64,000 nucleotides of DNA from a virus (Duplodnaviria; Caudoviricetes), in the IMG/VR virus record IMGVR_UViG_2882284595_000003, positions 9,169 through 73,168 of that record; one strand, 5' to 3'. The notes under the pieces are model-generated. The model saw only the letters and a program-made list of their open reading frames with translations, was not told the origin of the DNA and did no database searches. The translations under genes and the position numbers were made by a program. Below are positions 1 to 64,000 of this stretch, in pieces (position 1 is the first letter of the stretch; each line of letters starts with the position of its first letter).

Positions 1-1902
1 GCGCGGGTTGGAATTGCTCCAGGCGGTGGCGATGACCTGGCCGGCGCCCTTGGCCGCTTTCGCCGCGGTGGCCCAGCCTGCCTTCATCGCATGGCCAGTC
101 TTGCCGGCCGCGCCGCCCAGCCCGCCGAAGCGCGCGGCCAGGCCGCCGGCGCGAATGCCCAAGGTGGACAGGCTGAGGCGGGCCAGCGCGAGCGGGCCGA
201 GTACGGCGGCAATCGCCAAGCCCAGCGTGCCCACCACGGCCAGCAGCACGGACACGGCTGCGGCGATCCTCACCAGCGTGGCAGCCAGCGCCGGGTTGGC
301 CTTGGTCCAGCCGGAGATACGCTGCAGGATGTCCGCCGTGGCGCTCATGATGTCCATCAGCGGCTGGCGCAGCGCCTGGCCCATGGCGGATGACTGATTG
401 AACAGCCGGGTTTTCGTCATCTGCCACTGCGCGGACAGGGTGTCGCTCTTGGCATCGCCTTCACGCTGCATGCTGCCCTTGGCCTTGGCCTCGTTCACCA
501 GTTGCAACTGCTTGCGGTATTCGCCCAGGTTGTCGGCCAGCTTGGCGGCGTCATCGCCGTATTCCTTGCCGAACAGATCCACCATCACGCCCATTTGTTT
601 GGTTTTGGGCAGTTTATTGACCGCCTCCATCACCTTCAGGATGGTGCCGGTGGAGTCCTTCGCCATTTGCGCTTCTATCGCCTTGGCGCTGAGGCTCAGC
701 TCTTTCAGCCCCTTTTGGAAACGCTTGGGCTGCTTCTCGGCAATTTGCAGCTCGCGCACCATGGCCTTGGTGGCGGTGGCGGCGATCTCCGGCGATGATC
801 CTAGCGACAAGAAGGTGGAGCCAAGCGCCGCGGCTTCCTTGTAGTTCATGCTGCCGACACTGCCAGCGATGCGCTGCATCACATTGATGATGTCGGCGCC
901 CTTGGACTGCGCATTGTCATCCAGGTAGTTGATGACGTCGCCCAGTTGTTGGATGTCCTTGATTGGGACTTTGTAGATGTTGGCGATCTTACCCATGTCT
1001 TCGGATAGCTGGTCCGCCGGCAGGTCAAACGCGGTCGAGGCTAGGGCGGCGACGCGGGCAAACTCCAGCAGATTGTCTTTGCCCTGAATGCCCATCCGCG
1101 CGCTGCCCTCCACCAGCGCGGCTATCTCGGTGGTGGCCATCGGGATTTTCTCGGCCATAGCCTTGATGGCGTCGCCCATCTGGTAATAGGTGGCGGTCAG
1201 TCGGCCATTGTCATCGCGCGCGCCATCCACCTGCTTGGCCACGCCCAGCATGGCGTCTTCGAAACTGCTGAAGTCGGCCACCATCTTGACCGCAGGCGCA
1301 CCGATGGCCGCTCCGGTGGCGACGGTAGCGGCACTGCCGCCGACCACCTTGTCGCGTGCCTCCAATTGACGGCTATAGCGCTGCTGGGCCTCGTTCAACT
1401 GGCGCTGCCGGCCGGCGACACGGCCCAGCGCCGCCTCCCGTGTCGCCAGCGCGGCATTGGTGGCGGCGATCTTGCCGGCCAGGCTGGCTTCGGTGGCGGA
1501 GAGTTGGCGGGTGTCGATGCCTTCGCGCTGCATGGCGCTGGATGCGGCGCGGGCTGCATCCAGCTTTTTGCGGTGAGCAATGGCGAGCTTGTCCACCGCG
1601 CGCTCGGCGGCGGCGAACTGGCGGGCCAGCTTGTCGCTGGCGCCGCCGGTCTGTTGCATCTGCTTGCGCACTTCCTCCAGGCGCTGGCGCGCGCCCGTCA
1701 GGTTTTGGCCAACATCCTTGCTTTCTTTCGTCAGCTTGCGGAAGGCGTCAATGCTGCCCTGGGTGGCTTGCAGCGCCTTGAGCTGGTCGCGGCTTTCCTT
1801 CACGGCGCGCGCCAGCTCCTTGTTGCCGGCCATCGCTTGTTTCAAGGGCCGGGTCAGCTTGTCCACGGCGGCGAGGACGACTTCCAGTTTTAGCTTGCTC
1901 AT
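1..1902 (-). CDS. gpT: P2-like tail tape measure protein, 3' part outside window
   Basis: ATG at 1902 (MSKLKLEVVLAAVDKLTRPLK...), Ala-rich helical sequence, directly downstream of E/E'; absent from the ORF track because it has no stop in the window. Confidence 0.9.
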   Translation of the reverse strand, partial: MSKLKLEVVLAAVDKLTRPLKQAMAGNKELARAVKESRDQLKALQATQGSIDAFRKLTKESKDVGQNLTGARQRLEEVRKQMQQTGGASDKLARQFAAAERAVDKLAIAHRKKLDAARAASSAMQREGIDTRQLSATEASLAGKIAATNAALATREAALGRVAGRQRQLNEAQQRYSRQLEARDKVVGGSAATVATGAAIGAPAVKMVADFSSFEDAMLGVAKQVDGARDDNGRLTATYYQMGDAIKAMAEKIPMATTEIAALVEGSARMGIQGKDNLLEFARVAALASTAFDLPADQLSEDMGKIANIYKVPIKDIQQLGDVINYLDDNAQSKGADIINVMQRIAGSVGSMNYKEAAALGSTFLSLGSSPEIAATATKAMVRELQIAEKQPKRFQKGLKELSLSAKAIEAQMAKDSTGTILKVMEAVNKLPKTKQMGVMVDLFGKEYGDDAAKLADNLGEYRKQLQLVNEAKAKGSMQREGDAKSDTLSAQWQMTKTRLFNQSSAMGQALRQPLMDIMSATADILQRISGWTKANPALAATLVRIAAAVSVLLAVVGTLGLAIAAVLGPLALARLSLSTLGIRAGGLAARFGGLGGAAGKTGHAMKAGWATAAKAAKGAGQVIATAWSNSNPR

Positions 1903-2078
1903 TCGTCGGCGTTTCCTGATCGAAGGCGGGCGCGCTCGCGCCAGCTGGCCAGCTCGGCCAGCGGCATGGCGTCATAGGCGGCGGGCGGCCAGTGGAACAC
2001 GGTAGCAATGTCGGCGATGGCGTCGTCTACGCTTGCGGAGATGGGATATCCTGCTGTTCCGATTTCTTCAGCAAAAAA
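1899..2078 (-). CDS. gpE': gpE' extension of tail assembly chaperone, reached by -1 frameshift
   Basis: ADIATVFHWPP...ELASWRERA is the P2 GpE family signature; it lies in the -1 frame after TTTTTTG at 2072-2078. Confidence 0.88.
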   Translation of the reverse strand, partial: FFAEEIGTAGYPISASVDDAIADIATVFHWPPAAYDAMPLAELASWRERARLRSGNADE

Positions 2079-2323
2079 GCCGCCACCATCGAGGCGCATT
2101 CGGTGAAGTCCGCCACGTCCATCTTGGTGACGTCTTGCTCGTTCAGCGCCGGGCTGGTGATGCGCGGCAGCACTTTGTGTAGCGCGCTGACGTCCATCTG
2201 CAGGAGGTCGGACAGCTTGATGCCGCGCAGCTCGCCGGCGCCGGGCTTGCGCAGCTCGATGGCGGTGATTTCGCTGTCGCCGCGCTTGATCGGGGTGTCC
2301 AGGGTGATGATGTTTTCGCTCAT
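2027..2323 (-). CDS. gpE: tail assembly chaperone gpE
   Basis: ITLDTPIKRG...LRKPGAGELRG motif; located between tube and tape measure genes. Confidence 0.92.
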   Translation of the reverse strand: MSENIITLDTPIKRGDSEITAIELRKPGAGELRGIKLSDLLQMDVSALHKVLPRITSPALNEQDVTKMDVADFTECASMVAAFLLKKSEQQDIPSPQA

Positions 2324-2375
2324 GATGATTCCTATGGAGTGTGTCGGCCCGCCGGCGGCAGGCCGTGAGGGTGAG

Positions 2376-2888
2376 TTACAGACCTACGTTTTTGCGGTGC
2401 TGGGCCTGGCGGTCCACGCCCATGACTTTGAACACGTCGTTCACCACATCCAGCTCCATCCATTCCTTGCCGTTTACCACCAGCTTGAAATAGCTGAGGC
2501 TGGTTTTTACTTTGAAGCTGCCGTTGTCGCCGGCCTTGGCGTCGCCCAGGTCCAGCTCGTTGTGGCGGCCGCGCGCGACGACTTCCACCGCGTGGTCGCT
2601 GCCGTCGCTTTCATCGGCATAACTGCCCATCCAGCGCAGTTCTGACGCGTCGTGTTTGTCGGCGCCGAAGCTGGCGACGATTTCTTCAACCGGCCCGCTG
2701 TAGGTGTGTTCCATTTCCAGCTTGTCGATGCCCTTGAGCAGATCGACGGAACCGATCATGCCGGCGCCGCGGTACTCCTCGGTCTTCATGGCGAGCTTGG
2801 GCAGCTTCATTTCCAGACATTCGGCGACAAAGCTTTTGCGGTTGTTGAATACGTTGAATTTGCGCAGGGTGCGCGGCAGTCCTGCCAT
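2376..2888 (-). CDS. gpFII: major tail tube protein
   Basis: 170 aa, LPRTLRKFNVF...LPKL..KTEEYRGAGM; follows sheath gene. Confidence 0.95.
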   Translation of the reverse strand: MAGLPRTLRKFNVFNNRKSFVAECLEMKLPKLAMKTEEYRGAGMIGSVDLLKGIDKLEMEHTYSGPVEEIVASFGADKHDASELRWMGSYADESDGSDHAVEVVARGRHNELDLGDAKAGDNGSFKVKTSLSYFKLVVNGKEWMELDVVNDVFKVMGVDRQAQHRKNVGL

Positions 2889-2903
2889 GGGGTTCTCCTG
2901 GGG

Positions 2904-4076
2904 TTAGCGGTTGACCTGGTCGGCGAAATCCATCAGGTAGCGGTCGGTGATGCGCTGGCGGAAGGTGAGGTTTTCCAGCGGCGGAACTTCGGTGTATTCG
3001 TAGTCGATGGCCAGCTTGCCGGTCTTTAGTCCTTCCTTGTCGTTGGCGCTCTCGTCGTACCAGGCGCGGAAGCCCAGCAGATAGCCGGCCGTCACCAGCT
3101 CGCGGCCCTTGGCGTTGATGCCCTCCACGATGTCTTTCACCAGTACCGGCGTCAGCGGCTTGTCCATCGCCCACATATGGGCCTCGGCGATGGTGTCGGC
3201 CAGCACCTGGGCGGTGCGGGTGGACGACTCGAATGGGAACTGCGGGTCGCTGGAGCAATTGCGGCTTCCCCAAAAGCGGAAGCCTTCGCGGCGGATCAGG
3301 GTGGTGATGCCTTTTTCGTTGAGGTAGCCGGCGTCGGTGGCCGGGTGCTGCAAGTCCCAATACACATCGCGGCTGATGCCGCTGACGCCTTGCACCACGA
3401 CGTTGGAAAGCGTCTTGTGCCAGCCTTCGGACTCGTCCAGCGCGGCGCGCAGGCCCAGCGCGTGGGCGGTGGCCGGCGCGATGGCATCCTTGCCGGCGGC
3501 GCTATCCCAAACCAGGAAGTCCGGCCAGATCAGCATCAGCTCGCGCTGGCCAAAGTTGGCGCGGTAGGCGGCGACGTCTTCCTTGGTCTTGCAGCCCCAG
3601 GCGCTGATATAGGCCATGGCGCGCAGCTTGACGGCGATGGCCGCCAGTTCGGTGGCAACCGGCAGCGTGTCCAGGCCGGGCGCGCCCAAGATGCGCGGAC
3701 GCACGCCGACGCGCTGCTGGGCAGACAACAACGCTTTCAGGCCGGTGTATTGGCCGGCCGCGGTGGTGGTGCCGATGACGAGGCCGTTTTGCTCGGCCTC
3801 GTCCTTGCCGGTCTTGATCCGCACCACCACCACCAGCGGGCTGGCGTTGTCGGCGATGGCGTCGAGGCTGGCGGCCAGCGTGCCTTTGCTGCCGGCCTGG
3901 CCGATGGCGCGCTGAACATCGGTGATCAGTACCGCGGTGTCGAGCGGGAAGGCGGCCGGGTCGGCATCGTCTGCGGTGCAGACCATGCCAATGACGGCGG
4001 TGGAAATCGTGCGAATGGGGCGCGTGCCGTTGGCGATTTCAAGCACGCGCACGCCGTGGTGGTAATCCTGGGGCAT
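2904..4076 (-). CDS. gpFI: contractile tail sheath protein
   Basis: DYHHGVRVLE start, GFRFWGSR and PPLENLTF motifs. Confidence 0.96.
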   Translation of the reverse strand: MPQDYHHGVRVLEIANGTRPIRTISTAVIGMVCTADDADPAAFPLDTAVLITDVQRAIGQAGSKGTLAASLDAIADNASPLVVVVRIKTGKDEAEQNGLVIGTTTAAGQYTGLKALLSAQQRVGVRPRILGAPGLDTLPVATELAAIAVKLRAMAYISAWGCKTKEDVAAYRANFGQRELMLIWPDFLVWDSAAGKDAIAPATAHALGLRAALDESEGWHKTLSNVVVQGVSGISRDVYWDLQHPATDAGYLNEKGITTLIRREGFRFWGSRNCSSDPQFPFESSTRTAQVLADTIAEAHMWAMDKPLTPVLVKDIVEGINAKGRELVTAGYLLGFRAWYDESANDKEGLKTGKLAIDYEYTEVPPLENLTFRQRITDRYLMDFADQVNR

Positions 4077-4104
4077 GTCTCAGTCTCCGGGTGAGGTTCT
4101 GAGC

Positions 4105-4165
4105 ATGTTGCCGCGCTAAATCTGTCTGGTCAGCTGACGCTTGTTGTGTGGAAGGACGGCACAAC
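4105..4165 (-). promoter_or_regulatory. P2-type late promoter PF (Ogr-family activator dyad plus -10)
   Basis: GTTGTG-N11-CACAAC at 4143-4165 and CAACAT -10-like hexamer at 4105-4110; same geometry as the copies at 9722 and 56725. Confidence 0.8.
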
Positions 4166-4202
4166 CTAGGATGAAATAATCCGTATTTTCACGTAATTGC
4201 TC

Positions 4203-4631
4203 ATGCCGTTTCCCGTCTCCGCCTTGGTCCATCAATTTCTGGAACAAGCGGACGAGAGGGATATGCTGTCGTTGTTGAGCATGCTGGAGAAAATAGCCCG
4301 GCAGGATGTGCCGCTGCATATGCGGGCCGGGATGGCTGTGGATTTGCGCGAGCTGTTGGCGGATGCGGCATTGCGCGACAGCGTGCAGGCCCGGCAATTG
4401 GGCCAGCTATCCGATTCCGAGGTATCCGTAGTTTTACTTATCGCCGCTGGGAAAAGCCACCGCCGGGCGGCGGAAATGCTGGACATCAGCGAGCGCACCA
4501 TCCGCGCCCATATCGAAAATTCCATGAAAAAACTGGGGCTTAAGCCGGCGGCGGGAGACAAGCGGCTGGATGCCCGCTTACTCATCGCGCACATATTTTT
4601 GCCTGATGTTATGCAGCGTATTAGCGATTAA
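4203..4631 (+). CDS. LuxR-type helix-turn-helix protein (moron)
   Basis: LSDSEVSVVLLIAAGKSHRRAAEMLDISERTIRAHIENSMKKLG is a LuxR C-terminal HTH; opposite strand between G and FI; start uncertain (4197 or 4203). Confidence 0.8.
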   Translation: MPFPVSALVHQFLEQADERDMLSLLSMLEKIARQDVPLHMRAGMAVDLRELLADAALRDSVQARQLGQLSDSEVSVVLLIAAGKSHRRAAEMLDISERTIRAHIENSMKKLGLKPAAGDKRLDARLLIAHIFLPDVMQRISD

Positions 4632-4713
4632 GCCAATATGCAGCCGCGAGAAATTCCATAAAAATACTGTTTTGGAATTTTTCACCCAAAAGCAAAAACT
4701 AAAAGGCAAGAAA

Positions 4714-4938
4714 ATGCGCAATCGCTCTGAAGCTATTCATTTGAATCCCCTTATTGGAACCTCGCCGCGTGACACCCTAGAAAATCTCTGTTGCTGCCTA
4801 GATAAAATCGGCCACACCCTGGCATCCCATCACGATGACCCATCGATTGGGTTTATCTCGGATGCGGCCGTCGCCGCCCTGAGATTTGAAGTCGATCAGA
4901 TCGGCAAACGGCCACCGCCGCAAGGCAAGGCGGCATAA
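4714..4938 (+). CDS. small hypothetical protein (74 aa)
   Basis: ATG after purine-rich AAAGGCAAG; ends just before a hairpin terminator. Confidence 0.55.
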   Translation: MRNRSEAIHLNPLIGTSPRDTLENLCCCLDKIGHTLASHHDDPSIGFISDAAVAALRFEVDQIGKRPPPQGKAA

Positions 4939-4944
4939 ACAAAC

Positions 4945-4964
4945 AGCCCCGCGAATGCGGGGCT
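4945..4964. terminator. likely bidirectional intrinsic terminator
   Basis: AGCCCCGC-gaat-GCGGGGCT between convergent genes. Confidence 0.75.
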
Positions 4965-4967
4965 TTG

Positions 4968-5582
4968 TCATAGTGCGGCTGGCGGTGCCGGCCAATTGAC
5001 TGCGGCCGGGTAGCCTGGCTGCTGCGGCACGCGGGACAGCTCCACCCGGTAGCGCCGCCAGGCGGCCAACAGTTCGGCTTCAGCTGGCGTCGCCATGCCC
5101 AGGTCAGCCGCATCATGCAGCGGCACAATGGCCGCATCGGCCTGGCCGCGCCGCGCGGCGATTTCCGTTTCGACTGCGGCACGCTGTGCGGCCAACGCGG
5201 CGGCGTGGTCAACGCTCCAACCCGCGCCATCCCACACGCCAAACGGTGGCGGCGCCAGCTCGGTCGCGCCCAGCGCCTCCGGCGTGTCGCCCAGCTGCGC
5301 GGCAATCGGCTGCGCCGTGGCGGTGTCCCACAGCGGCACGCCGCGCCAATCCGGCAGCAGCTGCCAGCCGCCACCCAGGATGCAATGGGCGGGGATGCTG
5401 CCGTCGGCCGCGCGCCAGGCGGCCGCGTGGCGCGGGCCGGCCGCCGGAGGGGCAGCTTCTGCCGCCCAGGCGGGAATCAGATAGACCTCGTCCACATCCA
5501 GCGGCGAGCGTTGCGCCGTGGTTTGCCCGGTGCATTCGCCGGTCGCGGCGCTGTAGCAATACACTATTTTTTGTTCGTTCAT
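4968..5582 (-). CDS. tail fibre assembly chaperone (P2-like phage)
   Basis: MNEQKIVYCYS...WRRYRVELSRV...WP C-terminus typical of Tfa proteins; GAGG RBS; follows fibre gene. Confidence 0.9.
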   Translation of the reverse strand: MNEQKIVYCYSAATGECTGQTTAQRSPLDVDEVYLIPAWAAEAAPPAAGPRHAAAWRAADGSIPAHCILGGGWQLLPDWRGVPLWDTATAQPIAAQLGDTPEALGATELAPPPFGVWDGAGWSVDHAAALAAQRAAVETEIAARRGQADAAIVPLHDAADLGMATPAEAELLAAWRRYRVELSRVPQQPGYPAAVNWPAPPAAL

Positions 5583-6570
5583 TGGTACCCCCTCAGACTT
5601 TGATGCAGGCCAGCAGCGCGACGTTGCGGGGCCGGGACTCGTTGCCGCCGGTGCTGTATGTCGCGTAACGCAAATACCTGCCGCTGCCGTTCCACTCTCC
5701 CAACAATTCATTTGACGCCTGCCGCGCGCCCAAATCCAGCGGCGCGCCGCCATTGTCCACGAGGACAGTGTCCTGGCCGGCAATATTGCCTGCCGGTGTC
5801 GGGATGGCGTGATCGTGTGCCAGATTCTGAGAGGCCTGGCGGCTACCAAAACTGCGGCCGGCGACGTCTACACCGCCCCCAGCATCCCAGCCGCGGATAA
5901 ACTCGCCGCGTAGATCTGGCACGCCGAATGTGGTTTTGCCATCGCCAGCGCCGAATCGCTCACCAATGGCCGCAAACAGTGCGGCGTAGGTTGCGCGCGA
6001 TACATCCTGCGCGCCGTTGCAGATGATCCAGCCCGGCGGCGGCGTGTCGCGGGCGAAATAGGCAATCTGCCCAGGCGGCGCGGCGGCGGTGATGCCATCC
6101 TGCGTGGTGGCGGCATCCGCCAGCTGGCGCCACACAGTCCAGCGGCCCTGATAGCGGCAGCGGTGCCAGAATCCCCCATCGGCAAACGCCTGATAGGTGT
6201 GATAGACCATCTCGCCGGTCGCCCTCACGGTCAGTTGGCCGGCCTGTGGGCAGGGCCAATTCTTGCCCTTGATCGCATTATCGTTGGCGGGATTGTGGTA
6301 AATGCCGGTGATAGTGAGGGTGTCCAGATCTACCGCCGATGCAATATCCGCCCGCAGTGGCAATGCATCGGCGATGCCATAACCGTCCAGCGTGGCGGCC
6401 TTGTCGGCCTTGGTGGCCAGCTTCTTGGTCAGGTTGGCCGCAAAACTGGCGTCATTGTCCAGCGCGGCCGCCAGCTCTTGCAGGGTGTCCAGGGCGCCCG
6501 GTGCGCCGGCGATGACGTTACTGATAGCCGCTTGCAGCTCGGCCTTGGTGGCGGCGTCGGTGATGCCGTA
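5032..6570. repeat. direct repeat copy 1 (tail fibre 3' half plus chaperone), shared with 15888-17426
   Basis: Colinear at constant offset 10856 at every point checked; few substitutions in the core. Confidence 0.95.
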
Positions 6571-7197
6571 GCCAGCCAAGGTGCTGGCTTTGTCGGCTTT
6601 GCCGGCCAGCTTCTTGGTCAGGTTGGCGGCGAAGCTGGCGTCATTGTCCAGTGCCGTCGCCAGCTTTTGCAGGGTGTTGAGCGCGCCGGGCGCACCGGCC
6701 ACCACGCCATCAATGGCGGCTTGCAATTCGGCCTTGCTGGCGGCGTCGGCGATGCCGTAGCCGGCGAGGGTGGATGGCTTGCCGCTGGCAATCTTGTTCC
6801 AGTCCAGCGCTGGCACGTCCGCCGCCGTCATCTGTCGCCCAGCTGCCACGCGGCCTTTCGCATCCACCGTCACCATGCCGTAACTACCGGCGGTCACGCC
6901 GCTGTTTGCCAGCGTCAGCGCGCCGCTGACATTGCCGCTGCCGTCGAACGTCACGCTCCAGCTACCATCCCCGGTCATGGCGAGGTTGCGCGGGGTCTTG
7001 AGGCGGTCGGCGTACTCGGCCACCAGCGCGCCGGACACGATGTCGTCTATCTGCTTCTTCAGGTACTCGGTGCGCTCCAGCAACTCGGACGGCGCACGGT
7101 TGAGCGGGCCGCCGTCGCCGCCCAGCAATCGCTCCGTTACCTCGTAGCGGGTGACGCCGGGCCAACCGGGCGTAGCGGGGATGGGAAGGGCTGTCAT
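5593..7197 (-). CDS. gpH: tail fibre protein (P2-like phage)
   Basis: VTVDAKGRV and TLAGYGI repeats, tail-collar domain PPGW..CNG...FGVPDLRGEFIRGWD, RPRNVALLACIK end; start moved to ATG 7197 overlapping the gpI stop. Confidence 0.93.
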   Translation of the reverse strand: MTALPIPATPGWPGVTRYEVTERLLGGDGGPLNRAPSELLERTEYLKKQIDDIVSGALVAEYADRLKTPRNLAMTGDGSWSVTFDGSGNVSGALTLANSGVTAGSYGMVTVDAKGRVAAGRQMTAADVPALDWNKIASGKPSTLAGYGIADAASKAELQAAIDGVVAGAPGALNTLQKLATALDNDASFAANLTKKLAGKADKASTLAGYGITDAATKAELQAAISNVIAGAPGALDTLQELAAALDNDASFAANLTKKLATKADKAATLDGYGIADALPLRADIASAVDLDTLTITGIYHNPANDNAIKGKNWPCPQAGQLTVRATGEMVYHTYQAFADGGFWHRCRYQGRWTVWRQLADAATTQDGITAAAPPGQIAYFARDTPPPGWIICNGAQDVSRATYAALFAAIGERFGAGDGKTTFGVPDLRGEFIRGWDAGGGVDVAGRSFGSRQASQNLAHDHAIPTPAGNIAGQDTVLVDNGGAPLDLGARQASNELLGEWNGSGRYLRYATYSTGGNESRPRNVALLACIKV

Positions 7198-7760
7198 GTT
7201 CGTATCACTCCTGCGGTATAGGCGCCGTTGGCGCTGGCGTAGCCGTTGGCGATCAGTGTGGCGCCGGTGAAGTCCAAGCCCCACAGCACGCAACGTGCCG
7301 GGGCCACATCATTGAGAATTCTGCGGGCAGCGGCGGCCTGCTCCAGGCTCAGCATCTTGTCGATCTGCACCCGGTATTCAGGCCAGCCGGCGGGATCGCC
7401 TGCGGTGCCGAAGCCATCGGCCACCAGTTCGCCGTCTGCCTGGTAGTGGTGGTTGCCCTCGTTGATTCGCACTTCGCCCAGACCGAGGTCGCGGAACACC
7501 TGGCGCACAGCCGAGAGGGTTCCCTTGCGGCGGTGGACGGCGACGGAGGAGGCAATCAGGGCGCGTTGTTGCTCCTCGGTGGCGGCGGCGTCGAAGTTTG
7601 CCACGCTGCGGGACCACGCCAGCCAGGGCAGCAGCGGCGCCGGGCAGCGGCGGCTGTCGGCCAGGCCACGAATCGGCGATGGGTCCAGCGTCAGCGCGCA
7701 GGCATCGGCCAGCGCGGCTTCAAGCGGCGTGCGGTTGGGCGGCAGCAGTTGGCGGCTCAT
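7194..7760 (-). CDS. gpI: baseplate/tail protein I
   Basis: LLPPNRTPLE...CPAPLLPWLAW...HRRKGT signature. Confidence 0.92.
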   Translation of the reverse strand: MSRQLLPPNRTPLEAALADACALTLDPSPIRGLADSRRCPAPLLPWLAWSRSVANFDAAATEEQQRALIASSVAVHRRKGTLSAVRQVFRDLGLGEVRINEGNHHYQADGELVADGFGTAGDPAGWPEYRVQIDKMLSLEQAAAARRILNDVAPARCVLWGLDFTGATLIANGYASANGAYTAGVIRT

Positions 7761-8647
7761 TGCGGCGTCACCGTGATGGCGGCGCAGTCGGGAAACTGGC
7801 CAACGCCGCACAGCACGTCCGCCGCCGGACTGGCGATGCTGACACGGTCCACGCCTGGCACATGCAATGCGGCGTCAATGGCGGAGCGCGGCACGCTGCC
7901 GCCGATTTTGCGGCGCTCGGCAAGCATCCGGTCCAGTCGGTCGCGGGCGCCGGCCAGTCCGCCGCTGGCGGCCTCGCCGCCAGGCTGGTACAGGATGCGG
8001 GCATCGATAGCGAATGCCAGCGGCTGGCTGGCGCAGACCTGCACCGTGTCGCACAGCGGACGCACGTCCTCGGCGCTCAACGCGGCGGCGACGGTATCGC
8101 ATAGCGCTGGGCTGGCGATGCCGTCACGGCCCAGCAGCCACACCCGCACCACGCCGCCGGCCGGGGTATCCACATCGGCATCCAGCACCTCGGCGCTGGC
8201 GCTCAAGGCATGAAACAAGTACGCGCCGCGCGGCCCGCCGCTGGCCAGCCCTTCCAGCGCCATCTGGCAGCGATAGCGCAGCCGGCTGTCGTCTTCCCAT
8301 AGCGCCTCGGTTGGCGGGGTGACGTCCGGGTTGGCTGGCTGGATCAGCAGCCGCTGCACGCCGTAGTCTGCGGCGCGGTTGTCGAGATCGGCGCCGGCGG
8401 CGTAGGCCAGCAGGCTGGCGCGGGCGGCTTCGTTGACGCGCTGGCGCAGCAGCATTTCGCGGTAGCTGGCCAGCTGCAGCGCCATGGTGATCGGCTCGCT
8501 TTCCAGTTGCAGCGCGGCGGCGTAGCTCGCGCGCTGCTCAGGCGGGACCCGCGCAAGAAAACCGGATTTGTAGGCCTCAAGCAGAGTTTCGTAATCGATG
8601 GCATCCACGATGGTCGGCGCGGGCAGGCGGGTCAGGTCTATGGCCAT
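7757..8647 (-). CDS. gpJ: baseplate wedge protein J
   Basis: IDLTRLPAPTIV...RQRVNEAARA...VRPLCD signature. Confidence 0.94.
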   Translation of the reverse strand: MAIDLTRLPAPTIVDAIDYETLLEAYKSGFLARVPPEQRASYAAALQLESEPITMALQLASYREMLLRQRVNEAARASLLAYAAGADLDNRAADYGVQRLLIQPANPDVTPPTEALWEDDSRLRYRCQMALEGLASGGPRGAYLFHALSASAEVLDADVDTPAGGVVRVWLLGRDGIASPALCDTVAAALSAEDVRPLCDTVQVCASQPLAFAIDARILYQPGGEAASGGLAGARDRLDRMLAERRKIGGSVPRSAIDAALHVPGVDRVSIASPAADVLCGVGQFPDCAAITVTPQ

Positions 8648-8651
8648 GCGG

Positions 8652-9008
8652 TCAGCTCCTCAAGGGAATGGCAAATTGCAGCGGCTGGCCGCCGGCCCGG
8701 CGCCTGGCGTCGATGTCGATGGTCAGCGCGCCAGCCGCGGCGCCGGTTCCGGTCTGCAAGAGGACGCGTGTCAGTTCTATCCGCGGCTCCCAGGCGGCCA
8801 GCGCCATGACGGTGGTGGCCATCGCCTGCATGCGGGTCTTGCCGTTTAGCGGGCGGTCGATCAGGTCCGGCAGGATGCTGCCGAACTCGCGCCGCTCGAT
8901 GCGCGAGCCGCGCGGGGTGGTGAGGATGCGGGCGATGGATTGGCGGATGTGGTCGTCATCGTGGATGGCGCGGCCGGTAGCGGCGTCCATGCCGGTGTAG
9001 CTGCTCAT
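8652..9008 (-). CDS. gpW: baseplate protein W (gp25-like)
   Basis: HIRQSIARILTTPRGSRIERREFGS...WEPRI. Confidence 0.94.
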   Translation of the reverse strand: MSSYTGMDAATGRAIHDDDHIRQSIARILTTPRGSRIERREFGSILPDLIDRPLNGKTRMQAMATTVMALAAWEPRIELTRVLLQTGTGAAAGALTIDIDARRRAGGQPLQFAIPLRS

Positions 9009-9676
9009 CGGGGTGGCTCCGTATTGCCGCCGTGCGGGTCGGGGTGGGTGTGGCTGTGCAGCGTCACGCCGTTGGACGACAACGCGCCGCCGCTATGGTT
9101 GATGTTGCCGCTGATGGTGGTGGACGCGCCGCCGGCGCCGCCCGATCCCGCCATGCCGGCGAGGTAACTGAACAGGCCGGACACGGTAGCTTTCGCCCTG
9201 GCTATCACGTCGCCCAGCACGGTCAAGCGGCCCAGGATCGTGACGTTGCCGGTGATGACGGTTTCCGGGCAACTCACGGTGACGAGTACGGCGGCCTGCA
9301 CCGTGGCGGTCTGGATGCCGGACACGCTGAGCGCGCCGGCGGCGTGGTTGTAGAGGATGCGGGCGCCGTCCGGGTAGACGCGCAAATGTTCGTCGGGGCT
9401 GTGGGAGGGCGCCGGCCGCTGATCGGAATACAGGCCCAGCAGCACAATGGCGGTCGCCGGGTCGCCGCTGGGACAGAGCAATATCACCTGCTCGCCCTCG
9501 GTGGGCGGGTTCCAGTCGCGGGTCTGGCCAGCGCGCGGCGCGAGCCAGGGTAGCCAGTGGCTGGTGAGGTCGCCGGATTGCACGCGCACGCGCTCGGCGT
9601 CGTGATCCACCTGGGCGATGGTGCCCAGGCGGATCAGCGACTCAATGCGGCGGGAGAGGTCTGCGTAATCGTCCAT
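9005..9676 (-). CDS. gpV: baseplate spike protein V
   Basis: LIRLGTI...WLPWL..RAG...PPTEGEQV; C-terminal HSHTH metal-binding tip. Confidence 0.94.
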   Translation of the reverse strand: MDDYADLSRRIESLIRLGTIAQVDHDAERVRVQSGDLTSHWLPWLAPRAGQTRDWNPPTEGEQVILLCPSGDPATAIVLLGLYSDQRPAPSHSPDEHLRVYPDGARILYNHAAGALSVSGIQTATVQAAVLVTVSCPETVITGNVTILGRLTVLGDVIARAKATVSGLFSYLAGMAGSGGAGGASTTISGNINHSGGALSSNGVTLHSHTHPDPHGGNTEPPR

Positions 9677-9683
9677 GCCGGGC

Positions 9684-9744
9684 AGTTTGCACGGGCCGGC
9701 ATGGGGTGTCGCGGGGTGGGTGTTGTGTGGTGAACCCTCACAAC
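9684..9744 (-). promoter_or_regulatory. P2-type late promoter PV
   Basis: GTTGTG-N11-CACAAC at 9722-9744; CAAACT -10 seven nt before the V ATG (leaderless geometry). Confidence 0.8.
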
Positions 9745-9840
9745 TGACTAGATTGTGATACTGATCATTTTGTCAGTTACCACCTGTCATAAGTGACGTG
9801 AAAATCGAATCTCAGATTAATAAAATTTTGGAGTGTTGAG

Positions 9841-10332
9841 ATGTTGAGAAAGCTCATTGCTGGTTTATTAGTTCTTGGGATTTCCAGCGCCGCGTGCGCG
9901 GCAGTAACCGTCAATATTAAAAATATTAGCGATCCGTTCTATCTTGAAAAGGAAGGCAAGGACTATATGTCGTTCAGTCCGCATCTTCCGGCGACACTGC
10001 CAGCAAAAAGCACAGTGTCAACCTATGTATACTCTTTGTTGCCGGCAAACATTGGCATTGACAGTGTGGATATCATTTACCGTAGTAAGCCTTTGACTGG
10101 TGTGACGAGTAATGCTCCTGGGTGTGAGATTAGCTTTGTATCCAATATTGACCCCCGTACTCAGCTTTCTATTCCGAAGCTGACAATTACACCGTTGAAT
10201 TATGAGTATTCAACATATCTGAATTGCCAAGGTAAGCTGACGTCGTTCAATCCTTACACCGGTGTGGGTGTGGTTGATGTCAGTATAAGCACTTACAAGC
10301 TGTTCCCAAGCTCTCCCAAGTTGCCTTTCTGA
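9841..10332 (+). CDS. secreted hypothetical protein (moron)
   Basis: Signal peptide MLRKLIAGLLVLGISSAACA, GGAG RBS, low GC, opposite strand between S and V. Confidence 0.8.
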   Translation: MLRKLIAGLLVLGISSAACAAVTVNIKNISDPFYLEKEGKDYMSFSPHLPATLPAKSTVSTYVYSLLPANIGIDSVDIIYRSKPLTGVTSNAPGCEISFVSNIDPRTQLSIPKLTITPLNYEYSTYLNCQGKLTSFNPYTGVGVVDVSISTYKLFPSSPKLPF

Positions 10333-10381
10333 GCTACAATTAACCATTGTCAATTCAATGCGTGATGCTTAGGAGCCGATC

Positions 10382-10699
10382 ATGGGGCCAATGGGATATG
10401 CGGTAGCTTACAATGAGCGAATGTCAGTTATTGGCACGGTTCAGTCCAATATCATCGCATTCCAGAAAATAGCTGATACAACGACAGATCCTGATGTCAA
10501 GGCTAGGTATTCTGATTCAGTTGAGGAAATGAAAAAAAACCTTCCACTGATAGAGCGCCAAGCTAAGCAGTATGCAGCTAATGCTGGAATTGGCGCTGAA
10601 GATTTTGGCCATATTGTTGATCCTACGAAGTATGATGGCTATGGCAAGAACGGCAAAGGAGTCAAGTTTCCGATAGTGAATCTGTTCGACTCTGCTTGA
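10382..10699 (+). CDS. hypothetical protein (moron)
   Basis: AGGAG RBS, low GC, co-oriented with the upstream moron gene. Confidence 0.75.
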   Translation: MGPMGYAVAYNERMSVIGTVQSNIIAFQKIADTTTDPDVKARYSDSVEEMKKNLPLIERQAKQYAANAGIGAEDFGHIVDPTKYDGYGKNGKGVKFPIVNLFDSA

Positions 10700-10799
10700 C
10701 GGTGTACTTTGAGGATTGACCTTAATTTATGATGGGGGAAATCGTCCAGGGGCGTGCTGTATTGAATTTTTTAAGTATTTTTTGAGTTAAGTTTGATGC

Positions 10800-10838
10800 A
10801 AAAGTGGGGGCGCTTTTCCAAAAAGCGCCCCCACTTTT
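10800..10838. terminator. 18-bp perfect hairpin, probable bidirectional terminator
   Basis: AAAAGTGGGGGCGCTTTT-cca-AAAAGCGCCCCCACTTTT between convergent units. Confidence 0.75.
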
Positions 10839-10931
10839 TTTGAGCGGGCTGCTATGCAGGTTGATCTTGATGCAATTGGTATTGCGTAGACTGATTTGCG
10901 TGTGTTGCATGGTGCTTCCTTGTGGCGGGTG

Positions 10932-11378
10932 TTACTTGGATAGATGGGCCAGCATCTGGTCGCGGATAACTTCGATATCGGCGGCGGCGAAGCCCAGCAG
11001 CTCGCGCGCCGGATATTGCGTTTCGCGGCGGCTGCGCCGGCTGACGCGGTCGCGCAGGCCGTATTGATGGACGCGGGCGATGCGTTCCACCTGGCCGACG
11101 AAAGCAACGGCGGCGCCGTTGGTGGTGGCTTCCACCTTCAGCCACTTGGCGGCGCGCAACTTGCTGAACATCTGGCGGCGGATTTTGCCCTTCTTTGCGC
11201 GGAATTGCGGCTTGCGTGGCGTGAACTCGCTGCCGTCCGGGTTGAGCTGGTCGCGGATGCGTTGCTGCTGGCTGGCGCGCAGCGCTTTGGCGATGTCGCG
11301 AGCCAGCGCGCGGCGGGCCGCCGGCTCCACCCGCTGCAACAGGCCGGACAGCTCGGTTTCAAGCTGCATCATGTTCAT
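10932..11378 (-). CDS. gpS: tail completion / virion morphogenesis protein S
   Basis: LRASQQQRIRDQLNPDGS...IARVHQYGLRD...YPARELLG. Confidence 0.93.
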   Translation of the reverse strand: MNMMQLETELSGLLQRVEPAARRALARDIAKALRASQQQRIRDQLNPDGSEFTPRKPQFRAKKGKIRRQMFSKLRAAKWLKVEATTNGAAVAFVGQVERIARVHQYGLRDRVSRRSRRETQYPARELLGFAAADIEVIRDQMLAHLSK

Positions 11379-11805
11379 TTTTCACCGTGATATCCCAGGC
11401 CCATGGCTCGGGCGGCTCGCCGCGGTGGGTGGCGGTAATGCTGCCGTCTGCCTCTGTCTGAACTTTGACCCCTTCGGTCAGTTGGAGCGTGATCTCTACA
11501 TCCATCGCGGCTAGGCTGGTCAGCTCGGCTTCAAAGCGGAATCCTTTTTCCAGCCGTTCCGGGTTCTGGATCAGCGGCGGCTCGTTGGCTTCGATCCAGC
11601 CGCGCAGCGGGATGATGAGCTGGTCGAGGTGGCCGGCGTAGTCGGTGACGATCAGTTTGACGGTGTAGCGATAGCCGAACGACAGCCGGCCGGGGGCGGC
11701 GACGATGCCGCCATCTTCAATGAACATCAGCAGCCGGTCGGGGTTGTCGCGCAGCTCCGGCAGCGCCGCTTCCAGCGCCTGGCGCAGGCTAGCGGGCTTG
11801 TTCAT
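11359..11805 (-). CDS. gpR: tail completion protein R
   Basis: MNKPASLRQAL...NPDRLLMFIEDG...LTEGV signature. Confidence 0.92.
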   Translation of the reverse strand: MNKPASLRQALEAALPELRDNPDRLLMFIEDGGIVAAPGRLSFGYRYTVKLIVTDYAGHLDQLIIPLRGWIEANEPPLIQNPERLEKGFRFEAELTSLAAMDVEITLQLTEGVKVQTEADGSITATHRGEPPEPWAWDITVKNEHDAA

Positions 11806-12004
11806 AGCGTTCGAATTCCTGTTGGCACTGCACGCAGCGCGAGCAGCCGGCGACGATGCGCTGGCGGGCGTCGGGTATCGGCTCGGCGCAATCCTCGCAA
11901 TGGCTGAGGCTGGCGCGGTGGGTGATGTTGGCGAGCTGGCGGGCCAGCGCGGCATCGCGCTGGAGTTGTTCCAGCGCCTGGGCGCGGTCGTAGAAATCGG
12001 TCAT
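11789..12004 (-). CDS. TraR/DksA C4 zinc-finger protein
   Basis: D..DRAQ...CEDCAEPIPDARQ....GCSRCVQCQ. Confidence 0.9.
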   Translation of the reverse strand: MTDFYDRAQALEQLQRDAALARQLANITHRASLSHCEDCAEPIPDARQRIVAGCSRCVQCQQEFERYEQAR

Positions 12005-12261
12005 GGCGTGTTCTGTTGGCAATGGATGATGTGATCGATCTGCGCGGCGCAGGATTCAAGCGCCGCCCGGTGCTGCTGCCAGCTGTCGGCCAGTTGCTGG
12101 TTGGTGGTTGGCGCCAGCGCCGGCAGCGGACAGGCCGTCACCGCCGGGCAGCGTTGCAGCAGCAGCGGGCGCGGCGCCGGCTGGCGCGGTGGTGTCGAAC
12201 AGGCGGGCAAGGTCAGCAGGAATAGCAGCGCTGCCCCAGGCAGCGGCGGCAGGCGTGGCAT
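12001..12261 (-). CDS. lysC: outer-membrane spanin (LysC/Rz1-like lipoprotein)
   Basis: Lipobox LPAC, CPAVTAC.LP, ALESCAAQID; overlaps the i-spanin gene. Confidence 0.85.
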   Translation of the reverse strand: MPRLPPLPGAALLFLLTLPACSTPPRQPAPRPLLLQRCPAVTACPLPALAPTTNQQLADSWQQHRAALESCAAQIDHIIHCQQNTP

Positions 12262-12559
12262 GGATGGCGGCCTCCAGTTTGGCCGCGGCGGCGGCGTGTT
12301 TGCGGGATAGGGCGGTCACCTGTTCGGCCAGCTCGCGGCTGGCGGCGGCCTGCAACTTGATGTCGATAGCCTGGGCCGCCAGCTGCTCGGCTTGCAGCTG
12401 GTTGAGCGTGGCCAAGCGGGCGCTGTCTTGCGTGGCGGTGGCCAGCTCTGCGGCCTGGCGCTGGAGCTGGTCGCGCTGCTGCCACAGTGTGAAGCCGGCG
12501 AGCAGCGCCAGCGCGATCAGCAGAGTGCCGGCGAAGCGGCGGGCGAGGGCGGCCATCAT
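12056..12559 (-). CDS. lysB: inner-membrane spanin (LysB/Rz-like)
   Basis: N-terminal TM helix, coiled coil, W...IPADLARL; follows endolysin. Confidence 0.8.
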   Translation of the reverse strand: MMAALARRFAGTLLIALALLAGFTLWQQRDQLQRQAAELATATQDSARLATLNQLQAEQLAAQAIDIKLQAAASRELAEQVTALSRKHAAAAAKLEAAIHATPAAAAWGSAAIPADLARLFDTTAPAGAAPAAAATLPGGDGLSAAGAGANHQPATGRQLAAAPGGA

Positions 12560-13356
12560 GCGCTCAGCCTTTCCGCGCGGGCGTAGGCCGCCGCCAGCTT
12601 GCTGTCGTAGAGGTTTTCCTTGTAGGCCGGGCCGTTGTAGAGCTTGGCCACGTCGGCCCAGCGCTTGGCCTGCAGGGCCTTGAGCAGCGCCGGCTCGGCT
12701 TCGATGAAACGGGCGAAGGCTTCCAGCTGGGCGGCCTCGCCCGATTCCATCGCGGCGCGGAATGTTGCGGCGCTGGCGTAGCCCAGCCGCTGCCAGTGAT
12801 AGCCCATGATCTGGAATAGCCCCCAGCTGCAAGACTCGATGGCGACAAGGTCGCCGGCCACCGCCGCCAGGCTGGCGAAGCGCACCCACTCGGCCGCGCC
12901 GCCGGCGTAGCCGCCGCGGGCGGGATTGCAGATGGCCGGATAACGGGTGGCCAGCTGTGCCGCATCTTGGTGGGCGACGCCGGCGCGCTGGTAGGCGACA
13001 TGCCGTTCCAGCAGGATGACGGGCCGGCCATCGGCCTGAAATCCGCTGCCGCGCGACTCCACCGCGTGGATAGCCTTGATGCTGGCCAGCGCCACGCCCA
13101 GGCGGGCGGCGGCGGCCTGCAGGTCGGCTTCGGTCAGCCGGCGCGGGTCGCGTACGCCGCGCAGCGCCGCCAAGGTCTTGCGGCCGGCGATGCCGTCCAC
13201 CACCAGCCCGGCGCGGCGCTGCGCCTGGGCGATGGCGGTTTCGGTGGCTTCGCCAAACCAGCCATCTATCGCCAGCGCTGCGCCCTGGGCGCGGAGCTGG
13301 GCTTGCAGGTCTTGCACCGCCTGGCCGTGGTCGCCCTTCTTCAAGATCAGATCCAT
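12556..13356 (-). CDS. modular endolysin: peptidoglycan-binding domain plus N-acetylmuramidase (DUF3380-like)
   Basis: LKKGDHG..V..LQ...DGWFG..T, then VESRGSGF...ILLERH...SWGLFQIMGYHW...YNGP. Confidence 0.93.
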   Translation of the reverse strand: MDLILKKGDHGQAVQDLQAQLRAQGAALAIDGWFGEATETAIAQAQRRAGLVVDGIAGRKTLAALRGVRDPRRLTEADLQAAAARLGVALASIKAIHAVESRGSGFQADGRPVILLERHVAYQRAGVAHQDAAQLATRYPAICNPARGGYAGGAAEWVRFASLAAVAGDLVAIESCSWGLFQIMGYHWQRLGYASAATFRAAMESGEAAQLEAFARFIEAEPALLKALQAKRWADVAKLYNGPAYKENLYDSKLAAAYARAERLSA

Positions 13357-13658
13357 GTCTCCCTCCTCAGCAGGATGGCCAGCCGCGATTGGCGCGGGCC
13401 GCTGGCGCGGAACAGCTCCACCACGTTGCCGCGCTGGGCCAGCAACGCCAGCAGCCATACGGCGTTGAGAAACAGCTGCGGGCCGTCGGCCAGCTGCGGC
13501 AGGCCGAACAGGTGCAGCACCGCCACCGCGCCGGCGGCGACGATCAGCAGGTAAGCCAACAGGCTGGCAATGGGGCGGTGCTGGCTGTCGCCGCGCTGGA
13601 AGGCCAGCAGGACCAGGGCAAGGGCGACGGCCAGCACGATGTGGGCATGGGCGATCAT
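13347..13658 (-). CDS. phage holin-family membrane protein (DUF754-like)
   Basis: Three hydrophobic segments, FQRGDSQHRP and RGNV motifs; upstream of endolysin. Confidence 0.8.
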   Translation of the reverse strand: MIAHAHIVLAVALALVLLAFQRGDSQHRPIASLLAYLLIVAAGAVAVLHLFGLPQLADGPQLFLNAVWLLALLAQRGNVVELFRASGPRQSRLAILLRRETWI

Positions 13659-14023
13659 TGGCCGCCCCCTTTCAGCGTGCGCAACGCCTTGGCCGGGTCG
13701 TCGGCCAGGCGGATCAGGTACAGCAAGACCTTGACGGCTAGGGCGGCGGCGATCAGCGCGCCGACGCCGGGGCTCGCCTCGATCGGCATCCATTTGGCCA
13801 GCAGGCCGGCGACGGAGGCGGCGGCCAGACAACCGGCGATGAAGCTGGCAATGAAGAACATCGCGCGCTTGGCCAGGCCCAGGCTGTCGGAACTCAGCAC
13901 GAACACCGCGGCGCCGGCGAAGGCTCCCAAAACGGTGGCGGCGTCGATGCCGGGGAACAGGGCCAGCCCGGCGACGGCGGCCAGGGTGGCGGTGGTGGCG
14001 GTACTGCTTACGGGTTCGGCCAT
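13655..14023 (-). CDS. putative holin
   Basis: MAEPVSS...PGIDAATVLGAFAGAAVFV, multi-TM, in the lysis cluster. Confidence 0.8.
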   Translation of the reverse strand: MAEPVSSTATTATLAAVAGLALFPGIDAATVLGAFAGAAVFVLSSDSLGLAKRAMFFIASFIAGCLAAASVAGLLAKWMPIEASPGVGALIAAALAVKVLLYLIRLADDPAKALRTLKGGGQ

Positions 14024-14028
14024 GTGAT

Positions 14029-14241
14029 TCAGTCCCATAGGTTGATGAGGGTTTGCGCCGGCGCGGGGTCGGTCGGCAAGTCGGGCAGCTGCACCAGCGT
14101 TCCCATGGGCAGCACCGCGCCCAGGTCGGCCAGTCCGGGGTTGGCGCTGAGAATCCGCTCCACCACGCCGCGGGTTGTGCCGTAGGCGCGCCAGGCGATG
14201 GCGTCCACGGTGTCGCCCTGGTCGGCGCGGATGGCGCGCAT
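14029..14241 (-). CDS. gpX: tail protein X (LysM-like)
   Basis: QGDTVDAIAWRAYG...ANPGLADLG.VLP.GT.VQLP...LWD. Confidence 0.93.
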   Translation of the reverse strand: MRAIRADQGDTVDAIAWRAYGTTRGVVERILSANPGLADLGAVLPMGTLVQLPDLPTDPAPAQTLINLWD

Positions 14242-14720
14242 CAGATCAGCTCCACCGTGGCGCGGCCCACCGCCAAAATGGCGCGGATGGCGGCGCGGGC
14301 ATCGGCGCGCAGGTCGTCGGCGGTGCTGTCCAGATCGTCGGCGCGTTGGCGGCCGGCGCCGGTGGTGTCAAAGCTGCGGTAGCGTTCGGCCAGCTCGGCG
14401 GCGGCGGTGGCGTAGACCGCGCGGCGCCAGCGTTGCATCAGCACCGACTCGCCGTCGATCTGTTCGGCCGCCACCTCGGCTAGCTGGCTGGCGCCGGCGG
14501 CGGTGCGGATTTGCCGCCAGCCGCTCAGCTCTTGATTGACGCCGGCGACGGCCTCCACCAGCGCATGGCGCAGCCGCGGCGCGGTGACGGTGCCGTCCAG
14601 CCGCATGGCGGCGCGGGCGTGGGCCGGGTCGATCTCCGGCCAGAAGTAAGCGGCCTTGATCGGCTGGTCATCGTTGGCGATGGGCGCAGCGGTGGCCGGG
14701 GCAGTGCTGTTGATGATCAT
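14241..14720 (-). CDS. gpL: head completion protein L
   Basis: FWPEID...MRLDGTVT..RL...ERYRSFDTT...VELI; AGGA RBS before ATG 14720. Confidence 0.92.
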   Translation of the reverse strand: MIINSTAPATAAPIANDDQPIKAAYFWPEIDPAHARAAMRLDGTVTAPRLRHALVEAVAGVNQELSGWRQIRTAAGASQLAEVAAEQIDGESVLMQRWRRAVYATAAAELAERYRSFDTTGAGRQRADDLDSTADDLRADARAAIRAILAVGRATVELI

Positions 14721-14761
14721 TGTGTGTCCTGGGCTGGGTGACGGTGGAGGGGGCTTCGGCT

Positions 14762-14767
14762 GTCGGC
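14762..14767 (+). repeat. 6-bp target-site duplication, left copy (GTCGGC)
   Basis: Immediately precedes TGAAG; identical copy at 54030-54035. Confidence 0.9.
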
Positions 14768-14859
14768 TGAAGCGCGGCGCGAAAACTGTGCGCCATTTTG
14801 CGCGATAAATGGTGATCAACCCATTTTCCAGCATCCGCAAAAGAATTTCACTTCCCACA

Positions 14860-14883
14860 CGAAGGGGCCGGCTGGCCCCTTCG
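14860..14883 (-). terminator. hairpin downstream of methylase gene
   Basis: CGAAGGGGCC-ggct-GGCCCCTTCG; T tract weak. Confidence 0.55.
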
Positions 14884-14899
14884 CTCTTTCGGTGGACGA

Positions 14900-15676
14900 T
14901 CACCAGTTACGGATGATCAGTTCCCCCTTCTTGTCCTTGCTGCGGCCGGCGCCACCCACCGTGTAGGCAATGTCTACTCGCTCCATGCTCAGCCCATCAA
15001 AAGCCTGGCGCATCTCTGGGATGTCATTGACCGAGATGATCATCCGCCCCTTCATCGATTTGGCCAGTTCTGCCATGCGCTGATACTGGTGCAAACCGAA
15101 GTCTACGCCATAGCCCTCAGTGCCCCAGTATGGCGGGTCGCAGTAGACCAGCGTGTGCTCCCGGTCGTACTTCTTGATGCAGTCAGTCCAGTCCAAGTTT
15201 TCGATATAGGTGCGGCTCAGGCGTAGGTGGGCGGCAGACAAGTCTTCTTCTAGGCGCAACAGGTTGAGCTTGGGGGGACTGGTGGTGGCCGTCCCGAAGC
15301 TTTGGTTGTCCACCTTGCCGCCGAAGGCCATCTTCTGGAGGTAGAAGAACCTGGCAGCCCGCTGGATGTCGGTCAGCGTCTCCTCCGGGGTGATCTGCAA
15401 CCACTTGAAGATTTGCCGCGATGTCAGCGACCATTTGAATTGCCGGACAAACTCTTCCATGTGGTGGCGTACGACTCGGTAAAGGTTGACCAGCTCCCCG
15501 TTGACGTCGTTGATTACCTCTACCTTGACCGGTTCCTTCAGGAAATAGAGCGCGGCCGCGCCGCAGAAGGGTTCGACATAGCAGATATGCTCGGGAAACA
15601 GAGGAAGGATGTGCTTGGCCAGACGGCGCTTGCCGCCAATCCATGGAACGATGGGTGCTGCTGTGATTTGTAACAT
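14900..15676 (-). CDS. D12-class N6-adenine DNA methyltransferase (Dam-like)
   Basis: PWIGGKRRLA, YVEPFCG, NDVNGELVNLY, DPPY; occupies the mom position at the phage end; start 15676 preferred over 15724. Confidence 0.93.
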   Translation of the reverse strand: MLQITAAPIVPWIGGKRRLAKHILPLFPEHICYVEPFCGAAALYFLKEPVKVEVINDVNGELVNLYRVVRHHMEEFVRQFKWSLTSRQIFKWLQITPEETLTDIQRAARFFYLQKMAFGGKVDNQSFGTATTSPPKLNLLRLEEDLSAAHLRLSRTYIENLDWTDCIKKYDREHTLVYCDPPYWGTEGYGVDFGLHQYQRMAELAKSMKGRMIISVNDIPEMRQAFDGLSMERVDIAYTVGGAGRSKDKKGELIIRNW

Positions 15677-15764
15677 CTGCAAGACTCTTTCCTGATGCGA
15701 AATATCCCGATAGGCTTGTTTCACCGTTGGCCAACGGCAATGACAGCCTTGGGATGACTTGCAG
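15677..15764 (-). promoter_or_regulatory. long imperfect hairpin leader enclosing the methylase RBS
   Basis: Nested complementary blocks CTGCAAG/CTTGCAG, ATCCC/GGGAT, AGGCT/AGCCT, CCGTTGG/CCAACGG; the stem ends at the ATG. Confidence 0.65.
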
Positions 15765-15829
15765 GTCTGCTCTGCGGGTCAGCTAGTCGAGCGGGTGCTC
15801 CAACACCTGCTCGACTGCTGTTTTCTGCA

Positions 15830-16438
15830 CTATGCCGGGATCAGCGGCCAATCAATTTGGTTCGGAAAGCCTGGCTGATTCGACACTCGGGACAGCTCCA
15901 CCCGGTAGCGCCGCCAGGCTGCCAGCAGCACGGACTCGGCTGGCGTCGCCATGCCCAGGTCAGCCGCATCATGCAGCGGCACAATGGCCGCATCGGCCTG
16001 GCCGCGCCGCGCGGCGATTTCCGTTTCGACTGCGGCACGCTGTGCGGCCAACTCGGCGACCTGGTCAACGCTCCAGCTCATGCCATCCCACACGCCAAAC
16101 GGCGGCGGCGGCAGCTCGGTGGCGCCCAGCGTCTCCGGCGTGTCACCCAACTGCGCGACAATCGGCTGCGCCGTGGCGGTATCCCACAGCGGCACGCCGC
16201 GCCAATCCGGCAGCAGCTGCCAGCCGCCACCCAGGATGCAATGGGCGGGGATGCTGCCGTCGGCCGCGCGCCAGGCGGCCGCGTGGCGCGGGCCGGCCGC
16301 CGGAGGGGCAGCTTCTGCCGCCCAGGCGGGAATCAGATAGACCTCGTCCACATCCAGCGGCGAGCGTTGCGCCGTGGTTTGCCCGGTGCATTCGCCGGTC
16401 GCGGCGCTGTAGCAATACACTATTTTTTGTTCGTTCAT
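15830..16438 (-). CDS. tail fibre assembly chaperone (transposable phage)
   Basis: Near-identical to 4968-5582; Tfa-type C-terminus. Confidence 0.9.
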   Translation of the reverse strand: MNEQKIVYCYSAATGECTGQTTAQRSPLDVDEVYLIPAWAAEAAPPAAGPRHAAAWRAADGSIPAHCILGGGWQLLPDWRGVPLWDTATAQPIVAQLGDTPETLGATELPPPPFGVWDGMSWSVDQVAELAAQRAAVETEIAARRGQADAAIVPLHDAADLGMATPAESVLLAAWRRYRVELSRVSNQPGFPNQIDWPLIPA

Positions 16439-17426
16439 TGGTACCCCCTCAGACTTTGATGCAGGCCAGCAGCGCGACGTTGCGGGGCCGGGATTCGTTG
16501 CCGCCGGTGCTGTATGTCGCGTAGCGCAAATACCTGCCGCTGCCGTTCCACTCTCCCAACAATTCATTTGACGCCTGCCGCGCGCCCAAATCCAGCGGCG
16601 CGCCGCCATTGTCCACGAGGACAGTGTCCTGGCCGGCAATATTGCCTGCCGGTGTCGGGATGGCGTGATCGTGTGCCAGATTCTGAGAGGCCTGGCGGCT
16701 ACCAAAACTGCGGCCGGCGACGTCCACACCGCCCCCAGCATCCCAGCCGCGGATAAACTCGCCGCGTAGATCTGGCACGCCGAATGTGGTTTTGCCATCG
16801 CCAGCGCCGAATCGCTCACCAATGGCCGCAAACAGTGCGGCGTAGGTTGCGCGCGATACATCCTGCGCGCCGTTGCAGATGATCCAGCCCGGCGGCGGCG
16901 TGTCGCGGGCGAAATAGGCAATCTGCCCAGGCGGCGCGGCGGCGGTGATGCCATCCTGCGTGGTGGCGGCATCCGCCAGCTGGCGCCACACAGTCCAGCG
17001 GCCCTGATAGCGGCAGCGGTGCCAGAATCCCCCATCGGCAAACGCCTGATAGGTGTGATAGACCATCTCGCCGGTCGCCCTCACGGTCAGTTGGCCGGCC
17101 TGTGGGCAGGGCCAATTCTTGCCCTTGATCGCATTATCGTTGGCGGGATTGTGGTAAATGCCGGTGATAGTGAGGGTGTCCAGATCTACCGCCGATGCAA
17201 TGTCCGCCCGCAGTGGCAATGCATCGGCGATGCCATAACCGTCCAGCGTGGCGGCCTTGTCGGCCTTGGTGGCCAGCTTCTTGGTCAGGTTGGCCGCAAA
17301 ACTGGCGTCATTGTCCAGCGCGGCCGCCAGCTCTTGCAGGGTGTCCAGGGCGCCCGGTGCGCCGGCGATGACGTTACTGATAGCCGCTTGCAGCTCGGCC
17401 TTGGTGGCGGCGTCGGTGATGCCGTA
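15888..17426. repeat. direct repeat copy 2 (tail fibre 3' half plus chaperone), shared with 5032-6570
   Basis: Constant offset 10856 from copy 1. Confidence 0.95.
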
Positions 17427-18230
17427 TTCGGCCAGCGTGCTTTGCCGCCCGGCTTTCAGACTCTTGACCCAGGGTTTCCAGATGCCGTTTTCCAGCCGCT
17501 GCTCATACGTGTCGCCGCCCCACATCCAGTAGACCTGATTGCCCCATTGGTCGTTGAGGAAGTGGGTTAGCAGCATGCCATTGCATTTTACCGGCGCGTC
17601 GGCAACCTGCCCGACGGCATTCACGTGATATAGGCCGTTGGGGCGAATGGTTTGCAGCGAGCCGCTGGTGATGTTCTTGGCGCGGCCAGCCAGGCCAACG
17701 GCATTCAATGCCTGCGCCACCTTCAGCGGCGTCATTGCCAGGCTGTTGTCGCTGCCGGCTTCAGCCTCTGCCTGGCTGGCGATGGCGATGCCGTAACCAT
17801 CCAGCGTTGACGGCCGGCCGCTGGCGATCTTGCTCCAGTCCAGTGCCGGCACGTCCGCTGCCGCCATCTGCCGGCCGCTGGTGATACGCCCCTTGGCGTC
17901 CACCGTTACCATGCCGTAGTTGCCCGCAGCTACGCCGGTATTGGCCAGCGTCATGGCGGCACTGACATTGTCGTTGCCGTCAAAGTTCACACTCCAGGCT
18001 CCATCGCCTGTCATGGCCAAGGTCCGCGAGGTTTTGAGGCGGTCGGCGTACTCGGCAGTCAACGCACCGGAGACCAGGTCGTCCACCTGCTTCTTCAGGT
18101 AGGCGGTGCGGTTGGCCAGCTGTTTGCCCTGCAGGTTGTCGATACCATCCGGCCCGGCCAGCACGGGGTCGGAGGTTTCCAGCTGATAGATGCCCGTCTC
18201 CCAGACGGGTTTTTCCTGCAAATTGGCCAT
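16449..18230 (-). CDS. tail fibre protein (transposable phage)
   Basis: MANLQE...WETGIYQLETSDPVLAGPDG...QLANRT N-terminus, collar domain, C-terminal half identical in translation to gpH. Confidence 0.94.
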   Translation of the reverse strand: MANLQEKPVWETGIYQLETSDPVLAGPDGIDNLQGKQLANRTAYLKKQVDDLVSGALTAEYADRLKTSRTLAMTGDGAWSVNFDGNDNVSAAMTLANTGVAAGNYGMVTVDAKGRITSGRQMAAADVPALDWSKIASGRPSTLDGYGIAIASQAEAEAGSDNSLAMTPLKVAQALNAVGLAGRAKNITSGSLQTIRPNGLYHVNAVGQVADAPVKCNGMLLTHFLNDQWGNQVYWMWGGDTYEQRLENGIWKPWVKSLKAGRQSTLAEYGITDAATKAELQAAISNVIAGAPGALDTLQELAAALDNDASFAANLTKKLATKADKAATLDGYGIADALPLRADIASAVDLDTLTITGIYHNPANDNAIKGKNWPCPQAGQLTVRATGEMVYHTYQAFADGGFWHRCRYQGRWTVWRQLADAATTQDGITAAAPPGQIAYFARDTPPPGWIICNGAQDVSRATYAALFAAIGERFGAGDGKTTFGVPDLRGEFIRGWDAGGGVDVAGRSFGSRQASQNLAHDHAIPTPAGNIAGQDTVLVDNGGAPLDLGARQASNELLGEWNGSGRYLRYATYSTGGNESRPRNVALLACIKV

Positions 18231-18805
18231 CAGGCACTCCCTCGGTTGAATTGACGATTACGGTGGATGGCGCCGTTGTGGCGATTGGCTACGGCCTGGT
18301 ACTCCAGGCTGGCTAGGTGGCAGCGAGCCGGCGCATACGCGGTCAGCGCGGCGCGCAGCTGGTCGGCCTGGTCGTTGGTGATCGGTCTCTGCAGTAACAC
18401 GCGGTACTTGGCCCAGGCATCCGGGTCGCCATGGACATAGAAGCCATTGCGCTGGATGAAACCGTCGCGGCGCTGGCCGGATAAGCCCTCAAGCAGCGTG
18501 GCCTCGCCCATGTCCAGGCGCCGCACTACCTCGCGGACCGCCCAGGGCGTTCCCTTGTAGCGGTGCAGCTCGATAGCGCTCTTGATCAACGCGCGGCGCG
18601 CGTCGTCGGACTCGGCCAGTTCCCAGCCATCTCCGACCAGGCTGAATTGCTCGGCCAAGTGCGGCAGCGCGGAGGCGCTGACGGTGTCCGCCAGGTAGAC
18701 CAGTAATGCCGAGAGATCGACATCGCTGATCCGGGCCGCCAGCTTGGCCAACACCTGGCTGCGGGCATCGCCCGCCAGCGATGGCGGCAACGGTAGGTCA
18801 GCCAT
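18230..18805 (-). CDS. tail/baseplate protein, P2 gpI-like
   Basis: LPHLAEQFS...AIELHRYKGTPWAV...APARCHL. Confidence 0.9.
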   Translation of the reverse strand: MADLPLPPSLAGDARSQVLAKLAARISDVDLSALLVYLADTVSASALPHLAEQFSLVGDGWELAESDDARRALIKSAIELHRYKGTPWAVREVVRRLDMGEATLLEGLSGQRRDGFIQRNGFYVHGDPDAWAKYRVLLQRPITNDQADQLRAALTAYAPARCHLASLEYQAVANRHNGAIHRNRQFNRGSA

Positions 18806-19904
18806 TGGTGGCCTCCGTGATGGCGAGCTTGATTGCGGTGCAGCGTGCCCACTGGTGCGCGGCCAGCGCCAACCGTTGCGGGCTGGTCAGATTGACCTCG
18901 TAGACGCCGTCGACCTGTAGCGCGGCGATGACCTGGCTCGGCACGATATCCCGGCCCAGAGTTGCCGCGTTCTTGGCCGCGAAGGCTTCGGCACCGCGCT
19001 GGGCCTGTACCCGCACGTTGGCCGCATCCACCTTGCTGTACAGCTTCAGCTGTGCCTCGATGATGTAGTCCACGGCGGCCGGCGCCAGCGCCTCCACCCG
19101 GTCGGTCAACGGCCGCACCCGCTCGGACGAGCAGGTTGCCTGCACCAGCGCCAGCATCTCGGCATTGGGTAGCCCAGTGGCCAGCAACGGGTACAGTTGC
19201 ACTACGCCCGGCCGAGGCGACAGCACCGCCACATCCACAATGCTTTGGTGGGCGCGCAGCGCATGGAAGCGGTACGCCTGGCTGCTACCCGCATTGGAAA
19301 ACGACTCGGGCGCCAGCGTGACCCGCTCGCGCAGTCGTTCGTCCTCTTCCTCGTCGATGCCACCAGACGCGGTCGCAATATTGGCGACTCCCACATCCAC
19401 ATCACCCAGGTCATCCATCAAGCTGGCAATTTGCCCGCTCTGCCAGCCATTTCCGGCAGTGCCAGGCTCTTGGCATGTGGCGGCGGCATCGACCGATAAG
19501 CGGCCGGCCGGCAGGCTCACATCGTCGTCGGTGGCGAAGGTGACGGCGCCGTCGCCGCTTTCTACGCGGGTGCCGGCGGGGATCAACAAGCTGTTGGCCT
19601 GCGCCGCGTCCACAGTAAAGCGCAACGTGGTGCGGGCCGGTTGCGCCGGCAGTCGGGTCACGCCCACCAGCTGGCCCAGGTAGTCCAGCATCGGCGCGCG
19701 GGCATAGGCCACCAGGTTTTGCTTCGCTGCCTCCTGGATGCCGATGCGCACCAGGGACTCGCGGTAGGCGATTACGTCGATCAGCAGCCGCTCCACCTGG
19801 GCCGGGTACAGCGTTTTGCCCGACAGCTGCTCATACTGCGCGATGATTTCGGTGGTAATGGCGTCCGGGTCGCGGGCGATAAAGTTGGGTTCGGGCAAGG
19901 TCAT
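18798..19904 (-). CDS. baseplate J/gp47-family protein
   Basis: LYPAQVERL...LDYLG...E.DERLRER...APESFSNAG...VRPLTD. Confidence 0.92.
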   Translation of the reverse strand: MTLPEPNFIARDPDAITTEIIAQYEQLSGKTLYPAQVERLLIDVIAYRESLVRIGIQEAAKQNLVAYARAPMLDYLGQLVGVTRLPAQPARTTLRFTVDAAQANSLLIPAGTRVESGDGAVTFATDDDVSLPAGRLSVDAAATCQEPGTAGNGWQSGQIASLMDDLGDVDVGVANIATASGGIDEEEDERLRERVTLAPESFSNAGSSQAYRFHALRAHQSIVDVAVLSPRPGVVQLYPLLATGLPNAEMLALVQATCSSERVRPLTDRVEALAPAAVDYIIEAQLKLYSKVDAANVRVQAQRGAEAFAAKNAATLGRDIVPSQVIAALQVDGVYEVNLTSPQRLALAAHQWARCTAIKLAITEATNG

Positions 19905-20248
19905 AGCGGCAGCTCCGTGATGTGTTGCACGCCGTTGGCCAGACGCCAGGTCACGCGCAAGGTGATGCGCGAGCCATCAAATAGCGGTGAGACCTTGACC
20001 AGCTGGCAACGTGGTTCCCATTGCCGGATGGCCTCGACGCTCTCGCGCACCAGGTGCGGCACGGCCTGATCAACGGGGTTGTCGAGATAGAGGTGGACGT
20101 TGGAGCCGAAGTCCGGCCGCAATGGGTCGCTGCCCTTGGGCGTGGTGAGGATGATTCGGATGGCCTGGTCGATATCCGCTTCCGCCTCGACCAAGTCGGG
20201 GCGGTGCAGTGCGGGTTGCCAGTGAAGGGAGTCAGATAGCCGAGTCAT
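19901..20248 (-). CDS. baseplate gpW/gp25-family protein
   Basis: DIDQAIRIILTTPKGSDPLRPDFGS...WEPR. Confidence 0.92.
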   Translation of the reverse strand: MTRLSDSLHWQPALHRPDLVEAEADIDQAIRIILTTPKGSDPLRPDFGSNVHLYLDNPVDQAVPHLVRESVEAIRQWEPRCQLVKVSPLFDGSRITLRVTWRLANGVQHITELPL

Positions 20249-20255
20249 GCATGCT

Positions 20256-20298
20256 ATGGTGCCGCATGCCCCGGCCGGGGGACTTTAAAGGGGATTAA
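20256..20298 (-). promoter_or_regulatory. Mor/C-type late promoter 4
   Basis: TTAA-N6-TTAA at 20285-20298, 23-nt spacer, CACCAT -10; same geometry at three other sites. Confidence 0.72.
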
Positions 20299-20300
20299 TT

Positions 20301-20546
20301 CTAGAAAAGAATGGCCAAAGACTGATCAGCTCCGTCAAGGTAGCGATCTATTTTTTGGTGAGCTGCGATCAAAGCATGCTCTTTAGCATCCTCGCTTGAG
20401 TGGTATGAACGATCAAGCGAGAACGGTACTTCTCGGACCCCTTCGTTAGTGTGACGACCAACGAAGTAACGCACTCCCCATGAAGCATCCGCATGCCGAT
20501 ATCCGGCAAACCAGATCATGAACCCTCGGTACTCGATACTTTCCAA
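20301..20546 (-). CDS. hypothetical protein (81 aa, lower-GC insert)
   Basis: TTG start with GAGG RBS; fills the gap between spike and gpW genes. Confidence 0.65.
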   Translation of the reverse strand: MESIEYRGFMIWFAGYRHADASWGVRYFVGRHTNEGVREVPFSLDRSYHSSEDAKEHALIAAHQKIDRYLDGADQSLAILF

Positions 20547-20560
20547 AATATGCCCTCAAC

Positions 20561-21166
20561 TCAATGTGAATGATGGTTGGAGTTTCCTCCGGCATCCATA
20601 ATAGTACCGCTGGCGCTCATATTCCCATCCACCTTCATGTCGCCGGCTACGCTGGCACCACCCCCGCCCGAGATCGCCATCCCGCCTTGCCCCACCAGTT
20701 TGCCCTTCACCAGGACATTGCCACTGAACTCGGTATCCGGTGCGTCGACGGTTACCTTGGCCCCAGCCTGCACCAGGACAGTGGCGCTTGCCTCAACCAC
20801 CACTTTTTGCACGCCGGACACGATCAATACATGGCTGGCCCGGTCATACTCCAGTAGCGCGCCATCCTTGAAGCGCACCATGAACTTGTCCGGGCTGCTG
20901 GTAGGCGGCGTGTCCGCCTCGGAGTACACCGCGCCCAGGATTACGCCGTCCTCTCCGCGCGCGTCCAGCAATACCGCCACCTGTTCGCCGCTATCGTAGG
21001 TCCAGCAGGCTTTGTCGTCCTGGGTCTTGGCATACGCTATCGGCAGCCACATGGTGCGCATATTGTCGAGGTCCGGCAGGCGCACGCGGGCAAAGCCGGG
21101 CTTGCTGGCGCTGACGGTGCCAAACCTCACCGTGGCGCCGAACTCTTCCAGGGTCTCCAAGTTCAT
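20561..21166 (-). CDS. baseplate spike protein (gpV-like)
   Basis: RVRLPD...T.WLP...GEQVAVLLD..GEDGVILGAVYS; ends NHHSH. Confidence 0.93.
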   Translation of the reverse strand: MNLETLEEFGATVRFGTVSASKPGFARVRLPDLDNMRTMWLPIAYAKTQDDKACWTYDSGEQVAVLLDARGEDGVILGAVYSEADTPPTSSPDKFMVRFKDGALLEYDRASHVLIVSGVQKVVVEASATVLVQAGAKVTVDAPDTEFSGNVLVKGKLVGQGGMAISGGGGASVAGDMKVDGNMSASGTIMDAGGNSNHHSH

Positions 21167-22338
21167 TTCTTCTTGCCCTTCTGCGGCGTGGTGCCAACCA
21201 CCTGCACCTGGTTGTCCTTTATCCCGTACACCTTCAAGCCTGATGCCGGCTTCTTGCCCGCCGTTCCTTTGCCTTGCTGCACGGCCAGGGCGGCGCGCTT
21301 GACCTCCAGGTCGGTGGTGTAGCCGCCACTGCGGTCTATCCTGTGGCGCGCAGACTCCACCAGGTAACGGCCGGATAGCTTCCCGCAGTCGACCAGGTCA
21401 AAGGTGCTGCCGGCCACCAAGCGCGGCGTGCCCGGCAAGGTCAGGCTACCGGCGGTCTGCTCCAGGTTGCTCTGATCCAGCGCTGCTTGCACCTTCGCCT
21501 GGGCCGTCGCACGGGATGAGGCGCGACCCGACATCTTCAGCGAGTCGCTGCTGCTTGGGTTCTTGCCAGACTTGGCCGTCGTCGTGGTGTGGCCTGTAGC
21601 CGCCACCTCGCCATTCTTGACGCCATATACCACCAGCTTCTTGGTCTTGGGGTTGTGGTGCTTGAGCTTTGCCTCCTGGTAAATCTCCTTGATCTTGTCC
21701 CGCAGTCGGATCGATATCAGATCGCCAGGCCGCAGCGTCATCACCGGCTGGCCGTCGCGCAGGTCCGCCAGTTCGCTGAAAACCAGCTTGCTGCCAACGA
21801 TCTTGAACGCGTAACCGAACTCCCGCGCCAGCCGAGTCAGGAACGCGACATCACGCTCCTGGTACTGAGTCACCCGGTCAATGCGGATGTCGCGGACTTT
21901 GCCAGTCAGCGTGAGGTGGTTGCGTTTGGCGATACGCTGGGCAATGGCCGCCAGGGTGGTGTTTTCATATGCGCGGCCGACTCGGGAGCGGACCAACTTC
22001 TTGACGCCGGTAGCCAGCGCGCGGATGGACACCGTGGTCGGTGGGAAGGCGAATTCAATCTCGTCAATTTCAAAGCCGCCACAAGGCAGCAGCGGCTCGC
22101 CGGCATAGCCGATCTTGAGCGTCAACTGGTCGCCATGGCCGGGATACCAGGCGCGAATCCAGCGGCCGTCGCTGTCCTCCAATTCCACCTCCAGCTCGTC
22201 GGACTGGCCCGACAGGTAATCGGTATAGGTAACCGACAGCACATACGGGGAGATGTCGCTGGTGATGCTGTGCTGGCCATAGGCCAGCTGAAATACCGGA
22301 TGCGGCACCTTGGCCTGGGCATTGCTCATCGCATCCAT
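21163..22338 (-). CDS. baseplate hub / late control D-family protein
   Basis: YTDYLSGQSDELEVELED...TQYQERDVAFLTRLA...GRYLVESARH; start may be 22329. Confidence 0.9.
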   Translation of the reverse strand: MDAMSNAQAKVPHPVFQLAYGQHSITSDISPYVLSVTYTDYLSGQSDELEVELEDSDGRWIRAWYPGHGDQLTLKIGYAGEPLLPCGGFEIDEIEFAFPPTTVSIRALATGVKKLVRSRVGRAYENTTLAAIAQRIAKRNHLTLTGKVRDIRIDRVTQYQERDVAFLTRLAREFGYAFKIVGSKLVFSELADLRDGQPVMTLRPGDLISIRLRDKIKEIYQEAKLKHHNPKTKKLVVYGVKNGEVAATGHTTTTAKSGKNPSSSDSLKMSGRASSRATAQAKVQAALDQSNLEQTAGSLTLPGTPRLVAGSTFDLVDCGKLSGRYLVESARHRIDRSGGYTTDLEVKRAALAVQQGKGTAGKKPASGLKVYGIKDNQVQVVGTTPQKGKKK

Positions 22339-22532
22339 AGTGGCAGCTCCTCGGCCAGATCGGCCTGCTCGATCACGGGAATGGACAGCACCAGTCCGCT
22401 CGGCAGCGTGGTGACTAAGGGGATATGGGGATTGGCGGTGATGATGCGCTCATAGGCCAGCGGATCGCCGTAATAGCGGCTGGCCAGTTGGTCCCAGCGC
22501 TCGCCCTGGGTGGTGACGTGGGTCAGAAACAT
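22326..22532 (-). CDS. tail protein X (LysM-like)
   Basis: HVTTQGERWDQLA..YYGDP...ANP...LP.W. Confidence 0.9.
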   Translation of the reverse strand: MFLTHVTTQGERWDQLASRYYGDPLAYERIITANPHIPLVTTLPSGLVLSIPVIEQADLAEELPLWMR

Positions 22533-23431
22533 CAGATGGCCCTCGTGATGACTTTGCCGGCCAGCTTGCTGATGGCTGGTGAGGCGGACTCCAGCGCGCT
22601 GCTGGCGGCGCCCAGGTAGCCGCCCGCCACATCCAGCTTGCCGGAGACGTTGCTGGCATTGGTCGATGACAGCGTGTCCTGAACACTGAGGATGGCACCC
22701 AGCGCATTGCTGCTGGCGCGGGCGATGACGGCGGCTTCCGGCAACTGGCCGCTTAGCTCGTTCAGCGAGGGCAGCATCTTCTGCAGCGGCGCTGCCGCCT
22801 GCTTCGCATTGGTCAGCAGGCCCGGCACCCGCCCCAAGGCCGCCTGTGGATTGCTGCGCAGCTGTTGGGCGAGCTGGGTCGAGTCCTGCGCCGTCTTCAT
22901 CGCTGCCTGCGCCTGGTTGGCATAGGCCACCATCTGGCGGATGTTGTCGCGCACCGAGCCGGCCGCCGCCTTCAATTTGTTGGCGGCCAGGGAGGCCGTA
23001 GCAGCAACCGGCGGGGATTTGGGCTGGACAGCAGGTGGCGCCAGCGGAGCTTTCTTGTCTCCAACGAACTCGCGCAGCGTGATGTTGGCGTCCATGGCTA
23101 TCAGCGTGCCAGCCTTGTCGGTCTGTTTGCTGGTGGCGGTCACATCAGTCAGGACGAACCAGCCCTTGTAATCGCCATTGCCTAGCACCAGGGCCATGGC
23201 CTGGTGCGCCGCGAGCGCGCTGCGCAGCTTCAGCAGCTCCTGCTCCGGGTCGCAGTACTGGCTATGGAAGGACAGCTGGATGCGGATTTCGTCCAGCTTG
23301 TCGCCTATGTGCTGCAGGCGTGGCTTGCCGTCGATCAGGGCATGCTCGGCATAGTCCGCGCCGAACTGCGACTCGAAGCCATCGAAATACGTGATGAGGT
23401 CAAACTGGACCTCGCCCAATAGCGCAAACAT
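22532..23431 (-). CDS. tail protein with P2 gpU-like N-terminal domain
   Basis: MFALLGEVQF...YAEHALIDGKPRLQ..G..LDE; follows tape measure gene. Confidence 0.85.
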   Translation of the reverse strand: MFALLGEVQFDLITYFDGFESQFGADYAEHALIDGKPRLQHIGDKLDEIRIQLSFHSQYCDPEQELLKLRSALAAHQAMALVLGNGDYKGWFVLTDVTATSKQTDKAGTLIAMDANITLREFVGDKKAPLAPPAVQPKSPPVAATASLAANKLKAAAGSVRDNIRQMVAYANQAQAAMKTAQDSTQLAQQLRSNPQAALGRVPGLLTNAKQAAAPLQKMLPSLNELSGQLPEAAVIARASSNALGAILSVQDTLSSTNASNVSGKLDVAGGYLGAASSALESASPAISKLAGKVITRAI

Positions 23432-26142
23432 CAGTTGTATGCCCTCCGGTCCTGTTGCGCCATGATGCGGCGGATCATCTGTTCCAGCTCATGAATGGAT
23501 AGTTTCAAGGTCTCTTGCAGCGCGCCCTTGGTGGCTTCCGGCGTGCCGGCCGGCAAGTGGATGACCGGGTTGAAGTGGATTGCCATCGGCTGCGGCGCCT
23601 TACCGGCCGGCACCGCGTTACCGCGCTCGCCAGCCTGCAGCCGCTGGAACGTCTCGATGCGGGTCGGCCCGACATCGCGGCCGCGCAGTTGCATCGTCTG
23701 AAGAGCCTGCGCCTGGTCCTGGATAGCCGGCGTCTGCAGCCGCGGCTTGCCCCAAGCGTTGGCGGTGGCTTTGGCCATCGCCCCGGAGGCGCGGACGGCG
23801 CCGCCGGCGCTACGGTCTATGCCGATGGCCGCGCCCTGGGCAATGTTGTCGCCAAAGCCCATGAAGACACGGCTGGGGGACTTGATGCCCAGCGTGCTGG
23901 CAAACCAGCCCTTGATGTCCTTGCCAAGACCGACGATGGCCTCTTTGGCGGCGCCGATCTTGGCCTTGATGCCATTGACCAGCCCCATCACCAGGTCTTT
24001 GCCAGCGGTCAGGAATTTGCCAGGCAGCTCACCGGCAAAGCGGATCACCGGCAACCAGAACACAATCCAGCTGGCCACCTTCATCTTCATCCACCCCCAC
24101 AAGCTGGTCATGGATTGCTTGATGCCTTCCCACAGCCCGCTAAAGAAGGTTTTGATGCGGCTCCAGTTGGCGATGATCAGACGCGGGATGCCGATGATGG
24201 GGAAGATGTAGTTCAGGATCGGGTAGCGCTTGAACACTCCGTCCACCGCCGACCACACTTTGCCGAAAAACGCCTTGATCGGCTCCCAATAGCGATAGAT
24301 CAGGTATGCCGCCCCCGCTATTGCCATCACGGCCAGGCCAATCGGGTTCATCATTACTGCGCGGCCCAGCCACAACACCGTGCGGCCGACAGTCAACAAA
24401 CTGCTGCCGAGCAGACGCCCCAGACGCACCGCACCGCCGCCAAGTTTCCCCAGCACCGCAGTCAGCCGACCGGCACGCTCAGCGCTCATGCCGAAAAACT
24501 GCAGCAGCAGAGAGAAGCGCGACGAACCGCCAGCCAGCAATGCCTTGATCAGCGTGACGCGGGTGGAAAGTACCGTCCAGGCGGTTGCCACCGAGTTGGC
24601 CGGGGCCAGGAACATGAAGTTGCCCAGGAACTTCAGTCCGAACAGCGCAGTACGTAGAGCGACCACGCCGCCGACCATGCCAATAATGCCGCGCAGCATG
24701 CCAGGGTTCTGCTCAGCCCAGGCACCGAAACTCTTGATGACCGGCGTTAGCTCGTCCAGGGTGCTGGAAATGGACGGCAACAGGGTATTGCCTATGGTGA
24801 TGGCCACGTCTGTGACTTGCGTGGAGAAGCGCTGCCAAGCTTTTTCCGCCGTCTCCACACGCTTGGCATAGTCGACGTCGATGGTGCTTGGCTTATCTTT
24901 GCTGCCCAACGCCTCCTCGCTGCCCATTTTCTGCTTGTTTTCTTTGTACTTGTCCCAGCCTTGACGCATGGAAAGCAGGTGGTTGATGGTCTGGATGTCT
25001 TGGAACACCTCGTTCAGGCCGAACGATTCCATCAACTTGCGCTGGGCCTCCTGGTCGCCCTTGGCGCCTGCGGCCTTCCACTGCTTCATGAAGCCGTCGC
25101 CCTTGCCTTTGATGAAGTTGTTGGCAATCTCCAGAGACGCCTCATAGCTAGAGAAGCCGCCAGCCACCAGGTTCTGCATGCTGCCCTGGTAATCGACGCC
25201 GGCCTTCTTGTAAGCGTCTATGGTCGGCTTGGCATTCATGTGTGACAGCCAGTTGCGCAGGTTGGTCACGGCTTCGTCGCCTGATCCGGCTCCCTCGCGG
25301 CCAACCTCCAGGCTGGCCACGATCTGAGTAACCGCCTGCTGCCCCTTGATGCCTTTGGCCGCAAACGCGGCAGTCATCTCGGGCAGCGCCTTCGCCATGT
25401 CCTTCAGTTCGAAACGGCCCAGCTTGCCACCATACGCCGCGCGGTTGAATGCCTCCTTCAGCCCGTCCTCGGTCTTGATGCCCAGCGTTTCGGTGAAGCT
25501 GTACACCATGCTTGCCACGTCCTTCATGTCGGCATTGGTGGCGGTGGAGACGCGGCCAAGCAGTTTGGAGCGCTTGCCGGCCTCCTGGGCGTCCATGCCG
25601 GCCGCGACCAAGGTACCCACACCGTCCAGGATCGCAGCGTGCCCCTGATTGGTGGTAAGTGCCGCCTGGCGAATTGCTGCGCCGACCTGCAGCTCTTGCT
25701 GCTTGGTCAGGTTGCCGGTGATGGTGATGTCGCGCAGGCCGGCCTCGAACTTTGCAGCCTGCTTCGCCGAGCCGAAGATAGGCGCTCCTACCGCCACGGC
25801 GGTGGCCGCGCTTTCCTTCATCCCGGACCAGCTTTCTTGCCGTGCCGCCTTCAATTCGCCACCACGAGCCATGCTGGCGGCCAGCTTTTCCTGCTTCAGC
25901 CGCAGCGCGTCCACCGCTCGGCCCAGCCTCTCATAATCACGGTTCAATGCAGCCAGGCTGCCGTCGCTCAGGGTGCCCATGGCGCGCTTCATCGCCTGGC
26001 CCAGGGCATCCTGTTGGCCTTTGAGCTGTTTGGTTGTGGCGTCCAGCACTTCCATTGAGCGCTTGGCGCCTGCGAAAGCGGCCAGGTAGGAGCCTTGCAG
26101 CACCGCGCCAATTGCTACACTGACCAGCATGTTGTTCGCCAT
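23431..26142 (-). CDS. tail tape measure protein (903 aa)
   Basis: Long Ala/Gly-rich helical protein, NPIGL..AIA.AAYLIYRYW, LGIKSPSRVF. Confidence 0.95.
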   Translation of the reverse strand: MANNMLVSVAIGAVLQGSYLAAFAGAKRSMEVLDATTKQLKGQQDALGQAMKRAMGTLSDGSLAALNRDYERLGRAVDALRLKQEKLAASMARGGELKAARQESWSGMKESAATAVAVGAPIFGSAKQAAKFEAGLRDITITGNLTKQQELQVGAAIRQAALTTNQGHAAILDGVGTLVAAGMDAQEAGKRSKLLGRVSTATNADMKDVASMVYSFTETLGIKTEDGLKEAFNRAAYGGKLGRFELKDMAKALPEMTAAFAAKGIKGQQAVTQIVASLEVGREGAGSGDEAVTNLRNWLSHMNAKPTIDAYKKAGVDYQGSMQNLVAGGFSSYEASLEIANNFIKGKGDGFMKQWKAAGAKGDQEAQRKLMESFGLNEVFQDIQTINHLLSMRQGWDKYKENKQKMGSEEALGSKDKPSTIDVDYAKRVETAEKAWQRFSTQVTDVAITIGNTLLPSISSTLDELTPVIKSFGAWAEQNPGMLRGIIGMVGGVVALRTALFGLKFLGNFMFLAPANSVATAWTVLSTRVTLIKALLAGGSSRFSLLLQFFGMSAERAGRLTAVLGKLGGGAVRLGRLLGSSLLTVGRTVLWLGRAVMMNPIGLAVMAIAGAAYLIYRYWEPIKAFFGKVWSAVDGVFKRYPILNYIFPIIGIPRLIIANWSRIKTFFSGLWEGIKQSMTSLWGWMKMKVASWIVFWLPVIRFAGELPGKFLTAGKDLVMGLVNGIKAKIGAAKEAIVGLGKDIKGWFASTLGIKSPSRVFMGFGDNIAQGAAIGIDRSAGGAVRASGAMAKATANAWGKPRLQTPAIQDQAQALQTMQLRGRDVGPTRIETFQRLQAGERGNAVPAGKAPQPMAIHFNPVIHLPAGTPEATKGALQETLKLSIHELEQMIRRIMAQQDRRAYN

Positions 26143-26171
26143 CTGAAACCGTCCTCGCTATACTGCGGCCT

Positions 26172-26423
26172 ATGAAAACCGATACCCGTGACATCGGCGA
26201 AACCACCGCTGAAATTGTCCAACTTGTTGGCGCTGTCATCGCCTGCATGATTGCCGTTTGGTGGGCATGGTCGCTGTCTGACGGAAATCTGCTCGGCTTT
26301 GTTTTGCTGTTGCTACTGGCCGCGCTATTCATTGCGCCCCTTGTCGCATGGGGACTACCAGTAGTCGCACTGATTTTCGGCATCTTCGCCCGAGCGATGC
26401 GTCCTGGACGCTCCCAGCGATAA
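26172..26423 (+). CDS. small membrane protein (moron)
   Basis: 2-3 TM helices; TATACT -10 at 26159-26164 seven nt before the ATG; antisense to the tail operon. Confidence 0.75.
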   Translation: MKTDTRDIGETTAEIVQLVGAVIACMIAVWWAWSLSDGNLLGFVLLLLLAALFIAPLVAWGLPVVALIFGIFARAMRPGRSQR

Positions 26424-26478
26424 CCCGGTTTTTGCCAGACAGGCCGCCGATCCTCCGGCGGCCTTTTGTTTGCCGACT

Positions 26479-26662
26479 TCACGAAAAAGCCTGCTGCAAG
26501 CGGGCCTGCCGGCGTTTAAGTTCGCGCTCTGCCTCGCCCATCCACCGCCAGTAGTCCTCCATATCCAGGCCGTCGATTTCCGAGGGCTGTATTTGCAGCA
26601 CAGTCAGCAGGAACGCATCAAGCTCGCCCAGGCTCTTCTCCGATGCCCACCATCTCGCGAAA
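26479..26662 (-). CDS. GpE'-like extension of tail assembly chaperone (frameshift product)
   Basis: QPSEIDGLDMEDYWRW resembles GpE'; overlaps the chaperone 3' end in the +1 frame and has no convincing own start. Confidence 0.75.
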
Positions 26663-26881
26663 TCGGTCTGCCAACACCTTGCTATCCGCAATGTCCAACT
26701 GGTCGATATCCTCCAGCGTCAAACTGGTCATGCGGGAAAACAAGAAGTCCTCCTGGTCAGCGTCATCTTTGCTGTAGCGGCTGGCCGCTTTAAGGTCGGC
26801 CCGCTTCAAGCGGGACACGGTCAGGGTTTCGATACGTTGGCCGGCAGCGTTGGTGAACGGGTATTGCAGCTTGATTTCCAT
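26618..26881 (-). CDS. tail assembly chaperone
   Basis: IKLQYPF...IETLTVSR.K..DL...EDIDQLDIADS; AAGGA RBS. Confidence 0.88.
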   Translation of the reverse strand: MEIKLQYPFTNAAGQRIETLTVSRLKRADLKAASRYSKDDADQEDFLFSRMTSLTLEDIDQLDIADSKVLADRFREMVGIGEEPGRA

Positions 26882-26922
26882 CTGACATCCTTCGTGTGGA
26901 TTGAACGGTTACTACGCGATGG

Positions 26923-26965
26923 ATTGTCGTCGGAGTGAGCTGGGATAGCCGTTAAACGGCTTTAA
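26923..26965 (-). promoter_or_regulatory. Mor/C-type late promoter 3
   Basis: TTAA-N6-TTAA at 26952-26965, 23-nt spacer, GACAAT -10. Confidence 0.75.
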
Positions 26966-27045
26966 AGAAAGGCATTTGCACATATAGCCAGGAGAAAGCG
27001 TCAAGCAGCTATGCTAATGTGCGCGCTTTGCCTGATTTTGCAGCT

Positions 27046-27570
27046 ATGAAACCCGTTATTCGATTGGGCGACCCCACCAGCCACGGCGGCAGGGTGGTCA
27101 GCGCTTCCAGTACCACCACCATGTTCGGCAAGGCTGTCGCCGTGGTAGGCGACTCTGTCACTTGCCCGAAGCAAGGCCACGTCAACTGCACCATCGTGGA
27201 AGGCGATCCGTCTTGGACAATCGATGGAAAAGGCATCGCGCTGGACGGCCACAAGGTCAGCTGTGGTGCAACGCTGATTTCCACCCTCAGTAATGTGACG
27301 CGCAGCTATGAGGGTAGCGGCGTGGCCAGCACTGGAGGCGGCGCAGCCGCCGACCAGGCGATGGCCATCGGCAAACCTCACCCGCCGGAGGCATTCAACC
27401 AGCACTTTCAGGTTGTTGACCAGGATGGCCAGCCACTGACCGATCTGCCCGTCCATCTGGAAATGCCCGATGGCACGATCTCAGCCGTTACCACTTCCGC
27501 CGCCGGCAAGACCGAGATTATTGGCGGCCAGGCCGCGCAAAAGATTGTCCTGCATCTGTTCAAGGAGTAA
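27046..27570 (+). CDS. PAAR-domain protein with C-terminal extension
   Basis: IRLGDPTSHGGRV...A.VGD.V.CP..GH...I.EG...IALDGH..SCGA.LI, then FNQHFQVVD..GQPL...TTSAAGKT. Confidence 0.92.
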   Translation: MKPVIRLGDPTSHGGRVVSASSTTTMFGKAVAVVGDSVTCPKQGHVNCTIVEGDPSWTIDGKGIALDGHKVSCGATLISTLSNVTRSYEGSGVASTGGGAAADQAMAIGKPHPPEAFNQHFQVVDQDGQPLTDLPVHLEMPDGTISAVTTSAAGKTEIIGGQAAQKIVLHLFKE

Positions 27571-27572
27571 GC

Positions 27573-28373
27573 GTGGACGCAGTAGACCAAATCGTCGCCA
27601 AGCTCACACACAAGAGCGACACCCAGCCTCACGTCGTCAAGATGAAGGTGTTCTGGAAAACCACCCGCAAATGGACGGACAGCGATATTGCGGACTTCCA
27701 GAGCAGCGTGCCGGCCATCGTGGAAATTCTGCGCAACGAGCAGTACTGGACCAAGGATGGCGCTGTGGCTCAGGACAGGTTTACCTGTGAGGACTTCGCC
27801 ATCCGGGTGTTGGCGCAGTATGCCGCGTCCAAGGGCCTGCCGGTGAAGCTAAAGACCGATGTACGCACCTATCGCAACATGGAGCTGTATAAGGCTGACG
27901 AGCATGATCGCTACGTCAGCGACATGTGGGGCTTCGCGGAAATGGCCATGCTGACCTACGGCGCACCGGACATGCAGAGGGTCGGGGTCAATACCGTTAA
28001 GGTGAGCGTGGCTGAAGCGTTGCGACCTGGTGATATCCTGGCACTGGCTCACGATGCCAAAGGCGCAGTAAACGGCGGCCGCGCTCACCACATCCAAGTG
28101 GTATCTGCCGTAAATCCAGCTTCCATCCATATATATCAGGGCAACTCAAACAACACTATCCACTGGCCTATGACGTGGATTTACCGCGCCGTAGGCAAGA
28201 ACATTGCCGACCCACAGCAAACCGCCTATGGTGGCCTCCCGGTTGAAACCGGGGAGTACACCAGGGCAAAATCAGGCTGGGATTACAGGAACTTCAAGAC
28301 GGGAAACCGCAGCAGCGATGCCCTGAAAGCCTTTGAGCTTTACCGCTGGAACTTTATGGAATTCAACAAATGA
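27573..28373 (+). CDS. putative cargo effector, possible CHAP/NlpC-P60-like cysteine amidase
   Basis: GTG start with AAGGAG RBS; motif order TCEDFA ... PGDIL ... HHIQVV ... IYQGN resembles papain-like cell-wall hydrolases. Confidence 0.6.
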   Translation: MDAVDQIVAKLTHKSDTQPHVVKMKVFWKTTRKWTDSDIADFQSSVPAIVEILRNEQYWTKDGAVAQDRFTCEDFAIRVLAQYAASKGLPVKLKTDVRTYRNMELYKADEHDRYVSDMWGFAEMAMLTYGAPDMQRVGVNTVKVSVAEALRPGDILALAHDAKGAVNGGRAHHIQVVSAVNPASIHIYQGNSNNTIHWPMTWIYRAVGKNIADPQQTAYGGLPVETGEYTRAKSGWDYRNFKTGNRSSDALKAFELYRWNFMEFNK

Positions 28374-28591
28374 AAGACTTTGCCTTGCTGTTCTTCACCA
28401 AGTGGGGGCTACTGAATGATACGACCTGGATGGGTATTTTCAATCTGCTGGTCATCCCCTTGTTTGCCCTGGGAATGATGAAGCGGGTCTGGACATCGAA
28501 GGCCTACCGGATCGCCGTACTCGCACTATTTGCTGTCTGCATTGTTTGCAGCTTCGCTGGCTTCTATTTCGTTGCTCAGCCTCCGGCCTGA
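28370..28591 (+). CDS. small two-TM membrane protein, candidate immunity protein
   Basis: Overlaps the effector stop; two hydrophobic helices; followed by terminator. Confidence 0.65.
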   Translation: MKDFALLFFTKWGLLNDTTWMGIFNLLVIPLFALGMMKRVWTSKAYRIAVLALFAVCIVCSFAGFYFVAQPPA

Positions 28592-28617
28592 GCTGGCAAT
28601 CCGCCCAAGTGAAATGA

Positions 28618-28644
28618 AGAAAGGCCCGCAAAGCGGGCCTTTCT
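28618..28644. terminator. bidirectional intrinsic terminator
   Basis: AGAAAGGCCCGC-aaa-GCGGGCCTTTCT between the PAAR operon and tube gene. Confidence 0.8.
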
Positions 28645-28659
28645 CATGTGGTGCAGCGG

Positions 28660-29184
28660 TCAGCCACCGATGTTGCTCCGGTAGACGGACAGCATGTCCT
28701 CGCCTCCCACCCGGAAGATGTTCGCCAGGTAGTCCAGCTCCAGCACCTCCTCGCCGTCGATCACCTGCTTGATGTAGGTGGCGGCGAAGGCCGAGCTGAA
28801 TTCGGCATTCTCATGCTGCTTGAAGGTGCCCAGCGGGTTCTTCTTGAACATCACGGTCAGGTAGGTCACCAGACTGACCTCCTGCAGGCGGCCCTGGGCA
28901 CCGTAGGTTTCAATGCTGGACCGGCATTGCAGCTGTGCTGCCTTGAACGGATTGGCCATCGTCTTGGCCACGTCCTTGTACAACGAGTTCCACTTGATCT
29001 CGCCTTCCAGCTTGTCGAAGCCGGCCGGCAGCTCAATCTTGCCGACCATGCCCAGCGCCTTGTGTTCCTGCATGATGGCCGACACGTCCGGCAGCTTCAC
29101 CTCGTCGGCCCGGCCGAGAAGCGAGGCGCCGTTGACATAGATGTTGGCGTTGGTGATGCGGTTGATTTCAATTTTGCCCGCCAT
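28660..29184 (-). CDS. major tail tube protein
   Basis: ITNANIYVNG...LGRA.EVKLP...HKALGMVG.IELPAG.DKLE. Confidence 0.93.
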   Translation of the reverse strand: MAGKIEINRITNANIYVNGASLLGRADEVKLPDVSAIMQEHKALGMVGKIELPAGFDKLEGEIKWNSLYKDVAKTMANPFKAAQLQCRSSIETYGAQGRLQEVSLVTYLTVMFKKNPLGTFKQHENAEFSSAFAATYIKQVIDGEEVLELDYLANIFRVGGEDMLSVYRSNIGG

Positions 29185-29186
29185 GG

Positions 29187-30617
29187 TCAGTTACCCCCCT
29201 TCAGGCTCAGCAGGTATTCCGAGGTGATCTCGGTTTCAAAGGTCAGGCGCTCCAGCGGCGGCGGCACCGTGTACTTGTAGCTGATCAGCAAATGGCCGTT
29301 GGCCAGCTCGGTCTGCTCGTTGCGTGCCGGGTCGAACCAGGCTTTGAAGCCCAGCAAGGCGCCGTCGCCGATCAGCTTGCGGCCGTAGCCGTTTACCGAC
29401 TCCACCAGTGCGTCGATGGTGGCCTGGTTGAGCGGCATGTCGATGAACTGCTGGCTGAAGTAGCGGATCGACTCGTTGATCACGTCGCCGGTACGGCGCA
29501 CGTTTTCAAAGTTGCGCATGTGGCTGACGGTGGGCCAGGCTGCGGTACGGTTGCCCCATAGACGGTAGCCGGACCCATAGCTGGAAAACACCGTGGTGAT
29601 GCCTTGTTCGTTGAGCAAGTTCACCTCGGACTGCGGGTCGTCGATCATTGCCGACAGCTGCCGTTCCACCCCGGTGATTCCAGCCAGCTCCTGGTTGGAG
29701 CTGGACCACCAGAACCCCTTATCGATGTCCACCTTGGCGCGCAGGCCGGCGGCGCGTGCCGACAGCGGCTCCAGTCGTTCCGCGTTCGTGATCGGGTCGT
29801 ACACCTTGACGTGCGGATAGCACAGGCGCGCGCGGTCGCTGGAGGTGTTGAAGTTGATGGTGCCGGCCGGGCCTCGGCCGGCCAGCGCCTGGGCGTAAGT
29901 GGTGCCAATCGGCGCATCCAGGTACGCCACGGCACCGAGCTGGCCAGCCATGGCGATCAACTCGGCGGCCACCGAGTTCTGCGTGCAGAAGGCCGGCGCG
30001 ATCAGGATTTTGGCGAAGAAGCCAAACAGGTTGTACGTATCCTTCAACGCTTTCAACCCCGTGCGAACACCGGCCGCATTGATGGTGCCGAGGATGTCGG
30101 CCAGCGTCACCTTGGCCGGGTCGGCGTAGTCATAGGCCGCCTTGAGGCTGGCAGCCACCGCGATCTTGCCCCCTTTGACGCGCAGCACCTCGCCGGTCAT
30201 GGCGTTAACGGTGTAGTCGGCGCCTTCGGCATAGGTGGCGTTGCCATCCGCGCTTCTCAGCACCAGGTTGCTGATGGCGCCGCGCGCCAGCATTGCCCGG
30301 TCGGTGGCCTTGTCCAGGGTAACGTTCTCGCCAGCAGCGCTGCTTTTGTGAATCGCCGGGTCCAGCACATTGATCACAATGACAGTGCCGGCGCCGTGGT
30401 CGTAAATCGCGTCCAGCGCCTGGGGGATGGTGAAGCCCGGCAGCTGCGGACCGAAACCGGCGGCATCCTTCTCCGACAAGCTCAGTACCGGCGTATTGAT
30501 GGCGCCAACCGGAGCCGTGCCAATCAGCCCGATCACCGCCGACTTGACGGTACGCACCGGGCGCGGGCCGCGCTCGACCTCAATCGTTTCCACTCCATGC
30601 AGATAGTTTGCAGCCAT
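29187..30617 (-). CDS. tail sheath protein
   Basis: ANYLHGVETIE...KSAVIGLIGTAP...LWGNRT...PPPLERLTF. Confidence 0.95.
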   Translation of the reverse strand: MAANYLHGVETIEVERGPRPVRTVKSAVIGLIGTAPVGAINTPVLSLSEKDAAGFGPQLPGFTIPQALDAIYDHGAGTVIVINVLDPAIHKSSAAGENVTLDKATDRAMLARGAISNLVLRSADGNATYAEGADYTVNAMTGEVLRVKGGKIAVAASLKAAYDYADPAKVTLADILGTINAAGVRTGLKALKDTYNLFGFFAKILIAPAFCTQNSVAAELIAMAGQLGAVAYLDAPIGTTYAQALAGRGPAGTINFNTSSDRARLCYPHVKVYDPITNAERLEPLSARAAGLRAKVDIDKGFWWSSSNQELAGITGVERQLSAMIDDPQSEVNLLNEQGITTVFSSYGSGYRLWGNRTAAWPTVSHMRNFENVRRTGDVINESIRYFSQQFIDMPLNQATIDALVESVNGYGRKLIGDGALLGFKAWFDPARNEQTELANGHLLISYKYTVPPPLERLTFETEITSEYLLSLKGGN

Positions 30618-30619
30618 GC

Positions 30620-30850
30620 TTAGGCTCCCTTGCCTACGGTTTCATCACTGGGGGTGCTGCGCGAGGCAGTCCGTCCCGGTCTGGCCTGGCCATCCACTGC
30701 CACCAGGTAGTCCAGCGCCTGAAGCGTCTGGGTGTATTCGTTGCTTTCCGGCAGGTCCACCTCGCAGCCGGGGTAGAACATCACCTCGCGGGCGGCGCCG
30801 TCGACTTGCAGGGTGACCCCGCTTACGGGACCGGAATACAGGTATTTCAT
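30620..30850 (-). CDS. small virion-associated hypothetical protein
   Basis: MKYLYSGP.SGVTL; tightly packed between gp37 and sheath; GAGGA RBS. Confidence 0.75.
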   Translation of the reverse strand: MKYLYSGPVSGVTLQVDGAAREVMFYPGCEVDLPESNEYTQTLQALDYLVAVDGQARPGRTASRSTPSDETVGKGA

Positions 30851-31311
30851 GGTTGTTCCTCATGATTGACTTGGGTGAGCCGAGGGTCGGCGTCAGAGTC
30901 AGCATCCTCAATCTGCATGGCCTGGGCGGTGAAGTCGGCGGCGTATTGCCACAGGCCTGCGGATTGCCCCAGGAAGCGCTCGCCCGCGGCCTGCAGCTTG
31001 CGGCAATCCGGCAGCCGGTAACCCACCAGCGCGCGGCGGACGTCGTCCAGCACCGCCACCGCGCCTGTGCGGCCATTCAGCTGCCGCAGCACCACTGTCA
31101 CCGACAGCTTGAGCGTGCGCGGCTGAACCACCGCGCCGGCATCCACCGGGGCGCCAAACTGGCTGCTCAGGTAGCTGACCAGCAGCGCGCCGGCCGGGTG
31201 ATTGAGCCGATACTCGGCCGGCCGCTCCGGGAAGTACTCGACCAGTAGACCGGGCAGCCTGGCCTGCAGCCGCGCCACTAGGGCGTCGATGATCTCGACG
31301 GTGGAGCCCAT
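30847..31311 (-). CDS. Gp37-family tail terminator/neck protein
   Basis: VEYFPERPAEYRLNHP.GALLVSY...G.WQYA; synteny after gp36. Confidence 0.85.
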   Translation of the reverse strand: MGSTVEIIDALVARLQARLPGLLVEYFPERPAEYRLNHPAGALLVSYLSSQFGAPVDAGAVVQPRTLKLSVTVVLRQLNGRTGAVAVLDDVRRALVGYRLPDCRKLQAAGERFLGQSAGLWQYAADFTAQAMQIEDADSDADPRLTQVNHEEQP

Positions 31312-31760
31312 CAGCGGTAACGCTCCAGCATCGATGCGCTGAACAGCTGCCGCCGCGCCCGGACCTTCACCTCGCCCGGCTCCGGCGCGGCTTCTCCGGT
31401 GGGCAAGCCTATGGTCAGCTTGCCGTCGCGGATGGATTCCAGGATCTGCAGCGCCGCCTTGTAGGTGCGGGTGACAGCATCCGGCAGCTCGTTCCCCTCC
31501 GGCCGCCGCGCATACAGCCAATGCCGCGCCAGGTTAACGGTGTTGTCCTTGATCACCGATGGCACCGTGGCCAGCGGCAGCACATAGCGGCCGCGCAGAT
31601 GCGCATCCACCAGCTCCTCGGCCTGGCGCACCGCTTCCTCCACCACGGCCAGGTTCGGCTCCGGCGCCATGTGGTAGTCGGTGGGGGCGTCGTTGGTGAG
31701 CTGAACCAGCGTGGCCTGGGGGATGGCCAGCTGCAGGTCGGCCAGGGTGCAGTAGCGCAT
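31311..31760 (-). CDS. Mu gp36-like head-tail adaptor (DUF1320)
   Basis: MRYCTLADL...VDAHLRGRYVLPL...ARHWLY.RR. Confidence 0.9.
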   Translation of the reverse strand: MRYCTLADLQLAIPQATLVQLTNDAPTDYHMAPEPNLAVVEEAVRQAEELVDAHLRGRYVLPLATVPSVIKDNTVNLARHWLYARRPEGNELPDAVTRTYKAALQILESIRDGKLTIGLPTGEAAPEPGEVKVRARRQLFSASMLERYR

Positions 31761-31761
31761 G

Positions 31762-32094
31762 TCAGATGCCCCGCAAGATGCGGATCACGTCGCCAGCCGC
31801 GGAGGCGGCGTCCAGGGCGATGCCGCTGGCCTGGCCGGCCGCCTTGGCCACAGCCTGGCCAGCGGCGTTCGACTGCACGTCTGCGCCGGCCGCAATGGCG
31901 CCGCCAGCCTCCACCAGGATGGCGCCCAGCACGTTGGCCGGCGCCATGTTGTCGGCCTCGGTGTCCACCTCCACCACGCCCAGCGCCTTGGCGCCGTCGC
32001 CGCAGGTCTTGCCGTCTAGGCCGACAAAGCGGCGCGCCTGCAGGTCAGCCGCGGCCAGCACCGACAGGGTCAAAACCACGTTCTGTCCTCTCAT
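31762..32094 (-). CDS. capsid cement/decoration protein (DUF2190-like)
   Basis: Small Ala/Gly-rich beta protein after capsid; VEAGGAIAAG...GIALDAA..AGD.I. Confidence 0.8.
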   Translation of the reverse strand: MRGQNVVLTLSVLAAADLQARRFVGLDGKTCGDGAKALGVVEVDTEADNMAPANVLGAILVEAGGAIAAGADVQSNAAGQAVAKAAGQASGIALDAASAAGDVIRILRGI

Positions 32095-32330
32095 TTGCCT
32101 TCTCCTTTCTTGCCCGCTTTGGCGGTGTCGCCTGCAGGCAGCGTGTCTTCGCCCTCGGTGTTGGCCTGCTGGTCGGTATTGCTATCGGCCTTCTGCCCGC
32201 TGGCCAGGGTGGTTTTTACCTCCACCAGCCAGGGAGACGACTGTGGTTCGTCCAACTCGATGGTCTGGCCTTCCGCCAACAGTTCTCCGTCGTGCTGCAG
32301 GGCGATGCCCTGAATGCGATAGATCGGCAT
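32091..32330 (-). CDS. hypothetical head-region protein
   Basis: GGAGG RBS; L.HDG....G..IEL N-terminus with low-complexity tail. Confidence 0.7.
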   Translation of the reverse strand: MPIYRIQGIALQHDGELLAEGQTIELDEPQSSPWLVEVKTTLASGQKADSNTDQQANTEGEDTLPAGDTAKAGKKGEGK

Positions 32331-32340
32331 ATGCCCTCCG

Positions 32341-33267
32341 TCACGCCACGTCGGCGATCAGATAGCCGGCATCGGCGCCGACCACCACCAGCTTGTAGAT
32401 ATCGGTGTGCCGGACGTAACGCACCTTGCCGCCTTCGCCGTCGTACTTATCGGTTTCCGGCATGTTGCGCTTGCGCAGGGTGTAGCCGAAGGACGGGATG
32501 TCGGCGTCGCCATCGGTGCCGGCTGCGGGCTTGGCCACGTAGGCCAGCACCACGTTGTCGCCCCAGATATCGCCCGTCGCGCTGCGGCCGTCCGATGCCA
32601 GCGCTTCGCCGATAAAGATGTCCTCGACACCCCACAGCGCCTTCAAATGCTCCAGCGTGATCAGCTTGCGCTCTTGAGTGCCGAGGGCCGCAGCCAGCCC
32701 CTTGTGGAATTTCAACGTGGCGTAGGTGGCAGCGCCGATGACGCCAGTATTGGGGCGCATGCCGGTGCGTTGGCGGATGACTTCCTTGCCGTCTTCCACG
32801 TCCTTGATCGGGTCGCCGCCGCTGTTTGCCCATTTGCTGGAGCCGGACAGCGCCACCTTGGCGCCGGGCAGATAGGTCTTGGGGTTTTGCGCCAGGATGG
32901 CGGCGGCCACTTCGCGCCGCAGGTCGATAGCGTCTTTGACCCGCTTGGCGGCCTTGGCCTCTTCGTTGAACATCGATTCGGCTTGCTCGCGATAGTCCAC
33001 CGGATAGGACAGGTCATGCTCGCGCAGTACCACGTCCAGGGTGTTCGGGTCGTCGGCGATCATCACATTGGTGCGGCCGCGGATGGCGCGTTCGGTTTCC
33101 CACAGCATGAAGGCTTCTTTGCCGAACAGCGGGATGATGCCGGCCTCCTTGTCCATCGGCGCAATTGGAAACAAGCTCTCGCCAATGTATTGCGCGTTGC
33201 GGTAGCCGCGCGCCAGGCTGGTCAGTACCGGGTCGACCACCCGGAGTTTCTTCAAACGGTCGCTCAT
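32341..33267 (-). CDS. major capsid protein
   Basis: VDPVLTSLARGY...PSFGYT...GADAGYLI; follows protease/scaffold; AAGGAG RBS. Confidence 0.9.
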   Translation of the reverse strand: MSDRLKKLRVVDPVLTSLARGYRNAQYIGESLFPIAPMDKEAGIIPLFGKEAFMLWETERAIRGRTNVMIADDPNTLDVVLREHDLSYPVDYREQAESMFNEEAKAAKRVKDAIDLRREVAAAILAQNPKTYLPGAKVALSGSSKWANSGGDPIKDVEDGKEVIRQRTGMRPNTGVIGAATYATLKFHKGLAAALGTQERKLITLEHLKALWGVEDIFIGEALASDGRSATGDIWGDNVVLAYVAKPAAGTDGDADIPSFGYTLRKRNMPETDKYDGEGGKVRYVRHTDIYKLVVVGADAGYLIADVA

Positions 33268-33279
33268 GGCGGCTCCTTA

Positions 33280-34392
33280 TCAGTTGGGACGGGATTTCAG
33301 CAACTGGCGCACGGCCTGCTCGTAGGGAATGCCCTTCTCGGTGGCCAGGGCGGTGGCTCGGTTGTGCAACTGCAGCCGCTCCGGATCGGCGCGCTCGCCA
33401 AACTCCAGCGAGCCGTCCTGCTCCCACTGGTTAGCCTTGTCCTTGGTAGCGGCCTCGCTGAAATCGATCACCTTCGGCATGTCGCCCAGGAAGCCTTTGA
33501 AGGCGCTGGCCAGCGCTTGCTTGGCATCGCCCTCGCCGAACTCGACGGAGGCTTCACCGTCCGCAAAGTCCAGGAAAGCCACCACGGCGTCCTTGTGTTT
33601 CGGCACCAACTTGCCTTCGCCGATCAACTGCTCGGCATAGGCCAGGTGTTCGCTGTGGCGCGCAACCGCGGCCGTGGCCTTCTTCTCGGCCGCGGCCGTC
33701 GCCAGTTGCTGCTTCAGCCTGGCGTTTTCCGCCTCCAGGGCGGCTTGCTGTTCAGGGGTCACTTCAGGGGTCTCCTTGGGTTGGGATGGATCGGCAAAGG
33801 AAGAGGAAGAGGAGTCATCCTGGCGGGCGTCGTCCTCCAGGCTGGCCACGGCATAGTCGGGAATGACCTTGTCGGCGGCATCGAGGCCGAACTGGCTGAT
33901 CAGCCACTCGCGCATGCGGCGCCAGAGGCTGGCGTTCTGGACGTCGCCCCAGTCGCCGAACTCGACCACGTCGTCGTCGGCCTCGCCGAACTCCACCGGA
34001 CGCAGCCCCTTCACGGCGGGCGGCTGCGCGCCCAGGAAACCGACATGGCGCAGGTAGTAGACGCCGGGCACCGGGTTGTTCGGCGAGTCGGGACGGTAGA
34101 AAGAGGCGGAGATTTTCTTGTGGCGGCCGGTTGCCACCTGTTCGGCGAATGCCGGGTCCACTTGGTGCGGCTCGGCCAAAAGGTCGATGCCGCTGGCGGC
34201 AAGAGACTTCACCCAGCCATAGGCCGGCGCGTCGTGCCTGGGATGACCGATGACGATGGGTGCCTCATGCAGGGCCGGATCGTAAGCGCGGGCACAGGCC
34301 GCGAGGTCGGACTCGGAAAAGTCCAGCACGTCGCCAGACATCGCTGTCTGGCGGCCGGACTTGAATATGTGCAGGGATTGGGTCGCGTTCAT
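33280..34392 (-). CDS. prohead protease/scaffold (Mu gpI/Z-like)
   Basis: YDPALHEAPIVIGHP...PAYGWV...YYLRHVGFLGAQPPAVKGL, C-terminal coiled coil. Confidence 0.92.
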   Translation of the reverse strand: MNATQSLHIFKSGRQTAMSGDVLDFSESDLAACARAYDPALHEAPIVIGHPRHDAPAYGWVKSLAASGIDLLAEPHQVDPAFAEQVATGRHKKISASFYRPDSPNNPVPGVYYLRHVGFLGAQPPAVKGLRPVEFGEADDDVVEFGDWGDVQNASLWRRMREWLISQFGLDAADKVIPDYAVASLEDDARQDDSSSSSFADPSQPKETPEVTPEQQAALEAENARLKQQLATAAAEKKATAAVARHSEHLAYAEQLIGEGKLVPKHKDAVVAFLDFADGEASVEFGEGDAKQALASAFKGFLGDMPKVIDFSEAATKDKANQWEQDGSLEFGERADPERLQLHNRATALATEKGIPYEQAVRQLLKSRPN

Positions 34393-34398
34393 GCCGTC

Positions 34399-34441
34399 AT
34401 GGTGAACGGCGTCAGCGGGCGGGACGTTTAATCGGCTTTAA
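34399..34441 (-). promoter_or_regulatory. Mor/C-type late promoter 2
   Basis: TTAA-N6-TTAA at 34428-34441, 23-nt spacer, CACCAT -10. Confidence 0.75.
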
Positions 34442-34464
34442 AGTTTCGCCGAGTCAAGAATGGA

Positions 34465-35067
34465 TTAACGCGGGCTACCGGGTTTGACTGTTGCTGAATG
34501 AAAGCCCGACCCAAAAGCAAAGAGCCTTTCTGGCTCTCCAGGCAACTGTTTATGAATGATACGTAGCAGGGCTTCAACATCCTCTCGGCAGCGTAGCGCA
34601 AATTCATCACTTCTGATACGTAGCTCCCAATCATCCAACAACTCATCATGGAAACCATCCAGGTAAGCGTCAGTGGTCTTTGTGTCACTCTTTTCAAGGC
34701 TCTTGGATCGGCCATGTGCAATTGTGTTGCGGAATTTGAATAGTTCACTCAGTGTCTGCCAAGGACGCCCACCTTTCGCATTCGGCACACTTATCTCAAG
34801 CCGATCAATGATCAAATCAAATTTAGCAAGTGGCGAGAGTCGATCAAGATGCTCCCAATGAGCAAACAGGCAAGGTCCTATATGGTTTTGGTAGGCCTCA
34901 AAGGCAAAGGCAGTCAATAGTATTGACGAGAGAAATTGCCATGACGAACCCTCTGGATTCTGGCGCGCTTTTTCCAATACACAATCACTTGCATGCCAAA
35001 GCTCTGAGTACATGATCATCTGCCGTTCTTTTTTTACCTCGACAAAGACCTTGCCTGTCTTGCTCAT
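34465..35067 (-). CDS. hypothetical moron protein with HEPN-like R-X4-H motif
   Basis: Low GC, AAGGAAG RBS, AFEAYQN helix and FRNTIAH motif. Confidence 0.7.
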   Translation of the reverse strand: MSKTGKVFVEVKKERQMIMYSELWHASDCVLEKARQNPEGSSWQFLSSILLTAFAFEAYQNHIGPCLFAHWEHLDRLSPLAKFDLIIDRLEISVPNAKGGRPWQTLSELFKFRNTIAHGRSKSLEKSDTKTTDAYLDGFHDELLDDWELRIRSDEFALRCREDVEALLRIIHKQLPGEPERLFAFGSGFHSATVKPGSPR

Positions 35068-35225
35068 GATGGATCACTTCCTTAGTCGTTAAGCGCTATC
35101 GTGGTCGACCTCACTCGCAGGGAACCAGTGGGCCTCATCTCCAATCAGTAAAGCCTTTATAAAGCTTTACACCTTCACTACGCCAGCTGTGGGCCATCAT
35201 CGGGCGCAGGAAAATAAAAAACCGG

Positions 35226-35249
35226 CCCTGCGGCTTCTACACCGCAGGG
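35226..35249 (-). terminator. intrinsic terminator
   Basis: CCCTGCGG-N8-CCGCAGGG followed closely by a T-rich tract on the minus strand. Confidence 0.7.
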
Positions 35250-35259
35250 GAGATTTGGC

Positions 35260-35382
35260 TTAGTCTGGCGCCATCGCCAGCAACTCGAACCACAGCAACA
35301 CTGCCAACACCCAGAGCCAACGCCACTTGGTCAACGCAGCCAACACCACCACGCCGCCAGTTACTGCTATTACCAACCTCAT
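35260..35382 (-). CDS. 40-aa hydrophobic membrane peptide (below ORF-track cutoff)
   Basis: MRLVIAVTGGVVVLAALTKWRWLWVLAVLLWFELLAMAPD; GGGAGA RBS; terminator directly after the stop. Confidence 0.6.
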   Translation of the reverse strand: MRLVIAVTGGVVVLAALTKWRWLWVLAVLLWFELLAMAPD

Positions 35383-35462
35383 GCAGGTCTCCCAAATACG
35401 GGCTGGGGCTGGTGCCCCATGCACCCGCAAGGGATATGCCGAACATGCTCTTATAAAAACGG

Positions 35463-35915
35463 TCAGCCAGCCGCCGCATGTTGCAGGTGGCGCATCACGG
35501 CGCCGATGACAGCCTCGCCGGCCTCTGGCTGCAGCTCGCCGTCCTCGTTCATCGGCAGGTACGGCCGCGCCTCCAGCTCCACCGCCTGGTTGCGGCCGGC
35601 CTGGCCGCCCAGATGCTGGATGCGCGCATATGGCAGATTGCTGCCGATGACCGAGGAGTGCGGGTCATAGTCGGTGACCACCGAAGCCGCCAGCTGGCCG
35701 CGGTCTTGCAGCGTCACGCCGCCGTCCCGGCTGGCGCGCTGGCTGGGCGTCCAGCTCGGCCGCCCCTCGGCCTCGAAGTTTTCCTCGGTGATGAACGCCA
35801 ACGAGGCGGCGATGGCGCGCATGGCCGGCGTCATGTCAGCCACAGATGACTCCAGCCGGCGCAGCGCGCGTTGTACCTGGTCGTCCTGGATGACGATGCT
35901 GACGAAGTCGCTCAT
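35463..35915 (-). CDS. virion morphogenesis protein (Mu gpG-like)
   Basis: ENFEAEGRPSW...LQDRGQL..S...GSNLPYARIQHLGG...ARPYL. Confidence 0.9.
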   Translation of the reverse strand: MSDFVSIVIQDDQVQRALRRLESSVADMTPAMRAIAASLAFITEENFEAEGRPSWTPSQRASRDGGVTLQDRGQLAASVVTDYDPHSSVIGSNLPYARIQHLGGQAGRNQAVELEARPYLPMNEDGELQPEAGEAVIGAVMRHLQHAAAG

Positions 35916-36748
35916 GCTCTTAGCTCCTTGTTGGCCAGCTTGGCCAGGTCACCGGTATAGCGCGCCAGGTCTGGCGTCCAGGCCGCGGCGCCGGGGTTGT
36001 AGCTCCAGCCTACGTCCGGCGAAATGCTGACCTCGCGCCGGGTCACCGGGTCAATGCTGCGGAAGGTGGCCACCTCTCGTTGCTCGCCGGTTCGCTCGGA
36101 TACCGTGCGCAGCGCAGTGCCCAGCCGGCCGGCCGAGGACTCAACCTGGATGCCGCGCGCCTTCAGATCATCGGCCGACAGCGCGACGATGCGGCAGCGG
36201 CAGCCCCAGCCGTTCGGCGTGTAATAGGACTGCCAGAACGGGTCGTCGTAGCGAAACACCTTGCCGTGTAGGGCGCGATGGCTGGGGCGGGTCTTGCTGT
36301 CCCGGATGGCGACATACATCCAGTACGGCCGGTCGGCCACGTTTTCGATCTGGGTCTGCCAACGGCCGGCCATGTACGCGGTCTGCAGGTTGGTGCGGTA
36401 GATGGTCTCCAGCCGCCTGGGGCTGCCCAGCTGCACCTCGCGCACTTCGCCAGTGTCTTCGTCCAGCACTTCCTGTTTGCCCCACCAGCCCTTGGCCTTG
36501 AGGACCGGCGTCAGCTCTTTCTTGAACCAGGCAAAGGTCTTGCCCTCGGCCAGCGCCTTCTCCACGGCGTCGCGGATGTCCTGCAGGATGTCCAGCCGCG
36601 ACACCTTGGCCACCGTGAACGCCTGGGCCTGGGCGTCCTGCCACAGCTCCTCCCAGTCCCAGGTAATGGCGTAGCCCTTGTTCTTCAGGTACTGGATGGC
36701 CTTTTCCGGGGGCAGTTTCATGCAGTACGCGAGGTCGAAGTCAGCCAT
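35912..36748 (-). CDS. minor head protein (Mu gpF / SPP1 gp7-like)
   Basis: AFTVAK...RLETIYRTN...D.KTRPSH...DDPFW...PNGWGCRC. Confidence 0.92.
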   Translation of the reverse strand: MADFDLAYCMKLPPEKAIQYLKNKGYAITWDWEELWQDAQAQAFTVAKVSRLDILQDIRDAVEKALAEGKTFAWFKKELTPVLKAKGWWGKQEVLDEDTGEVREVQLGSPRRLETIYRTNLQTAYMAGRWQTQIENVADRPYWMYVAIRDSKTRPSHRALHGKVFRYDDPFWQSYYTPNGWGCRCRIVALSADDLKARGIQVESSAGRLGTALRTVSERTGEQREVATFRSIDPVTRREVSISPDVGWSYNPGAAAWTPDLARYTGDLAKLANKELRA

Positions 36749-38213
36749 GCAGCCGCCCCCAGACTTTGGCGGTGAAGATGGCGCGGGCCAAGCGCTCCTG
36801 CAGGCCGCTGGCGTCCATGTCAGGGTATAGCTCGGCCAGACTGCCCAGCAGCTCATCCGGCTGCGCGCCGGCCTGGATGCGGTCGAACAGCGGCTGCAGC
36901 ATAGCGGCGGTGTCCGCCTGCAGCTCGTTGGCCGACAGCGCATCCAGCGCCGCGTCCAGCGCATCCTGGTCCGGCGCTTCTTCGTCGGCTTCGGCAAACT
37001 CGGCGCTGGTCGTGGCCTCTGGCTTGTTGGTTTCCACCAGGTCGCCGTCCTGCAGGTTGTAGGCGCGCTTGAAATAGGCGGAAGTGAACTGGGCGCCGGC
37101 GCGGGTCAGCTTCTCGTCGCGGCCGGCCTGGACTTCGTCCACCTGCTCCTGCTCCCACATCTCAAAGCGCGGGCGGTCGCCGCCGTTGAAGTTCAGCTCG
37201 CAAACCCAGCGCACCAGCTGGTTCAGCGCCTCCTCGATCACCTCCTTGTCACCATCGCGGATGTCGCGCGTCACCTCCAGCCCGGCCTGGGCCGAGGCGC
37301 GGTTGGCGCTGGCCTCGGTGGTCTGGTTTTGACCCAGCAGCGCGATGGAGACCTCGGAGCGGCAGAAGTGCAGCAGCCGCTCGTAGACGTCGGCATTGTT
37401 GGCGCCGTTGGCGGCCTCCTTGATCTCCACGGAGGAGTCATCCGGGACGACTGCCACCGCGTCCTGCACCATGGCTTCCAGGCTGTCCAGCAACAGGTCG
37501 GTTTCCTGGGTACTGGCCGAGCGTGGATGTTTGCCGACCAACCAGGGCGAACCGTACTTCTCGGTGAACTGCACCCAGAATTTGAGGCCGCCTTTTTTGA
37601 AGGTGGTAGGCCAGAAGCACATGGACAGATCGGCGAAGCCGTAGGGATTGTCGTAGCTGGCATCCTGGCGCGGCACCAGGAACTTGCGCTCGGGCAGCTC
37701 CTCGCCTTTGAGCGGGGCTTGCTTGGTGCGCAGGCGCAGCTGGTTGTCTTCGTCAAAGACAAACCAGTCGGCCGGCTTGCCCACGATGTCCACCGGCACC
37801 AGGTAGCTGCCCACCTTGCCCCACATGATCTCCATCGGCTGGTAGCCGTAGAGCATGGCGTCCAGCATCTCGCCGATGATCCGTGACAGGTTGAGGTCGT
37901 TGAAGATGTCGGTGATCGACTTGGCTACCCGGCTTTTGGACGCGCCGCGGTCCAGCCCCCACTCCAGCGCCTTTACCGCCGCCTTGCGGCGCCGGATGCA
38001 GCCGCCCACATGGGCGTCGGCGCGCAGCTCGCGGTAGACCTTGATGTCCTTGCCCAACGCTTTCAGCACCGGGTCCGGGTTGGGCAGATACATGCCCAGG
38101 CCGTAGAAGTCGATGCTCTTGGAGCGGGTGGCGATCTGGCTGGACAGCGACTGGCGCGGCTCGCCGAACTGGACGAACTCGGTGGGGCTGACCCACATGC
38201 CCTTTGCTTTCAT
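36741..38213 (-). CDS. portal protein (DUF935, Mu gp29-like)
   Basis: LPNPDPVL...D.HV...RRK...FTEKYGSP...LLGQNQTTE. Confidence 0.93.
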   Translation of the reverse strand: MKAKGMWVSPTEFVQFGEPRQSLSSQIATRSKSIDFYGLGMYLPNPDPVLKALGKDIKVYRELRADAHVGGCIRRRKAAVKALEWGLDRGASKSRVAKSITDIFNDLNLSRIIGEMLDAMLYGYQPMEIMWGKVGSYLVPVDIVGKPADWFVFDEDNQLRLRTKQAPLKGEELPERKFLVPRQDASYDNPYGFADLSMCFWPTTFKKGGLKFWVQFTEKYGSPWLVGKHPRSASTQETDLLLDSLEAMVQDAVAVVPDDSSVEIKEAANGANNADVYERLLHFCRSEVSIALLGQNQTTEASANRASAQAGLEVTRDIRDGDKEVIEEALNQLVRWVCELNFNGGDRPRFEMWEQEQVDEVQAGRDEKLTRAGAQFTSAYFKRAYNLQDGDLVETNKPEATTSAEFAEADEEAPDQDALDAALDALSANELQADTAAMLQPLFDRIQAGAQPDELLGSLAELYPDMDASGLQERLARAIFTAKVWGRLHG

Positions 38214-39814
38214 GCGTACCCCTGTGTGATGCGGGTGGCGGCGCGGCGGCGGCGGGACTTCACTGCCACCGGGCCTTTGTTGAGTTCGCGGCTGGCGTAG
38301 TAGGCCAAAGCGATGGCCACCGCGGCGTCGCCGTGGCGCTTGCCCTTGTCTTCGCCAGTGGTGCGCGCATCCGGGATGCGCGGCACGCCCTTGACCACCT
38401 GGACAGCGCGCAAGTCAGCCAGGATGTCTGCGTCCTTGGGCAAATCCACCAGGTCACCGTCTTCCAGCGCGGCCTTCAGCGGCGGCATGTGCTCGCGATA
38501 CCAACTCTCGGTCAACATCACCTGCTGGATGCGGCTGGCGCCGTAGCGCTGCATGGCGAACTCGGCCAAGGAATGGCCGTTGCCGCGGGCGTCGAAGGCG
38601 CCGCCCATGAAGCGTGGCAAGCGGTCCATCAGGTAGAAGGCGATCTGTTCTTGCTGGCGAAACGGCACATTGCGCAGCTCCAGGATGAACGGCACCCGCC
38701 GAACGAGGTTTTGCTGCTGGATCAGCGGCACATGCACGGACAAGTCGCCCGTGCGGCCGAAGTCCTCGCCATTGAAGCTGATGGCATCGGCGGGCAGAGC
38801 AGCCAGCAGCGGCGCCAGCTTGGCCTCCAACCAGTCGCTGCACTCGGCATGGCGGACGTGATCGGACAGCAGCTCGAAGCCATTCGGGCAGGCATAGCGC
38901 AGTACCGGCGTGTCCGCCGACATGCGCGATTCGATCAGCGCCCTGGACAGCCAGGCGCCGCCGCTGTTCTTCGGGATGCAGCCATATTCTTCATCAGCGG
39001 ATTCGGTATTGGGCGCGTTGCGGTACAGGTCGTCGCGCCATTTCTTTTCCGCTTCCGGCGACCAGGTCTGGCCGGTAACGTAGCAGATGCGCTTGTACAG
39101 GCCGTCGGCGATGGCGTCATCCAGGGTGATACGGTGAATGCTGTAGTCCTTGCGCCCCTCGCGCGCCTCCTGGATGTACTGATTGAACAGGTTTTCGACG
39201 CCGTTGTGGGTGCTGATCAGCCGCACCTTGTTGCCCCACATGGTCAGTGCCAGCGCCGCTTTCAGCAGCTCCTCCAGCGAGTCATGGAAGGCCGCCTCGT
39301 CAATCACCACATCGCCCTGCAGGCCGCGCAGGTTGGATGGCCGGCTGGACAGCGCCTGGATTTTGAAACCGCTCTTGGGGAAGCGGATCATGTACGCGAG
39401 GATTTCCTCCTGCCGGCCCTCATCCCAGAAGCTTTGCTCGTAGACATCAGCCTGGGCCAGCTCGTTGAAGGCCTTGGCGAACAAGGCGCAGGCGGCGATG
39501 TACTCCAGCGCCATTTCCTTCTTGCTGCCGACGTAGAAGGTATTGCAGCCCTGGCGACGGCGTGGCCGCGCCGCCTTGACCACGTTGCGGCCGGCCTCGG
39601 CCCAGGTCAGGCCGGTGCGGCGGCTCTTCTCCGCGAACATGATCTGGGCTTCGTCTTCAAACCAGCGCTGCTGGTACGGCAGAAACACCGGTTGTTCGGC
39701 CGGGATGGCATCGGACACGTCTTGCGGCACCACCACGCCGGCCAGCTCCAGCTCTTCGGCCAGGTCAATCTTGCGCGGCGTGCCCAACGGCTTGAGCGGT
39801 GGCTGTGCCATCAT
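38210..39814 (-). CDS. terminase large subunit
   Basis: LPYQQRW, EKSRRTGLTW, VIDEAAF, ISTHNG, GEDFGR, RHGDAAVA. Confidence 0.95.
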   Translation of the reverse strand: MMAQPPLKPLGTPRKIDLAEELELAGVVVPQDVSDAIPAEQPVFLPYQQRWFEDEAQIMFAEKSRRTGLTWAEAGRNVVKAARPRRRQGCNTFYVGSKKEMALEYIAACALFAKAFNELAQADVYEQSFWDEGRQEEILAYMIRFPKSGFKIQALSSRPSNLRGLQGDVVIDEAAFHDSLEELLKAALALTMWGNKVRLISTHNGVENLFNQYIQEAREGRKDYSIHRITLDDAIADGLYKRICYVTGQTWSPEAEKKWRDDLYRNAPNTESADEEYGCIPKNSGGAWLSRALIESRMSADTPVLRYACPNGFELLSDHVRHAECSDWLEAKLAPLLAALPADAISFNGEDFGRTGDLSVHVPLIQQQNLVRRVPFILELRNVPFRQQEQIAFYLMDRLPRFMGGAFDARGNGHSLAEFAMQRYGASRIQQVMLTESWYREHMPPLKAALEDGDLVDLPKDADILADLRAVQVVKGVPRIPDARTTGEDKGKRHGDAAVAIALAYYASRELNKGPVAVKSRRRRAATRITQGYA

Positions 39815-40380
39815 TCTTTACCCAGCAGAATGCGACGGATACGGGACTCCATCTGCTCGCTCATGCCATCGGCGCCGCGCAGCGCTTCCAGCTTTTCCTC
39901 CTGCTCGGCCAGCAGCTTGGTGCGGGCCTCGCGCTCGATGCGGGCCTGCTCGTCCAGGCGGAAGCGCTTCTGATTGACGCTGGCGCGGGCAAGCGTGGCG
40001 ATGTTCTTGGCGGCCTTGGATAGCAGCGCGATGCGGTCTTCCGGCTTGGTGTCTTCCTCGTTGGCTTCCTGCAGGCTGACGATGGACTCGAACATCTCGG
40101 TTTGCACCAGGGCGATCACCGCCTCGGAGCGGGCGTCCTGGTCGTCCGCCGCGCCTTCGGTCAGCAAGCGGGCGGCCTCGGTACTGGCCTTGATGGCGGC
40201 GAAGCGGCGCTCGATCTTCTGGCCGTAGCGGTGGATGGCTGATTTGCTGATGGCGAAGCCCTTGTCGCGCAATGCCCCCTCCAGCAGCTGGTAGCCGCTG
40301 AAGTTGCCGTCCATCAAGGCCTTGTCCAGCCAGTCGCGCACGGCTGTCGGCAGCTGTTCTACGCTGTTGCGACGGGCCAT
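39811..40380 (-). CDS. terminase small subunit (DUF3486, Mu gp27-like)
   Basis: R..SVEQLP...ISKSAIHRYGQ; precedes TerL. Confidence 0.9.
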   Translation of the reverse strand: MARRNSVEQLPTAVRDWLDKALMDGNFSGYQLLEGALRDKGFAISKSAIHRYGQKIERRFAAIKASTEAARLLTEGAADDQDARSEAVIALVQTEMFESIVSLQEANEEDTKPEDRIALLSKAAKNIATLARASVNQKRFRLDEQARIEREARTKLLAEQEEKLEALRGADGMSEQMESRIRRILLGKE

Positions 40381-40381
40381 G

Positions 40382-40693
40382 TCACTGGCTCCAGTACTGC
40401 GCCGGACGGGCGATGCCCGGCGCGCAGTCTATGGTGTACTCGGCAATGTCCACACCGTAGCGGGTCAGGTCGCCCCACCAGCGGCCAGAAGGCTCCTTGC
40501 GCAGCTTCACCAGCGCGCGGTCTGCCAGGTAGTCCAGCTCCTTGCGGACTTCCAGCGGCGTCACATCCGGGTAGATGGCGCGCATGGTCATCTGGATCAC
40601 GTCCTCGCACACCTCCTCGGGCCGAGCATTGTTCAGCGCCAGCAGCAGATACCAGCGCAAGCTTTCCCGGCGCACCTTGGCCTGGTCGATCAT
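40382..40693 (-). CDS. Mu gp26-like hypothetical protein
   Basis: RRE..RW..L..L...ELDYL.DR.LV...LTR.G.D...PGIARP. Confidence 0.8.
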   Translation of the reverse strand: MIDQAKVRRESLRWYLLLALNNARPEEVCEDVIQMTMRAIYPDVTPLEVRKELDYLADRALVKLRKEPSGRWWGDLTRYGVDIAEYTIDCAPGIARPAQYWSQ

Positions 40694-41031
40694 CGTTGAG
40701 CACCTTTCAGTTGGATGTTCTCGATCTTGAGCGCCACGGCATCCAACTTGGCCTCAATCACGGTCTGGTTGCGGACATAGTCTTCGCGGCGGACATAGGA
40801 CAGCGGCAGGTCTGCCTGGAACTTCAGAAAGTCCCGCTCCAGGCGATGCACGCTCTCTGCCTCCTTGGCGATCTGGGCCAGCAGCGCGGCGATCTGCGCC
40901 TCTTGCTTGGCGTCGCGCTCGCTCTGCCGCTGGTCGATCTGCGCCAGCAACATCTTGCCGGCGCCAAACAGAAAGCCCAGAAAGGCCAGGATTAGCGTTA
41001 CCACCATGCCCAGCTCCATCTGGATGGTCAT
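40690..41031 (-). CDS. membrane-anchored coiled-coil hypothetical protein
   Basis: N-terminal TM, LP..YVRREDY motif; packed in the lysis-packaging operon. Confidence 0.75.
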   Translation of the reverse strand: MTIQMELGMVVTLILAFLGFLFGAGKMLLAQIDQRQSERDAKQEAQIAALLAQIAKEAESVHRLERDFLKFQADLPLSYVRREDYVRNQTVIEAKLDAVALKIENIQLKGAQR

Positions 41032-41246
41032 AGGCCACCCCGTTTTCGTTGTTCCGCGCGGGCCTGGCAGTCCATGCAGCGGGTGCAGCCTGGCGCTGCC
41101 AAGCGGCGCGCTTCCGGGATGGGCTCGCCGCAGTCGTCGCACTGCGACAGGCTGGCGCCCAGCGGCCGGCTGGCGGCGGCCTGAGCCGCCAGAGATGCCG
41201 CCAGATACAGCGCCTCCAGTTCCTGGGCGCGGTCAAACTCATCCAT
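41028..41246 (-). CDS. TraR/DksA C4 zinc-finger protein
   Basis: MDEFDRAQELE...CDDCGEPIPEARR.A.PGCTRCMDCQ. Confidence 0.9.
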   Translation of the reverse strand: MDEFDRAQELEALYLAASLAAQAAASRPLGASLSQCDDCGEPIPEARRLAAPGCTRCMDCQARAEQRKRGGL

Positions 41247-41832
41247 GGCTGGCCTCCTGGTACAGCCGGATGAAACCATCCACGCGGGTTTCCAGCTCCT
41301 GGCACCAGCGGCCGTAATCGGCGGCGTGGTTCAGTAAGTCTGCGGGCGGTAGCCCGCGCTCGGCGGCGCCGGCTTGGCTGGCTTCACCAGCATTTCCGGC
41401 GTCGGCTGCGGGCAGACCCGGATCACGTTCGGGATAGCCGAGGGCGGCGCGGTAGAGCCGCAGGCTGTCAGGACCAAGGCCAGTCCAAGCCTGGCCATCG
41501 TTGCGAGTCGCATCGGCTATCCTTTCCTTGAGTTGGACCTGGCTGCGCGCCAGCTGGCCCTGGGTTTGCAACAGCTGCCAGCCCACCTGGTGGGCCAGGT
41601 CGGTCAAGCGCGCTTGCTCTGCATTGGCCGCCGCCAGCGCCTGGCTTTGTTTCTCTGCCTTCTGCAGCAGCTCGGCAGCGTGCGCGGCTTCTTGCTTGGC
41701 CATCTTGGCCTCGTAGACGCGGGTGGCTTGGCCTTGGCCGCTGCCGTAACCGACGAAACCCGCCACGCCCAGGGTGACGCCGCACAGTGCTACGCGCAGG
41801 ACATTGAGCAGCAAGGGGCTGGCGCTAAGCAT
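41239..41832 (-). CDS. putative inner-membrane spanin (Rz-like)
   Basis: N-terminal TM plus coiled coil in the lysis cluster. Confidence 0.7.
   Translation of the reverse strand: MLSASPLLLNVLRVALCGVTLGVAGFVGYGSGQGQATRVYEAKMAKQEAAHAAELLQKAEKQSQALAAANAEQARLTDLAHQVGWQLLQTQGQLARSQVQLKERIADATRNDGQAWTGLGPDSLRLYRAALGYPERDPGLPAADAGNAGEASQAGAAERGLPPADLLNHAADYGRWCQELETRVDGFIRLYQEASHG
41331..41513 (-). CDS. putative embedded outer-membrane spanin (Rz1-like lipoprotein)
   Basis: Lipobox LTAC-GS and Pro-rich mature part, fully nested in the Rz-like gene in another frame. Confidence 0.65.
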   Translation of the reverse strand: MRLATMARLGLALVLTACGSTAPPSAIPNVIRVCPQPTPEMLVKPAKPAPPSAGYRPQTY

Positions 41833-42055
41833 TGTTGGCCTCCTTGCTGTCGCGCTTGGTGGCGATCCAGCTGCGAGCCGCGGAGTAGCCGCCCACCACG
41901 CCCAGGTAGATCAGCCAGACCTCGGCGGTCAGCGTGCCGGCCACGCCTTGGTAAACGAACATGCCGGTGGCGGCCGCGCAGGCCACATTGGCCCACAGCT
42001 TGCTATGGCTGAGTCGCCCTGTGGTCGGATTGGTGAAGAGGTCGGCCAGGGTCAT
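41825..42055 (-). CDS. putative holin (DUF2644-like)
   Basis: TNPTTGRLSHSKLWANVA, two TM segments, basic C-terminus. Confidence 0.75.
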   Translation of the reverse strand: MTLADLFTNPTTGRLSHSKLWANVACAAATGMFVYQGVAGTLTAEVWLIYLGVVGGYSAARSWIATKRDSKEANNA

Positions 42056-42462
42056 TGGTATCCCCGCGCCAGAGCGAAGTGCGGAAATTCGCGGAACGGC
42101 GCGCCTGGGCGGCCGTACCAGTTGAGGCCCAGCTCCATGCCGATGCGGCCGGCGGTTTGCCAAGCGGGGTGCCGGTCTTCCCACATCGGCTTGCCATTCA
42201 CCAGCGGGACGATGTCGAAGGCGCGCGCGGCGGGCTTGCCGTTGATCATCACGTTGTGTTCGGACTGGCCGCCTTTGGCATTGGTGACGCGCGGGCCAGG
42301 ATTGCCGTTACGGCCCTGGGCGTAGAGCTGGTCCTGCTCGGCCGGCGAGCGCCAGGTGCAGGTGATGAGGATGTCGAGGCCGGCAGCCTGGCAGCGCTGC
42401 AGGAACGTCCGGCAAAGCGGCTGCAGGTCCGGGTGAAGGTCTTCGATCTTGCGGCTGGGCAT
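42052..42462 (-). CDS. M15-family peptidase endolysin
   Basis: R...EQ..LYAQGR...VTNAKGGQSEHN...AFD...E.PHF; GGAGG RBS. Confidence 0.93.
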   Translation of the reverse strand: MPSRKIEDLHPDLQPLCRTFLQRCQAAGLDILITCTWRSPAEQDQLYAQGRNGNPGPRVTNAKGGQSEHNVMINGKPAARAFDIVPLVNGKPMWEDRHPAWQTAGRIGMELGLNWYGRPGAPFREFPHFALARGYQ

Positions 42463-42482
42463 GGTTCCCTCCTGTCAAAATG

Positions 42483-42514
42483 AAACATGCCACCCATTGT
42501 GGGGTGGCATGTTT
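42483..42514 (-). terminator. 13-bp hairpin between repressor operon and lysis genes
   Basis: AAACATGCCACCC-N6-GGGTGGCATGTTT. Confidence 0.6.
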
Positions 42515-42538
42515 GGAGGGGCGTTTAATGCGCTTTAA
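42496..42538 (-). promoter_or_regulatory. Mor/C-type late promoter 1 (lysis)
   Basis: TTAA-N6-TTAA at 42525-42538, 23-nt spacer, CACAAT -10. Confidence 0.75.
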
Positions 42539-42568
42539 AGCATGGACTTACAGGGCAGAAATGGCTTG

Positions 42569-43381
42569 CTAGGTTGATTTCTTGCAATGCGCAGGTTTGG
42601 CTTGCTCTACTATTTGCCCGGTTTGCTTATCAACGTCATACACAGTCAAGCATTCTCGTCCGCCGAATTTCTTTTTCAGCTCAGCATCTTCTGCGGCGAC
42701 AGCCGATTTGATTTGACTATCCGTTGCGCGAAGCTGTTGCTCACACTTCTGCTTGGCCTTGTGATAAGCCGCTTCATCCTTACGCAGGTATTTCGTACTC
42801 TCTACAGTTCTCTCTCGCGTCGCCGAATAAGACAGCGACTGGAGCTGTAGCGCGGCATCTTGGCAATATGCAAAATGCTCACGTTGATCATCAGGCTGAC
42901 GCTCTATCAAGGTCGGCCAACGTTCAAGCTCTGCTTGCAGTGGCTTCTGCACATGTTTGATGATGCCAGTGCCATCTCCTAACTGAATACCATCAATTAA
43001 CGACTGTTCCGCTTCATTGATCACCCGCAAAGTGCCTTTGGCAAACTGCCGGGCTTCGGTCAGCCCCATCGGCTTGACATGCTCTGGTATGGCTTGCTTT
43101 GCTTCAACTTGTGTGAGCTTTTTCTGACTGGGAGCAGATGCAACAGTAGGTGCCGTCGATTCCTGGAGAGTGGATGCCGTTGAAGCGCCTTCCGGGGCGA
43201 AAAAACCTGCTGCTACTAGCGCAACTAATGACAGCATTCCCCCACCCAGCAAAAAGTGAAGCCGCTTTGGCACTTCCTCCGTTTTTTTTCCTTTGAATAA
43301 GGATGGGGCAACCGTGCCAATGATCGCTATCAGTGAAAAAAACAAGCCGATCAGCCCAAAAATACTTGCCACCATAGACAT
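42569..43381 (-). CDS. hypothetical membrane protein (2 TM plus soluble domain)
   Basis: GGAGAGG RBS, two N-terminal hydrophobic helices, S/T/A linker, four Cys; downstream of repressor. Confidence 0.8.
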   Translation of the reverse strand: MSMVASIFGLIGLFFSLIAIIGTVAPSLFKGKKTEEVPKRLHFLLGGGMLSLVALVAAGFFAPEGASTASTLQESTAPTVASAPSQKKLTQVEAKQAIPEHVKPMGLTEARQFAKGTLRVINEAEQSLIDGIQLGDGTGIIKHVQKPLQAELERWPTLIERQPDDQREHFAYCQDAALQLQSLSYSATRERTVESTKYLRKDEAAYHKAKQKCEQQLRATDSQIKSAVAAEDAELKKKFGGRECLTVYDVDKQTGQIVEQAKPAHCKKST

Positions 43382-43481
43382 GGACCTCTCCCGACATGAG
43401 TAGTATTAGGAAACCTGCTGATGAACGCAGCAGGTTAGGTTTCATACGAATACCGCAACAGTACGGCATCTGGGAACAGAC

Positions 43482-44237
43482 TCAGCGTTTGCGCAGCTTA
43501 TGGGCAACGTGCAATGGTTGCCAATATGCCACTTGACCATTCTGGCCTGCTAAACACTGGATGTCTGGCGCATTTGGAAAGTCGATAATGCTGCCCAGCC
43601 GATACATTTGGCCTTGGTAGTTGCACTCATGCTGCTGACTCTGCAACTGCGCCTTAAGCGCGCTGGCCTGGGCTGATGAAGTATGGCTTAGATAGCCTAG
43701 GGAAATTGAAATCCCTATTGCCAGCACACTGATGGCAATCAAAACTTTCACACTGCGCTGCGCTTCGCTTAATGCCTGGGCACTGGCCACGCAATCCTCG
43801 CAAACAGTCTTATACCTGAGAGCCGGCTGCGTATAAGCGCTATAAGATGGCGCGGCTACATCATTGGCCGTTTTTTTGCTGGCCTTGTGTTCTGCAGCGT
43901 AAATTTCTTTCTTTAGCCAGCTATAGGCTTCTCGGAACCACTCAATCGGCAAGTCTTTGTACATCTTGCCGTGGAACTGGTTGGAAAAGCTGCGCCATAC
44001 TTTTTCCATGTCACGTCCGCTGGCATTGGCAAGTTGCCGTACTAAATCCCGTATTTCATTTTGTTGTTGGAGTGTTAGCAGTTCCCCTGAGAGCAACTCT
44101 TCTCCACTACGGTCAACGTGGAGATTAATCACGTTATTATTATTGAAAAACGGGGATTGATTGGTGATATCCCCGTTAATGTTTTGCTCGTTGTAGTCGT
44201 TCTGGGCTACTCGATTGTTACTGCCCTCGGTCTTCAT
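43482..44237 (-). CDS. membrane protein: N/G/Q-rich N-terminus, ORF6C-like helical domain, CxxC, TM, small Cys domain
   Basis: AAGGA RBS and ATG 44237 overlapping the repressor end; VWRSFSNQFHGKMYKDLPIEWFREAYSWL; TM VLIAISVLAIGISISLGYL; CNYQGQMYRLGS...QC...W. Confidence 0.75.
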   Translation of the reverse strand: MKTEGSNNRVAQNDYNEQNINGDITNQSPFFNNNNVINLHVDRSGEELLSGELLTLQQQNEIRDLVRQLANASGRDMEKVWRSFSNQFHGKMYKDLPIEWFREAYSWLKKEIYAAEHKASKKTANDVAAPSYSAYTQPALRYKTVCEDCVASAQALSEAQRSVKVLIAISVLAIGISISLGYLSHTSSAQASALKAQLQSQQHECNYQGQMYRLGSIIDFPNAPDIQCLAGQNGQVAYWQPLHVAHKLRKR

Positions 44238-44694
44238 CGTCCTTGCTGCCTTTCGCACCGTGATACTCGCGGTAATTCTGGCCAGCCACCCGGTTGCCAG
44301 AACCACTCACGACAATTCCCTTGGCATTATCATCGCACGGGACTGTACTAACTGGCACTGACCTAAGGGCTAGTTTCGTGACGGCTTTGGCCAACTGGTT
44401 GGCATCCACCTTCTTTTCCAACGACAGCAAATCGATCGCGTCCAGCACCGCTTGATGGACAGCGGATTCGCCTATGCCCTGGCCTTGGCGTTGGCCTAGA
44501 AGGACATATTGCACATCAACGCCAGCTGCCGCCAAAGCTGCCAGCTGTACGGCTGTTGGAGATGAAACCCCTTTTTCCCAGTCGACAAGAGTACGCCTCT
44601 TCGCGCCTGCCTTATCTGCAAAAACCTCTTGCGTAAGGCCGAGACGTTCACGCTCTTCTTTGAGTCTCAACTCAATCAAAGTGCAAATCTCCAC
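44218..44694 (-). CDS. prophage repressor (XRE HTH, no peptidase domain)
   Basis: RLKEERERLGLTQEVFA...WEKG.SSP...GVDVQYVLLG; divergent from the Ner-like gene. Confidence 0.9.
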   Translation of the reverse strand: MEICTLIELRLKEERERLGLTQEVFADKAGAKRRTLVDWEKGVSSPTAVQLAALAAAGVDVQYVLLGQRQGQGIGESAVHQAVLDAIDLLSLEKKVDANQLAKAVTKLALRSVPVSTVPCDDNAKGIVVSGSGNRVAGQNYREYHGAKGSKDDEDRGQ

Positions 44695-44705
44695 TCAAAA
44701 TAATG

Positions 44706-44734
44706 TTGACATGTGCAGATTTCTGCACAATACT
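44706..44734 (+). promoter_or_regulatory. early promoter with palindromic operator
   Basis: TTGACA at 44706, 17 nt, AATACT; TGTGCAGA-tt-TCTGCACA at 44712-44729 fills the spacer; a weaker related site overlaps the repressor start. Confidence 0.75.
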
Positions 44735-44814
44735 CAACTCACACCGTCCCACCACGAACGGCAACTTAAGCGGCACTCTCCCAAGCGCCGCCGCCCCTTG
44801 AATAGGAGCTAACC

Positions 44815-45057
44815 ATGCAACTACGTACCCCAGCCCAGGCTCGCAAGGAGCTTCAGGACAAAGGGATTTCTATTACCCAATGGGCCATCGCCAACAAGTT
44901 CTCGCCCAACCTGGTTTTTGAAGTCTTGGGCGGCCGCAAGAAGTGCGTGCGCGGCCAAGCTCATGAGATCGCAGTCAAGTTGGGCATCAAGGCTGGTGAA
45001 ATCTGCACCGACCCGGCCAATGCCTTGGCTCAGTCCCGTCGCCGCGTCGCAGCGTGA
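44815..45057 (+). CDS. Ner/Cro-like DNA-binding protein (BcepMu gp16-like)
   Basis: RTP.QA...L...GISITQWA...VL.GRKKC.RGQAH.IAVKLGIK; AGGAG RBS. Confidence 0.88.
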   Translation: MQLRTPAQARKELQDKGISITQWAIANKFSPNLVFEVLGGRKKCVRGQAHEIAVKLGIKAGEICTDPANALAQSRRRVAA

Positions 45058-45305
45058 GGCCCGCCATGACTAAGTCACTACTTACTGATTCACACGAACC
45101 CGGCGCCATCCAAACCAGCATCGACGCGCTGTTTCTGCCTGAATCCCTGACCTCGCTACGCGCTCAGTCGGCTTTACGGCAGAGGCTAGAGCTAACTGCC
45201 GCGCAACACGAAGAGGCGGAACGCCTGTCTCCGTACCTGGGCATCAGCGTGCAGCAGGTTTACCGCAGACTGCGCTCCGGCGAGCTGTCCTTAACCTCCA
45301 AGTAA
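45054..45305 (+). CDS. hypothetical early protein
   Basis: Overlaps the upstream stop; C-terminal HTH-like YLGISVQQVYRRL. Confidence 0.5.
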   Translation: MRPAMTKSLLTDSHEPGAIQTSIDALFLPESLTSLRAQSALRQRLELTAAQHEEAERLSPYLGISVQQVYRRLRSGELSLTSK

Positions 45306-45532
45306 CGGCCACTGATCATGTCTGCCCACGCATCCACTTCACTCATTACCGCAGCGATCTCGTCAGGGTCCGCAACGCTGGCCTTGGGCGCGGAGATGAA
45401 TTGTTCCAGCTTATCGACCAGCGAGCGCGGGTCCAATTGGCCCGCCCGGATGGCGGCATCCAGCAGCGCCTCAATCATCAGGTTCTGCGCGGTGATTTGC
45501 GCTTGCAGCCGGGTTTCCAGGTCCATCGTCAT
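45260..45532 (-). CDS. hypothetical protein, antisense within the early region
   Basis: AAGGAAG RBS; plausible helical 90-aa protein. Confidence 0.6.
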   Translation of the reverse strand: MTMDLETRLQAQITAQNLMIEALLDAAIRAGQLDPRSLVDKLEQFISAPKASVADPDEIAAVMSEVDAWADMISGRYLEVKDSSPERSLR

Positions 45533-45643
45533 GGTTTGCTTCCTTTCGTGGATTATCCGCTGTTCATGCTATGCGGCGCAAACCCGTTGCACCAGTTGCA
45601 AAACGCCATTTTGTTTGGAATGTCGGCCCTGGAGGGCATTCCA

Positions 45644-46117
45644 ATGAGCCGCCGAAACTGGAAGCGCCTGCAGCCCAGCTCGCTGCGCCACGCGCTGGAG
45701 CTGTGCAAGGACTACGCCAAGGAAAAGCACAACCTGTCGGTGGAGCGGATCGCCGAACGGATGGGCCTGGCCGACCACTGGACGCTTTACAAGTGGATTC
45801 AAAACGGCCGCATGCCGATCTGCCTGGTTCGCGCCTATGAGGCCGTATGCGGCATCAACTACGCCACCCGCTGGCTGGCTGCCAGCGGCGGCTACCTGCT
45901 GATCGACATGCCCACCGGCCGCAATGCCTCGGCCGAGGACATCCAAGTACTTCAGCAGACCCTGAATGATGCGGTCGGCCTGCTGTTGCAGTTTCATGCC
46001 GGCAAAGGCCAGGAGGCCGACACGCTGGCCGCGCTGCAGCAGGGACTGGAGGGCTTGGCCTGGCACCACCGCAACGTCAAACGGCACCTGCAGCCGGAAC
46101 TGGAGCTGAACCCATGA
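45644..46117 (+). CDS. conserved early phage regulatory protein
   Basis: GGAGG RBS; RRNWK...SLRHALELCKDYA...TLYKW...GRMP. Confidence 0.75.
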   Translation: MSRRNWKRLQPSSLRHALELCKDYAKEKHNLSVERIAERMGLADHWTLYKWIQNGRMPICLVRAYEAVCGINYATRWLAASGGYLLIDMPTGRNASAEDIQVLQQTLNDAVGLLLQFHAGKGQEADTLAALQQGLEGLAWHHRNVKRHLQPELELNP

Positions 46118-46416
46118 GCGCGCAAACCAATAAAAGCTCCGAGAAGGTGCTGGACGTGCTGACGGTGCTGCTAAGCCATTTTGCCCACGGCCTGACACCG
46201 GGTGAGCTGGCCAAGGCCACCGACCTGTCGCCGTCCAGCATCACCCGCTACGTGGCCACGCTGGAAGAAGCGGGCTTCGCGGAACGCATCCCCGAAACCG
46301 GTCGCATCCGTCCCTCGGTCCGGCTGGCCCAGCACGCGGTGGCGATCCTGCGCAGCCTGGAAGCCGCCCGCAGCCGGCTGGATGAACTAACCACCAGCAT
46401 CACGCTTGAACGATAA
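46114..46416 (+). CDS. IclR-like winged-helix protein
   Basis: KVLDVL..L..H..HGLT..ELA......S.ITR...TL...G.AE....TGR. Confidence 0.8.
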   Translation: MSAQTNKSSEKVLDVLTVLLSHFAHGLTPGELAKATDLSPSSITRYVATLEEAGFAERIPETGRIRPSVRLAQHAVAILRSLEAARSRLDELTTSITLER

Positions 46417-46430
46417 GAGGAGTTCCCCGC

Positions 46431-47423
46431 ATGGCACGCACCAAAACCACAGAAACCCCCGCAATCGCCCCAGCCGTTGAGCTGCGCCAGGACGTAGTGG
46501 ACGCCGCGAACGTGATGGCCATCGCTCAAGCGAGCTATGGCGAAGAGCGCGACCTCGTCAATCAGCTGCTTGGCCAGGCTCAAATGGCCGAGGCATTTGG
46601 CAAGTTTTCCCAAACGGTTTGGAGTTCCAAACTGGCCTACGTCAAGGAAAACAAGCTGTACCGGGCATTGGCAGGCAAGAAAAGTCCAAACGGTTTGGAG
46701 TTGCAAGGCACATGGCAAGAGTTCTGCGGCCTGCTTGGCGTTTCGGATGAAAAGGCGAATCAGGACATCGCCAACCTTCGAACCTTCGGCGAGGAAGCCC
46801 TGGAAAGTATGTCCCGCATGGGCATCGGCTACCGGGAGCTGCGCCAGTTCCGAAAGTTGCCGGAAGACCAAAAAACTGCGCTGATCGAAGTGGCCAAGGC
46901 CGGCGATAAGGAGTCGTTCGTGGAGCTGGCCGAGGAGATCATTGCCAAGCACACCAAGGAAAAAGAGGCGCTGGCGCAGCGTGTGGAAGAGGCCGAGGCG
47001 AACCTGGAGGCGCGGTCGCGAGTGCTGCAGGACAAGAGCAGCAAGATAGACCAGCTGACCGAGGAAGTGGCCAAACTCTCCAACCCCTTGAAGACGCTCC
47101 CCTGGGACAAGCGCGTGGCGCCGTTCCAGCAGGAAATCACCCAGCGGCAATCGGTGCTGGATGCCGCCATCGCCAAGCACCTGGAAGCGGTGCAGGCGCT
47201 GGATGCCTGGCTGACCTCTGAAATCACCCAGGCCCCCGACTATGACCCGGAAATGCCGGCGCCGCTGCCGCCTGAGGTGCGCGCGGTGCTGCTGCACCTG
47301 GACGACGCCGTTACCCGCACCGCCATGCTGGCGGCAGAGCTGCGCGACGAGCTGGGCCGCCGCTTCGCCGCGGACATTGAGGACGCCCGCCGGAATGTCC
47401 TGACCGAAGGCAGCGAGGCGTAA
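46431..47423 (+). CDS. DUF3102-like protein preceding transposase
   Basis: GAGGAG RBS; TWQEFC..LG.S...FGEEALESM.RMGIGYRELRQ plus coiled coil. Confidence 0.7.
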   Translation: MARTKTTETPAIAPAVELRQDVVDAANVMAIAQASYGEERDLVNQLLGQAQMAEAFGKFSQTVWSSKLAYVKENKLYRALAGKKSPNGLELQGTWQEFCGLLGVSDEKANQDIANLRTFGEEALESMSRMGIGYRELRQFRKLPEDQKTALIEVAKAGDKESFVELAEEIIAKHTKEKEALAQRVEEAEANLEARSRVLQDKSSKIDQLTEEVAKLSNPLKTLPWDKRVAPFQQEITQRQSVLDAAIAKHLEAVQALDAWLTSEITQAPDYDPEMPAPLPPEVRAVLLHLDDAVTRTAMLAAELRDELGRRFAADIEDARRNVLTEGSEA

Positions 47424-47434
47424 GGGAGACGGCC

Positions 47435-49222
47435 ATGTCCATGACACCGGAAATACGCGAGGTATTGCGCGGCCTGGCAGGCAAGCTGGACGCGGCGCGG
47501 CACGGCGAGCAAACCGCGCTGGTGCAAGAGGCGGCGGTATTCCTGGGCTGGTCGCCGCAGACGGTTTACCGCCAGTTAAAGCAGGCTGTGGGCTGGCAGT
47601 CCGGCCGCAAGCCGCGCGCTGACAAAGGCAGCACCGTGGTGGCAGAGGACGCCCTGGTGATGCTGGGCGCGGTGCAGCGCGAGGCCATCCGCGACAACGG
47701 CAAGCAGACGCTGTTCACCACCACCGCGCGCGGGATGCTGGAGCAGAACGGCATTGAGCTGAAAGTGAGCAACAGCCAACTGAACCGCCTGATCCGCGAC
47801 CGCAAGCTGAACGTGGCCGCCCAGCGCTGCGCGGACCCGGTGCAGGCGCTGCGCGCGCCACATCCCAACCACACCCACGAAATCGACCCGTCGCTGTGCC
47901 TGGTGTACTACCTGAAGGGGCGTCAGCACATCATGCGGGACCGCGATTTCTACAAGAACAAGCTGGAAAACTTCGCCAAGGTGAAGTTCAAGGTGTGGCG
48001 CTATGTGCTGTACGACAAGGCCAGCGGCGTGATCGTGCCCTGGTACTGCGAATCGGCCGGCGAGAACCAGCACAAGTTGTTCGAGTTCCTGATGTTCGCC
48101 TGGGGCGAGCAGCCGGGCCGGCTGTTCCAGGGTCTGCCGCGCTTCCTGTTGTGGGACAAGGGCAGCGCCAACACCTCGGCCGCCATCAAGAACCTGTGCC
48201 GTGCCCTGGGCGTGGAGACGCTGGAACACCAGGCCGGCCAAGCCCGCGTCAAGGGCGGCGTGGAAGGCGCCAACAACATCGTCGAAACCCAGTTCGAGAG
48301 CCGGCTGCGCTTTGAGCCGGTGGAAAGCATCGAGCAGCTGAACCGGGCCGCCTTCGCCTGGAGCCGGGCCTGGAATGCCAACCTGATTCCCGGCCAGGAC
48401 AGCCGGCTGCGTCGCACCGGCTTGGCCGACGCCATTGCGCGCATCGACCTGTGGCAGTTGATCCAGCCGCAACAGCTGCTGTTGCTGCCCCCGGTGGAGG
48501 TGTGCAAAGCGTTCATGACGGCCAAGGAGGAGACCCGCAAGGTTCGCCCTGACCTGACCATTTCGTTCAAGCATCCGCAGGCCGAACGCACCGCAGCCTA
48601 CAGCCTGCGCGGCTTGGACGGGGTCAACGTGGGCGACGAGGTGCGCGTCAACGCCATGGTGTTCGGCGACTGCGCCATTCAGGTAACGGTGTCGGTCTAC
48701 AACGGCGCCGACCGCGTCTACCAGGTGGAGCCGGAGCGCGGTTACGACGCCTATGGCCAGCTGCTGTCGGCCCCGGTGATCGGCGAAGCGTACCAGTCGA
48801 TGCCGCAGACTGCGATAGAGCATGCCGCCAGCGCCATGGATGGCCAGGCCTACCCAGGCATGAGCGCCGAGGAGGTCAAGGCCGCGCGAGCCAAGAAGGC
48901 GACACCGTTCGACGGCGCGCTGAACACCCACAGCTATCTGCAGGACATCGAGTTGCCGGCCTATCTGCCGCGCCGCGGCACCGAGCACGCGCTGGCCGCG
49001 CCGGCTATCGAATACCCGCCGCTAACCCTGATTGAAGCCGCCAAGCAGCTAAAGCAGCGCGTCACCGCGGCCGGCGGCGAATGGACGCAAGACCGTTTCC
49101 AATGGCTGGCCCAGCGCTATACGGCCGGCGTACCCGAAGACCAGCTCGCCGCCATTGTGGCCGAGCTGACCAGCCCGGCAGCGGGCACCAAGACGCCGCT
49201 TCGCGTGGTGAAGTCGGCATAG
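47435..49222 (+). CDS. DDE transposase (MuA analogue, B3-type)
   Basis: RKPRADKG, HPNH.HEID.S, LLWDKGSAN, RVKGGVEGANNIVE. Confidence 0.92.
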   Translation: MSMTPEIREVLRGLAGKLDAARHGEQTALVQEAAVFLGWSPQTVYRQLKQAVGWQSGRKPRADKGSTVVAEDALVMLGAVQREAIRDNGKQTLFTTTARGMLEQNGIELKVSNSQLNRLIRDRKLNVAAQRCADPVQALRAPHPNHTHEIDPSLCLVYYLKGRQHIMRDRDFYKNKLENFAKVKFKVWRYVLYDKASGVIVPWYCESAGENQHKLFEFLMFAWGEQPGRLFQGLPRFLLWDKGSANTSAAIKNLCRALGVETLEHQAGQARVKGGVEGANNIVETQFESRLRFEPVESIEQLNRAAFAWSRAWNANLIPGQDSRLRRTGLADAIARIDLWQLIQPQQLLLLPPVEVCKAFMTAKEETRKVRPDLTISFKHPQAERTAAYSLRGLDGVNVGDEVRVNAMVFGDCAIQVTVSVYNGADRVYQVEPERGYDAYGQLLSAPVIGEAYQSMPQTAIEHAASAMDGQAYPGMSAEEVKAARAKKATPFDGALNTHSYLQDIELPAYLPRRGTEHALAAPAIEYPPLTLIEAAKQLKQRVTAAGGEWTQDRFQWLAQRYTAGVPEDQLAAIVAELTSPAAGTKTPLRVVKSA

Positions 49223-49233
49223 AGGAGCAAGTC

Positions 49234-50430
49234 ATGTTGAAGCTGAAGAGCGTGCTGCAAAAGGTGGGCCGTAAGCAGGCTGACCTGGCTGAGCACTTGA
49301 ATGTCTCCCAGGCCACCGTGGCCCAGATCGTCAATCACGGCGAGTGGCCCAAGAGCCTGGATGAAGTTGACCTGCAGAAGAGCATCCGCCGCTATCTGCA
49401 GGCGCATGGCGCCAGCGATGGGGACATCGAAGGCGTATTTGAAGAGGTGAGCGAGCCGCGCGCCAACGCGGCCCGCTCGGTCTCCCAGACGAAAACCGAC
49501 CAGGAATCCAACCAGGAGGAAACCATGTTACTACGCAAACAGACTTTGCTGCCCGCCACTCGCAAACATTTCAGCCTGTTCCGCGACCCGTTTGCAGATG
49601 ACGCCATTCAGTCCAACGAGGACATGTTCATCAGCCCGGACATCCGCTACGTGCGGGAAGCCATGTTGCAGACGGCCAAGCACGGCGGCCTGCTGGCGGT
49701 GGTGGCGGAGTCCGGCGCCGGCAAGACCACGCTGCTGCGCGATCTGGAGGACCGCATTCAGCGCGAGGCCCAGCCGATCCAGATCATCAAGCCCTACGTG
49801 TTGGCGATGGAGGACAACGACAAGCAAGGCAAAACGCTCAAGTCGACACACCTCGCCGAGGCCATCATGGCCGCCGTGGCCCCGCTGGAGAAGCCCAAGA
49901 GCAGCCCCGAGGCCCGCTTTGCCCAACTGCACAAGGCCCTGCGCGGAAGCCATGCCGCAGGGTACCGCCACTGCCTGGTGATTGATGAGGCGCATTCCCT
50001 ACCCATCGCGACTCTCAAGCATTTGAAGCGCTTCTTCGAGCTGGAGCAGGGTTTCAAGAAGCTGCTGTCCATCATCTTGATTGGCCAGCCGGAACTGAAG
50101 CTGAAACTGTCCGAGCGCGACGCGGCAGTGCGCGAGGTGGTGCAGCGCTGCGAGATGGTGGAGCTGGCGCCGCTGGAAGGCGCACGCCTGGAGGAGTACC
50201 TGAAGTTCAAGCTGGAGCGGCTGAACAAGCCGGTGGCGGAAGTGATCGACGAAGGCGGCATCAACGCGCTACGCGCCAGGCTGACCATCAACACCAAGCG
50301 GCTGGACCGGCCGGAATCCGTATCCCTGTTGTACCCGCTGGCTATCGGCAATTTGCTGACCGCGTGCATGAACCTGGCCGCCGAGATCGGCGCCCCGTTG
50401 GTGACTGCCGACGTAGTGCGGGAGGTGTGA
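49234..50430 (+). CDS. transposition ATPase (MuB analogue, HTH plus ExeA-like AAA)
   Basis: N-terminal HTH, Walker A ESGAGKT, Walker B LVIDEAH, IILIGQPEL; GAGGAG RBS. Confidence 0.92.
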   Translation: MLKLKSVLQKVGRKQADLAEHLNVSQATVAQIVNHGEWPKSLDEVDLQKSIRRYLQAHGASDGDIEGVFEEVSEPRANAARSVSQTKTDQESNQEETMLLRKQTLLPATRKHFSLFRDPFADDAIQSNEDMFISPDIRYVREAMLQTAKHGGLLAVVAESGAGKTTLLRDLEDRIQREAQPIQIIKPYVLAMEDNDKQGKTLKSTHLAEAIMAAVAPLEKPKSSPEARFAQLHKALRGSHAAGYRHCLVIDEAHSLPIATLKHLKRFFELEQGFKKLLSIILIGQPELKLKLSERDAAVREVVQRCEMVELAPLEGARLEEYLKFKLERLNKPVAEVIDEGGINALRARLTINTKRLDRPESVSLLYPLAIGNLLTACMNLAAEIGAPLVTADVVREV

Positions 50431-50431
50431 G

Positions 50432-50737
50432 ATGCAAACCGCCCCGATTCAGGCCAGGCGCCCGCCGTTCAATGCCCAGATGATGGCCGGCGCGCTGAAG
50501 GTTGCCTCTGCCATAGAGGCGCTGACCCAGAACAATTTCACGGTGGTGTCGGTGGAGCTGAACACCCCGACCCGGCCGACCATCAATATCCAGACCTGCG
50601 GCAACTGCCGCCGGATGATTGAAAACGGCGAGGCCGTGTACTTCAGCTTTGGCCGGGATACCTACTTTGGCCCGTACCGCCAGGGGCAGTTTGAGCTGGG
50701 CGGATGCCGGATTGTTTGGACGGAGATGGGGAACTGA
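50432..50737 (+). CDS. hypothetical early protein
   Basis: GGAGG RBS; ends GCRIVW.E as in small Mu-like early proteins. Confidence 0.75.
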   Translation: MQTAPIQARRPPFNAQMMAGALKVASAIEALTQNNFTVVSVELNTPTRPTINIQTCGNCRRMIENGEAVYFSFGRDTYFGPYRQGQFELGGCRIVWTEMGN

Positions 50738-50767
50738 CCCCGTTACTCAAAATTCAAGGAGCCAGTC

Positions 50768-51100
50768 ATGAACCTGAATCGCGAAGTGGCCTCGTTGCAA
50801 CGCATCGCGCAATACACCTCTGCAAACATCACCCGCGCCTCGGCAGCCGGCCGCAGCTTCATCGAAATCACCCGCGCCAGCCCGGCCGCTCTGGAGCTGG
50901 TGGCGGATATCTACTCGGTGCGGTTCGAGCGCGAGGAGCGGATCGATACCAGCGTGCCGTTTGATACGGCGGCATGGGAGCAGGAAATGCTGGTGATGTC
51001 CGCCCCGGCCAATCGCCCGGCGTGGCGCCAGCTGTACCGAATGGCGCGGCAGATGATCAACGGCAAGCGCCAGCTGTTGCAGGCCGAGGCTGCATGCTGA
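50768..51100 (+). CDS. hypothetical early protein
   Basis: AAGGAG RBS; operon packing. Confidence 0.7.
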   Translation: MNLNREVASLQRIAQYTSANITRASAAGRSFIEITRASPAALELVADIYSVRFEREERIDTSVPFDTAAWEQEMLVMSAPANRPAWRQLYRMARQMINGKRQLLQAEAAC

Positions 51101-51468
51101 AGCCAGCCGCGCCCGAGCTGGACGCTGCTACCAAGCAGCGTCTGGCCGAGGAGGTGGAGCGACTGGTGGCGATGGGCACCGACCGCAAGCAGGCCAGGCA
51201 GATCGTCTGGCTGGACTACCAGGACGAGCTGCAGCAGTGCCAGGTGGCTGCCCAGGCGGAAGTATCCGCCCCGGCCGAGATGGAGACAGAGGGGCCGGCC
51301 GCTCACGCGGAGGAGATGCCCGGCCCCGAACCGCCGCCGCCGACATTGTCGCCCAGACGATTTTGGCGGGCTGCGGACGAGGTGCCGCTGACGCCGGAAT
51401 GGCTGGAAAGAAACCGGGCCGAGTTGGCCAAGGTGAAACGATTGGTAGGACTGAGGAGTGAGGAATGA
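51094..51468 (+). CDS. hypothetical early protein
   Basis: GAGG RBS, ATG 51094; overlaps both neighbours. Confidence 0.6.
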   Translation: MLKPAAPELDAATKQRLAEEVERLVAMGTDRKQARQIVWLDYQDELQQCQVAAQAEVSAPAEMETEGPAAHAEEMPGPEPPPPTLSPRRFWRAADEVPLTPEWLERNRAELAKVKRLVGLRSEE

Positions 51469-52076
51469 ACGCTATCCCCGAAGGGTACAAGCAGGACGGC
51501 AAGGGCCGGCTGGTGCCGATCAGCATCATCAAGCCGATAGACATCGCCCGCGACGAGTTTGTCGCCGAGGCGCTGCAGAAAGCCGTGGCCATGCAAGACC
51601 AACTGGCCCAATTCAAGGCTGGCTTGTTCGCCGACATTGAGGCGTTTGTCAGCCTGTCGGCCGAACGCTACCAGGCCGATGTCGGCGGGCAAAAGGGCAA
51701 TGTCACCCTGACCAGCTTTGACGGCAATACTCGCGTACTGCGGGCCATCGCCGACACGCTGACATTTGATGAAGGCCTGCAGGCGGCCAAGGCGCTGATT
51801 GATGAATGCGTCCACGAATGGACCGAGGACGCACGGCCGGAGGTGAAGGCGCTGATTGCCGACGCCTTTCAGACCGACAAGGCCGGCAACATCTCGACTG
51901 GCCGAGTGCTGGGCTTGCGACGGCTCGACATCCAGGACGAGAAGTGGCAGCGCGCGATGCGGGCGCTATCCGAATCGGTTCGGGTGCAGTGCTCCAAGGC
52001 CTATGTCCGCATCGAACGGCGCAGCGAAGGCACTGGCAAGTTCGAAGCGGTACGGCTGGATTTGGCGGGGGTGTGA
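51465..52076 (+). CDS. DUF3164-family protein
   Basis: IPEGY..D.KGRLVP...IKPID..RD...GG.KGNVTL.SFDG...LQAAKALIDEC. Confidence 0.88.
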   Translation: MNAIPEGYKQDGKGRLVPISIIKPIDIARDEFVAEALQKAVAMQDQLAQFKAGLFADIEAFVSLSAERYQADVGGQKGNVTLTSFDGNTRVLRAIADTLTFDEGLQAAKALIDECVHEWTEDARPEVKALIADAFQTDKAGNISTGRVLGLRRLDIQDEKWQRAMRALSESVRVQCSKAYVRIERRSEGTGKFEAVRLDLAGV

Positions 52077-52077
52077 G

Positions 52078-52338
52078 ATGCAGACAGATGATCAAGAGTT
52101 CATTGGTTTTGTGGAGCAATTGCAGGAATGGCATGCGGGCCAAGTCGCTCAGCTGCGGCTCATTACCGAGAACCGCACAGTAGACCTCAGGCTGAACGAT
52201 TTGGAAGTCTCGGCTGGTAGTGACATAGCCAAGGGGCTTCGTCTAGGCATTGAGATCGCTCTGCAGAAGCTGGGAACGCTGCCATTTACCGTCAGAGAAG
52301 AAGAGATCGAGGAGGATTCGGATGGGCAAGCTGATTAA
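52078..52338 (+). CDS. hypothetical early protein
   Basis: MQTDDQEF...WH..QV.QL...LPF; packed in operon. Confidence 0.65.
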   Translation: MQTDDQEFIGFVEQLQEWHAGQVAQLRLITENRTVDLRLNDLEVSAGSDIAKGLRLGIEIALQKLGTLPFTVREEEIEEDSDGQAD

Positions 52339-52543
52339 CCCGTTTGAGTGGGACAAAACCACGCTGCGAGATGTGTTTGAAGAAGCTGAAGCCACGGTTA
52401 ACAACCAGTTCGACATCGTGGAAATGGAGCTGGCAGATGGTCGTTCAGTCGTGATGGCCCTTATCGCAGGAACGAGTGCGCAGCCAATCGCCCAGATATT
52501 GCGGGAGGCCAAAGAGACCGCAAGCGATGTGCGAGCGGATTAA
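52322..52543 (+). CDS. hypothetical early protein
   Basis: GAGGAGG RBS before ATG 52322. Confidence 0.6.
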   Translation: MGKLINPFEWDKTTLRDVFEEAEATVNNQFDIVEMELADGRSVVMALIAGTSAQPIAQILREAKETASDVRAD

Positions 52544-52589
52544 ACACTACGCCGCTTTGACAATTTCTTTTACCCGCAAGGAGCAAACC

Positions 52590-52862
52590 ATGACCAAGCA
52601 AGACCTGATCAAACACCTGGCCGCCCACGCGGATGTCACCAACAAGCAAGCCGAATCCGTTCTCAATGCGCTAACCACCGCGGTGCTGGATACCGTGAGG
52701 GCGGGTGGCGAGCTGACGATCTCTGACCTCGGCAAGTTTGGTACCACCCAGCGCGCAGCTAAGACCGGCCGCAATCCAAAAACCGGCGAAGCCATCCAGA
52801 TCGCCGCCAAGCGCGCGCCCAAGTTCTCCCCGGCCAAGGCGCTGAAGGACGCCGCCGCATAA
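52590..52862 (+). CDS. HU-family DNA-binding protein (phage-encoded)
   Basis: MTKQDLI...G.F...RAA.TGRNPKTGEAIQIAAK..PKF.P.KALKDA. Confidence 0.95.
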   Translation: MTKQDLIKHLAAHADVTNKQAESVLNALTTAVLDTVRAGGELTISDLGKFGTTQRAAKTGRNPKTGEAIQIAAKRAPKFSPAKALKDAAA

Positions 52863-52936
52863 AGCGAAACCGCGCACATAGAAATATGTGTGCGGTCTGC
52901 CCGGCGTGGTTGCCGGGTACTGATGAGCAGCCAACG

Positions 52937-53539
52937 ATGAACGCAAAGACTCAAGACCGACAGCGATTGATCCGCCTGATCCACGTAGCCAAGCGTGATC
53001 TGGCCCTGGATGACGACAGCTACCGAGCCATTCTCCAGCGGATTGGAAAGAAGGCATCCGCGGCTGACCTGGCCGTTCCAGAGCTAAACCAGGTGTTGGA
53101 ATACCTGAAGCGCAGCGGATTCAAGGTGCGTTCCAAAGCGCAGCCCGCCACTCAGTCGCGTCCGCTGGCTCAGGACGAGCAGCACAAGAAGATACGCGCG
53201 CTGTGGTTGTTTCTGCATCAGATCGGCGTGGTCAAGAACCCCGCCGAGAGCGCGCTGGCCGCGTATGTAAAGCGGATTACCGGGCGCGATGCTATGCAGT
53301 GGCTGGCCGGAGATCAACTGGAGCAGGTGATCGAATCATTGAAGAAGTGGGCGATGCGTTCGCTGCCCGATTTGGTACAGAAGCTGGCGGCCGAGGTGCA
53401 ACACCTTCCGCTGACAGCTACGCAGCGCAACGAGCTAAACCAGCGGATGGCTACGGCCATGGCGCGCAAGACGTTCGAGCCAATGTTGAGCGCCTGGGAA
53501 GGTCTGACCGCCACCCTCAAGGCGAAGGAGAAAGCATGA
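52937..53539 (+). CDS. gemA: GemA/gp16-family regulatory protein
   Basis: LIRLIHVAKR.L.LDDD.YR...KIRALW...AL.AYVKR...VIESLKKW. Confidence 0.9.
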   Translation: MNAKTQDRQRLIRLIHVAKRDLALDDDSYRAILQRIGKKASAADLAVPELNQVLEYLKRSGFKVRSKAQPATQSRPLAQDEQHKKIRALWLFLHQIGVVKNPAESALAAYVKRITGRDAMQWLAGDQLEQVIESLKKWAMRSLPDLVQKLAAEVQHLPLTATQRNELNQRMATAMARKTFEPMLSAWEGLTATLKAKEKA

Positions 53540-53889
53540 AGCCCATCCATACCCGCAGCAAAGGCCCGGAGCTGCTGTCCGATCTGGCCGACCACATCGC
53601 CGAGGCTCTGCAGGAGCTGGCCAGCATTGAACGGGAAATCGGTGAGCAACTGGGCAGCGAGATCGCCAATCGAATGGCGGCGCACTGGGGCGGACAGAAC
53701 ATCTACTTTCCGATGGGGCTGTCGGTCAGGTTGTCGAAGCGGGACCGGAAGATATTCGAGGAGTTCACCGGAGACAACCACGGCGACCTGGCACGCAAAT
53801 ACGGTGTCAGCCTGCAGTGGATTTACAAGATCGTGAAGGCCGTCCGGCGCGAGGAAATAGAGAGCCGCCAGGGCGACATGTTCGGCTGA
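53536..53889 (+). CDS. mor: Mor/C-family transcription activator
   Basis: PELL.DL...WGGQNIYFP...RDRKI..EF.G.N...LA.KYGVS.QWIYKI; AAGGAG RBS. Confidence 0.93.
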   Translation: MKPIHTRSKGPELLSDLADHIAEALQELASIEREIGEQLGSEIANRMAAHWGGQNIYFPMGLSVRLSKRDRKIFEEFTGDNHGDLARKYGVSLQWIYKIVKAVRREEIESRQGDMFG

Positions 53890-54029
53890 AAGTGGTGGGC
53901 CGACCGGCTCACCACCCTTTGCAATACGTGAAATAGATTTCCAAACTGCCATCCATCATCTTCCCGTATCATCCCAGCTGGTCCCGATTATCACGTTACT
54001 ATCTGGTGGGTTTATCCCTCACCCCTTCA

Positions 54030-54035
54030 GTCGGC
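54030..54035 (+). repeat. 6-bp target-site duplication, right copy (GTCGGC)
   Basis: Immediately follows ...CCCCTTCA. Confidence 0.9.
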
Positions 54036-54084
54036 GCAATGCCTGGCGTCCACCCCCTGCCGTCAGTCGCGCGGGGTCGCTCGG

Positions 54085-54759
54085 TTATGCCTCGCCGCCA
54101 TCGGGCGGCGGGACAGTGTTTTTCAGGGTGCGGATGACGCGCTCGATGTCTTTTTTGACGCCGGCGTTGCCGTCCAGCTGCTGGGCGCGGCGTAGATGTT
54201 CCAGCGCCGCGGCCGGGTCGGCGGCCTCGATGGCCAGACCGCTTTCCTTGTGCAACTTGGCGCGCACTTGGTCGGGCATGTCGTGGCCGTCGGTCAGCTC
54301 GGCGGTGTAGGTCAGCACCTGGCAAGCAAAAGACTCGCCGCCAACGCGGGCGCGCTTGGCGGCGTCGGCGATTTCCTCGGCGATGGTGGTGGCGGTGGTG
54401 CGATTGAACCGGTCGGGCAGCGGCAGGCCGTGCGCCAGCACGTACTCGGCGATGTCCAGCGCGCCGCCGTAGTCGCCGGCGTCGATGCGCCACAGCATCA
54501 CCGTCACCAGCACTTCATCGGGCTGGCCCTTGCCGCCGGACAGCGCGCCCTCCACCCACGGCAGGTAGTCGGGCAGGATCTCGCGCTTGACCTCGGCCTT
54601 GCGTTCCATCGACTGCACCTGTTTCAGGCGGCGGCGGTCCTCGGCCAGCTTGTGCAGCATCAGCTCATAGCCGGTGCAGTGTTCCAGCCCGCCGGCGGCC
54701 GAAGCCGAAGCCTCGGCCGCCGTCACGCGCAGGAAGTGGGCGCGGGCGGGGCTGGTCAT
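54085..54759 (-). CDS. gpM: terminase small (endonuclease) subunit M
   Basis: MTSPARAH...LK.VQS.ERK...WRIDAGDY...DMPDQVRAKL...GVKKDIER. Confidence 0.95.
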   Translation of the reverse strand: MTSPARAHFLRVTAAEASASAAGGLEHCTGYELMLHKLAEDRRRLKQVQSMERKAEVKREILPDYLPWVEGALSGGKGQPDEVLVTVMLWRIDAGDYGGALDIAEYVLAHGLPLPDRFNRTTATTIAEEIADAAKRARVGGESFACQVLTYTAELTDGHDMPDQVRAKLHKESGLAIEAADPAAALEHLRRAQQLDGNAGVKKDIERVIRTLKNTVPPPDGGEA

Positions 54760-55811
54760 TTGTCGGCCTCGTCCTTTGCTTGCGGCGGCGGGGGCGGCAG
54801 CTGCTCGATGTTTTCAATCACGCAGCCGGCCTCGTAGCGCTCCACCACGTAGGCGTCGTTGCTGCTCTCGTAGTTGGCCACCTGATTGAAGTCCGGCTCT
54901 TCGCGCAGATGGCGGCGGCGGCTGCCGTTCTGGAAGTAGATCGACAGATTGGCCAGCGTGGTAATCAGCATGGTGCTGGCGGGGAAGAAGGGCACGGTAA
55001 CGGCCGGCAGATTGCCGATGCGTTTCTGGCTGATGACGATGTCGGCGGCCAGTTGCTCGGTCGGTTTTTGGTCTTGATTGACGATGGGGAAATACTTGTC
55101 ATGCAGCAGGTCGCGGCCCAGGATCACCACCAAGTCGGGGTGGCCTTGCAGGGTCGGGTCGATCAGGCTGGCCACGGCGTCCATCACCAGCGCGTCGAGG
55201 TTGGCGTAGTCGCCGCCATGGCCCACCAGCACCTTGCCGTCTTTCTTGTCGCCGCTGGCCATGACGCGCGCCTTGGCGTTGTCGCGGTACTGCTGCAGCC
55301 AGCCCTTGTTGACGTCCTGCAGCAGCGGGAATTTGTCGCGGTCAGTCTGCGGCGCCGCGGCGACGCCGTTGAAACCGATCATCATGCGGTCCAAGCCTTG
55401 CTGCTTGACGATCAGGTCGCGGATGCGCGTCTGGAAGTCCGGGAACTTGGCCCACATGTCGATTTGCGCATACGGGATGGCGGTGTCGAACTCGGTTTGC
55501 TCGCAGCGGTAGCGCTGGCTGTTCAGGTCGGTCAGGTTGCGCGGGCGGCGCGGGTTGGTCGGCGTCACCTTGGTGCGGCCGGCCACGGTGCCCATCAGGC
55601 CCAGGCCCAGCTTTTCGCCTTCCTGCTCGTCCACGCCGATGATGTTGATGCGGGTCAGGAACTCGCTGGTTTCTTGGATGCGGTTTTCCAGCTTCTGCTG
55701 GACGGACGGATTGACGGCGAAGGTCTTGGTGACGGCGTCGGCGCTGACATGGTTCAGCTTGGCGATCTGGTCCAGCAGCTGGTCAAAGGCGTTGCGGGTT
55801 GCGTTCTTCAT
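54756..55811 (-). CDS. gpN: P2-family major capsid protein N
   Basis: F.V.PSVQQ.LE...FL.RINI...WAKFPDFQ...LLQDVNKGWLQ...YESSNDAYVVE. Confidence 0.96.
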   Translation of the reverse strand: MKNATRNAFDQLLDQIAKLNHVSADAVTKTFAVNPSVQQKLENRIQETSEFLTRINIIGVDEQEGEKLGLGLMGTVAGRTKVTPTNPRRPRNLTDLNSQRYRCEQTEFDTAIPYAQIDMWAKFPDFQTRIRDLIVKQQGLDRMMIGFNGVAAAPQTDRDKFPLLQDVNKGWLQQYRDNAKARVMASGDKKDGKVLVGHGGDYANLDALVMDAVASLIDPTLQGHPDLVVILGRDLLHDKYFPIVNQDQKPTEQLAADIVISQKRIGNLPAVTVPFFPASTMLITTLANLSIYFQNGSRRRHLREEPDFNQVANYESSNDAYVVERYEAGCVIENIEQLPPPPPQAKDEADK

Positions 55812-55838
55812 TTTGGCTCCGGTGTAGTGTTGGGGGGC

Positions 55839-56642
55839 TTAGCAGTCGGTGACGACTTCGGCGTTGCCGCCGGTGGCGGTGGTGCGCGGCTGGGTGCTGG
55901 GCTGCTGGCTGAGTTTCTGCACCAGTGCGGCGTGGTTGGCGCTGAGGGTGGCCAGCTGGGTTTTGACGGATTGGAGTTCCCCCTGCTGGTGGCCCAGGGT
56001 GGCGAACTTGTCCAGCAGGTCGCGTTGAGACGCGGCAACGGTCTCTACCGCCTGGCCGATGTCGGCGAATTGGGCGGCGTCGGTCTTGCCCTTGCCGGCC
56101 AGCAGTTCCTTGACCCTGGCGAACAGGTTGAGGCTGGGCTTGTTCTCTTCTTCCAGCTCCAGCGTGAATTCCATCGCCTCGGTGAACAGGTTTGCCGGCT
56201 GCTGCTTGTAGCGCGCCAGCGGGCTGGCTTTGGCGTTGGCGCAGAATTGCAGCATCTCGCAGCCCAGGCTGGCTGGGTCGTCGGTGACGGCAAGGCCCAC
56301 CAGATACGCTTCGCCAGAGTCGGCAAAGTTGGGGTTCACTTCGATGGAGCAGTACACCTTCTGCCGGGCCTTATTCATCGCCACCAGTTCGTCGGTGGGA
56401 TCAATCACGGCGAATAGCGCCAGCTTGCCGTCTACTTCTTCGGTGGAGACTTCCAGCACGTCGCCATAGCGCTTGAACGGGCTATCCGTGGTGTAGGCCT
56501 TGATGTGTTCCATGTTGACGCGGGCGCCGTAGGTGGCTGGGTTGTAGTTGGCGGCGATCTGTTCCAGCCAGCTGCGTTCGATGTTGCGGCCGTCGGTGGT
56601 GGCGCCTTCGGTGGCGACGCGGAATTTCTTTGCTCTTGCCAT
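55839..56642 (-). CDS. gpO: capsid scaffolding protein O
   Basis: KFRVATEGATTDGR.I...YGARVN.EH...YLVGLAVTDDPASLG...TDC. Confidence 0.95.
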   Translation of the reverse strand: MARAKKFRVATEGATTDGRNIERSWLEQIAANYNPATYGARVNMEHIKAYTTDSPFKRYGDVLEVSTEEVDGKLALFAVIDPTDELVAMNKARQKVYCSIEVNPNFADSGEAYLVGLAVTDDPASLGCEMLQFCANAKASPLARYKQQPANLFTEAMEFTLELEEENKPSLNLFARVKELLAGKGKTDAAQFADIGQAVETVAASQRDLLDKFATLGHQQGELQSVKTQLATLSANHAALVQKLSQQPSTQPRTTATGGNAEVVTDC

Positions 56643-56686
56643 GTGTCGGGTGTCCTTACGAGGGTGTCGGTGGTGGCGATGCGCCC

Positions 56687-56785
56687 ATAATCCGGCCCTC
56701 GCGGGCGGCCCGCCATCGGTGGCTGTTGTGTGGCGAACCGGCACAACCGGCAGGCGGCGAAAGGCTGGCCGGCGCGCGGCACACT
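56687..56785. promoter_or_regulatory. divergent P2-type late promoters PO/PP sharing one activator dyad
   Basis: GTTGTG-N11-CACAAC at 56725-56747 with -10-like hexamers equidistant on both sides (56687-56692 and 56780-56785). Confidence 0.78.
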
Positions 56786-56792
56786 GCCCGGC

Positions 56793-58556
56793 ATGAACTC
56801 AAAACTCCCGATTCCCGACGATATGGACCCGCGCCGAGTGGCGCGCGCGCTCTACTGGCAGGGCTGGCGCATTGCGCGCATTGCCGAGCATGTGGGCGTG
56901 AAGCCGGCGACGGTGCATAGCTGGAAACGGCGCGACGCCTGGGACGATTCCGACCCGGCCGACCGCATCGCTTCCACCATCGAAACGCGGATGCAGCAGC
57001 TGATCCTGAAAGAGGACAAAGAGGGAAAGGACTTCAAGGAAATCGATCTGCTCGGCCGCCAGGTGGAGCGGCTGGCGCGGGTGGGCAAGTATCAGCAGAC
57101 CGGGCGCGAAACCGATTTGAACCCGAACATCGCCGCGCGCAATGCCGGGCCGAAGAAGCCGCCCGAAAAAAACGCGATCAGCGAGGAGATGCAAGCCCAG
57201 CTGGTGGCGGCGTTCATGGACCGGATGTACGGCTACCAGAAGAACTGGTATCGCGCCGGCCAAACCGAGCGCATCCGCGACATTCTGAAATCCCGCCAGA
57301 TCGGCGCCACCTATTACTTTGCGCATGAGGCGCTGATTACCGCGCTGGAGACCGGCCGCAATCAGATTTTCCTATCCGCGTCCAAGGCCCAGGCGTTCCA
57401 GTTCCGCAGCTACATCGTGGACTTCGTCAAAGAGGTGGCCGGCGTTGAGCTGAAGGGCGAGGTAATCAAGCTTGGCAACGGCGCGGAACTCAGCTTCCTA
57501 GGGACCAACAGCCGCACCGCCCAGGGCCGCCATGGCGATCTGTATGTCGATGAATACTTCTGGATTCCGCGCTTTCTGGAACTGCGCAAGCTGGCCAGCG
57601 CGATGGCCTCGCAGAAGCAATACCGCCAGACCTACTTCTCCACCCCTTCGGCCATGTCGCACGAGGCATACCGGGTCTGGACCGGCGAGGCGTTCAACAA
57701 GGGCCGGCCCAAGGCCGAACACATCCGGCTCGATGTCTCGCATCACGCTCTGGCCGGCGGCGGGCGCGGGCCGGATGGCCGCTGGCGCCAGATCGTCACC
57801 ATCTTGGATGCGCTGGCCGGCGGCTGCGATCTGTTCGATGTGGACCAGCTGCGGCTGGAGTACAGCCCGGAAGAGTTCTTGCAGCTGTTCATGTGCCAGT
57901 TCATCGACGACGGCGCCAGCGTGTTCTCGTTCGCGGCGCTGCAACGCTGCATGGTGGATGCCTGGGACGAGTGGGACGACTACAAGCCGTTCGCCGCGCG
58001 GCCATTCGGCAACCGTCCGGTCTGGCTGGGCTATGACCCGAGCCATACCGGCGACAGCGCCGCGCTGGTTGTGCTGGCGCCGCCGGCCGCGCCGGGCGGC
58101 CCGTTCCGCGTGCTGGAGCGCTCGCAGTTCAAGGGCATGGACTTTGCCGGCCAGGCGGATTTCATCCGTCAGCAGTGCCAGCGCTTCAACGTGGCTTATA
58201 TCGGCATCGACACCACCGGCCTAGGGACCGGGGTGTTCCAGCTGGTGAAGCAGTTCCGCCCGGACGCGGTAGGGTTCCAGTACAGCCCGGAGGTGAAAAC
58301 CCGCCTGGTGCTGAAAGCCTTGGACGTGATCCACAATGGCCGGCTCCAGTTCGACGCCAGCCACAACGACATTGCCGCCAGCTTCCTGGCGATCAAGAAA
58401 ACCACCACCGCCAGCGGCCGCGCCATCACCTTCGCCGCCGGCCGCTCGGAAGAAACCAGCCACGCCGATCTGGCGTGGGCAACCATGCACGCCCTATTCA
58501 ACGAACCGCTGGAGGGGGCCACCGCGGCTAACTCCAGCTTCATGGAGTTCTGCTAA
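56793..58556 (+). CDS. gpP: terminase ATPase subunit P
   Basis: LYWQGWR, LKSRQIGATYYFA, DEYFWI, FSTPS, GYDPS, HADLAWA.MHAL.NEPL. Confidence 0.96.
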   Translation: MNSKLPIPDDMDPRRVARALYWQGWRIARIAEHVGVKPATVHSWKRRDAWDDSDPADRIASTIETRMQQLILKEDKEGKDFKEIDLLGRQVERLARVGKYQQTGRETDLNPNIAARNAGPKKPPEKNAISEEMQAQLVAAFMDRMYGYQKNWYRAGQTERIRDILKSRQIGATYYFAHEALITALETGRNQIFLSASKAQAFQFRSYIVDFVKEVAGVELKGEVIKLGNGAELSFLGTNSRTAQGRHGDLYVDEYFWIPRFLELRKLASAMASQKQYRQTYFSTPSAMSHEAYRVWTGEAFNKGRPKAEHIRLDVSHHALAGGGRGPDGRWRQIVTILDALAGGCDLFDVDQLRLEYSPEEFLQLFMCQFIDDGASVFSFAALQRCMVDAWDEWDDYKPFAARPFGNRPVWLGYDPSHTGDSAALVVLAPPAAPGGPFRVLERSQFKGMDFAGQADFIRQQCQRFNVAYIGIDTTGLGTGVFQLVKQFRPDAVGFQYSPEVKTRLVLKALDVIHNGRLQFDASHNDIAASFLAIKKTTTASGRAITFAAGRSEETSHADLAWATMHALFNEPLEGATAANSSFMEFC

Positions 58557-59587
58557 TGTCCCGACGCCACAAGAAACCCGCCGTCCGATCCACCACGATG
58601 GCCGCCGCGCCGGCGGAGGCCGGCAGCATGCAGGCGTTCAGCTTCGGCGAGCCGGTGCCGATGCTGGACCGGCGCGAGATCATGGATTACTTGCAATGCA
58701 CTGACGCCGGCAAATGGTATGAGCCGCCCATCGCCTGGGACGGCCTGGCGCGCAGCCTGCGGGCCAACGTCCACCACGCCAGCGCCTTGGCGGTGAAGCG
58801 CAATGTGCTGGTCTCGACGTTTCAGCCCCATCCGCTGCTGAGCCGGGCGGCGTTCGCCAGCCTGGTGATGGACTTCTTGGTGTTCGGCAACGGCTATCTG
58901 GAAAAGCGGCGCCACCGCCTGGGCGGGGTGCTGGAGCTGAAGCCGGCGCTGGCCAAGTACGTGCGGCGCGCCAAGGACCTGGCCGGCTTCTGGTGGGTGC
59001 CGGGCTATGATCAAGAGCAGGCGCTGGGCGAGGTGTTCCACCTGCTGGAGCCGGATATCAATCAGGAGGTGTACGGCCTGCCGGAATATCTGGCCGCGCT
59101 GCAATCGGCCTGGCTGAACGAGTCGGCCACGCTGTTCCGCCGCAAGTATTACCTGAATGGCAGTCACGCCGGTTTCATCATGTACATGACGGACCCCGCG
59201 CAAAAAGAGGAGGACGTCGACGCGATGCGCAAGGCGCTGAAGGACAGCAAGGGACCGGGCAATTTCCGGAACGTGTTCATGTACGCGCCCAACGGCAAGA
59301 AGGACGGGATACAGATCATTCCGCTGGCGGAGGTGGCGGCCAAGGACGAGTTCTTGAACATCAAGAACATCACACGCGACGACGTGCTGGCGGCGCACCG
59401 GGTGCCGCCGCAGCTGATGGGTGTCATCCCCAGTAATACCGGCGGCTTCGGCGACGCCAACAAGGCGGCCAGCGTGTTCTATGAAAACGAAATCAAGCCG
59501 CTGATGATGCGGCTGGAGGAGGTCAACGAGTGGGCAGGGGAGAAGGTGATCCAGTTTGGACCGTATGCGCTGGCTATGCAGACGTGA
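58556..59587 (+). CDS. gpQ: portal protein Q (PBSX family)
   Basis: FSFGEP.P.LD...WYEPP...QEVYGLPEY...LNESATLFRRKYY.NGSHAG...HRVPPQLMG. Confidence 0.96.
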   Translation: MSRRHKKPAVRSTTMAAAPAEAGSMQAFSFGEPVPMLDRREIMDYLQCTDAGKWYEPPIAWDGLARSLRANVHHASALAVKRNVLVSTFQPHPLLSRAAFASLVMDFLVFGNGYLEKRRHRLGGVLELKPALAKYVRRAKDLAGFWWVPGYDQEQALGEVFHLLEPDINQEVYGLPEYLAALQSAWLNESATLFRRKYYLNGSHAGFIMYMTDPAQKEEDVDAMRKALKDSKGPGNFRNVFMYAPNGKKDGIQIIPLAEVAAKDEFLNIKNITRDDVLAAHRVPPQLMGVIPSNTGGFGDANKAASVFYENEIKPLMMRLEEVNEWAGEKVIQFGPYALAMQT

Positions 59588-59608
59588 GCGTGTTGCATGT
59601 CAAAGATG

Positions 59609-59630
59609 AAGCCCCGCAACGGCGGGGCTT
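59609..59630. terminator. intrinsic terminator after Q
   Basis: AAGCCCCGC-aacg-GCGGGGCTT. Confidence 0.75.
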
Positions 59631-59649
59631 TAGTTTGTCTATAACGGTG

Positions 59650-59982
59650 TTACTCGTCATGGCGCAGTACATCCGAGGCATAGTCCGCGATATCGAGATG
59701 TCCCATGGGATGGCCCATAAAAATGCTTCCTCTTAAAACATGTTTACTATTTTCTGATGTTGGGTTGACTTCAAATATTTTAACTAGTAGGCCGGAGGGG
59801 GCGGATTGGATAAGGACTTGACCTTTCTTGTCGGTGATCGGGTTTGAGGCAGATCGTGTAATTTCTAAGGAAAATGAGAGATTCTCTTTAGTTAAAGTAT
59901 AAAGTTCTGTTGGGCCTTGCTGGTTTAGGAAACTTTGGTATCCATCAGCTTTAAATAGCCCACCTTCAAACATAATTTGCAT
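59650..59982 (-). CDS. hypothetical protein (low-GC moron)
   Basis: GAGGAAAGG RBS, 110 aa, no motif recognised. Confidence 0.65.
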   Translation of the reverse strand: MQIMFEGGLFKADGYQSFLNQQGPTELYTLTKENLSFSLEITRSASNPITDKKGQVLIQSAPSGLLVKIFEVNPTSENSKHVLRGSIFMGHPMGHLDIADYASDVLRHDE

Positions 59983-60110
59983 TTGATACCTTTCCTCATG
60001 TTACACCAGGCTGGTGCCTGTACGGAAAGTTATAAAATTTAGGCAGATATTTCAAGCGGTCGATGCTAAGTGGTGCTACTAAGAAACAAAGAGGAGACAA
60101 GGAGCCAGCC

Positions 60111-60646
60111 ATGGTCGATGATGTCACTATAGAGTCGATTATTTTTCTGTTGCAATGGCCTGACACCAGAGCGCTGGGTTTGGAGGCGTTGCGTTGCCTT
60201 TCTCTGTTTTTGACTCTTAAACAGAGCAGGCAGATGCAACTCGCGCTGATCGATATTTCGGTGGAAAAGTCTTACTTCTACAGGAAGGTCGGCACTATAT
60301 GTGGTTGGAAATATCAAGGTCACTGGATTTTGAACTAGATCATTGGCAAGTAGAACTGCTGCTTGAACCTGCTGAAATCAAGTTGATTCAGGGACGTGAG
60401 CCAGTTCTGTTTGAGCTGCCCACCGTGCCTGGGTTGATGTTCCTATTTGACCCACCTTTCCAAGGCAGTGCCAAATCATTGCCTGTGGGTAGGATTGTGA
60501 ATGGAGTGTGGCGCGCAGTGATCTCTACGATTGGCACTGCGCCCGTATCCATGAGCTATGCAAGGTGTATCTTGGCCCAGCATATCAATGCTGGACTTCG
60601 TCAGCGTGCAAGAGGCCGCGCTAGCGACCCAGATGGGGGCGAGTAG
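60111..60646 (+). pseudogene. possible frameshifted gene (overlapping ORFs 60111-60338 and 60299-60646)
   Basis: AAGGAG RBS before ATG 60111; removing one AT from CACTATATGTGG near 60295-60300 joins the two frames. Confidence 0.4.
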
Positions 60647-60743
60647 ACGCACCTGTTTTTCTTATGATCGGCTCAGTAGAAAGTAGCTCAGTTTGAGCCG
60701 TGTTTTGGCTTCCCAGGCGTGAGCGAACAGAGGATCCAAAACT

Positions 60744-60768
60744 AAGCCCCGCGATGCGGGGCTTTTTT
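60744..60768. terminator. intrinsic terminator
   Basis: AAGCCCCGC-gat-GCGGGGCTT followed by a T run. Confidence 0.8.
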
Positions 60769-60809
60769 GTGGGGCTACAGGGTGCCTTGATGCGTTGGCT
60801 CCCAGCGAG

Positions 60810-61274
60810 TTATAGCGGGTCAGTCGAACAGTTCGCCTGCGGGCCAGACTTGGACAGGTAGTCTTTCCCTTGGGCGTCCTTCTTGATGCAGAAGTAGAGT
60901 CGGTTCCGGCCGTACTCGCCAAACATGTCGAAGATATAGGCGGTGTCGTTGGTCAGTGGCAGGGCCAGCATCCGGTTTTTGTCTGGCGATTTTGTACCGT
61001 AAGAAATGCATGTCTGTGGTGATGTAGGCGGCGTTTTCAGCGTGGTTTTGTACCAAGACTTCCACATATAGCGATGTTGTGTTTCATTGAAAACTTCGGC
61101 AGATACTCCTTGCCCTTTTAGGTAGTCGGGTGTGTCACCTTCTATCGGCGTTTTCAAGTAGAAGCAAGGCTTGCCGTCTTTCATTACAGCGGTGGCCTCA
61201 GCGTCGTAAGGCTTGGACATGGCCCAAGAGTTACCAGCCAGTATCAGCCCTGCCAGAAGTAGTAATTTCATCAT
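60810..61274 (-). CDS. secreted/periplasmic protein, candidate immunity protein
   Basis: Signal peptide MMKLLLLAGLILAGNSWA, KPCFY and CISYG motifs, four Cys; overlaps the effector stop. Confidence 0.75.
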   Translation of the reverse strand: MMKLLLLAGLILAGNSWAMSKPYDAEATAVMKDGKPCFYLKTPIEGDTPDYLKGQGVSAEVFNETQHRYMWKSWYKTTLKTPPTSPQTCISYGTKSPDKNRMLALPLTNDTAYIFDMFGEYGRNRLYFCIKKDAQGKDYLSKSGPQANCSTDPL

Positions 61275-62515
61275 GATTCAATCTTTGTTGTTGCTGGTAG
61301 GAGACTAGGGTTTGCCGGGTTCGTCAAGAAGCCACCGAGTGCTCGCGCCAAAGCATTGGCGTCCCTATCTATGCCAAGTTGGGTTGCTCCGAAATAGTGT
61401 GAAACCAGCTCTCCTTGCTGTTCCATATTGAAGTCTGGCATGGCCTTACCCTTATCTTGGCCTGCGAGGTTATAGCGGTAGGCGGGTGAGGGACCGCGCT
61501 TGCCATCATCCGAATACCCGCCTTTCATGCCAATCACCGCCCCACCGAATACCACGTTGTAGCCAAGTTGGTACTGCCAGACGTGGGTCATTTCGTGGAT
61601 GAACCATACCTTATCGCTATCACTTTCTATCGAGAAGTCAGGCCGGAAAGAGTCGTCAGGGAAGTGTATTTCACCCTTGGGCGTCATTGCGTTTCCTGAA
61701 CGATTTGGCTGGCCGAACAAGCCACCGCGGTGGATTTTGACCTTGCTGTAATCCAGCGAGTTCTTGAAGACGGTCCGCGCCATCGCAATCTCGCCTGGCG
61801 TCATGCCCCGCGTGTCCGTTGCCTTGGGCAGCGTGTGATTTACCGTAGATGAACCAATAGCCTGCGGGTTTGTTTTGATGCCGCTGAGGTCAGCTTTTAG
61901 AGCCGGCGCGGGTCCGCGGCCTCCAGTCTCGCACATGTGTTCAATCTGGCAGGCGCAGCTGTAGACGGTGTCCGGGTAGAACTCGGCGCAGGTAATGGCA
62001 GTGGCTTTATCGGTCGCGATCCGCTCTGTCTTGCCGGCTGAGTCGGTTGTCCCTTCGACGGTACTTCCGTCTTCAAGCGTCAGTTTGTAACGGGTATCGG
62101 CCAGGGCATTGCGATCAGCCGTGAAGAAACGGATTTGTTCGTCAAAGGCTGCGACAGTGGTCGCCGCCGCAGCAAGAGCGGTAGCGGCGGCCGCAGCCGC
62201 AGCCGCAGTCCCAGCGGTGGAAGCTCCTGTTGACGCCGATCCGCTGCCCTCATAATTTCGGCCCACCTCGCCCATGGTGCTGATGAGGGTCGCGCCGCAG
62301 CTGACTTTATGGCCCTCCAGGGCGACACCTTTGCCGCCTATCGTCCATGATGGGTCGCCTTCTACGATGGTGCAGTTGACGTGGCCTTGCTTCGGGCAAC
62401 TGACGGAGTCGCCAACCAGCGCGACGGCTTTGCCAAACATGGTTGTTGTGCTGCTGGCGCTGACGACGTTCCCACCGTGGTCGGTCGGGTCGCCGAGGCG
62501 GATGATTCGCTTCAT
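61271..62515 (-). CDS. PAAR-fused effector with HExxH metallopeptidase-like toxin domain
   Basis: N-terminal PAAR, poly-Ala linker, YKLTLEDG..VEGTTDSAGKT domain, then T.GEI.MAR.VF...AMTP.G...WFIHEMTHVWQYQ...FNMEQQG. Confidence 0.88.
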   Translation of the reverse strand: MKRIIRLGDPTDHGGNVVSASSTTTMFGKAVALVGDSVSCPKQGHVNCTIVEGDPSWTIGGKGVALEGHKVSCGATLISTMGEVGRNYEGSGSASTGASTAGTAAAAAAAATALAAAATTVAAFDEQIRFFTADRNALADTRYKLTLEDGSTVEGTTDSAGKTERIATDKATAITCAEFYPDTVYSCACQIEHMCETGGRGPAPALKADLSGIKTNPQAIGSSTVNHTLPKATDTRGMTPGEIAMARTVFKNSLDYSKVKIHRGGLFGQPNRSGNAMTPKGEIHFPDDSFRPDFSIESDSDKVWFIHEMTHVWQYQLGYNVVFGGAVIGMKGGYSDDGKRGPSPAYRYNLAGQDKGKAMPDFNMEQQGELVSHYFGATQLGIDRDANALARALGGFLTNPANPSLLPATTKIES

Positions 62516-62610
62516 GGAAGTGGCAGGCAAAGGGCGCATTATATGTGAAAAGGCTTATGTATCCCCCTGGCAAACCAGGCAGGAAGGGTTGCCAGCACCC
62601 TGCGCGCGCA

Positions 62611-62629
62611 ATCGAAGCCCCGCCTCGCC
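62611..62629 (-). other. P2-type cohesive end (cos)
   Basis: The minus strand reads GGCGAGGCGGGGCTTCGAT; the first 12 nt match the P2 cos GGCGAGGCGGGGAAAGCAC; flanked by CATGCACCTGCATG. Confidence 0.85.
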
Positions 62630-62743
62630 CCCGCGCTTCATGTGCGGGAAATCATGCACCTGCATGAACGGCCCACAAAGGCCCGCCATGCGGTGCTATC
62701 GCCGGATGGCGGGCCGCCCCTGGCTCATGCGCTTTCATGCGCG

Positions 62744-64000
62744 CTATGCATGCATGGCAGCCAGCAGCGTGGTATCTCCCCCTTGTTCGACTTTGTCGAG
62801 GTAGTCGGCCCAGCTTTGCAGCATTGTCCGGCGCTCTTCCATGTATTGAGCGCGATTGTAGGCGGCCCGTACTTGGTTTGGTTCCTTGTGAGACAGCTGC
62901 CGCTCGATGGCATCGGGGTTGAAGCCGGCTTCATTCAGAATGGTGGAAGCGGTGGCGCGGAAGCCGTGGGTGACTACATGCCCATTTTCCGTATTTTTGC
63001 CGCTATACCCCATGCGTTCGAATGCCTTGAGCAGTGTGGCTTTGCTCATATGCCGGCCGCGATAGAAGAAACTGGGGAAGACGAAATCATTTCCCTCTAC
63101 ACGGTGCATGTGCAACTGCCTTAGGATGTCTACCGCTTGAGAAGGAAGAGGGACGATGTGGGGTGCGGCGGCGGCTTTGAGCACTCGCTTCAGCTTTCGG
63201 GTCTCCGGCGGGATGGTCCAAATGGCTTTATCCAGATCGAAGTCATCCCATTTCGCCTGGACCGTTTCACCTATCCGGGTGAAGCAGATCATGACGAGCT
63301 TGATCAAGTATTTGGTTTGCAGCGAGATGTGTTCGTTAGTGCCCAAGGCGACGAGGAAGGCTGGCAACTCCTCGCGCGTTAAGGATGGCTGTGGCTTTGT
63401 GATGGGGGTGATCAGTTCGCCAGCAAGGTCTGCAGCAGGGTTGGCCGCGGCCCGGCCTGTTTTGACCGCTCTTCGCCAGATGGCATTGCAGCGTTCACGA
63501 AGTCGGTTTGCCGTGTCGTGCAGTCCCTGTTTTTCAACAGATTGCAGGACGAGCAGCAAGTCCATTGCGCTGATGTCACGGATCGGACGGTCGCCAAGCT
63601 TGGGGAAGAGGTGGATTTCCAGTGAGCGCCAGACCCCGGTTGCATGAGTGGGCGCCCATTCCGCAGACATTTTGTTCCACCATTCCTGGGCGACGGCTTG
63701 GAAGGTGGAGGAGGCTTCGACCAGTTGCTTGCGTGCGTTCTTCTTTTTTTGTTCGCCAGGGTCTTCTCCCTGAGCCAGCAGGCGGCGTGCCTCGTCTCGC
63801 TTCAGCCGCGCTTCCTTGAGCGACACTTCTGGATAGACACCCAGGGCAAGAACCTTTTCCTTGCCTGCAAAACGGTATTTCAGGCGCCAGTATTTTGCGG
63901 CATTGGGCATGACCAGCAAGTAAAGGCCCTGGCCATCCGTGACTTTCACTTGTTTTTCGCCTGGCGTGATCCGGTCGATTTCCAGCTTTGTTAGCGGCAT
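62744..64000 (-). CDS. int: tyrosine integrase (P4-like, arm-binding N-terminal domain)
   Basis: DGQGLYL...YWRLKYRFAGKEK.LALGVYP, TRIGE, HGFRATAST, IERQLSH, AYNR. Confidence 0.96.
   Translation of the reverse strand: MPLTKLEIDRITPGEKQVKVTDGQGLYLLVMPNAAKYWRLKYRFAGKEKVLALGVYPEVSLKEARLKRDEARRLLAQGEDPGEQKKKNARKQLVEASSTFQAVAQEWWNKMSAEWAPTHATGVWRSLEIHLFPKLGDRPIRDISAMDLLLVLQSVEKQGLHDTANRLRERCNAIWRRAVKTGRAAANPAADLAGELITPITKPQPSLTREELPAFLVALGTNEHISLQTKYLIKLVMICFTRIGETVQAKWDDFDLDKAIWTIPPETRKLKRVLKAAAAPHIVPLPSQAVDILRQLHMHRVEGNDFVFPSFFYRGRHMSKATLLKAFERMGYSGKNTENGHVVTHGFRATASTILNEAGFNPDAIERQLSHKEPNQVRAAYNRAQYMEERRTMLQSWADYLDKVEQGGDTTLLAAMHA

Follow-up and report, generated by a model that had tools for sequence, protein, structure and literature searches.

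Most of the prophages studied are induced by RecA-driven repressor cleavage or by soluble antirepressors, and membrane sequestration of regulators is known for Mlc, which is sequestered by PtsG, for anti-sigma factors, and for membrane regulators of the ToxR/CadC type. The closest described counterparts of the locus considered here are gp17/gp18 of BcepMu and gp46/gp47 of phiE255. In these phages, the repressor gene diverges from a ner-like gene, and next to it come the gene of a membrane protein and the lysis genes; the annotation of the pair in the records does not go beyond 'transcriptional regulator' and 'membrane protein'. A comparable layout is given by amyloid-signalling pairs. BASS and HET-s pairs are described as collinear adjacent genes with G/N/Q/V-rich motifs, which the product of the upstream gene carries C-terminally and that of the downstream gene N-terminally (10.1101/2020.01.06.895854). 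These pairs are detected by the motif similarity of neighbours and their genes are often closely spaced (10.1101/2020.01.06.895854, 10.1101/2024.11.07.622273); BASS1-10 were reported mainly from Actinobacteria and Cyanobacteria (10.1101/2020.01.06.895854).

The window, a 64,000-nt stretch of viral DNA (Caudoviricetes), contains a module homologous to that of BcepMu and phiE255 at the same place (Table 1). According to the reading of ORFs, the repressor gene, the gene of the membrane partner, and a third gene are all located on the minus strand of the window, and the repressor gene is divergent from the ner-like gene in the same way as gp17 is from gp16 of BcepMu. The order of lysis genes, membrane protein, repressor, divergent ner-like gene, and early genes is that of BcepMu and assigns the window to the BcepMu-like transposable phages. 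Regarding the rve transposase and the MuB-like ATPase that characterise transposable phages, AAA_22 was matched with 74.5 bits and rve with 22.9 bits, i.e., below its cut-off of 32.6. The ner-like gene shares 77-81% DNA identity with Ralstonia phage YO107_2 and BcepMu gp16; compared to BcepMu and phiE255, likeness at the DNA level is restricted to this ner region (77% identity with BcepMu). The partner is 28.7% identical to its BcepMu/phiE255 counterpart over 86% of its length, and its start overlaps the repressor stop by 20 nt, compared to 4 nt in these phages. A promoter-like site was found once, compared to 1.6 occurrences in shuffles, and is thus no evidence by itself. The third gene, previously described as encoding two TM segments, shows by eye two hydrophobic stretches close to its N-terminus; it contains no Pfam family, and the PHROGs matched are all of unknown function. 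A homologue of this gene is situated at the same place in an Undibacterium locus (L005).

Table 1. Features of the repressor/partner locus (positions refer to the window; residues are those of the respective protein).
Feature	Position	Strand	Basis or remark
XRE-type immunity repressor, 158 aa	44218..44694	-	HTH 1-66, two helices 75-111, disordered tail 112-158
Repressor tail motif, residues 131-143, GSGNRVAGQNYRE	44266..44304	-	Ungapped match to partner 5-17, score 40
Overlap of repressor end and partner start, 20 nt, differing reading frames	44218..44237	-	ORF coordinates
Membrane partner, 251 aa, ATG at 44237	43482..44237	-	phrog_6521 'membrane protein', E=1.1e-24
Partner N-terminal module, residues 5-42	44112..44225	-	5-17 correspond to the repressor tail and 12-42 to the generic module, ending NNVINLHVD
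Partner cytoplasmic helical domain (predicted), residues 50-125	43863..44090	-	AF2 pLDDT >95; like antirepressor C-terminal domain
Partner CxxC (C146, C149), directly before the membrane helix	43791..43802	-	Alignments
Predicted TM helix of partner, about residues 165-183	43689..43745	-	AF2 long helix 147-202 and hydropathy
Partner periplasmic beta domain (predicted), residues 204-241, conserved C205 and C228	43515..43628	-	Alignment and AF2
Third gene of the low-GC block, 270 aa, hydrophobic N-terminus, motif-free	42569..43381	-	ORF reading
ner-like early regulator, divergent from repressor	44815..45057	+	phrog_925, E=2.4e-27
Promoter-like site, repressor/ner intergenic region	44706..44734	+	10/12 consensus match

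Residues 11-57 of the repressor match Pfam HTH_3 (E=4e-10, 40 bits compared to a cut-off of 23), as expected for an XRE/cI-type protein. The repressor does not belong to the autocleaving LexA/lambda-cI type. As stated in the initial annotation it lacks a Peptidase_S24 domain, a Pfam scan to E=1 giving HTH families only, and in the AF2 model its tail is disordered after residue 111. The family comprises 387 relatives at E≤1e-5; for 45 homologues, picked by eye for tail diversity from 120 listed, the profile matched the DNA-binding domains of P22 C2 and 434 cI in the PDB (E of about 2e-06). Mean pairwise identity of these 45 homologues is 62% in the repressor body and 23% in the tail, and their alignment shows the module to be a hypervariable tail on a conserved repressor body.

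The partner is predicted to consist, in this order, of the N-terminal motif, a helical domain, a CxxC motif, a TM helix, and a small periplasmic domain containing Cys residues. Features that had been recognised by eye, namely the CxxC, a single long helix of hydrophobic character, and a beta domain at the C-terminus containing two conserved Cys, were recovered in alignments and the AF2 model. The hydropathy window places the start of the TM segment at about residue 160 of the 251-aa partner, corresponding to residue 167 of a 258-aa form (locus L064), in which this ORF starts at a GTG located seven codons further upstream. Both Cys of the CxxC are invariant among the three closest sequences. 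In the 37-member alignment, the CxxC is aligned at the same place in most members, and C205, G215, C228, and W239 are nearly invariant, with C205 and C228 as the only Cys listed as such. The periplasmic domain has four strands in the AF2 model and was found by Foldseek to be weakly similar to fibronectin type I modules. In total, 74 representative partner relatives were identified at E≤0.001.

Two further domain assignments of the initial annotation were matched weakly at most. An ORF6C-like domain was not matched by Pfam in the partner of the window; ORF6C (PF10552) occurs weakly in one of the 37 members (E=0.0087) and with 19.2 bits compared to a cut-off of 22 in the natural fusion L013, and is below its cut-off wherever present. 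The assumed link to antirepressors is based on three results: phrog_245 'anti-repressor Ant' matches partner residues 54-160 (E=6.3e-06), the partner-family HMM matches the C-terminal parts of Bro-N (L016) and AntA (L014) proteins, and a weak fold match was obtained. Likewise, the resemblance to DUF1496 (PF07383) was not seen by Pfam in the partner of the window and is weakly present in 6 of the 37 family members (best E=0.00062). The best VIA-align matches for the cytoplasmic helical domain of the partner were a chain of the 80alpha Sak-Stl complex (Z 7.3, rmsd 1.8, 61 aligned residues) and next the Red-beta C-terminal domain (Z 6.9, rmsd 2.3, 63 aligned residues), both below the caution level of the tool. 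No PDB structure was matched to the partner by Foldseek at E≤0.001, and the partner profile gave nothing below E=0.2 against PDB sequences. The cytoplasmic domain of the partner resembles the C-terminal domain of Bro-N/AntA antirepressors. In contrast to these antirepressors, which combine a Bro-N or AntA domain with an ORF6C-like C-terminal domain and are repressed by the repressor, the partner lacks a Bro-N/AntA domain and is predicted to be anchored in the membrane and to extend a domain into the periplasm, and its gene shares a transcript with the repressor gene.

The shared motif between repressor tail and partner start is confirmed. Partner residues 5-17 (GSNNRVAQNDYNE) align without gaps to repressor residues 131-143 (GSGNRVAGQNYRE) with 8 of 13 residues identical; the eight identities reported previously are correct, whereas the number of columns is 13 and not 14, and the repressor, said to end in ...NYRE, continues for 15 further residues (YHGAKGSKDDEDRGQ). 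The ungapped BLOSUM62 score of 40 was reached in 20 of 1000 whole-protein shuffles and in 5 of 5000 shuffles of the last 45 residues of the repressor and the first 45 residues of the partner. Taken alone, the match in the window is suggestive; it is made firm by the comparative data.

The motif occurs in different variants, here referred to as flavours. The flavour of the window, G-S-x-N-R-V-A...Y-x-E, is divergent from the generic core and is also present in close repressor homologues and in the repressor of Pseudomonas phage Ps59. Tail and partner N-terminus of BcepMu and phiE255 share a motif as well, but of another flavour than the NRVA...Y-x-E of the window. With an HMM of the core module, the partner N-terminal module was the sole significant match in the six-frame translation of the window (E=0.0013), whereas the repressor tail, at E=3.9, is too divergent to match the generic module profile. 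This tail lacks the second half of the module and the K/R-rich stretch at the end of most repressor tails; its end is acidic, in contrast to the basic tail end in BcepMu and phiE255. The motif segments of both proteins (partner residues 1-32 and the repressor tail) are disordered in AF2 monomer models, with pLDDT <50. A Pfam search of five motif segments to E=10 gave nothing relevant, so that no Pfam family is available for them, and a search of the ESM Atlas with partner residues 1-48 gave no usable match.

The arrangement is far more general than visible from the window alone. The same pair, an XRE repressor with a motif in its disordered tail followed by a membrane protein that begins with this motif, was observed in BcepMu-like and P2-like phages and prophages of Burkholderia, Ralstonia, Pseudomonas, Undibacterium, and Chromobacterium as well as in further viral contigs; named phages are BcepMu, phiE255, RSA1, phiE52237, several Ralstonia YO phages, and Ps59. 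The N-terminus was aligned for 47 ORFs of the partner family, and in 41 of these an XRE gene precedes the ORF on the same strand at a distance of up to 1.6 kb. The remainder is made up of one natural fusion and five ORFs without an XRE gene in the fetched flank. Loci L012 and L023 contain an XRE gene without the tail motif, and L093 and L094 contain orphan partners without a repressor. A second set of loci was collected via repressor-body patterns, the downstream gene being chosen by a fixed rule; here, a 4-nt overlap of partner start and repressor stop is seen in 15 of 27 cases. A frameshift fusion of repressor and partner was considered, since some tails end in a lysine run with some partner frames open across it, and was rejected as a general explanation due to the absence of a slippery run from the 20-nt overlap of the window and the start of most partners at an ATGA/GTGA overlap. 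Except for the host genome itself, a class-level sample of 400 scored genomes contained no partner match at E≤1e-6. A profile of the three closest partners retrieved only the window's own record from viral contigs, an 8-member partner alignment retrieved no match from metagenome contigs, and a word-based protein search for partner relatives gave three proteins, one of which is the window's own.

Column consensus of 65 aligned segments gives a generic core of hydrophobic-x-F-x-G-x-V-G-Q-x-V-x-G-D/N-V, a loop, and N-V-V-N-L-x-x-G, which underlies all flavours. The copies in repressor tails and partner starts are best explained as one short module, probably prone to form beta strands. When partner bodies were clustered with the first 45 residues removed, at least seven unrelated bodies were found to carry the module, and six clusters have TM segments predicted by hydropathy. 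In two cases the halves are naturally fused, in the order HTH, motif, and ORF6C-like domain (L013) or HTH, ORF6C-like domain, and tail motif (L097); these fusions suggest that repressor and partner halves act as one regulator.

The initial annotation had proposed to examine whether the C-terminal motif of the repressor co-varies with the N-terminus of the downstream gene product, and strong co-variation was observed in two differently collected sets. For 34 non-redundant pairs, the local-alignment score is 40.0 for cognate compared to 29.2 for non-cognate combinations (z=8.4), a value reached in 0 of 100,000 permutations, such permutation counts not being probabilities since the loci are related by descent. 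Similar values were obtained after strict de-duplication (n=23, z=7.8) and for directly adjacent genes only (n=23, z=8.0). The second set gave z=5.3 (n=22; 0 of 100,000 permutations), and its members unlike those of the first set gave z=3.2 (n=15; 62 of 100,000 permutations). The same holds within single hosts: for two loci of one genome (G1169) the cognate scores are 58 and 30 and the cross scores 26 and 29, and for Ralstonia RSA1-type phages and YO107_2 the cognate scores are 36 and 42 and the cross scores 16 and 26. Motif flavour varies between loci yet matches within loci. Since the cognate partner is the single best scorer for just 8 of the 34 repressors, specificity is graded and not absolute; for L062, L041, L034, L068, and L079 the cognate score is no better than the cross scores.

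It had been pointed out previously that N-R-V-A is encoded by AAC CGG GTG GCT in one gene and by AAT CGA GTA GCC in the other, and selection on the peptide had been deduced. The codons were found as given, and the argument extends to 22 cognate pairs, in which the same codon is used at 79 of 219 identical aligned residues compared to 89.2 expected from codon usage, with a DNA identity of the aligned segments of 0.43-0.70. Agreement in synonymous codons does not exceed the codon-usage expectation, and thus the match is kept at the peptide level. On the basis of this codon analysis, a DNA-level repeat or operator was rejected. The natural fusions and the location of both coding segments within about 100 nt would fit a relic without present function, either of a gene fission that duplicated the junction or of DNA-level gene conversion between adjacent copies. 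Codon identity at or below the codon-usage prediction and the DNA identity speak against it, and one ancient duplication cannot explain why cognate pairs resemble each other more than non-cognate pairs do. This very improbable reading is disfavoured by both the co-variation and the codon results.

Matching motifs that change together suggest mutual recognition of repressor and partner and a link between the lysis-lysogeny switch and the membrane. With a probability of roughly one half, we presume a docking module of the like-with-like type that co-evolves and by which every repressor is coupled to the membrane partner of its own locus. In detail, the repressor tail and the partner N-terminus would recognise each other by like-with-like pairing of beta strands, and as a consequence each repressor would dock onto its own membrane-anchored partner and no other. 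Docking would place the repressor under the control of the partner, with sequestration or inactivation as the most likely mode, and the partner would represent a phage-specific, membrane-linked antirepressor or sensor. The variety of flavours may keep co-resident prophages from cross-talk. The interpretation given in the initial annotation, an envelope sensor that binds or co-polymerises with the repressor via the shared motif, is supported with respect to co-variation, codon use, and gene layout; binding or co-polymerisation of the motifs, an amyloid assembly, sensing of an envelope signal by the periplasmic domain, and SOS-independent induction would be further assumptions. As proposed here, a membrane protein would hold a DNA-binding protein at the membrane as in Mlc/PtsG-type sequestration; the latter uses a folded interface, whereas recognition here would use a duplicated, co-evolving short motif. 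For a docking antagonist, the co-transcription and frequent translational coupling of the genes are odd unless a signal gates the antagonism.

The generic consensus under all flavours and the basic stretch at the end of most tails would also fit motifs that never touch each other and instead bind a common third factor, e.g., a host protease or adaptor, a chaperone, the membrane, or DNA, the partner being a competitor or decoy or sharing the fate of the repressor. The C-terminus of the Mu repressor governs its degradation by ClpXP, and we take the basic tail end to resemble C-terminal ClpX recognition signals such as that of MuA. Nevertheless, distinct flavours are found in prophages residing in the same genome and in phages infecting the same host species, one flavour is seen on unrelated partner bodies, and the repressor body is conserved while the tail varies. 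A co-varying third factor must therefore be phage-encoded, and none is evident in the loci, which leaves this reading clearly unlikely in comparison with docking.

Control might also run in the reverse direction. Several partner bodies are very small proteins with two predicted TM segments, and the XRE-type HTH of the repressor weakly matches antitoxin families such as HipB and MqsA. The tail would then restrain the membrane protein in an antitoxin- or guard-like manner, and loss or inactivation of the repressor would permit self-assembly of the membrane protein via its N-terminal motif and membrane damage, serving abortive infection, addiction, or lysis timing. As precedents, the motif of Bab/Agp is described as activating a membrane-targeting killer (10.1101/2024.11.07.622273), and genes co-transcribed with the repressor can mediate superinfection exclusion in other Pseudomonas phages (PMC9936078). 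However, the antitoxin matches are far below the family cut-offs, and the commonest partner family, with its conserved periplasmic Cys and antirepressor-like cytoplasmic domains, appears more sensor-like than toxin-like. We consider reverse control even less probable than a common third factor.

A special case of docking is amyloid or prion-like templating, in which clustering of the membrane protein would nucleate a cross-beta fold that converts repressor tails and gives a cooperative, self-propagating switch. The previously drawn analogy to amyloid-signalling pairs applies to the layout as described in 10.1101/2020.01.06.895854, since matching terminal motifs on adjacent collinear genes were found here as well. 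Gene-pair layout, motif length, and G/N/Q/V composition are similar to those given for BASS motifs (10.1101/2020.01.06.895854) and for E. coli Bab/Agp (10.1101/2024.11.07.622273), and the same layout with a short G/N/Q/V-rich motif applies to fungal HET-S/NWD2 and BASS Bell/NLR, a likeness perceived here from sequence. As judged by eye, the 65 aligned segments show about 20-40 residues enriched in G/N/Q/V/I with patterned hydrophobics, in which conserved glycines separate short stretches of alternating hydrophobic residues. Furthermore, both segments are disordered in the monomer models, and BcepMu gp18 has several motif-like units in tandem. In contrast to the amyloid-signalling pairs, the motif is carried here by the immunity repressor of a phage and by small membrane proteins, and neither an NLR/STAND sensor nor a Bell/HeLo-type pore-forming cell-death effector was revealed at the loci by Pfam or PHROGs. 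In addition, most tails end K/R-rich, whereas K is described as depleted in BASS motifs (10.1101/2020.01.06.895854), and the repressor must remain soluble in the lysogen although the partner is made from the same transcript. Templating is an unlikely form of the proposed docking, if less so than reverse control or a common third factor.

A literature search on such a repressor/membrane-partner motif pair found no description, and none was found for bacterial amyloid signalling combined with a prophage repressor. Among the BcepMu papers listed, no title or abstract names the repressor together with the membrane protein, no listed title or abstract start on antirepressors, transmembrane proteins, and prophage induction describes such a pair, and passages of a 2026 review of amyloid switches mention no prophage. 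The repressors considered here lack a cleavage domain, and a hypervariable tail matches the start of a co-encoded membrane protein instead.

Following the doubtful prion-like reading, the immunity repressors of many proteobacterial phages would possess a signalling tail of prion type, and a membrane sensor with the same motif at its N-terminus would nucleate a cross-beta assembly that removes its own repressor, resulting in a cooperative, possibly heritable, SOS-independent lysis-lysogeny switch, with the flavour triggering each prophage of a polylysogen separately; if true, this would be the first case in bacteria of amyloid signalling that governs a transcription factor and the life-cycle decision of a virus. 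Returning to docking, matching terminal motifs on neighbours, known from NLR-based cell death, would, if the proposal is true, extend to transcription control. Motif matching offers a simple computational means of assigning partners to repressors when prophages are annotated. If the copies dock onto each other, they would represent a widespread, so far undescribed wiring of the lysis-lysogeny decision to the envelope, with a specificity code that is readable from the sequence.

The window belongs to a virus record of 73 kb. Its three-gene block is bordered on the left by a VanY-type endolysin and further lysis-region genes, and right of the repressor the plus-strand early genes include a weak rve match and an AAA_22 ATPase. 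The same order is found in Burkholderia phage BcepMu (gp16 ner-like, gp17 repressor, gp18 membrane protein, followed by holin and endolysin) and likewise in phiE255, and the partner gene recurs in identical form on a Chromobacterium sphagni contig. The GC content of the block, compared with ~65% in the flanking prophage DNA, suggests an immunity module acquired from elsewhere. An inverted repeat, followed on the minus strand by TCATTTTG, probably serves as the repressor-operon terminator; it is absent from the list of a consensus scan.

Coordinates of features in the window and in other loci (L-numbers: phages, prophages and viral contigs)
Record	Feature	Position	Strand	Remarks
Window	XRE repressor	44218-44694	minus	158 aa
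Window	Partner	CDS 43482-44237, ATG at 44237	minus	251 aa; 20-nt overlap with repressor end
Window	Third gene	42569-43381	minus	270-aa product
Window	ner-like gene	44815-45057	plus	right of repressor; phrog_925, E=2.4e-27
Window	Block of repressor, partner, third gene	42400-44800		GC ~50%
Window	Inverted repeat	42483-42514		perfect, 13 bp: AAACATGCCACCC, 6-nt loop, GGGTGGCATGTTT; between third-gene end and endolysin start
L013	Natural fusion	1186-1992	plus	HTH, motif, ORF6C-like domain; no membrane segment seen
L097	Natural fusion	1857-2586	plus	HTH, internal ORF6C-like domain, tail motif; separate partner downstream
L056	126-codon ORF	1021-1402 (offsets of reverse complement)	minus	module at each end
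L093	Orphan partner homologue	3958-4687	plus	no XRE gene across 3.9 kb upstream
L025 (Ralstonia phage RSA1)	Region with annotated transposase gene	1196-2416		transposase gene between repressor ORF35 and motif-bearing membrane protein ORF33

Partner residues 5-17 and repressor residues 131-143 are identical at 8 of 13 positions without gaps, and the ungapped score of 40 is equalled in 20 of 1000 whole-protein shuffles and in 5 of 5000 when shuffling is confined to the facing ends of 45 residues each. The initial annotation let the repressor end at this motif, but 15 more residues run beyond it. The reported lack of an S24 domain is borne out by Pfam, which gives HTH_3 alone, and the repressor profile hits P22 C2 and 434 cI in their DNA-binding domains. 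The modelled repressor comprises the HTH, two more helices and a tail (residues 112-158) with pLDDT mostly below 50. In case of the partner, AlphaFold2 (37-sequence alignment) places residues 1-32 below pLDDT 50 and models residues 50-125 confidently as a helical domain, followed by a long helix containing the hydrophobic segment (147-202) and a four-stranded domain (204-241). Among PHROGs, the partner hits phrog_6521 ‘membrane protein’ (E=1.1e-24); a weaker hit, to phrog_245 ‘anti-repressor Ant’ (E=6.3e-06), covers residues 54-160. Sequence comparison relates the helical domain to the C-terminal region of antirepressor-type proteins with Bro-N or AntA. The best fold matches of this domain are two small protein-binding three-helix bundles, one being a chain from the complex of 80alpha Sak with SaPI2 Stl (Z 7.3, rmsd 1.8, 61 aligned) and the other the C-terminal domain of Red-beta (Z 6.9, rmsd 2.3, 63 aligned); neither reaches the tool's caution level.

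An exhaustive profile search yielded 74 representative partner relatives, whose listed N-termini mostly show, by eye, F-x-G-x-V-G-Q-x-V-x-G-D/N-V or V-A-G-R-D-I/V-x-N variants, often followed by N-S-N-V-V-N-L. A profile of the 37 relatives aligning over the N-terminal part matched 15 of 401 sampled genomes of the host's order (E<=0.001), 5 of 68 of the host's family and 28 of 401 of a second family (both E<=1e-8); in the class-level sample, except for the host genome, none of 400 scored genomes matched at E<=1e-6. P2-like phages (RSA1, phiE52237 and relatives) and Ralstonia YO phages were found in addition by tblastn against phage records. Among 47 partner-family ORFs with aligned N-terminus from 58 loci, 41 follow a same-strand XRE gene within 1.6 kb, one is a natural fusion (L013), and five have no XRE gene in the fetched flank, which often spans 1.5 kb only. 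In L005 and likewise in L027, two membrane proteins with the motif are encoded downstream. In YO phages related to RSA1, ~160 nt separate the repressor and membrane-protein genes.

A motif of different flavour, i.e., locus-specific version (...F-x-x-x-VGQA...), is common to the end of gp17 and the start of gp18 of BcepMu, and the phiE255 pair likewise has a common motif. By eye, nearly all repressor tails of the partner-family loci contain one bipartite module and, after it, a K/R-rich end; the window repressor has the first half of the module only and an acidic end. Aligned jointly, tails and N-termini yield a single ~35-residue consensus, in which conserved glycines alternate with short runs of alternating hydrophobic residues.

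Local alignment scores were calculated for all repressor tails (last 55 residues) against all partner N-termini (first 55 residues). Set 1 comprises pairs found via the partner family, including the counter-example L012. Set 2 derives from 29 IMG/VR loci fetched by conserved repressor-body patterns, the downstream gene being the first ORF to begin between -60 and +260 relative to the repressor stop and to span 100 codons or more, with the most upstream start codon; it holds 27 pairs, as L067 has no qualifying ORF and L092, not a real repressor match, was left out. The co-variation on which the initial annotation had made its proposal depend was observed in both sets (z=8.4 and z=5.3).

Scores of cognate (same-locus) and non-cognate pairs; the last column gives how many of 100,000 permutations reach the observed sum, counts that are not probabilities because the loci share descent
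Pairs	n	Cognate mean	Non-cognate mean	z	Permutations
Set 1, non-redundant	34	40.0	29.2	8.4	0
Set 1, no two members 50% identical in either segment	23	39.2	26.8	7.8	0
Set 1, genes <=130 nt apart	23	41.3	28.2	8.0	0
Set 1, identity and distance filters together	19	40.6	26.9	7.3	0
Set 2, de-duplicated	22	37.6	27.5	5.3	0
Set 2, only members dissimilar to all of set 1	15	36.5	29.9	3.2	62
Sets 1 and 2, strict union	32	39.0	26.4	8.65	0

The own partner is the sole top scorer for 8 of the 34 set 1 repressors, and several cognate pairs score no higher than cross pairs. Among the clear flavour-specific pairs, tail and N-terminus share VDF-x-x-A-x-IGQ-x-AAGD-x-VN in L042, GDF-x-GQ in L009 and L032, G-x-V-A-x-RDI in L035, L083, and L091, GQN-x-Y/F-GNI in L036, V-x-H-x-VNG in L045, and R-x-N-x-G in L085. 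Pseudomonas phage Ps59 has the window's flavour in both proteins (ITVTGNGNRTAGQVYHE and IEVTGSNNKVAGRDFIE); two close relatives of the window repressor (P0085, P0086) have tails ending ...NRVAGRDYNE and two of the partner (P0006, P0007) start ...HRIAGRDYNE. The longest contigs of these repressor and partner relatives have the same lengths pair by pair (25257 and 2699), and their genes may be neighbours. Different flavours occur in two prophages of a single genome and also among Ralstonia phages. The XRE genes of L012 and L023 lack a tail motif, and the orphan partners of L093 and L094 have no repressor upstream. By eye alone, the genes just before the L093 orphan are host sspA- and sspB-like.

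The codons of N-R-V-A in repressor and partner are as the initial annotation quoted them, and its argument for selection on the peptide rather than DNA duplication held across 22 cognate pairs scoring at least 35: for 219 identical aligned residues, 79 same codons were observed versus 89.2 predicted from codon usage. The DNA identity is 0.43-0.70 in the aligned segments, and recent duplication or gene conversion thus does not account for the match. After one ancient duplication, cognate pairs would be no more alike than non-cognate ones, so that the cognate excess points to selection for matching; that the match is a functionless relic is very improbable.

Across 45 repressor homologues, hand-picked by eye for tail diversity from 120 listed of 387 matches, mean pairwise identity is 62% in the body and 23% in the tail. 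When compared from residue 46 onwards, the set 2 partners and the products of three additional genes with the motif form seven body clusters, six of them with hydropathy-predicted membrane segments. Flavour does not co-vary with the repressor body and the partner body is interchangeable; constant are the repressor tail, an N-terminus that matches it, and anchoring in the membrane. The L056 ORF, a partner-like N-terminus fused to a repressor middle and tail, looks like a recombinant or remnant. Short partners of L011, L053-L056, and L059 consist of motif, one membrane segment and Cys domain, without the helical domain; their open frames extend back over the lysine-rich repressor end, several without ATG before the motif. 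In case of L069-L076 (IMG/VR), most partners start with GTG or ATG in a 4-nt overlap with the repressor stop. If the first ATG were taken as start, their motif-bearing N-terminus would be lost, and automatic annotation may therefore miss the motif. The records of BcepMu, phiE255, RSA1, phiE52237, and Ps59 label the two genes simply regulator or repressor and membrane or hypothetical protein, and our searches of open-access papers and preprints gave no description of this motif pair.

On the simplest reading, the tail and N-terminal copies would recognise each other, possibly by like-with-like beta pairing, which would account for selection of identity rather than complementarity; we give such docking of a repressor to its own membrane partner a probability of about one half. 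Amyloid templating between the motifs, a special case of docking, is a doubtful variant; the layout fits that described for BASS pairs (10.1101/2020.01.06.895854) and Bab/Agp (10.1101/2024.11.07.622273). Binding of both motifs to a common third factor is unlikely, and we consider it quite improbable that control runs in reverse, with the repressor restraining membrane effectors. We favour the view that the partner, anchored in the membrane, controls the repressor in a phage-specific manner and may inactivate, store or stabilise it.
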